Origin: Candidatus Iainarchaeum sp.
GTDB taxonomy: Archaea; Iainarchaeota; Iainarchaeia; Iainarchaeales; DTGL01
Assembly: GCA_038886995.1 (NCBI GenBank)
Contig: JAWALG010000010.1
Location: forward strand, 1-27,744
Direction: 5' to 3'
DNA: 27,744 bases
The notes below the pieces were generated by a model, which saw only the letters and a list, made by a program, of their open reading frames with translations, had not been told where the DNA came from and ran no database searches. Below are positions 1 to 27,744 of the stretch, piece by piece (position 1 is the stretch's first letter; every line of letters begins with the position of its first letter). The position numbers and the translations under genes were made by a program.

Positions 1-107
1 TAAGAATCGTGTGGGTTGCACTGACGCTAGCCTCTCTCGGTTTTGGAATAGTTCTCTATATTGCAGCATGGCTTCTTGTTCCTATGGGCCCAGAAAATGC
101 AAAATAA
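1..107 (+). CDS. pspC: PspC (phage shock protein C) domain membrane protein, 3' part (5'-truncated by window edge)
   Basis: Not in ORF track. Frame from position 3 reads RIVWVALTLASLGFGIVLYIAAWLLVPMGPENAK* (TAA 105-107), matching the PspC C-terminal pattern R-x2-[FW]V...G-x3-Y-x3-W-x3-P. Confidence 0.8.
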   Translation, partial: RIVWVALTLASLGFGIVLYIAAWLLVPMGPENAK

Positions 108-172
108 GCAAGTATGACGACCGAATGATTCCCTAAGTATTTTAATATGTTTTGTGCCAAAATGATAATTTA

Positions 173-907
173 ATGGATAAAGAATGGCTGCATTATAGCA
201 GAGGAGAATTCCTTAAAGGCCTTGAAAAGAAAGGCCTTAGAATCCACCTGATAACCCACCCGCTAATTCTTGAGGAGCTTACAAGGTTGAGGAATAAAAA
301 CACAAATCGCTTTGAATTTAGGCAGGCATTGCGGAGAATGGGGGAGCTTTTAACTTATGAACTTTTAAGGTTTGGGAAGACCAAAAAGGTGCCTTTGCAT
401 ACACCACTAGGGAAATCTCATGGTTATAAGCTTGAAGATGGCTATGTTGTGGTGCCTGTTTTAAGAGCAGGGATGCCAATTGCTGAAGGTTTCAATGCAA
501 TGATAAGCAGCGTTGAAATTGCGTTTGTTTCATGCTGGCGTGATAAGGACTTAAGTGTTGTTGTTGAATATGCAAAAGTTCCTGACATAAATAACAAAAA
601 TGTCATAATAATAGACCCAATGCTTGCAACAGGACACAGCTTATGCGCAGTCTATGAAACACTAAGAATGTTTGGCAGGGCAAAAAGTTGGAAGGTAATT
701 GCTGTAATTGCAAGCCCAGTCGGCCTTAAAGAAGTCAGCAAAACATTTCCAAAGGGCACAGATGTTTTTATCTGTGCTTTAGATGACGAAGTTAAAGGCA
801 AGGATTTCATAGGCCCAGGCCTTAACTCACATGGCTATATAGTGCCAGGCCTTGGCGACGCTGGCGACAGGGCCTATGGTGCACCTTTAAAGCTTAAACA
901 AAAATAG
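173..907 (+). CDS. upp: Uracil phosphoribosyltransferase
   Basis: Motifs HPLI..LT.LR, VPVLRAG, PRPP-binding IIDPMLATGHS and C-terminal GYIVPGLGDAGDR. ATG at 173 preferred over the TTG at 152. Confidence 0.95.
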   Translation: MDKEWLHYSRGEFLKGLEKKGLRIHLITHPLILEELTRLRNKNTNRFEFRQALRRMGELLTYELLRFGKTKKVPLHTPLGKSHGYKLEDGYVVVPVLRAGMPIAEGFNAMISSVEIAFVSCWRDKDLSVVVEYAKVPDINNKNVIIIDPMLATGHSLCAVYETLRMFGRAKSWKVIAVIASPVGLKEVSKTFPKGTDVFICALDDEVKGKDFIGPGLNSHGYIVPGLGDAGDRAYGAPLKLKQK

Positions 908-1201
908 TAAGCATTAAAATAGGCCTTCTTTTAATTACTATTCTGCGGACTAAATAATAGCAGTTCATTTTTTCCTTTTTACGCTTTGAGCGATTTCTTC
1001 GTCAAGTTTTAAGCTCTTCCTCGCTTAACTCGGCATCTTTGGGTGCCCCTTTTTGCCCAAAAAGTACAAAATACGATCCAACCATAAATGCAAAAGCCAA
1101 AACGAGAATAATGCCCATAATCTGTATACCAGTAAGGTATATTTCAAAATCAGAACCAACCCTTAAAAGCAAAAATGTTTCTTCAAAAATGGGGTTAAAA
1201 A

Positions 1202-1528
1202 TTACAAAGGCAGTACCACTAAAATAAAAAATACATAAAAAAATACGAGGATCTTAGCATAAAAAACCTTTTTCTCACTAACAATCTTTTCGTCGTAAAA
1301 AGGCCTTAGGCCATCTTCTGCATTTTTAGCACAGTTCTTGCACATTACACCGTTTTCTGTTACAAATAAGCATGCCCCACAAACTGCGCTTCCGCATTTT
1401 GGGCATTCATAAAGTGAAATGTCAAATATCGGCGGAAATCCTCTGTGTGCTGAGCACCAAGGATACAATATTGGCTTCCGAATAATAGACCATTTCTTTT
1501 CGGATTCGTTGTAAGGCTCATCGCTCAT
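1202..1528 (-). CDS. Cys/His-rich zinc-finger (B-box-like) membrane protein; probably frameshifted, with the coding region continuing to 1002 or 965
   Basis: C-x2-H...C-x2-C-x4-C-x2-C...C-x2-C followed by a hydrophobic segment. ATGA overlap with the upstream aminotransferase stop. A shifted frame continues as membrane-protein-like sequence to 1002. Confidence 0.65.
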   Translation of the reverse strand: MSDEPYNESEKKWSIIRKPILYPWCSAHRGFPPIFDISLYECPKCGSAVCGACLFVTENGVMCKNCAKNAEDGLRPFYDEKIVSEKKVFYAKILVFFYVFFILVVLPL

Positions 1529-2718
1529 TTCAAGGACCTTGTGAATTCCTCAATATTGTTGAAGGCCTCTTCAAGTACATCCAAAGGCGGAAGAATAACT
1601 GTGCGGAAATGCTTTGTGCCAGGCTTTTGCCCAAAACCAGAGCCGTGAACAACACAGACACCCTTTTCGCGCAAGAGCCCTAAAGCAAACTCCTTATCAT
1701 CTTTAACAGGGAGATCTATTTTTGGGAATGCATAAAATGCGGCATTTGGCTTTTCACAGCTTATGCCATGTATTTCATTTAATCTTTTTACAGAATAATC
1801 GCGCCTTTTTTTAAGTTTTTTAATTGCATCTTTTATATGCTTTTTGCTGCCTTCAAGAGCTGGCTTTATTGCATACTGGAAAGGATGCACTGCGCAAAGC
1901 CTTGCCCTTGCTAATCTCGAAATTGCATCCATTATATCAGAATTTTGTAGCAAGAACTCGTTTGGTGCAATCCAACCCATACGAAATCCTGTAGCTAAGT
2001 AATTCTTGCTCAGGCCATTTGCTGCAATAACTGGCACATCTTTTGCAATTGAACCCATGCAATAATGTCTTTCTTTTTCGTCAAGTAGCAGTTCGTCATA
2101 TATTTCATCTGAAAATATTACAAGATTATTCTCCGCTGCAACACTTATAATCTCCTCAAGTGTTTTTTTGCTGTAGTTTGTGCCTGTGGGGTTATTCGGA
2201 TTTATCACAACTATTGCCTTTGTTTTTTCATCTATATTTTTTCTTATGCTATCAATATCTGGCTGCCAGCCATGGCTCTCATCTAAATCATAATATTTCT
2301 CCTCTACATCATAAAAGGGCAAAGCTGCAGAGTAAACCGGATAGCAAGGCCTTGGCAGAAGGATGTTTTCGCCAGGGTTTGCAATGCAGCTCATCGCAAA
2401 CCAAATGAGCTCTGAAGAACCATTGCCAAGCAAAACGTTTTCAGGCTCAACTTTCATGCCTTTTTTCTTAAAGTTCTTTGCTATTGCTTCTCTTGCCTCT
2501 TTTATGCCTTCGCTTGGCGCATAACTTTCGCCTTTTTGCTTTGAGTCAAAAACAGCTTTCCATAGATGTTCCGGTGTCCTAAAATCGTACTTTAGCGGAT
2601 CACCGATATTCAAATAAAGAACTTTTCTGCCTTGTTTTTCCAGCTTTGAGGCCTCTACTACAATATCCCTAATAGCATAAGAGACCTTTTCAGAACGCTT
2701 TGATGCCTTGAAGAACAT
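1525..2718 (-). CDS. alaA: PLP-dependent class I/II aminotransferase, alanine aminotransferase (AlaA/YfbQ-like)
   Basis: N-terminal YAIRDIV and LNIGDP..DF.TP, plus INPNNPTG, SDEIYD and the PLP lysine motif NGLSKNYLATGFRMGW. Substrate inferred from the N-terminal motifs. Confidence 0.85.
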   Translation of the reverse strand: MFFKASKRSEKVSYAIRDIVVEASKLEKQGRKVLYLNIGDPLKYDFRTPEHLWKAVFDSKQKGESYAPSEGIKEAREAIAKNFKKKGMKVEPENVLLGNGSSELIWFAMSCIANPGENILLPRPCYPVYSAALPFYDVEEKYYDLDESHGWQPDIDSIRKNIDEKTKAIVVINPNNPTGTNYSKKTLEEIISVAAENNLVIFSDEIYDELLLDEKERHYCMGSIAKDVPVIAANGLSKNYLATGFRMGWIAPNEFLLQNSDIMDAISRLARARLCAVHPFQYAIKPALEGSKKHIKDAIKKLKKRRDYSVKRLNEIHGISCEKPNAAFYAFPKIDLPVKDDKEFALGLLREKGVCVVHGSGFGQKPGTKHFRTVILPPLDVLEEAFNNIEEFTRSLK

Positions 2719-2779
2719 ATTTTGAAAGATAACAGAAAGTAATTAAAATTAATCTGGAAGGATTATTTAAGGTGCTGTT

Positions 2780-2947
2780 ATGTCAAAAACAGAAAAAACA
2801 TCTGATTATGCTGTCTTTTTTATTCCAGCAGGCCTGTTTTTGGGTTTTGCTGCAGGTTTCTTATTAAACCAGTTGCCTGCAGGCATATTTGGCGGCCTTG
2901 GCTTGGGCTTTCTCCTTTTCGCAGCAGTGAAAGTGCTTGCTAAATGA
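2780..2947 (+). CDS. Small (55 aa) two-helix glycine-rich membrane protein
   Basis: Not in ORF track. AAGGTG SD-like site precedes ATG 2780. Reads MSKTEKTSDYAVFFIPAGLFLGFAAGFLLNQLPAGIFGGLGLGFLLFAAVKVLAK* with GxxxG repeats and a basic tail. Confidence 0.75.
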   Translation: MSKTEKTSDYAVFFIPAGLFLGFAAGFLLNQLPAGIFGGLGLGFLLFAAVKVLAK

Positions 2948-2970
2948 TCAGGCCTTTAATTGCAAAAAGT

Positions 2971-3032
2971 GGCTCAGGGTTGGATTGTCTCTTCACAGCT
3001 AACGCTCTGTCGGTGTTAACCTCATCATTGCC
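2971..3032 (-). ncRNA. Archaeal box C/D 2'-O-methylation guide sRNA
   Basis: Minus strand reads GGC-A-[ATGATGA box C]-GGTTAACACCGA-[CAGA box D']-GCGTTAGCT-[GTGAAGA box C']-GACAATCCAACC-[CTGA box D]-GCC-ACTTTTT. Both guides are exactly 12 nt, with a terminal GGC/GCC stem, a downstream oligo-T run and an AT-rich TATA-like upstream region. Confidence 0.88.
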
Positions 3033-3092
3033 TAAAAAAATTACTTTATTAAATATAATAAGAATATCGTTGAGAATTAACTGTATTGTAAA

Positions 3093-4637
3093 TTATTTTT
3101 TCTTAATCCTACTGAGCAGCATTTCCTTCAATGCCTTCGCATTCTGCTCATTCAGGCCATCGATATGGCCTTCTATAATTGATTGCGGGGCAACTGTTGA
3201 GACATGCACATCCCAGAGGCCAAATATCCTATCAAATATATCTTGGTCAACAAAAACGTTTTGTATGCGCTCAAAAGGAATTGTAATTTCTTTAACATTG
3301 AAGACACCTTTGCATATCAAAAGGCAGTCTTCAGTGAAGTTGTAATAGTAGCTCCTCAAATAATAAATTTCGTGAATATATGTTGCAATTGTAAGAAATA
3401 TTAGAATAAGAAACCCGTAAAGCAATGCTTGCATAAACCATTGCGGTGCCATGATTAAGCAAATTATGCAAATCACCAGGTATGCTATGGCAAGATAACA
3501 GGTTGACTTGAGTGTCTTCTTCAATGGCTTGCTTTTTTCTAACGGGTGCTTGCTGATGAGCGTTGGAGTTATTTCTTTTGTGCTGAAGCCCACATGTTTA
3601 AAAATTATGTCACGGAGCTGCAAGGCGTGGTCTAAAAGAAGCGCTGGTATTCTATTCATAACAGCCCTTGGCTGCTCACCTTTTTCATAGGTTTCGACCG
3701 CGCCTGTTTCAACGTGTAAGTTTGCGATACCAAAAGGTCTTTCAAAGACACCAATAGAAACTACAATATCCTGAATCTTTTCATAGGGTATGCTGACTTT
3801 TTCCAGTGCAAATAACTTATACTGTATTTCAAGTCGGGTTTTCCCTAAAAAATATGTTGTGCCAAGCAAGCGGATGGTGGGGTTTATTACGAAAGGTAAA
3901 AGAATAGAAATTAGAATCATCCCTCCTAGCGTTATCCATAAAGTACTAAATTCTGGTTTAAAAAACATGGCTGCTACAACTATTAAAAATATTATGATAA
4001 AGCAAAAAATAAGTGCTGACAGAACACCTTTTCTAAGCTGAATCGGAAAAATGTTTGGTTGCATTTTTTCTGCCAATTCTAAAGATTCTGAGTGTGTCAA
4101 ATGTTCTATTTCGGGGTGTTGGCCTTTATAAGACTTTGAAAAGCGAATCCTTCTGAGAACAGTTTCCTTAATGATATCTGCTGTTTTATGATCAAAGCTG
4201 GGCAAATTGCCAGCATAAGCTGAGAGTTGGCTCATTGTTACGATCTTCAATCTTTTCAGGCCTATTATTCTTTCAATTATTCCCTGGCTTTCAACAACAT
4301 CTTGTATATCAGAGTAAAGCAGCAAAGACCTCTTTTTTGCAATTATGCCACACTGGATTACAAGGCCTTCTTCTCCGATTTCAACCCATGTGTTTTTCAA
4401 TGTTAGATAATCCAAGGCAATAACCACAGCACAAAATCCTAACCCGAATAAAACAGTTAATAATATTGATATTGCTTGGTCAACATCTGTGCTGCTTTCG
4501 TAAGAAGAGGGAACAAATATTCTGAGAATTGAAAAAAAAGAAATAAAAAATAGGATTAATATTATTATAGGAAGATTTTTTAATAGATTTAAAAGTGATG
4601 GCTGATAACGCCTTTTAGAGTTGCTATGCTCTTCCAT
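3093..4637 (-). CDS. Membrane protein with three bacterial PH (bPH_2) domains, YdbT-like
   Basis: Three repeats of (two TM helices + domain) with cores YSDIQDV..SQGIIERIIGL, YEKIQDI..SIGVFERPFGI and FERIQNV..DQDIFDRIFGL. Confidence 0.85.
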   Translation of the reverse strand: MEEHSNSKRRYQPSLLNLLKNLPIIILILFFISFFSILRIFVPSSYESSTDVDQAISILLTVLFGLGFCAVVIALDYLTLKNTWVEIGEEGLVIQCGIIAKKRSLLLYSDIQDVVESQGIIERIIGLKRLKIVTMSQLSAYAGNLPSFDHKTADIIKETVLRRIRFSKSYKGQHPEIEHLTHSESLELAEKMQPNIFPIQLRKGVLSALIFCFIIIFLIVVAAMFFKPEFSTLWITLGGMILISILLPFVINPTIRLLGTTYFLGKTRLEIQYKLFALEKVSIPYEKIQDIVVSIGVFERPFGIANLHVETGAVETYEKGEQPRAVMNRIPALLLDHALQLRDIIFKHVGFSTKEITPTLISKHPLEKSKPLKKTLKSTCYLAIAYLVICIICLIMAPQWFMQALLYGFLILIFLTIATYIHEIYYLRSYYYNFTEDCLLICKGVFNVKEITIPFERIQNVFVDQDIFDRIFGLWDVHVSTVAPQSIIEGHIDGLNEQNAKALKEMLLSRIKKK

Positions 4638-4641
4638 AAAA

Positions 4642-5139
4642 TCACTTTTTTGAGGTCTTGATTTTCTCGAGAATCATTTTTTTCATAGCTTCTCCGTTCT
4701 CAAGACTCACGCCGTCAATGTGCGCCTCTTGGCCTGATAAGTAAGTTGCAGTAGAAACATGCAAGTCCCACAAATTGAAGATTCTATCAAAGATGTCCTG
4801 GTCAATGTAAACATCCTGTATCTTTTCATAAGGTAAAACAGTTTCTCTTGGGGCAAAAACGCCCTTTTTTATTACCAAGAAATCTTCTCTGATGTCATAG
4901 TAATATTTTTCGAAATATAGGGTTTGGTACCAGAAAAGAATCAGGATAATGACAACAATAAATAGAAGACAGGCAATGGCAGTAATAATTCCAGCCTGCT
5001 CAAAGCCAGACATAAATGGTAAAATTATGGCGGCTATAGCTAAAAGCAAAACCCAGAAAATAGAGCCAGCAATAGTTTTCTTTATAATTTTCCTTCTTTC
5101 AAGCGGAAACAGCCTAATTGTTGGACCTGCCTCGGACAT
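4642..5139 (-). CDS. Membrane protein with one bacterial PH (bPH_2) domain, YdbS-like
   Basis: Two TM helices, then KKGVF...LPYEKIQDVYIDQDIFDRIFNLWDLHVSTA. ATG at 5139 follows an AGGTG SD-like site, so it is preferred over the 5154 start in the ORF track. Confidence 0.85.
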   Translation of the reverse strand: MSEAGPTIRLFPLERRKIIKKTIAGSIFWVLLLAIAAIILPFMSGFEQAGIITAIACLLFIVVIILILFWYQTLYFEKYYYDIREDFLVIKKGVFAPRETVLPYEKIQDVYIDQDIFDRIFNLWDLHVSTATYLSGQEAHIDGVSLENGEAMKKMILEKIKTSKK

Positions 5140-5163
5140 AGTAGCACCTACCAAATATTTTCT

Positions 5164-5202
5164 TTATTTATTAAATAGTTTTCGGTTCAGTCTCGTTGAA
5201 CC
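5164..5202 (-). promoter_or_regulatory. Candidate promoter (BRE/TATA) of the bPH_2 gene pair with abutting inverted repeat GGTTCA-N7-TGAACC (5184-5202)
   Basis: Minus strand reads GGTTCAACGAGACTGAACC-GAAAAC-TATTTAATAAATA, about 25-35 nt upstream of ATG 5139. Confidence 0.5.
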
Positions 5203-5279
5203 TATTTGACCATAAGATATTGTATTTACTAAAGATTGTTTTTGACATAACTGCTAACATGTGATAATCATTTTTATGG

Positions 5280-6452
5280 TCACACTGAGCCAAGATGATT
5301 AAAGTAACTACTTGCGATTTCATAGAGAATATCTTCTTGACCCTTAAATACGATCCCCATTGTTTTCACAACGTTTTTGGCTACACCTAAGGGTATTGCG
5401 TAAACAAGATATTTCTCCCACAAAGCGATGTTGGTGGGCTGAGATTCCCTCAACGAGCTAAAGTCTTCCAAAAATGCTTTAAAATTCATCCAACGCTGAT
5501 AATGCAATACACCAAGTTCTGTCCTTCGTATTAATGCCTGCTTGAAAATTTTGGGTAGTAAAAATGGAACTAACACTGCGATGGAGAGCAACGCCAAAGA
5601 CAAAAAAAGCTCAGCCAAGCTACTAGAATTGTATCCAGTGTATTCACCTATTCCCATAAAAAACGATTGATACGCATACATCGATATAAAAACCAAAAAA
5701 GAAAAGTAAAAAGCATAGTATATAATCAGTGGCCAGTTATCTTTATAAAGCCCAATTTTCTCTACGTAATTCCTTACTTGCCTCTGCCAAATAATTATAT
5801 CATTATTCTGTGGATGGTCTAAGATCCTCTTCAATTCGCTAAATGTAATTTGCCCCCTCAAAGAGTATTTACTAATCCAATCTAAAACAGTCAATTCATC
5901 CAAGGGGAGTTTTTTTACTCTTCCCTTGTCAAGTTCGGACTCGTATTCCTGAGCTGATTTAAGGACTGTAATTTTATAATCTATTACTGTCCCATTCTTA
6001 TCCTTAATCTCACTTAGTGAAATAAAATTTTTCATACAAAGATCAAGTATTACTGCAACAATAGATTCCTTGGATGGCACGGAATCTTGGGAATTTAAGA
6101 TTGCCGAAACTACCGCGGGGCTATAATCATAGGGAGGTTCCCTCTCATATATGGCGTTGTAATTAACTTTTGGATCTCGCCCAAAGAGGAACCATAGATA
6201 TAGAAAAAGCAACACAAAAAAGATTATTCCTGAAAGAGATAATGCAAAGATAAGACTATAGAAAAGGGACCCTGTCTTAGTGTCCGTTTTACTCGGCATA
6301 TATTCTTTTGCTTGCCTCAACGCTTGCTGATACTCGATGTAGCTCTGATAATCAGTGTATGGCCAGTACCATCTAACATAAGCTTTTGCCACCCAAAGCA
6401 GGGAGATAAAGATAATAAGCAACAACAGTAAAGTCAAAACTCTTTTTTTCAT
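5280..6452 (-). CDS. DUF2207 family membrane protein (shortened form)
   Basis: FGRDP..Y...YEREPP.DYSPAVV, A.ILDL..K.FI, W.NFKAFLEDFS and LWEKYLVYAIPLGVAK.V are DUF2207 C-terminal motifs. Start is ATG 6452 or 6491. Confidence 0.8.
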   Translation of the reverse strand: MKKRVLTLLLLLIIFISLLWVAKAYVRWYWPYTDYQSYIEYQQALRQAKEYMPSKTDTKTGSLFYSLIFALSLSGIIFFVLLFLYLWFLFGRDPKVNYNAIYEREPPYDYSPAVVSAILNSQDSVPSKESIVAVILDLCMKNFISLSEIKDKNGTVIDYKITVLKSAQEYESELDKGRVKKLPLDELTVLDWISKYSLRGQITFSELKRILDHPQNNDIIIWQRQVRNYVEKIGLYKDNWPLIIYYAFYFSFLVFISMYAYQSFFMGIGEYTGYNSSSLAELFLSLALLSIAVLVPFLLPKIFKQALIRRTELGVLHYQRWMNFKAFLEDFSSLRESQPTNIALWEKYLVYAIPLGVAKNVVKTMGIVFKGQEDILYEIASSYFNHLGSV

Positions 6453-6514
6453 AAAATTACCATATATCCTAATTAATAAAAACTTTTTCATTTTTTTAAA
6501 CTATTTTTCATATG

Positions 6515-6868
6515 TTACAAAGCCAAAATATTCGGATTTAGCAAAAGGCCAAAAGCAAAAGAAACAGAATTTATTGCCAGCGACAGCACAAAGGCCTCAT
6601 TCAGCTTTTTGTCTAACGCATATGAAAGCATAAGCGTTTCCGTTATTATTACAAAGGCCTCTATTGCAAGAAGAAAATAGATGTTAATCTTTAGCAAGCC
6701 GAGGTTGTATGCAACAAGAACTATGTAATTTGCTAGTGGATTAGTTGCGAGATTAATTAGAAAAATAGCACGGAGCTCATGTCCTTTTCTATACCTAAGC
6801 AACCACGCAACAGCTAGCTCAATAATCTCTGTTAGGGCTAGCGCTGTTGCAAAGTTACTTATTAGCAT
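6515..6868 (-). CDS. Hypothetical four-helix membrane protein
   Basis: Hydrophobic ORF with motifs LALTEIIEL, INLATNP, IE..VI..E and N.VSF..GL. ATG at 6868 (track start GTG 6877). Overlaps the upstream gene end. Confidence 0.7.
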   Translation of the reverse strand: MLISNFATALALTEIIELAVAWLLRYRKGHELRAIFLINLATNPLANYIVLVAYNLGLLKINIYFLLAIEAFVIITETLMLSYALDKKLNEAFVLSLAINSVSFAFGLLLNPNILAL

Positions 6869-7070
6869 TCTTTTCACTGTGTTTTGCCTGCACCTTCTTT
6901 TGACCCTTTTTTTTGCTCAGCAGTATTATTACTACCACAGTGATAACAGCTATTACAACGCCAATTAATGCTACTAAGGCCAAGTCTGTTGGGGCTGGAA
7001 GCCCAACAATATCTGCAAGCACATTTTGTAGAACCGCAAAGTACGTAGGCAACAGAATCGAGTTTGCCAT
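6855..7070 (-). CDS. Small membrane-anchored hypothetical protein
   Basis: Hydrophobic N-terminus, ADIVGLP linker, TM helix and Lys-rich tail. GTGAT SD-like site precedes ATG 7070. Fills the gap in a tightly packed co-directional cluster. Confidence 0.6.
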   Translation of the reverse strand: MANSILLPTYFAVLQNVLADIVGLPAPTDLALVALIGVVIAVITVVVIILLSKKKGQKKVQAKHSEKNANK

Positions 7071-7085
7071 ATAGATCACGATATA

Positions 7086-8171
7086 TTAAGAGTCTTCGGG
7101 ATTTATAATTCTTTCATATAGCTTTAAAGCAAACAGAAGCACTAAGGCAGACACAAGCACAGAGAAAAAGATAACCTCTTTATTTCCAAAGAGTTTTCCA
7201 AAATCTGTAAAGAAAGGAAGAGCACCTGCCAAAAGAGCTGTGCAGGCAAGCCCAAAAGACAAGCCAGGCCTGTTCTCAAGCAAGTTTGCTATTGCAACCA
7301 ATGTTATTGGCATTGTCATGTTGAAGAGCAGCGCTCCAAATATTCCTAAAAAGGCAAAATCCCAGCCAAGATAAAGCAGAGGTGCAGAAACTAAAAGCCC
7401 AGTTACACCAAGCTTTATCCACCCTAACCTGTCACCAAGCATACCACCTATTGCTTTTCCAAGAGCAATGCATCCAACAAGGGCCCAGAGAAGTTGTGTA
7501 TTGTTTTTCCAAGGAAATGCCATCGCAAAGCCAATAAATGATCTTGCAGCTATAGCTAAAAGTAGAAGCATAAGAGCTATTGTAAGGAGATTTGCCTTTT
7601 TTTGGTCTAATACTTCTGAATGGCTATAAGCATATTTTGGTTGTGCTAAGAACAAAGCTAAAGTGGCTGGGGCAAAAAGCATAGATGCAAAAACAAAATT
7701 GTTGAAAAAACCCAGCTTTCCTGCCAAGATGCCAAAAAGCAGGCCAATTGCGCCCGGAGCAACAAATAGTCCTGGTGCTGAGGCCTTTTTAGGGTTAAGG
7801 TTTAAAGAGATAACTCCTCCACCAATATGGAACATAGCGTTTCCAATTCCAGCCAAAGATATTGCTGCTGCTATCCATGAAGGTGATAAAAATATTGCTG
7901 TTGCAGTTAAAATGATTCCTATGAAGGCAATTTCTTTTGGCTTTTTTGTTTTGTCTGCTATCCAGCCAAATGGTAGCTGGAATCCGAATGCAAGAACATT
8001 ATATAGTAAAACGAGGTATGCAAAATTAGCCAAGTTTTCGTTGGATGAACTCAAACTACTGAATATTATTCCAGCGCAAGCAGCATCCACTGCAAAATGC
8101 AAAAAGCCGTAAATAGATAAATTGCTGCCTAAATCAAAAGCTCTTGACTTGGTAAAGGGTTGAGCCGACAC
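7086..8171 (-). CDS. MFS-like multi-pass membrane transporter
   Basis: About 12 hydrophobic segments, HFAVD in TM1, and motif-A-like GWIADK and GGMLGDRLG loops in both halves. Confidence 0.75.
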   Translation of the reverse strand: MSAQPFTKSRAFDLGSNLSIYGFLHFAVDAACAGIIFSSLSSSNENLANFAYLVLLYNVLAFGFQLPFGWIADKTKKPKEIAFIGIILTATAIFLSPSWIAAAISLAGIGNAMFHIGGGVISLNLNPKKASAPGLFVAPGAIGLLFGILAGKLGFFNNFVFASMLFAPATLALFLAQPKYAYSHSEVLDQKKANLLTIALMLLLLAIAARSFIGFAMAFPWKNNTQLLWALVGCIALGKAIGGMLGDRLGWIKLGVTGLLVSAPLLYLGWDFAFLGIFGALLFNMTMPITLVAIANLLENRPGLSFGLACTALLAGALPFFTDFGKLFGNKEVIFFSVLVSALVLLFALKLYERIINPEDS

Positions 8172-8229
8172 ATAAAAAATTATCCTCTCTGGTTAAAAAA
8201 ATTATCTTTTTTGCAAAATTTTTCAAGCT

Positions 8230-9006
8230 TTACAAATATTCACTTTTATCAAATAGGTAAGCACCAATAAAAACACTCATAAGTGCAAAAAGCAATGAAG
8301 CACTAAAACTTACAACTATGCTAAACTCTGATACTCCTATAAGCGACGCTCTAAGGCCATCCACGCCGTATGTAAGCGGGTTAACATAAGAGATAACTCT
8401 TGCTGGAGCCGGAATGCGTTCCAGCGGAAACAGTGCACCGGAAAGAAAAAATAGGGGAAAAATAAAAAGATTCATAATCAAGTTGAACCCATGCATATCT
8501 TTCATCTGCGATGCAAAAGCCAAACCAATGCCTATAAATGTAACCGAAATTAGGAACATATATGCAAATGAGAGCATAAGCCCAGCTAAGCTTCCAATTT
8601 TAAACCAAAGCAATGTGGAAAACAACAGTATCAATATACTCTGAAAAAGCGCAATTGTTGCTCCGCCAGCGATCCTTCCCAAAACTATGGATATCCTGCT
8701 TACCGGAGCAATCATAATCTCTTTAAAGAATCCGAACTCTTTTTCCAGAAGCACAGATATTCCAGCGAAGGTAGAATTAAACAACAGTGTCATACCCAGG
8801 ATCCCAGGTACTAAGAAGCTTTTGTAGTCTACATTGCTATTTCCTAGAAAAACTTCAGAGCCAGAAAACCCAAGCCCCATAAATATCATGAAAAGCAATG
8901 GTGTGGCAAGAGTTCCTATTATGCGTGATTTTGACCTATAGAACCTTATTATGTCTCTAAGCCATAATGCGTAAATTGCGTTTGAGCTTATTTTAGTTGA
9001 TGGCAT
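8230..9006 (-). CDS. ABC-2 type exporter permease (DrrB-like)
   Basis: FLVPGILGM, EKEFGFFKEIMIAPVSR..IVLG, FFLSGALFP and NPLTYGVDGLR. ATG 9006 follows GGTGA. Confidence 0.92.
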   Translation of the reverse strand: MPSTKISSNAIYALWLRDIIRFYRSKSRIIGTLATPLLFMIFMGLGFSGSEVFLGNSNVDYKSFLVPGILGMTLLFNSTFAGISVLLEKEFGFFKEIMIAPVSRISIVLGRIAGGATIALFQSILILLFSTLLWFKIGSLAGLMLSFAYMFLISVTFIGIGLAFASQMKDMHGFNLIMNLFIFPLFFLSGALFPLERIPAPARVISYVNPLTYGVDGLRASLIGVSEFSIVVSFSASLLFALMSVFIGAYLFDKSEYL

Positions 9007-9011
9007 GCATT

Positions 9012-9986
9012 TCACCCAAAGTTAGCTTTAATAACCTCTTTATTGTTTAAATCATCAGAAATTTTTTTGCCTGTCAATTGCAGGAAAGCATCTTCTAAGC
9101 TTGGCTTACGAAAGCTAACATAGCTTATCGTCAGGCCTACTTTATTAGCCATTTTTAGTATTAATGGTAGTTTCGTCTCTCCGTCTTCAACAGTTATTTC
9201 AACCAGCCCATTTTTTTCCCTAAAATCCTTTGCAATACCCGTTTTCATTAATTCAGTTGTGAATGGCTTTAGCTCTTTGCCGTCAACTTTGACTGATATT
9301 ATTTCTCCGCCGACCATTTCTTTTATTTTTGAAGGCTTTTCTAATGCAATTATCTTGCCTTCGTCTACTATTGCTACTCTATCGCAGAGAAAGTCAGCCT
9401 CTTCAATGTAGTGTGTTGTTAGCACTATTGTTATGTTTCCTTCTTTTCTTAAATTTTCGATGTAGTTCCAAATTTTTCGCCTTGTCTGTACGTCAAGGCC
9501 AAGCGTCGGCTCATCCAAAAAAAGAATCTTTGGCTTTTGTAGAAGCCCCCTGGCTATCTCAAGGCGCCTTTTCATGCCACCAGAGTATTTTTCAACTGCA
9601 ACATCTGCTTTTTCAGTAAGTTCTACTAACTCTAGAACCTCCTTTATTCTTTCGCTCATGATCTTCTTATTAAGGCCATACATCATTCCATGAAACTCAA
9701 GGTTTTCCCGCCCTGTTAATTTGTTGTCAAGCGCTGGTTCTTGAAAAACGATTCCAATGTTCTTTCTAACATCTGATCTGTTTTTTATATCAATTCCGGC
9801 AACGCTTACACTGCCTGAGGTAGGTTTTAAAAGAGCTGTTAGTATATTTATAATCGTTGTTTTTCCAGCCCCATTTGGACCAAGAAGCCCAAATATTTCG
9901 CCTTCTCTGACGCTAAATGATACGCCTTTTACAGCGGTAAAGCCGTTGAAATTCTTTACCAAACTTTTGACTATTATCGCTTGCAT
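9012..9986 (-). CDS. ABC exporter ATP-binding subunit (DrrA-like)
   Basis: Walker A GPNGAGKTT, signature YSGGMKRR, Walker B LFLDEPT, H-loop TTHY and C-terminal PSLEDAFLQLTG. Confidence 0.95.
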   Translation of the reverse strand: MQAIIVKSLVKNFNGFTAVKGVSFSVREGEIFGLLGPNGAGKTTIINILTALLKPTSGSVSVAGIDIKNRSDVRKNIGIVFQEPALDNKLTGRENLEFHGMMYGLNKKIMSERIKEVLELVELTEKADVAVEKYSGGMKRRLEIARGLLQKPKILFLDEPTLGLDVQTRRKIWNYIENLRKEGNITIVLTTHYIEEADFLCDRVAIVDEGKIIALEKPSKIKEMVGGEIISVKVDGKELKPFTTELMKTGIAKDFREKNGLVEITVEDGETKLPLILKMANKVGLTISYVSFRKPSLEDAFLQLTGKKISDDLNNKEVIKANFG

Positions 9987-10018
9987 CAGAGAACATTAGA
10001 CCAGACAAGAATTTTAAA

Positions 10019-10037
10019 TATATCGGATTCCGATATA
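10019..10037. promoter_or_regulatory. Perfect palindromic operator TATATCGGA-T-TCCGATATA abutting the ABC operon TATA box
   Basis: 9-bp perfect inverted repeat with a 1-nt spacer. On the minus strand it is followed directly by TTTAAAAT (10011-10018), about 25 nt upstream of ATG 9986. Confidence 0.7.
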
Positions 10038-10039
10038 CT

Positions 10040-10057
10040 AAAAAAGAAAAAAAAGAA
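10040..10057 (-). terminator. Oligo-T archaeal terminator
   Basis: T-rich tract (TTCTTTTTTTTCTTTTTT on the minus strand) about 10 nt after the stop of 10067..10261. Confidence 0.5.
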
Positions 10058-10066
10058 GGGAATGCT

Positions 10067-10261
10067 TTATACTACATCCCCAACATCTATCTCGCTGCCC
10101 TCTGGAATAAGTGTCTCCTGAAAGTCGCTCAGGGTTTTGTCCTCATCTATGGTTGTTGTTCCTCCGCCAGGTGTTGGCGTTGGCCCCATTTGGGTAAGCA
10201 GAACCGCAATTAGTGCAATTGCCACTATTGCAATTACCGCTATTAGCAGGATCTTGTTCAT
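10067..10261 (-). CDS. Small N-terminally membrane-anchored protein
   Basis: MNK plus a hydrophobic helix, Pro/Thr/Gly linker and acidic tail (EIDVGDVV). ATGA overlap with the upstream gene. Confidence 0.7.
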   Translation of the reverse strand: MNKILLIAVIAIVAIALIAVLLTQMGPTPTPGGGTTTIDEDKTLSDFQETLIPEGSEIDVGDVV

Positions 10262-11238
10262 TTGGATACACCCCCGTAGCTATTTTGTTTTCCGCTTGGG
10301 CTGCCTTTTTTGAATGGTGTTATCTGTGGATTTGAGATCCGATCTCGAATCCTTTCCCTCAGGCGGTTCATATCCATGTTCATATCTGCATAGCGGTTTC
10401 TAAGCCTTTCAAGGCGCCCCTCAAGTCGTTCCATTCTGCGTTCCATGAAGCGCTGCCTCGCAGCCGTAACCCATTGTTGTCTCAAAACCCTGGCTCTCGA
10501 ATTCATCTGGTTCATTCCGAACAAGGCATTTTTTCTCTGCTCAGGCCCTAATCCACGGATGGTTTCTCTGAGTTCTTTGATCGCTTCTTCAGCAGATATC
10601 TCGCCATTTTTCAACTTTTGGGAAAGCTCTTTTGCCTTGTCAGGAAGCTTGTCTAAGACCTCTTCAACCCTCTTTGCATTGTATTCTCTTATCAGAGATA
10701 CTATTTGGTTGTGCAGTTCCTTATATTCATTCCAGTCGATGTTTTTGAACTCTTCTGCTAAGCCCTGCTTGTTTTTGTCTTTCAGTATCTCCCTTGCATT
10801 TTCTCTGAATTGCTTTGTCAAGCTGATTGCATCATTTTTGAGGTCTACAAAAGTTTTCACAACCTCTTCGTTGCTATCCTTTATATTCTTTGCTTCTTCC
10901 GCAACCTCTTCTTTCAGCACTTTCATTTCTGCTATTATCTCTTTTAGTTCACTAGTGTCTTCTTCTGGGTAGTTTTTCTCTATGTAGCTTATGACTGCAC
11001 TGCCTCTTAGAATTGACTTCAGGACTGCTTTTTCCAGTTGAAGCAACCTTACCTTTGCCCCAATGCCGTTAGACATTGCTAGCATTTCCTTTTGCGTATT
11101 TTGGTCCACGATCGGCTGTCCAGTCTCTGGATTTTGCTCTTCTGTATTTGTGTCTTCGGCAAGTACGCAGCTGGTAGCCACTAAACTGACCAACAGCAGC
11201 AAGGCAAGGTAGCACGCCACACTTTTTCTTTTTTGCAT
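10258..11238 (-). CDS. Secreted alpha-helical/coiled-coil hypothetical protein
   Basis: Perfect SD GGAGGTGA (11243-11250) precedes ATG 11238. Signal peptide ending VLA-ED, E/K-rich helices and an Arg-rich C-terminal helix. Confidence 0.8.
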   Translation of the reverse strand: MQKRKSVACYLALLLLVSLVATSCVLAEDTNTEEQNPETGQPIVDQNTQKEMLAMSNGIGAKVRLLQLEKAVLKSILRGSAVISYIEKNYPEEDTSELKEIIAEMKVLKEEVAEEAKNIKDSNEEVVKTFVDLKNDAISLTKQFRENAREILKDKNKQGLAEEFKNIDWNEYKELHNQIVSLIREYNAKRVEEVLDKLPDKAKELSQKLKNGEISAEEAIKELRETIRGLGPEQRKNALFGMNQMNSRARVLRQQWVTAARQRFMERRMERLEGRLERLRNRYADMNMDMNRLRERIRDRISNPQITPFKKGSPSGKQNSYGGVSK

Positions 11239-11288
11239 TATTTCACCTCCATTTGTTGTTTTCTTGAATAAATATCGCTGGAACTGCA

Positions 11289-11338
11289 TTTATATTTTAT
11301 GCGGAATTAGCGGAACAAGTAGAGCAGTTAGCGGAACA
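11289..11338 (-). promoter_or_regulatory. Promoter with TATAAA box and upstream direct repeats (TGTTCCGCTAA x2 plus partial TTCCGCAT)
   Basis: Plus strand has TTAGCGGAACA at 11307-11317 and 11328-11338 (21-bp period) and a partial ATGCGGAA at 11299-11306. Minus-strand TATAAA lies at 11289-11294. Confidence 0.65.
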
Positions 11339-11349
11339 GAAATTAAAAA

Positions 11350-12075
11350 CTAAGTTTCCTTTTTTCCGGCATTTATCCCTATAAAATTCGTCATGCCACG
11401 CTGCTCCTTTTTCACGTAACCCCTTTTGAGCAACGCCTCAATGTTCCTCGAAACTGAGGATTTTGGAAGTCGTAAGGCCTCTGTAATTTCCTTCTGGGTT
11501 GCTTTGCCACCTTTCTCCTCCAAAAATATCATTATTGCGCGTTGTCTTTCGTTTAAACCTTCATAATTTTTCTTATTTTCTTCGTTTGCTTTCTTAGCAA
11601 TCTTTTTTTTCCTAATTATATACTTAGCTGCAAAAGCAGATAAAACAGCTATTAATATGGCTAAAATTGGCCAACCAATCAAACCCCGCTGCTCATTATT
11701 ATCAATGTAATACCAAACAAACAAACGTAGCGGCTCTTCTTTGCCAAACCCTTTTATTGTTATCACATCCCCCTCTGCCTGTATTGAGATTGATCCGCTG
11801 TTGTTGACTTTGGTCAATCTTGCGTTTGGAGGCAAGTGAATATCATAAACAAAGTCAGAAAATTTGTCGTTTATGTCAAGCAAAAAGCCCCACTTAGTTC
11901 CTTCCTTGTATGTTAATTCATTGTGTATGCCTTCGCTTAACAAGGGGTGGTTTGTAATTCCTTTTATTTTGCATAGGCCGTCTTTGCCTATTGTGATGCT
12001 TATGTCTGCATAGTATTCTGAGAATGCAGAGCAAAAGAAATTCAGTAGCAGCAAAAATAAGACTGTCTTTTTCAA
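11350..12075 (-). CDS. Membrane-anchored winged-HTH (MarR-like) transcriptional regulator with extracellular domain
   Basis: Signal peptide, beta-rich extracellular domain, a single TM helix and a basic linker. C-terminal LNERQRAIM..L...GG.ATQKEI...L.LPKSSVSRNI..L..RGYV.KE.RG..N.I is typical of archaeal COG2512-type HTH proteins. Confidence 0.85.
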   Translation of the reverse strand: MKKTVLFLLLLNFFCSAFSEYYADISITIGKDGLCKIKGITNHPLLSEGIHNELTYKEGTKWGFLLDINDKFSDFVYDIHLPPNARLTKVNNSGSISIQAEGDVITIKGFGKEEPLRLFVWYYIDNNEQRGLIGWPILAILIAVLSAFAAKYIIRKKKIAKKANEENKKNYEGLNERQRAIMIFLEEKGGKATQKEITEALRLPKSSVSRNIEALLKRGYVKKEQRGMTNFIGINAGKKET

Positions 12076-12082
12076 ATGATCA

Positions 12083-13063
12083 CTACCTTAAGAGCAAGTT
12101 TCTTTTCATTCTGTCATGGAACATGAAGTCATCTTCAGTGTCATTTTTTGCACCTTCAATAAAATCACAAATCTCGGCTGTTTTTGAACTTAGCTCATCG
12201 GCATAATAAACCACAATCGCTTCAGCCAACATTGGTTCCTTAGGTGATCCGTAGTCCTGTTTTCCATGGTGGCTTACAACTATGTGAATTAGCTTGTTTT
12301 TTGTCATTTCATCAATCGCAAATTCGTTGCATTTGCGCTCCAAAAAAATTGCCCCTAATGTTATATGTCCCAAAAGCTGACCTTTTGTTGTGCTCTTTAT
12401 CCTCGATGTGACTTCGAGCTCTTCAAGCTTCCCAATGTCATGCAGCAATGCTCCAGCAACTAAAAGGTCTCTGTTCATCGATGGGTAAAATTCGTACATC
12501 TTTTTGCAGATCTCAAGGACTTCAAAAATGTGCTCTAAAAGGCCTCCAACCCAATTGTGGTGTATCTCTATGGCGCCTGGGTGCTTCTTTATCTTTTCGC
12601 TGATTTCTTTTGTGCAATATATGCTTCTTAACATTTGGCGGAGCTTGCCATCTTCTATTTGCTCTATTTCCGAAATAATTTTGTTGTAGATTTCTTCCGT
12701 GTTTTTGGTTCCAATTCTTACGAAAGAGGACTCATCATAGCGGCCTTTTTCTATTACCTCTATTGTATCCGGCTCGTTCGTTGTTAGCTCTAGTTTTCCC
12801 TTGTATTTTGAAACTCTGCCTTTTATTCGCACAACGCAGTCCGGCTTTATTGAATCGTAAAGTTTCTTCACCTTTTGTTCATCAGGTCCGCCCCAATACT
12901 TGTAAGTTAAGCTCTTGCCGCTGTTATCAGAGAGCACGAGTTCAAATGCAAAGCCATTCGCATACTGTATGAAACCCTTTTTTATCTTTACTACAAACAC
13001 GTCATCGACTGATTCGCCTTCCTTTAAAAGCGAAAGTGGCTTTTTTTTAGCTATTTTCTCCAT
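12083..13063 (-). CDS. yhaM: YhaM/Cbf1 family 3'-5' exoribonuclease (OB fold + HD domain)
   Basis: N-terminal OB fold (LSDNSG...VRIKGRVSKYKGKLE) and HD-domain motifs HHNWVGGLLEH, ALLHDIGK, LLGHI, SHHG, GSP..P and ADELS. ATG 13063 follows GGGAG. Confidence 0.85.
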   Translation of the reverse strand: MEKIAKKKPLSLLKEGESVDDVFVVKIKKGFIQYANGFAFELVLSDNSGKSLTYKYWGGPDEQKVKKLYDSIKPDCVVRIKGRVSKYKGKLELTTNEPDTIEVIEKGRYDESSFVRIGTKNTEEIYNKIISEIEQIEDGKLRQMLRSIYCTKEISEKIKKHPGAIEIHHNWVGGLLEHIFEVLEICKKMYEFYPSMNRDLLVAGALLHDIGKLEELEVTSRIKSTTKGQLLGHITLGAIFLERKCNEFAIDEMTKNKLIHIVVSHHGKQDYGSPKEPMLAEAIVVYYADELSSKTAEICDFIEGAKNDTEDDFMFHDRMKRNLLLR

Positions 13064-13115
13064 AACTCCCAATTAATTAGTAGGTTGGATTATTTTAAAA
13101 ATTATTCCAAAATAG

Positions 13116-15773
13116 CTAGTGTGAGATGTCTTCAGCCCAGCCACTTTTTGTTTGATTTGCCTCATTTTTGCGCTTTATAATAAACTTTATTATGTCAATA
13201 GCTATTATGACGGAAAATGACAGAAGCACGCCCAAGCCCCAGTAGAAAGGAGGCAACGGCGTTGTTTCAAAGGGCCTATTCAATGGTGTGTAAATTATGA
13301 CAAGTGTTGCCAATATTGAAGCAACGGATGCATAAACTAGGTGTTTGTTTGCAAGTAGGGGCAGCTCATGGAAACCATAGCGCAATGACCTGAAATTGAA
13401 AGCGTTAGCTATCTCGAAAATTATCAGCGTTGCTAACGCAGCAGTCCTTGCCATGACTTCGCCACTTTTGAAATAGCCGTATGCAAGCAGGAATATGAAA
13501 AGGGTGCTAATGCTCATTATGAGCGCAGAGGAAATTATCAAAGGCAAAGATTCCTTGTCCATAAACTTTGTTTTTTTCCTGGGTTTTGACTTCATTACAT
13601 CGAATGATGGCGGGCTTAATCCAAGGGTTATTGCTGGCAAGTCATCTGTTACTAGGTTCATAAAAAGGATTTGCAGAGGAAGCAACACCAAGAATGGTGT
13701 CGCTATAAGGCCAAGCATGATTATGCTTATTTCAGCAAAGTTGCATGAAAACTTGTATGATATGAACTTCTTCATGTTGTTGAATATTGTCCTACCCTCA
13801 CTTATTGCAGTAACAATTGTGGCAAAATTGTCATCTTTCAGTATAAGGTCAGCAGCTTCTCTCGAAACATCTGTGCCTGTTATGCCCATAGCAACCCCAA
13901 TATGCGCCTCTTTAAGAGCAGGTGCATCATTTACACCATCACCAGTCATCGTAACAATCTCACCAAGATTTTTGAGGGCTTTCACTATCCTCATCTTGTG
14001 CTCAGGCCTTACTCTTGCAAATATTGCCGTCTTTTTTACTATCCTCTGGAGCTCATCGTCACTCATTCTGTCGAGTTGTTCACCCGTAATTACACCACCT
14101 CTTAAACCGATTTGGTTTGCTATTGAAATTGCCGTCTCTTTATGGTCTCCTGTTATCATCTTCACATCAATTCCAGCTATGTGGCAGGTCTTTATGGCAT
14201 CCTTTACTTCTTCTCTTGGCGGATCCTCTATTGAAACTATGCCTAATAACACTAGACCCTTTTCAAAAGCATCAGTTGGCTCCTCAACAGGCAAGTAAGC
14301 AAGCGCCAGGTTCCTAAATCCCTTCCTCGCAAGCAACCTATTTTTATGTAATAATGCCTTCTTTTCTGATTCACTAAGCATTTCAAGTTCGTTGCCTTTT
14401 TTTATATGTGTGCACTTTTTAAGAATTGCTTCAGGGGCACCTTTCGCATAGACAAAAAGCTTGTTATGCTCCTGGCAAAGCACAGCCATCATCTTGCTTT
14501 CTGAAGTAAATGGCACTTCTTCAACTCTCTTAGCATTTAGGTCTTCTTTGTAAATACCGGCTTTAGCAGCCATTACGAGCAACGCTGCCTCAGTTTTACT
14601 TCCGTATATGTTGAATTCCATGTCAGTGCCTTTCCTTGTTATTCTGGCGTCGTTACAAAGTACGGCTGCTTTAATTAAGGTTTGAAGTTCTGGGTGCTCC
14701 TCAACGTCAATCTTTTTTCCATCAACTAAGAAATAACCTTCACCTTCATAACCAATGCCACTTACATCGTATGAGCAATTTGCTGTAAGCACTTTTTTTA
14801 CGGTCATCTCGCCTTTTGTTATAGTACCTGTTTTATCGGAGCATATTACTGTTGTCTCACCGAGGGTTTCTATTACCGACATGCGATTAACTATTGCATT
14901 TTTCTGTGCCATGCGCCTTACACCCACAGCGAGAGTTATAATGAGCACGAGTGGAAGCCCTTCAGGAAAAGCAGCAACAGAAAGCGCAATTACTGCTATT
15001 GCTATTTCAACTAGTATGATATCAGTAAGAGGCATGTTCCTCGAAATCAGTATGGCACCACTCGTAATCGCGGACAATATTGCTACTATGACCATGACCT
15101 TTGCGATCTTGTTTATTTTTTCCTGTAGCATTGAGTGCTTTTCTGTTTTAGACACCATGCTAGCTATCTTTCCGAATCTTGTTGCCATACCAGTGCTTTC
15201 AACCTTCGCTACGGCCTTTCCGTTCATTATAAGCGTACCCATAAACAGCATATTTTTGTCTGAGATTAGGGCGCCATGCCTAAATGCTGATTTTTTTATC
15301 TCTTCGGATTCGCCTGTTAGAACTGATTCGTCAACCTTCAAATCTTTCTCCTGGAGTATTATGCAGTCCGCTGGTACTTTTTCGCCAGTGCGCAATATCA
15401 CTATATCGCCCGGCACTAACGCTCTGGATGGAACCTCTGTTTCTTTTCCATCCCTTATAACAACAGAAATGGGCATTAGCATACTTTTCAACGCTTTTAT
15501 CGCCTTTTCTGCCTTATATTCCTGAATGAAACCGACAGATACAATGATTACTATTATTGCAAAAATAGTGTAAGCAGTAACACTTTTGCTGACTATAAAT
15601 GAAAGAACCGCTGCTGCAAAAAGCAGGTAAACTATAAAATTTCTACTTATCTGCCTTAAGAGTATCCTTTGCGGCGATACCTTAGCAACTTCAACAATCT
15701 CGTTGTATCCAAACTTCTTCAGTTTTTCTTTAGCTTCAACACTGCTGAGACCTACATAGCCAGATTCATGCAT
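13116..15773 (-). CDS. P-type (P2, Ca2+-ATPase-like) cation-transporting ATPase
   Basis: TGES, PEGLP, phosphorylation motif CSDKTGT, KGAPE, DPPR, MITGD, TGDGVNDAPALK and M6 NLVTD. Confidence 0.95.
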   Translation of the reverse strand: MHESGYVGLSSVEAKEKLKKFGYNEIVEVAKVSPQRILLRQISRNFIVYLLFAAAVLSFIVSKSVTAYTIFAIIVIIVSVGFIQEYKAEKAIKALKSMLMPISVVIRDGKETEVPSRALVPGDIVILRTGEKVPADCIILQEKDLKVDESVLTGESEEIKKSAFRHGALISDKNMLFMGTLIMNGKAVAKVESTGMATRFGKIASMVSKTEKHSMLQEKINKIAKVMVIVAILSAITSGAILISRNMPLTDIILVEIAIAVIALSVAAFPEGLPLVLIITLAVGVRRMAQKNAIVNRMSVIETLGETTVICSDKTGTITKGEMTVKKVLTANCSYDVSGIGYEGEGYFLVDGKKIDVEEHPELQTLIKAAVLCNDARITRKGTDMEFNIYGSKTEAALLVMAAKAGIYKEDLNAKRVEEVPFTSESKMMAVLCQEHNKLFVYAKGAPEAILKKCTHIKKGNELEMLSESEKKALLHKNRLLARKGFRNLALAYLPVEEPTDAFEKGLVLLGIVSIEDPPREEVKDAIKTCHIAGIDVKMITGDHKETAISIANQIGLRGGVITGEQLDRMSDDELQRIVKKTAIFARVRPEHKMRIVKALKNLGEIVTMTGDGVNDAPALKEAHIGVAMGITGTDVSREAADLILKDDNFATIVTAISEGRTIFNNMKKFISYKFSCNFAEISIIMLGLIATPFLVLLPLQILFMNLVTDDLPAITLGLSPPSFDVMKSKPRKKTKFMDKESLPLIISSALIMSISTLFIFLLAYGYFKSGEVMARTAALATLIIFEIANAFNFRSLRYGFHELPLLANKHLVYASVASILATLVIIYTPLNRPFETTPLPPFYWGLGVLLSFSVIIAIDIIKFIIKRKNEANQTKSGWAEDISH

Positions 15774-15795
15774 TTAACAATTACGATAACAAACT

Positions 15796-16911
15796 TTATA
15801 ATATTTGCTTTCGCCTATTTGAAATTTCATTATACAATGCCTCAAACTTGTTTGCAACAACTGATTGGTCAAATGAGTTTGAATACGCGATTGCATTATT
15901 CCTTTTTCTTTTCTTTTCTGCTTCTGTTATACGCATTATTTCAGATAATTTGCTTATTGCTAACTCTTTTTCCGAAAAATCAACTATGTAGCCATTTTTG
16001 CCATTATCAACGAAGCTTTCAAATGTCGGTATTTTACTTAGCACAGGTATGCAACCAGACCTCATTGCCTCAATTGCGCTTATCCCGAAACCTTCATGGC
16101 TCGAGGCCGATATGAAGAAATCGCATTTTGAAAGCATTTCTTTTAGCTTTTTGTCAGAGCATCTGCCCAGGATCTCTATCCTGCCCTCAGCACTTTCTTT
16201 CTTGACAAGCTCTTTAAGGTCTTTTATTTTTTCGTCAAATTCTTCACCTGCTATGTATAATGTAGCATTGCTTTTTTTGCTAACAATTGCAAAGACACTG
16301 ATTAGTGTTGGCACATTTTTGTTCTTGCTCAAGCGCCCAACAAATATGAATGTATTCTTATCCTTTTTCCCTGGTTTGAAACCTTTTAGGTCAAATGGAA
16401 CCGTTATTTGCTCCAGTTTGCTCTGAGGCAAAATCTCCTGGAATTGCTTCAAGTCATTTTCGCTCACTGCCACAACCTTGTCTGCTAGCCTTAATATCGC
16501 CCTGCACCAAAAATAAAAGTAAATCCTCTTAAGCAGATTTTTGCCGGTGTGGAATATACCACCATGTGTGCTTATCACAACCGGTTTGCGATGAAAAATT
16601 TTTGTTAACAAGAAAAAGTCCGAGAAGAAGCCAATTCCATGTATGTGCAAAACATCGGCATCTTTTGAATGTCTTATTGCCTGAGGTGCTATCTTGTATA
16701 TGCCCAAGTCGAAAAAAGGGACACGAACAATATCAATGCAATCATGTTTTTCTCTTTTCGGCAATTTTTCTTTGCTGTTGCCGCATCTGTTTAGGCAAAT
16801 CACCTTGCAGTCGTGCCCCTTCTTTATGAGTTCACTGCATAGTGCTTCTATTGAACTTTCAACACCGCCAATGCAAGGCCAGAAGTGATGCGTTATATGA
16901 ACGATCTTCAT
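15796..16911 (-). CDS. Glycosyltransferase family 4 (GT-B)
   Basis: MKI...T..F.P.IGGVE, FVGRLSKNKN and EGFGISAIEAM (E-x7-E motif). Confidence 0.92.
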   Translation of the reverse strand: MKIVHITHHFWPCIGGVESSIEALCSELIKKGHDCKVICLNRCGNSKEKLPKREKHDCIDIVRVPFFDLGIYKIAPQAIRHSKDADVLHIHGIGFFSDFFLLTKIFHRKPVVISTHGGIFHTGKNLLKRIYFYFWCRAILRLADKVVAVSENDLKQFQEILPQSKLEQITVPFDLKGFKPGKKDKNTFIFVGRLSKNKNVPTLISVFAIVSKKSNATLYIAGEEFDEKIKDLKELVKKESAEGRIEILGRCSDKKLKEMLSKCDFFISASSHEGFGISAIEAMRSGCIPVLSKIPTFESFVDNGKNGYIVDFSEKELAISKLSEIMRITEAEKKRKRNNAIAYSNSFDQSVVANKFEALYNEISNRRKQIL

Positions 16912-16950
16912 AAAGTAAATCTGTTCTAAGAAGTTTTTAAAGCTGCCGTG

Positions 16951-17916
16951 TTACTTTAGCAGCATTTTGGTTGTGCCGAGTGCTAGGCCACCAACAAATA
17001 CAATATCACGTAAGGTTAGGAAAATCGGCGAAACTATCCCGACAGCGAAATCACGCCTCAATGCAAAAATTATAAACGGGAGCATAGAAGCAAACATGGC
17101 TAGAAATGACGCAATTGAAAGAAACAGAAATCCGCTTTCTACCAAAGAAAAAACGCCAAAAAGTACTGCAAGCCCCAAAAAAACAATTTGTGCTTTAAGG
17201 GTCTGTGGCGTATATGAGTCCTTTATTGCTTTATCTTTATGTAGCTTGTAAAGAAGTATGCGCCAATATGCATGCTGGAATTTCTTCTTAAGGTATGCTG
17301 AAAGCTTTTCAGGATGCGTGTGGTAAACAATTGCATTTGGATTAAAAACAATCTTCCCACCTTTTTTATGTATCCTGTAAGAAAGCTCAGGGTCTTCGCC
17401 GCTTGCTTTCTTGAAGCGCTCATCAAAGCCGCCCTCTCTCATAAATATTTCTTTTCTGTAGGCAGCGCTGTATGTGCCAATCCAGTCAACCTCTTTTGAG
17501 GATAACATTCTTGAGTAGCGCTCTTCAATCTCAACCTGCACAAACCTTGCTAAAATTGACTTTTGTTTTGTCTTATATGCACCTTGCACTGCAGCAACTT
17601 TTGGGTCTTCAAAAGGCCTTAGCATCTCCTCAAGCCAGTTGCTTTCGGCAATGCAGTCAGAATCAATAAAAAGCACTATTTTGCCTTTTGCCTTTTCTGC
17701 GCCATTGTTTCTTGCCTTTGCCGGGCCGCTCGGCGCTTGTTTTATCAATTTCACGCCTTTAAACTTTTTGACAATTTCTCCAGTTTTGTCATTGCTACCA
17801 TCATCTACAACAATTATCTCATACGGCTTTTTAACTTTCTGTTTCAGCAAGGCATCTAAACAGGAAGTAATGTGGTTTGCACCGTTCCTTACAGGTATTA
17901 CAATGCTTGCATACAT
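16951..17916 (-). CDS. Glycosyltransferase family 2 with C-terminal membrane helices
   Basis: SIVIPVRN, IIVVDDGSND, GPAKARNNG, FIDSD, GGFDE and GEDPEL, with a hydrophobic C-terminus. ATG at 17916. Confidence 0.92.
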   Translation of the reverse strand: MYASIVIPVRNGANHITSCLDALLKQKVKKPYEIIVVDDGSNDKTGEIVKKFKGVKLIKQAPSGPAKARNNGAEKAKGKIVLFIDSDCIAESNWLEEMLRPFEDPKVAAVQGAYKTKQKSILARFVQVEIEERYSRMLSSKEVDWIGTYSAAYRKEIFMREGGFDERFKKASGEDPELSYRIHKKGGKIVFNPNAIVYHTHPEKLSAYLKKKFQHAYWRILLYKLHKDKAIKDSYTPQTLKAQIVFLGLAVLFGVFSLVESGFLFLSIASFLAMFASMLPFIIFALRRDFAVGIVSPIFLTLRDIVFVGGLALGTTKMLLK

Positions 17917-18008
17917 CCTTAACCCTAATATCAAGTTAACAATGATTATATTATTATTTCCTAAGTTGTTAACAAAAGATATAAAAAAGCCAACTTCGTT
18001 TGGTAATT

Positions 18009-18512
18009 ATGCGCAGAAGGAGGCAGATAAGGCGACAGTTAGCACAAAAACAGCCACAACCCCAGCAAAATTTTAGCATTATAAAAAAAAGAAAATTGGC
18101 TGCAAAAGCTGGATTTTTGGTAAAATCACTTGCCGCAAAGCTTTTAGACCCACAAGTCATAAGGGACCAAAAAAGATGGAATTCAGCTTTTGATGCCTAC
18201 GTTGAAACAACCATTGCGATCGGCGCACTCAGGCATTTCAATTCTCTGATTTCTGAACTGAGAGGTTTGAAGAACCTTGATGTCTTAAGGAGTACTGAAC
18301 ACCCTAAAAGAATTGAAATTGCTTTGGAGCATCTAGAAAAATTGCAACCCTTTGTGCAACAAGTAGCTCTAGCAGAAGGTTTAACAGAGCCAAGAAAGAG
18401 ATTTGCAGCTAAGCTAAATGCAATACATGGTCTAAACTCAGAGATGCAAATGGCAGACCCAGAGATGCGAAAATTCTTGGAGATTCTTCTTCTCAGGGCT
18501 CAGAAGATTTAG
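18009..18512 (+). CDS. Hypothetical helical protein with Arg/Lys-rich N-terminus
   Basis: Fills the gap between GT2 and the radical SAM gene on the opposite strand. CAAAAGATATAAAAA BRE/TATA-like element upstream. ATG at 18009. No recognisable domain. Confidence 0.6.
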   Translation: MRRRRQIRRQLAQKQPQPQQNFSIIKKRKLAAKAGFLVKSLAAKLLDPQVIRDQKRWNSAFDAYVETTIAIGALRHFNSLISELRGLKNLDVLRSTEHPKRIEIALEHLEKLQPFVQQVALAEGLTEPRKRFAAKLNAIHGLNSEMQMADPEMRKFLEILLLRAQKI

Positions 18513-19953
18513 GCCTTTTTCCAAGGTATTTTAAAAATGTTTTTCCAGCTTTAGCAATTCGTGGTATTTCATTTGGGTTCATTAGGCCTTTTGCAATGGT
18601 TTTTGCTATGAATTTAGGCCTCATATAAAACTCCCTTCTGCCTCTGTCACACCATTCTACAAGCTCTTCGCTGCTAAGCCCAGGCCTAGAAACAACGCAA
18701 TTGTGTTCGCCCGACTCTGAAACCCACTTCGAGTAGTCCTCTGTTGTAAGGAAACCCGCCTTCTTGTAATACTCATAGTCCTCAGTGCCAGGATAGATCA
18801 TTATTGGGAAAAATTGCGCAGTATCGGGATCAAGCTCTTTTGCAAACTCAATAGTTTTCCTTATTGTTTCTTTAGTTTCACCGCGGTTGCCCAAGATAAA
18901 ACAGCCGTGAACTAAAAGCCCTGCTTTTTTAGCATCTTGCATAAACTTCCTTATTCCGCTAACAGTCGTCCCTTTATGTATTTCATTAAGTATTTTTTGT
19001 TCAGCACTTTCTATGCCTACGCACAGAAGCCTGCAACCGGCTTTCTTCATTGCTTTCAGCGTCTCAAGGTCTACATCTGCCCTAGCATTGCAAGACCATG
19101 TAAAGTCAATGCCTTCTTTCAGGACAGCTTCGCAAAATGCCCTTACACGGTGTCTGTTAGCTGTGAAGGTGTCATCCTCAAAGAAAATTTCCTTTGCTTC
19201 AGGGAAATTTTCCCTTATGTACTTTACCTCCTCAACAACATTTTCTATGCTTCTTGTCCTGTAGGCACGGCCATTCATTACCTGTGGATAAACACAAAAG
19301 GTGCATCTGTATGGGCAGCCCCTGCCAGAAACAATTGTCACTTCAGGGTATAAGTTTGCAGGATAAAAATAGTTCCTTATGTCTAAATGCTTCTTGTAAG
19401 TTTTTGAGACAAAAGGAATCTCATCGAGGTTTTCAATGAAAGGCATATCCTCATTGTGGATAATCTTGCCATCTTTTGCATAAGAGAGGCCTTTTACTTT
19501 TTTAAGGTCAGGCCTTTTCTTTTCCAGTTCTGCGGCAAGGTCCCTCACTATGTAATCATATTCATGCCTTGCAACAGCATCTATGCTTTGACTCTGCTTT
19601 AATGTCCATTCAGGCAATGCACTGACATGTGTACCAACAAGGCACACAAAGCAGCCAGTTGCATTTTTCAATTCCGAAGCAACTTTTATGTCGTTTATTA
19701 TGCTGGGTGTGCTCGTATCTATTATCGTAAGCCCTGGTTTGAACTTTCTTGAAATATCCAAAACTTCTTCAATTACCTTGTTTTCAGCTGGTGCGTCTAT
19801 TAGCTTTACCTTATGCCCATCTTTCTCAAGAACACCTGTTGCATAGGCAAGCCATATTGGGTAATAAACGCAACCGCCTTTGCTAACAGCTGGACTCCTT
19901 GAGGTTCTTGAAAACCTTGGTTTGAACGGCGGATTAAGTACCAAAATTTTCAA
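18493..19953 (-). CDS. Cobalamin-binding radical SAM protein, HpnJ-like
   Basis: RGCPYRCTFC (CX3CX2C), FFEDDTFT, GIESAEQ.IL and PGT motifs. The N-terminal B12-binding domain has LNPP...R.P......YYPIWLAY and TSTPS, recalled from the HpnJ group. TTG start. Confidence 0.88.
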   Translation of the reverse strand: MKILVLNPPFKPRFSRTSRSPAVSKGGCVYYPIWLAYATGVLEKDGHKVKLIDAPAENKVIEEVLDISRKFKPGLTIIDTSTPSIINDIKVASELKNATGCFVCLVGTHVSALPEWTLKQSQSIDAVARHEYDYIVRDLAAELEKKRPDLKKVKGLSYAKDGKIIHNEDMPFIENLDEIPFVSKTYKKHLDIRNYFYPANLYPEVTIVSGRGCPYRCTFCVYPQVMNGRAYRTRSIENVVEEVKYIRENFPEAKEIFFEDDTFTANRHRVRAFCEAVLKEGIDFTWSCNARADVDLETLKAMKKAGCRLLCVGIESAEQKILNEIHKGTTVSGIRKFMQDAKKAGLLVHGCFILGNRGETKETIRKTIEFAKELDPDTAQFFPIMIYPGTEDYEYYKKAGFLTTEDYSKWVSESGEHNCVVSRPGLSSEELVEWCDRGRREFYMRPKFIAKTIAKGLMNPNEIPRIAKAGKTFLKYLGKRPKSSEP

Positions 19954-20018
19954 TATTATGCCCCCAAGTCCACAATAAATTAAAATAAAGATAGTTGTAA
20001 TTTAATAAGTTTTTGTTT

Positions 20019-20858
20019 TTATCTTTTCATTTTCCGCCTTCTTAATTTTCTCCTGAGGGAGAAATAGCCGATTGCAAGAAGCCCAGCCATTATGACAATA
20101 ACAAGGAAGATTATCAATAGGCCTGTATCAAAATATGATGCACTAGCAGGAGTGCCAGCTTTCCTAGCAGGTCTTTCCTCAAGCACTTTAATTTGCTGCC
20201 CTAGCGCACCTACTTCAATCTGCCTTATCTGGCTTTTGTAGCCAGGCATCTGCGCAGTTGCTTTTATCAAATATGCGCCTACAGATTCAATCTTTATTTC
20301 ACCAGGAAGTTTTATCCTCCTTGTTTCACCATTGGGAGCAACTATTTCTGCGTTAACTTCTATACCTTCAACATCTGAAGAGTAGCATAAAAAGGCAGTT
20401 TCGCCTTTCAAGAAAAGGCCTTTTCTTTCTTTGCAGTTTCTGTCTGCGCAAGAATAGACCTCAAATTGCATCTGTTTTAGTGTCCCGTAAACCTCAAAGC
20501 TTGTTTTTGATTGGGCTGCTTCAACTCCATCTTTGAGCACTTTGGACACAACTTCGTACTTCCCTGGCGGCATAGTTTCCAAAACATTCAACTTGAATAC
20601 CAGGTCTCTTTCTTCAAAAGCGCCAAAATTATGGCCACCCCTCAAAGCTATTGGGGAGAAAGTTAATGCATCGTTGTAGACAAAGGTTTCAACAATGAGG
20701 ATCTGATTTGAATCAAGATCGTTTTTAACAGTATTTGTTATTATTATCTCATCGCTTGCAGTGTATCTTTCCATATTTGTAGTTACAGTTATCTGTTGAG
20801 CATAGCAACTGAGCATAATGGCAACCAAAGAAAAAAGGACTATCTTTATTTTCATCAT
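20019..20858 (-). CDS. Cell-surface protein with signal peptide, Ig-like beta domains and C-terminal membrane anchor
   Basis: N-terminal signal peptide, PPGKYEV-type Ig strand, C-terminal TM helix and RRKLRRRKMKR tail. ATGA overlap with the upstream protease gene. Confidence 0.8.
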   Translation of the reverse strand: MMKIKIVLFSLVAIMLSCYAQQITVTTNMERYTASDEIIITNTVKNDLDSNQILIVETFVYNDALTFSPIALRGGHNFGAFEERDLVFKLNVLETMPPGKYEVVSKVLKDGVEAAQSKTSFEVYGTLKQMQFEVYSCADRNCKERKGLFLKGETAFLCYSSDVEGIEVNAEIVAPNGETRRIKLPGEIKIESVGAYLIKATAQMPGYKSQIRQIEVGALGQQIKVLEERPARKAGTPASASYFDTGLLIIFLVIVIMAGLLAIGYFSLRRKLRRRKMKR

Positions 20859-23200
20859 CTCACCTTAAAGTTAGGTACCAAAGCAGGATCCCCCAAAAGT
20901 ATGAAATAGTCTTTATAACTGCATAAATCTATCCAGCACACGCCAGCCATACAACATTCTTCAGTACATTTGTCAAGAGCAGAATTTACTTCTCCCAAGG
21001 ACTTTTTAGTCCAAACCCTCCCACCCTTTGAAATTTGCTCTATGAAGTATTCGCTTGTAGTGTTATAAGAATAACCAGAAATGCAAGCTGGGCTATGTGA
21101 GATTCCGGCTGCAGCAAAGTAGGCTATTGCACCGTATCTTATCCAGTTTGGCCCCATTGTGCTTGTTAGCCCCTGCCAGAAATTGTTTGTAAGGCATGCA
21201 TCGCCAAATACAACAGGCGCCTCTAAGTAATATTCGTTGTTAACCCCAGGTATCTCAAAAAAGGCCAAGGTGCTGCTCCAATCAGCTATGGAGCCATGGT
21301 TTGCAAACACTATCAAGTTCTTGTTAAGATAAGTTTCAATAGTTGGCTTCGTATCCTTAACGCAACCAGTTTTGCCACTGCCAATGTAGCAGTTCACATC
21401 ATAATTGGGCGACGCTTTTAGCCGATCTACGCTTTCAGAAATGCCACCTTCAGCTGCTGAGATTGAATGCGATATAAGAAGTGTTGGAAGTTTTGGCCTC
21501 TCCTTTACAATTTCATCATAAAAGATTGACCTTGCAATGTACGCAGAGGTGTCAGTCACGGTTAGGCCGTATATCCTGCCAAGAGCTCCATATTCCCTAT
21601 CCATCTGTGCCCTTTTTTGCGCACTGCCAGAACAGCCGGTGTAATATGAATCAGGAATGTAGGGCGGCGAAGCTATTAGGGTGAAAGGCAACATATAACG
21701 AGTTCTCTCTTTTACAGTATCGGTGATTCCCTTCAAATACCGGTGATTTGGATAATCAGTGCTTCCGCATGCATCATCATATGCCATAACAGGGATATCG
21801 CTAAATGTCTCAAGCACACCATTCCTCGCGACAGCATAGACTGGTGCAGCAAGTGAATTCCTCCAGAAAGCGCTAACTTTTAAATAGCTAGCAACCCTTG
21901 GCCTGAAATTGAAGTCAAAACTGTCGGGCTTGTTAAAGTCAGTCGTTGCCGCAAGCACATTCTTTGGCCCTGCCGAGAGCTGATCAATTGCATAAGGACT
22001 TTCATATTCTATGCCAACGTATGCATTAAAAAATGAGCCAAGTTCCTTTGCATACGCCTGTATCCTTCTTACCTCAGCTGGATTTATGTTGCCCGCTATA
22101 TGGACAATTTTTCCGTTTATGTCATCTAATGAATAATGCCCTGAAAAATAAAGCGGCATGTTTGCCTTTGCAGCAAACACTGCACAATGCAGGGCTGCTT
22201 CGTAGTTATCTTCACACACCAAAACACTGTTTATTTCCGAAAAATAATGCTTGTATACATCTGAGATTGCTCTTGAGTCAAAAAATCTTATCTTGGCATT
22301 TGGGTTTCTATCAAACCAGTTTAAATTGTCAGAAAGGCTACGGCTTCTGCTTTGTAGGGCGTTATGTGGATCTATAAGCCAAAAATACAATTCATCATCT
22401 AAATACTGATGTAGGTTTTCATCGCCGACAAACACAGTGACATTTTTTGCTTTGTATTGGTTTATAAAAACAATTGCTGAGTCCAAATCAAAGCCGCCTT
22501 GGTAAGGACCATTATTATCCTCATGATGGAATATTATGAATGGCACTGCTGTCTTTATAGCTGTGTCTTCAAAATAGCAGCTTCGCCCTATAACCGGTGG
22601 GAAGAAGTCAGGTGTTTCTTCACATTCTGTGCCAAGGGCAACTGGCAGCAATGATAAAACATTTCGCCAGTCCTGGTCTGAAACTAAGAATACTTCGCGC
22701 TTTCTGTAAGCAGCAGTGTTTCTATCGTTTTTCATTTTTATTGGTGCTGGTTTAAAGAATACTAAATTAAAATCCCTTTGCGAAAAATTGCATGCACGGT
22801 CATATGCAGAGACCCTCAACTTAATTTCATACTTGTAATAATTGGCATCAGACCTTGGAATATGAAAGCTGCATCTATCTGCTTCACATGTTTGTGCAAT
22901 AGTTTCATTTATAGGGTGCTCATACTTTTCGCATATCTCGATGTCATGCCCTTCATACCTTTCGGTTCTGCAATGGCCAACGCCCCTGACTATCTTTGAC
23001 AACTCACCAGAAATTTCAAGCTTAGCTATGCTGCTCGTATCAGACGCAATTGCTGTAATTGTTATCTCATCCTCAGTTGTTGCTGATTCTGGGCTAACTG
23101 AAATATCTACGGCTGGCGCTTGTTGGTCTCTCGGCACGAACACAAAGTCAGCATTTGTTTCAGAAGGCACACTAACCTTTCTAGCGCCACCCTGTGTCAT
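20855..23200 (-). CDS. C-terminal fragment: Ig-like domain + peptidase C25 (gingipain)-like cysteine protease domain
   Basis: Caspase/gingipain-fold dyad FANHGS ... GDACLT, plus GRIYG, GAIAYF and terminal FILLGDPAL. Confidence 0.7.
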   Translation of the reverse strand: MTQGGARKVSVPSETNADFVFVPRDQQAPAVDISVSPESATTEDEITITAIASDTSSIAKLEISGELSKIVRGVGHCRTERYEGHDIEICEKYEHPINETIAQTCEADRCSFHIPRSDANYYKYEIKLRVSAYDRACNFSQRDFNLVFFKPAPIKMKNDRNTAAYRKREVFLVSDQDWRNVLSLLPVALGTECEETPDFFPPVIGRSCYFEDTAIKTAVPFIIFHHEDNNGPYQGGFDLDSAIVFINQYKAKNVTVFVGDENLHQYLDDELYFWLIDPHNALQSRSRSLSDNLNWFDRNPNAKIRFFDSRAISDVYKHYFSEINSVLVCEDNYEAALHCAVFAAKANMPLYFSGHYSLDDINGKIVHIAGNINPAEVRRIQAYAKELGSFFNAYVGIEYESPYAIDQLSAGPKNVLAATTDFNKPDSFDFNFRPRVASYLKVSAFWRNSLAAPVYAVARNGVLETFSDIPVMAYDDACGSTDYPNHRYLKGITDTVKERTRYMLPFTLIASPPYIPDSYYTGCSGSAQKRAQMDREYGALGRIYGLTVTDTSAYIARSIFYDEIVKERPKLPTLLISHSISAAEGGISESVDRLKASPNYDVNCYIGSGKTGCVKDTKPTIETYLNKNLIVFANHGSIADWSSTLAFFEIPGVNNEYYLEAPVVFGDACLTNNFWQGLTSTMGPNWIRYGAIAYFAAAGISHSPACISGYSYNTTSEYFIEQISKGGRVWTKKSLGEVNSALDKCTEECCMAGVCWIDLCSYKDYFILLGDPALVPNFKVR

Positions 23201-23320
23201 TTCTCTGTTGAAGAAAGTGCCCTGTGGCTCGCAAAAGGAAGCAAAGCTCTGTAAGACCGGAGTTACGAGAAAGTCGCCGCTACAAAGGTTTTCAAAAATG
23301 TAACTATTATGAGATCCAAT

Positions 23321-24163
23321 TTATGCATACGTTGTTGTTGAGCCCGACTTGCAAACCCATTTGCTGCTGCCAAGCTCAGGCCTCATTGGCAAAAATTCAG
23401 CTTCGCAGAGTGACATCTTAAGGGCTTCTCTTGGAAAAGGAAAATCAAGTATTTTTCCGCTTATTGAGTTGAAACAGCCAGATACTGCTGGTGTAGGCCT
23501 TGTGAATATAACTTTCACTTGAAGGCTTTTGAGGACACTGCTGTCAAAATTTCCTGAATTGTCTTCGGCTTCTGCATAATAGCTTATGCTGCCAGCAGCG
23601 TAGGGGCCACCCTCAAAAGTACAATAATAAAACTCACCTTCTTTATCAATTGTGCGTGAAATCATTTTCCCATAGCAGGTTTTTTCTTTTGAACCATTTA
23701 CAAATATTGAAATGCTAGCGATTCCATTTGCATCCCGTGCTTTTGCAGTAAATGTTACATTTGTTGATGTGTTGGCATCCAAAGGCGTATGCTGAACTGA
23801 CACGCTTGGCGGAGTTTTGTCTTTCACTGGCAATGTATCAGGGCAGCCATCGTTGTCCAGGTAGCCGTTGAATGTCTCTTTTTGTTCTGGGCATTGGTCA
23901 TTTTCGTCTTTTATGCCGTCGCCATCTGTGTCAACTGCGAGGGTTGGTGATGGGAGTTCTGCGCATTTTAACCCAGTGGAATCACAACCAGCGGGGCATT
24001 TCTCTTGTTTGTAAACGCAGGTTTCCTCTTGCCCAATATAGCCGCCATAATATCTTATGTTGTCTTTGCAGTAATCAGGGCAGTATGAAAAAAAGCAAGC
24101 ATGCCAGTCTTTAGGGCCTTCTTTTGCAATTATTAGCGGTTTTTGCATAAATGTTCCTTGCAC
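23321..24163 (-). CDS. Middle fragment: Cys-rich segment, thrombospondin type-3-like Ca-binding repeat and Ig-like domain
   Basis: DTDGDGIKDENDQCP...NGYLDNDGCPD, then DKTPPSVSV...VTFTAKARDANGIASISIFVNG...YYAEAEDNSGN. The frame is open upstream to about 24343. Confidence 0.6.
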   Translation of the reverse strand: MQGTFMQKPLIIAKEGPKDWHACFFSYCPDYCKDNIRYYGGYIGQEETCVYKQEKCPAGCDSTGLKCAELPSPTLAVDTDGDGIKDENDQCPEQKETFNGYLDNDGCPDTLPVKDKTPPSVSVQHTPLDANTSTNVTFTAKARDANGIASISIFVNGSKEKTCYGKMISRTIDKEGEFYYCTFEGGPYAAGSISYYAEAEDNSGNFDSSVLKSLQVKVIFTRPTPAVSGCFNSISGKILDFPFPREALKMSLCEAEFLPMRPELGSSKWVCKSGSTTTYA

Positions 24164-24654
24164 CCATATCTCATAGGATGGATAAAACTCCCAAAGGCCC
24201 CTGCGCTCCTTTTCTATTTTTGTGGTGGCGTTGAACTTTAAGGTGGAATCTGGTTTCAGTATCGTATTGCCATTGGTGAAGCCAAAGTCAAGTTTTTCTC
24301 CACTGGGGTCATGAGTTGCAACGAAAATCCCTTTTGAAGTTAGGTTATGTCTTCTTTACCAGCATTCTTAATATTAAAGCTGACAGAAACAGTATAGCCA
24401 TCGCTCGAGGATTGGCCACTTACAGATAGATTGCTTAGCTCAAGATTGTCAGCGGATAAATCAGGGCCCGCAAAGACAGGGCAGATAATTTCTGATCTTA
24501 CAGGCAATGTACATAGGAATAGGAGAAATGTTATTGCATAAAAAATTCTGAATTTTTTCTCTATTGTAAAACCTCCGCTTATGTAACATTCCTAAACAGC
24601 TTTTTTTAAACCTTGTTGCGCAAAAAATATTTGTTGCAATTTAAGGTGCAATTT

Positions 24655-25275
24655 ATGAAAAACCTTTTTTATGATTTGATTGCTTTGCTTTATTTTCTCA
24701 TCATCCTCGGCTTAATAGTTGCAAACCTTGACCTTTTCATAGCGCTTACCAATGCTTATCCTTTGCCAATGGGGTTTTTGAAATTTGCTGCGCTTGCCAC
24801 CTTTGGCGAAATGCTTAAAGTGCGCATAGCAACAAAAAAATGGGACCTCAAGGATTGGCACTTGAAGCTTATTGTCTGGGGTCTTTTTGGAATGTGGTTT
24901 GCAATTGTTTTTCCGCTTTTTTATGCTGGTGTCAATGCAATAATTTCAAAAGGTCTTTGGCCCGATTTCGGGCCAATATTCACCGCTTTTTCAGTAAGCT
25001 TGTGGATGAATCTGCTTGCGCTCTACGCATGGCCGATGATGTTGCTTCACGAATATTTTAACAAGGTTATTGAAAAGAAGAGGTTCTTTCCTTTGGTGCA
25101 GTTTGCTGAGGAACTGGATAAGAAGGCCTGGTTTAGGGTTATTCCACTCACCATAATATTATTCTGGCTACCTGCGCACACAGTAACATTTATGCTACCT
25201 GAACACTTCCGCGTGCTTATGGCTGCCTTGCTTTCAGTTGCTCTTGGTTTTTTCTTAACAATAAGAAAGAAATAA
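24655..25275 (+). CDS. Mpv17/PMP22-like membrane protein
   Basis: KFAALATFGE and C-terminal FWLPAHTVTFMLPEHFRVL resemble the Mpv17/PMP22 W-x-P-x-Q-x2-NF-x3-P-x3-R pattern. AAGGTG SD precedes ATG 24655. Confidence 0.7.
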   Translation: MKNLFYDLIALLYFLIILGLIVANLDLFIALTNAYPLPMGFLKFAALATFGEMLKVRIATKKWDLKDWHLKLIVWGLFGMWFAIVFPLFYAGVNAIISKGLWPDFGPIFTAFSVSLWMNLLALYAWPMMLLHEYFNKVIEKKRFFPLVQFAEELDKKAWFRVIPLTIILFWLPAHTVTFMLPEHFRVLMAALLSVALGFFLTIRKK

Positions 25276-25313
25276 AAGATTAATTTCCAAAACTTTTATA
25301 TCTTCTTGCAGAG

Positions 25314-26489
25314 GTGTTTTCAATAGCAATTGCCCGTTACATCGAAGAAGCAGAAAAAGATAGCTCCTGGATAAGGCGCATGTTTGAACAAGGGCTGAAG
25401 CTTAAGCAGAAATATGGTGCAGAAAATGTTGCTGATTTTTCAATAGGAAATCCAGACCTTGAGCCCCCTGTTGAGTTTATAGAGGCACTAAGGAGACACG
25501 CTTCTGATAAAGGTCTTCATAGATATATGCCTAACGCTGGTTTTGCTGATGTAAGAGAAAAAGTAGCGGCCTGGCTCCAAAAAGAGTATGGGATTGACTT
25601 TTCCTATGAGCACATAACTATGACTGTTGGAGCAGCAGGCGCTATGAACATTGTTCTCAAAACCATACTAAACCCTGGCGAAGAAGTAATAATTTTCGAG
25701 CCATATTTTTGCGAGTATAAATTTTATGCTGAAAACCACGGTGGAAAGCCAATTGTTGTTGAAACAAAAGATGACTTTGCATTCGATTTTGAAGCGCTTA
25801 ATGAAAAAATAAGCAAAAAGACAAGAGCTGTTATTGTGAACTCCCCAAACAATCCAACGGGCAAAGTTTACAAAGAGCGTGAGCTTAAAGAGCTTGCTAA
25901 GTTTCTTGAAGACAAGCAAGAAGAACTTGGCTCAGCAATCTATGTTCTATCCGATGAGCCATATAGGGAAATTGTTTTTGATTGCAAGGTACCAAGCATA
26001 ACCAAACATTATAACAATTCATTTATGGTATACTCATGGTCAAAGTCATTGGGTGTTGCTGGCGAGCGCATCGGCTATGTTGCAACCAATCCTGAAGTAG
26101 ATGACAAGAGGATACTTGAAAAGTTAGCATTCTCTACAAGGATACTTGGCTTTGTAAATGCTCCGGCACTGCTACAGAAAGCCGTCGCTGATTTACTTGA
26201 TGTTAAAGTTGATGTAAATATTTATAAGAGGCGCAAGGAGCTTATAAGCAAGGGTCTTAAGAAAGCCGGCTATGAATTTTACGAACCGCAAGGTACTTTC
26301 TACTTCTTCCCGAAAAGCCCGATCCCAGATGAGATAAAATTTATAGAAAAGGCCTCAGAGAAGCTGGTTCTTCTTACGCCAGGTCGTGGCTTTGGAAGAA
26401 ATGGCTATTTTAGGATTTCCTACACTGTTAATGAGAGAACCATTGAAGTTGGCCTTGAGCGCATGCGTGAGCTTATTAGCGGTGTTTAG
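25314..26489 (+). CDS. PLP-dependent class I/II (aspartate/aromatic) aminotransferase
   Basis: SSWIRRMFE.G..LK..YG.ENV.DFSIGNP, VNSPNNPTG, SDEPY and SWSKSLGVAGERIGY. The true start may be ATA 25323 rather than GTG 25314. Confidence 0.9.
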   Translation: MFSIAIARYIEEAEKDSSWIRRMFEQGLKLKQKYGAENVADFSIGNPDLEPPVEFIEALRRHASDKGLHRYMPNAGFADVREKVAAWLQKEYGIDFSYEHITMTVGAAGAMNIVLKTILNPGEEVIIFEPYFCEYKFYAENHGGKPIVVETKDDFAFDFEALNEKISKKTRAVIVNSPNNPTGKVYKERELKELAKFLEDKQEELGSAIYVLSDEPYREIVFDCKVPSITKHYNNSFMVYSWSKSLGVAGERIGYVATNPEVDDKRILEKLAFSTRILGFVNAPALLQKAVADLLDVKVDVNIYKRRKELISKGLKKAGYEFYEPQGTFYFFPKSPIPDEIKFIEKASEKLVLLTPGRGFGRNGYFRISYTVNERTIEVGLERMRELISGV

Positions 26490-26490
26490 A

Positions 26491-27744
26491 ATGAAGGAGA
26501 TTTTGCTTGGTTGTGAAGCAGTGGCTTTAGGTGCATTACATGCTGGCATTTCTGCAGCATTTTCTTATCCCGGAACGCCAAGCACCGAAATAATGGAGTA
26601 CTTGCTAGATAAAAAGGAAAAATATTCTATAAATGCGGAATGGTGCTCAAACGAAAAGACAGCTTATGAGGCAGCCTTGGGTGCATCTTTTGCAGGTCGC
26701 AGGGCTCTTGTTTCAATGAAGCATGTTGGCCTTAATGTTGCAATGGACCCATTTGTGAATTCAGCAATATCTGGTGTGAAAGGTGGCTTAGTTATTGCAG
26801 TAGCTGATGACCCAAGTATGCATTCCTCACAGAATGAGCAGGACTCAAGATATCTGGCAGATTTTGCAAAGGTTTTTGTTTTTGAACCAGCTGATGCCCA
26901 AGAAGCATATGATATGACACTAAAAGCTTTTGATGTTTCTGAAAAATTTGGCTTACCTGTAATGGTGCGCCTAGTTACAAGGGTGTCACACACAAGGGAA
27001 GCAGTAACAACCGGAGAACCAAGGGCACAGAATGTTTTGGATAAGAAGATGCCTTGCAAAGAATGGGTTCTTTTGCCTGGAAACGCACGCCAACAATTCA
27101 AAAAGCTTCTTGAGAAGCAAAAAGACCTGCTTCAGGAATCAGAAGCTAGCGCTTTTAACAAAGTCATAACAAAAAAAGCATCAAGCTGTGCAATTTGTTC
27201 AGGGCTTGCTTTTAATTACTTTATGGAGGTTACTGGCGGCAAAATACCTTACTTTAAGGTCTCTACATATCCATTGCCGGTTGGCAGAATAAAACAGTTC
27301 ACAAGAGCATACAAGAAAATCTATGTCTTTGAAGAAGGATATCCCTTCCTTGAAGAAAAGCTTCAAGCTTTACTTCCAGGCAAAAAGATCATGGGCAAGT
27401 TGTCAGGTGATGTTCAAAGGACTGGTGAGCTTAATTGCGAGATAGTAAAAAGAGCACTTGGCAAAAAATTAATGCAGGGTAAAAAATTATCAATTGATTT
27501 GCCACCGAGGCCACCACAGCCATGTGCCGGCTGTCCACATGTTGATCTCTACAAAGCTTTAAATGAGGCGAAAAGCTCAGAAGATATTATGGTTTTTGGT
27601 GATATTGGGTGCTATACCCTAGGTGCGCTTGAGCCGCTGAAAGCAATTGGAAGTTGCATCTGCATGGGGGCTTCAGTAAATACTGCAAGAGGCGCTTCCA
27701 TTGCTGGGGCTAATCCGACAGTTGCAATAATAGGCGACTCGACT
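26491..27744 (+). CDS. iorA: Indolepyruvate:ferredoxin oxidoreductase alpha subunit (3'-truncated by window edge)
   Basis: Not in ORF track because no stop falls within the window. Reads MKEILLGCEAVALGA...YPGTPSTEI...EWCSNEK...MKHVGLNVA.DP...DDPSMHSSQNEQDSR...RPPQPCAGCPH...GDIGCYTLG...CMGAS...IGDST. Confidence 0.95.
   Translation, partial: MKEILLGCEAVALGALHAGISAAFSYPGTPSTEIMEYLLDKKEKYSINAEWCSNEKTAYEAALGASFAGRRALVSMKHVGLNVAMDPFVNSAISGVKGGLVIAVADDPSMHSSQNEQDSRYLADFAKVFVFEPADAQEAYDMTLKAFDVSEKFGLPVMVRLVTRVSHTREAVTTGEPRAQNVLDKKMPCKEWVLLPGNARQQFKKLLEKQKDLLQESEASAFNKVITKKASSCAICSGLAFNYFMEVTGGKIPYFKVSTYPLPVGRIKQFTRAYKKIYVFEEGYPFLEEKLQALLPGKKIMGKLSGDVQRTGELNCEIVKRALGKKLMQGKKLSIDLPPRPPQPCAGCPHVDLYKALNEAKSSEDIMVFGDIGCYTLGALEPLKAIGSCICMGASVNTARGASIAGANPTVAIIGDST

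Follow-up and report, generated by a model that had tools for sequence, protein, structure and literature searches.

An unannotated box C/D sRNA gene conserved across the order of Candidatus Iainarchaeum, with two predicted targets in the peptidyl-transferase region of 23S rRNA

The DNA analysed here (the window) is a stretch of 27,744 nucleotides at positions 1 to 27,744 of contig JAWALG010000010.1 (C10 in the contig numbering used below) in the Candidatus Iainarchaeum sp. assembly GCA_038886995.1, a genome of 38 contigs and 866 kb (G000) with ∼40 per cent GC that is 88.6 per cent complete. On the minus strand, positions 3032–2971 read GGC-A-ATGATGA-GGTTAACACCGA-CAGA-GCGTTAGCT-GTGAAGA-GACAATCCAACC-CTGA-GCC, followed by AC and then by TTTTT. 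The initial annotation had described four boxes, two 12-nt guides, a GGC/GCC stem, a spacer hairpin, and an oligo-T tail in this stretch, and each of these is found there on the minus strand. The box C, box D, and terminal stem by which an archaeal box C/D sRNA is recognized are all present, the D′ and C′ boxes carry GA dinucleotides, and the guides are of the usual length of about 12 nt (12 and 12 nt), a spacing shared by nearly all parsed homologues. This architecture, together with the covarying homologues described below, bears out the assignment to the canonical archaeal dual-guide box C/D sRNAs. The parts are listed by their positions in the window.

2971–3032, minus strand: whole box C/D sRNA unit, stem to stem, 62 nt (read from the sequence; covariance model R1 scores 80.3 bits at 2969–3033)
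3030–3032, minus strand: 5′ strand of the terminal stem, GGC, pairing with GCC at 2971–2973
3022–3028, minus strand: box C, ATGATGA (TGATGA invariant in 23/23 sequences of alignment A1)
3010–3021, minus strand: D′ guide GGTTAACACCGA, 12 nt; complementary to the 23S A-loop through positions 3–12, A3014 (position 5) lying opposite the U2552 equivalent
3006–3009, minus strand: box D′, CAGA (GA alone invariant; relatives have CAGA, CCGA, CTGA, TTGA, or ATGA)
2997–3005, minus strand: D′–C′ spacer GCGTTAGCT, forming with flanking box nucleotides a small hairpin, A-GC GTTA GC-T (column covariation)
2990–2996, minus strand: box C′, GTGAAGA (nTGAnGA kept in most relatives)
2978–2989, minus strand: D guide GACAATCCAACC, 12 nt; positions 2–10 pair with LSU 2628–2636, and position 5 (C2982) lies opposite the G2581 equivalent
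2974–2977, minus strand: box D, CTGA (invariant, 23/23)
2971–2973, minus strand: 3′ strand of the terminal stem, GCC (stem pairing and covariation)
2964–2968, minus strand: T5 run 2 nt past the stem, a likely archaeal terminator (sequence)
3045–3061, minus strand: putative AT-rich, TATA-like promoter element TTATTATATTTAATAAA (conserved position of the upstream motif)

The unit is intergenic, as had been proposed, and lies between a 55-aa plus-strand ORF (2780–2947), which is without a Pfam match, and the stop at 3093 of a minus-strand gene for a 514-aa protein. ARAGORN found no tRNA in the window. The two adjacent minus-strand genes just upstream of the sRNA (3093–4637, 514 aa; 4642–5154, 170 aa) encode membrane proteins with bacterial PH domains (bPH_2, PF03703), three in the larger protein and one in the smaller. 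Part of the locus also recurs in a second metagenome run (X2), where a 113-nt contig is identical to window positions 2921–3033 and another contig matches 3004–3033 before continuing into unrelated sequence past the 5′ end of the sRNA; this suggests that a near-identical sRNA may occupy another genomic context in a related strain.

The boxes of such RNAs are short, and their joint occurrence was set against chance with a strict scan that called for a box C, an 11–13-nt guide, a D′ box (at most one mismatch), a 3–13-nt spacer, a C′ box (at most one mismatch), a second 11–13-nt guide, a box D, and a 3-bp terminal stem, in that order. One unit was found in the 865,833-base genome and none in each of thirty first-order Markov genomes of the same size. 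At gathering thresholds Rfam has no match in the window, and the locus does not score as a member of any curated box C/D family. In E-value mode (positions 2850–3150) there are eight sub-threshold matches, six of them to C/D families; these six span the same ∼61 nt of the minus strand, roughly 2949–3034. The best E-value, 0.0025, is that of sR1 (RF01152), which scores 20.6 bits where gathering requires 45, and snoZ152 reaches 23.1 bits against 50. Since most of these matches are to C/D families and none reaches its gathering score, the sRNA has C/D architecture and stands outside every curated family.

Conservation extends well beyond the source genome. In a BLAST search of the 96-nt region against forty relatives of the same order, full-length homologues were found in many at 73–96 per cent identity. 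Twenty-five homologous copies were parsed and twenty-three of them aligned (alignment A1), leaving out a second copy in G009 (L074) and a copy with a 92-nt unit (G023, L028). The covariance model R1 matches 123 of the 151 genomes searched in the order, including 51 of the 53 of high quality (E ≤ 0.01), and in a phylum search it matches 121 of 151, including 50 of 55 of high quality (E ≤ 0.001); in other orders of the class the phylum search gave weak matches of ∼30 bits in five genomes. Within G000 the model finds this locus alone, the next-best hit scoring 17.2 bits (E 0.16). An exact-pattern scan of species-representative genomes returned forty loci, thirty-nine of them in records titled as Candidatus Iainarchaeum, Diapherotrites, or unclassified archaeon MAGs and one on a contig labelled Falkowbacteria. 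The match in G029 (37.9 bits) was judged to be a different sRNA rather than an orthologue and was omitted from the covariation table. The alignment is invariant at TGATGA of box C, at GTTAAC and a CC in the D′ guide, at the GA of D′, and at CTGA of box D.

The structural elements covary. The terminal stem is paired throughout the twenty-three aligned sequences, two of its three pairs having undergone double changes, and the two pairs of the spacer hairpin alternate among GC (9), CG (5), AU (1), and UA (1) at columns 29/43 and among CG (10), GC (6), UA (1), and UG (1) at columns 30/42. When stem and hairpin are taken together, double changes occur in four of five pairs and 92.8 per cent of cells are paired, against 76.9 per cent in shuffled alignments (0/500 shuffles reach the observed value). 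RNAalifold also returned a weak guide–guide pairing with a total energy of −2.18 kcal/mol, which was not believed.

Signals consistent with independent transcription flank the homologues. Among the twenty-four copies with 120 nt of upstream sequence, every one has a TATA-like pentamer starting 21–30 nt upstream of the unit, whereas each of the remaining 10-nt bins as far as −120 contains one in one to four of twenty-four copies, and a run of at least four Ts falls within ∼30 nt downstream in twelve of twenty-four homologues. The flanks are otherwise unrelated, and the combination of a positioned TATA-like motif and T-runs amid unrelated flanks therefore argues for an independent gene that starts near the terminal stem. 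No RNA run is listed for the locus, and 0 contigs of one metatranscriptome from the same study fall on it, a result that is uninformative as to expression. Taken together, the locus is a genuine box C/D sRNA gene beyond chance.

Additional copies are present in some genomes. Partial copies were seen at L021, L069, and L070 (G030), L065 (G017), and L066 (G021), and R1 matches are numerous in G053 (eight) and G094 (seven). The partial copies keep the stem strand, box C, and the A-loop guide (∼23–28 nt) before running into unrelated sequence, and L026 and L028 have long hairpin insertions between D′ and C′. Such extra copies could be duplicates, copies in decay, or longer variants.

In the established model of the archaeal C/D RNP, methylation falls opposite the fifth guide nucleotide upstream of D or D′. 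Guides were accordingly scored by contiguous pairing spanning position 5 against the rRNAs of the same genome, which lie on contig C7 (LSU 1782–4751; SSU 7–1494), and against all thirty-three tRNAs found by ARAGORN; E. coli numbering was assigned by aligning the LSU pairwise to rrlH of E. coli K-12 (2904 nt). The guide complements given in the initial annotation are correct, and its proposal that they be sought in the 16S, 23S, and tRNA genes had a mixed outcome: neither complement has an exact 12-nt match in 16S or 23S rRNA, and each guide has a partial match in 23S rRNA. The D′ guide pairs best with LSU 2600–2609 through positions 3–12, in ten contiguous base pairs (nine Watson–Crick and a terminal G–U), which sets position 5 opposite LSU U2602 (U2552 in E. 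coli). For the D guide the best match is LSU 2628–2636, paired through positions 2–10 in nine contiguous base pairs (eight Watson–Crick and one internal G–U), with position 5 opposite LSU G2631, the equivalent of E. coli G2581 and 29 nt downstream of the D′ target. Both duplexes are short, and they have the roughly 9–12 bp of rRNA or tRNA complementarity, with the target at guide position 5, that is expected of this class. The complementarity alone in this one genome is not significant, as shuffled guides reach the observed best score in the stable RNAs in 81 of 1000 cases for D′ and 225 of 1000 for D, and the case for the targets rests on the position of the matches and on covariation.

U2552, in the A-loop, is ribose-methylated in all three domains and is near-universally U; G2581 we take to lie on the 3′ strand of helix 90, adjoining the peptidyl-transferase ring. 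The A-loop of G000 (LSU 2597–2611) reads GGAGGUGUUAACUC as compared with UGGCUGUUCGCCA in E. coli. The A-loop is unusual in this lineage as a whole, as seen in the 23S rRNAs of G018, G029, G041, G050, G058, and G075 (L038, L049, L162–L165) and on contig C7 of G000, and in several families the 2552 equivalent is G. Modification of the A-loop at U2552, G2553, or both is described as invariable (PMC7994747), and helices 90–93 of domain V are called a methylation hotspot in two sources (PMC4644070, PMC7994747).

Whether guides and targets have changed together could be read from the relatives. The 23S segment was obtained from 27 of 41 genomes and from four of five further genomes and then aligned, and the twenty-four genomes for which an sRNA copy had been parsed and a 23S segment was available entered the pairing table (G023 kept; G029 and L074 left out). 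D′ guide positions 3–11 are fully paired with the LSU of the same genome in twenty-three of the twenty-four, and the exception, G014, pairs at positions 2–10. The A-loop sequences and the guides that accompany them are as follows.

A-loop GGTGTTAAC, guide GTTAACACC: 18 genomes
A-loop GGGGTTAAC, guide GTTAACCCC: 2 genomes
A-loop GGGGTTTAC, guide GTAAATCCC or GTAAACCCC: 3 genomes
A-loop GGTGTTCAC, guide TTGAACACC: 1 genome

Where the 2552 equivalent itself has changed from U to G, D′ guide position 5 has made the compensating change from A to C, and at position 9 guide variants among the relatives have A or G in place of T, following the 23S A-loop. The two guide nucleotides that adjoin D′ are unpaired with the A-loop in G000, and positions 1–2 vary freely among relatives, as is expected of unpaired nucleotides. 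Matching each guide with the LSU of its own genome leaves one cell unpaired, and swapping LSUs among genomes leaves 15.7 on average (0/2000 swaps are as good); because the genomes are kin, the swap test is inflated and the independent compensatory events number a handful rather than twenty-four. The guide and the A-loop have co-evolved through at least three sequence changes, one of them at the predicted site of methylation. This amounts to a natural experiment in which the predicted modification at 2552 is maintained when the base changes. One discordant copy was seen in G009, where a second sRNA (contig C15, L074:189–247, minus strand) has C at guide position 5 and the genome's own LSU has U; it may reflect a paralogue, a strain mixture, or mis-binning.

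The D guide has a more uneven history. Positions 2–10 are fully paired in twenty-one of the twenty-four genomes, and in those position 5 is always a C–G pair. At position 10 the guide has C opposite a target G and T opposite a target A (G016, G018, and G037), and there is a G–T pair there in G013. In other genomes the D guide has been replaced by nnGATnGGCGGG (G014, G042, and G058) or mismatches its site at positions 2–3 (G041), and because it is replaced or degraded in some families, the A-loop guide is the constant part of this sRNA family.

It is consequently worth weighing an alternative in which the sRNA is genuine and methylation is directed by the D′ guide alone, at N2552, with the D guide either an orphan or an rRNA-folding chaperone that tethers helix 90/93 near the A-loop. 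In G000 the D guide forms no more than 9 bp with its target, one of them an internal G–U, three families have replaced or degraded this guide (the nnGATnGGCGGG carriers G014 and G058, and G041 with its mismatches at 2–3), and no report of a 2′-O-methyl at G2581 was found in a literature search of titles and abstract openings. The maintenance of the D pairing in 21 of 24 genomes with an unvarying C–G at position 5, and the C-to-T change at position 10 that tracks the target A in three genomes, run against this alternative, which seems unlikely without being far-fetched.

Two other target assignments fare worse. The lineage's A-loop resembles the anticodon loop of tRNA-Asn(GUU), and the D′ guide might be supposed to act there, its second-best match being to the tRNA-Asn at C4:15437 with eight contiguous Watson–Crick pairs; this pairing has a mismatch at position 4, adjoining the target nucleotide, position 5 would face U33, and the guide variants of relatives (A to C at position 5, T to A or G at position 9) follow the 23S A-loop, so that a tRNA target is very improbable. 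The initial annotation had correctly pointed to the A-loop and had assigned it to the wrong guide: it had the helix-92 G that precedes U2552 by four nucleotides methylated under the D guide, with the D′ guide addressing 16S rRNA near 1160–1170. Correct as its guide complements are, the D guide makes only scattered, non-contiguous pairs at the helix-92 site (seven Watson–Crick and two G–U, LSU 2594), the best SSU matches of the D′ guide are of 7–8 contiguous bp elsewhere, and the changes in the D′ guide track those of the 23S A-loop in relatives, all of which leaves that pair of assignments barely credible. A chance assembly of motifs in an AT-rich spacer, or a 3′ UTR or terminator belonging to the bPH-domain gene upstream, might be entertained from the shortness of the boxes and a position 60 nt downstream of a minus-strand gene, after a T7 run, and is very unlikely in view of the empty simulated genomes (0/30), conservation in 123 of 151 genomes despite unrelated flanks, the positioned TATA-like motif in 24/24 copies, and the covariation of stem and guide.

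The preferred reading is therefore of a 62-nt dual-guide box C/D sRNA gene on the minus strand, with its own promoter, that guides modification of the U2552 and G2581 equivalents, and we place its probability at somewhat under nine in ten. The protein partners that such an RNA would need, which the initial annotation had suggested looking for, are all encoded in the genome: fibrillarin (C37:5–505, an ORF cut by the contig end; 205.6 bits), Nop5 adjoining it (C37:1559–2236; 191.9 bits), and L7Ae (C6:11832–12092; 93.4 bits). Transcription, RNP assembly, and the methylations are predicted from the architecture, conservation, promoter motif, complementarity with covariation, and these protein genes. 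The C/D and C′/D′ boxes would fold into kink-turns, both bound by L7Ae, with a true hairpin, in place of a K-loop, closing the internal one, and a Nop5 dimer and two fibrillarins would complete the RNP. The D′ guide could then pair with the A-loop (helix 92) of nascent 23S rRNA, where fibrillarin would 2′-O-methylate the U2552 equivalent, and pairing of the D guide at the edge of the peptidyl-transferase ring would place the G2581 equivalent in the second active site. The predicted products are Nm2552 (Um in G000) and Gm2581; on this sequence-based account the most likely role of the sRNA is to guide sugar methylation at two positions in the catalytic center of the ribosome. Genomes otherwise known as MAGs alone thereby gain an unannotated RNA gene that is conserved across the order, and with it a specific prediction of two ribose methylations in the peptidyl-transferase region.

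Relaxed scans of G000 gave a single additional credible C/D candidate, flanked by tRNA-Met and tRNA-Glu genes at C17:9020–8966, minus strand (L166:567–621). It has a 7-bp terminal stem (GAAAACC/GGTTTTC), a box C of ATGAAGA, 12-nt guides, and a 9-nt spacer. Its D′ guide forms 11 bp with the D-arm of the neighboring tRNA-Met, with position 5 opposite C13 (24/1000 shuffles reach this). The candidate is conserved in G004 (99 per cent) and G002 (90 per cent), has a possible homologue in G029, and scores a sub-threshold 20.9 bits against Rfam sR41. A 22-nt mini unit at C14:15519–15498, minus strand (AAGATGA, 11 nt, CTGA, and five flanking complementary bases), has a spacer that makes ten contiguous Watson–Crick pairs with the anticodon-loop region of tRNA-Gly(CCC), and may be due to chance.

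A stand-alone A-loop methyltransferase was also sought. In the 88.6 per cent complete G000 no FtsJ/RrmJ match exceeds the Pfam cut-off, the best scoring 21 bits against 24.1, and the ORF that gives it was rejected as RrmJ, being an RsmB/F-type m5C methyltransferase (162 bits on PF01189). Across the order, FtsJ matches pass the Pfam cut-off in 83 of 151 genomes, nearly all of them partial at 24–35 bits, which is typical of other Rossmann-fold methyltransferases; the best, in G089 and G106, reach 78 bits over model positions 1–132.

These observations invite a broader and more doubtful interpretation. The Iainarchaeota may keep the C/D RNP machinery for a minimal repertoire of one or two guides whose core job is to replace RrmJ/FtsJ at the A-loop; that the guide follows position 2552 even when it is G would imply selection for the ribose methyl over the base, and the sRNA would be the irreducible C/D guide of a reduced genome. 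This possibility fits because RrmJ was not found in G000, one further credible C/D candidate was recovered there, and the guide tracks 2552; it is weakened because the genome is incomplete, the scans were home-made, and the order-wide FtsJ survey is ambiguous. The number of C/D guides in G000 is thus only tentatively small. If G000 does manage with one or two C/D guides and without RrmJ, the A-loop methyl would be a modification that a reduced archaeal genome cannot give up.

A search of the literature found no report of C/D sRNAs in Iainarchaeota. Guides of this kind are already predicted in other archaea, and it is their occurrence in Iainarchaeota that is newly seen: for five archaeal species, Dennis et al. 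2015 (PMC4644070) predicted that a C/D guide addresses U2552. As described there, those guides and the present one are alike in RNA class, target nucleotide, position-5 rule, and RNP proteins, and here too both guides aim at nearby sites in domain V. On the same description, the present sRNA differs from them in belonging to Iainarchaeota (DPANN), in having a guide adapted to the unusual A-loop GGUGUUAAC, and in facing a G rather than a U at the targeted nucleotide in some families. The curated Sulfolobus and Pyrococcus families sR1 (RF01152), sR3, sR14, and snoPyro_CD align with it end to end in box positions and length, whereas scores are far below gathering (20.6 versus 45 bits and lower) and the guides are unrelated. 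The last comparison is with E. coli RrmJ/FtsJ, which makes Um2552 as a stand-alone methyltransferase (cited in PMC7994747). The modified nucleotide and the chemical product, as predicted here, are the same; RrmJ is a protein-only enzyme, whereas in the system proposed for Iainarchaeota the site would be chosen by an RNA guide.
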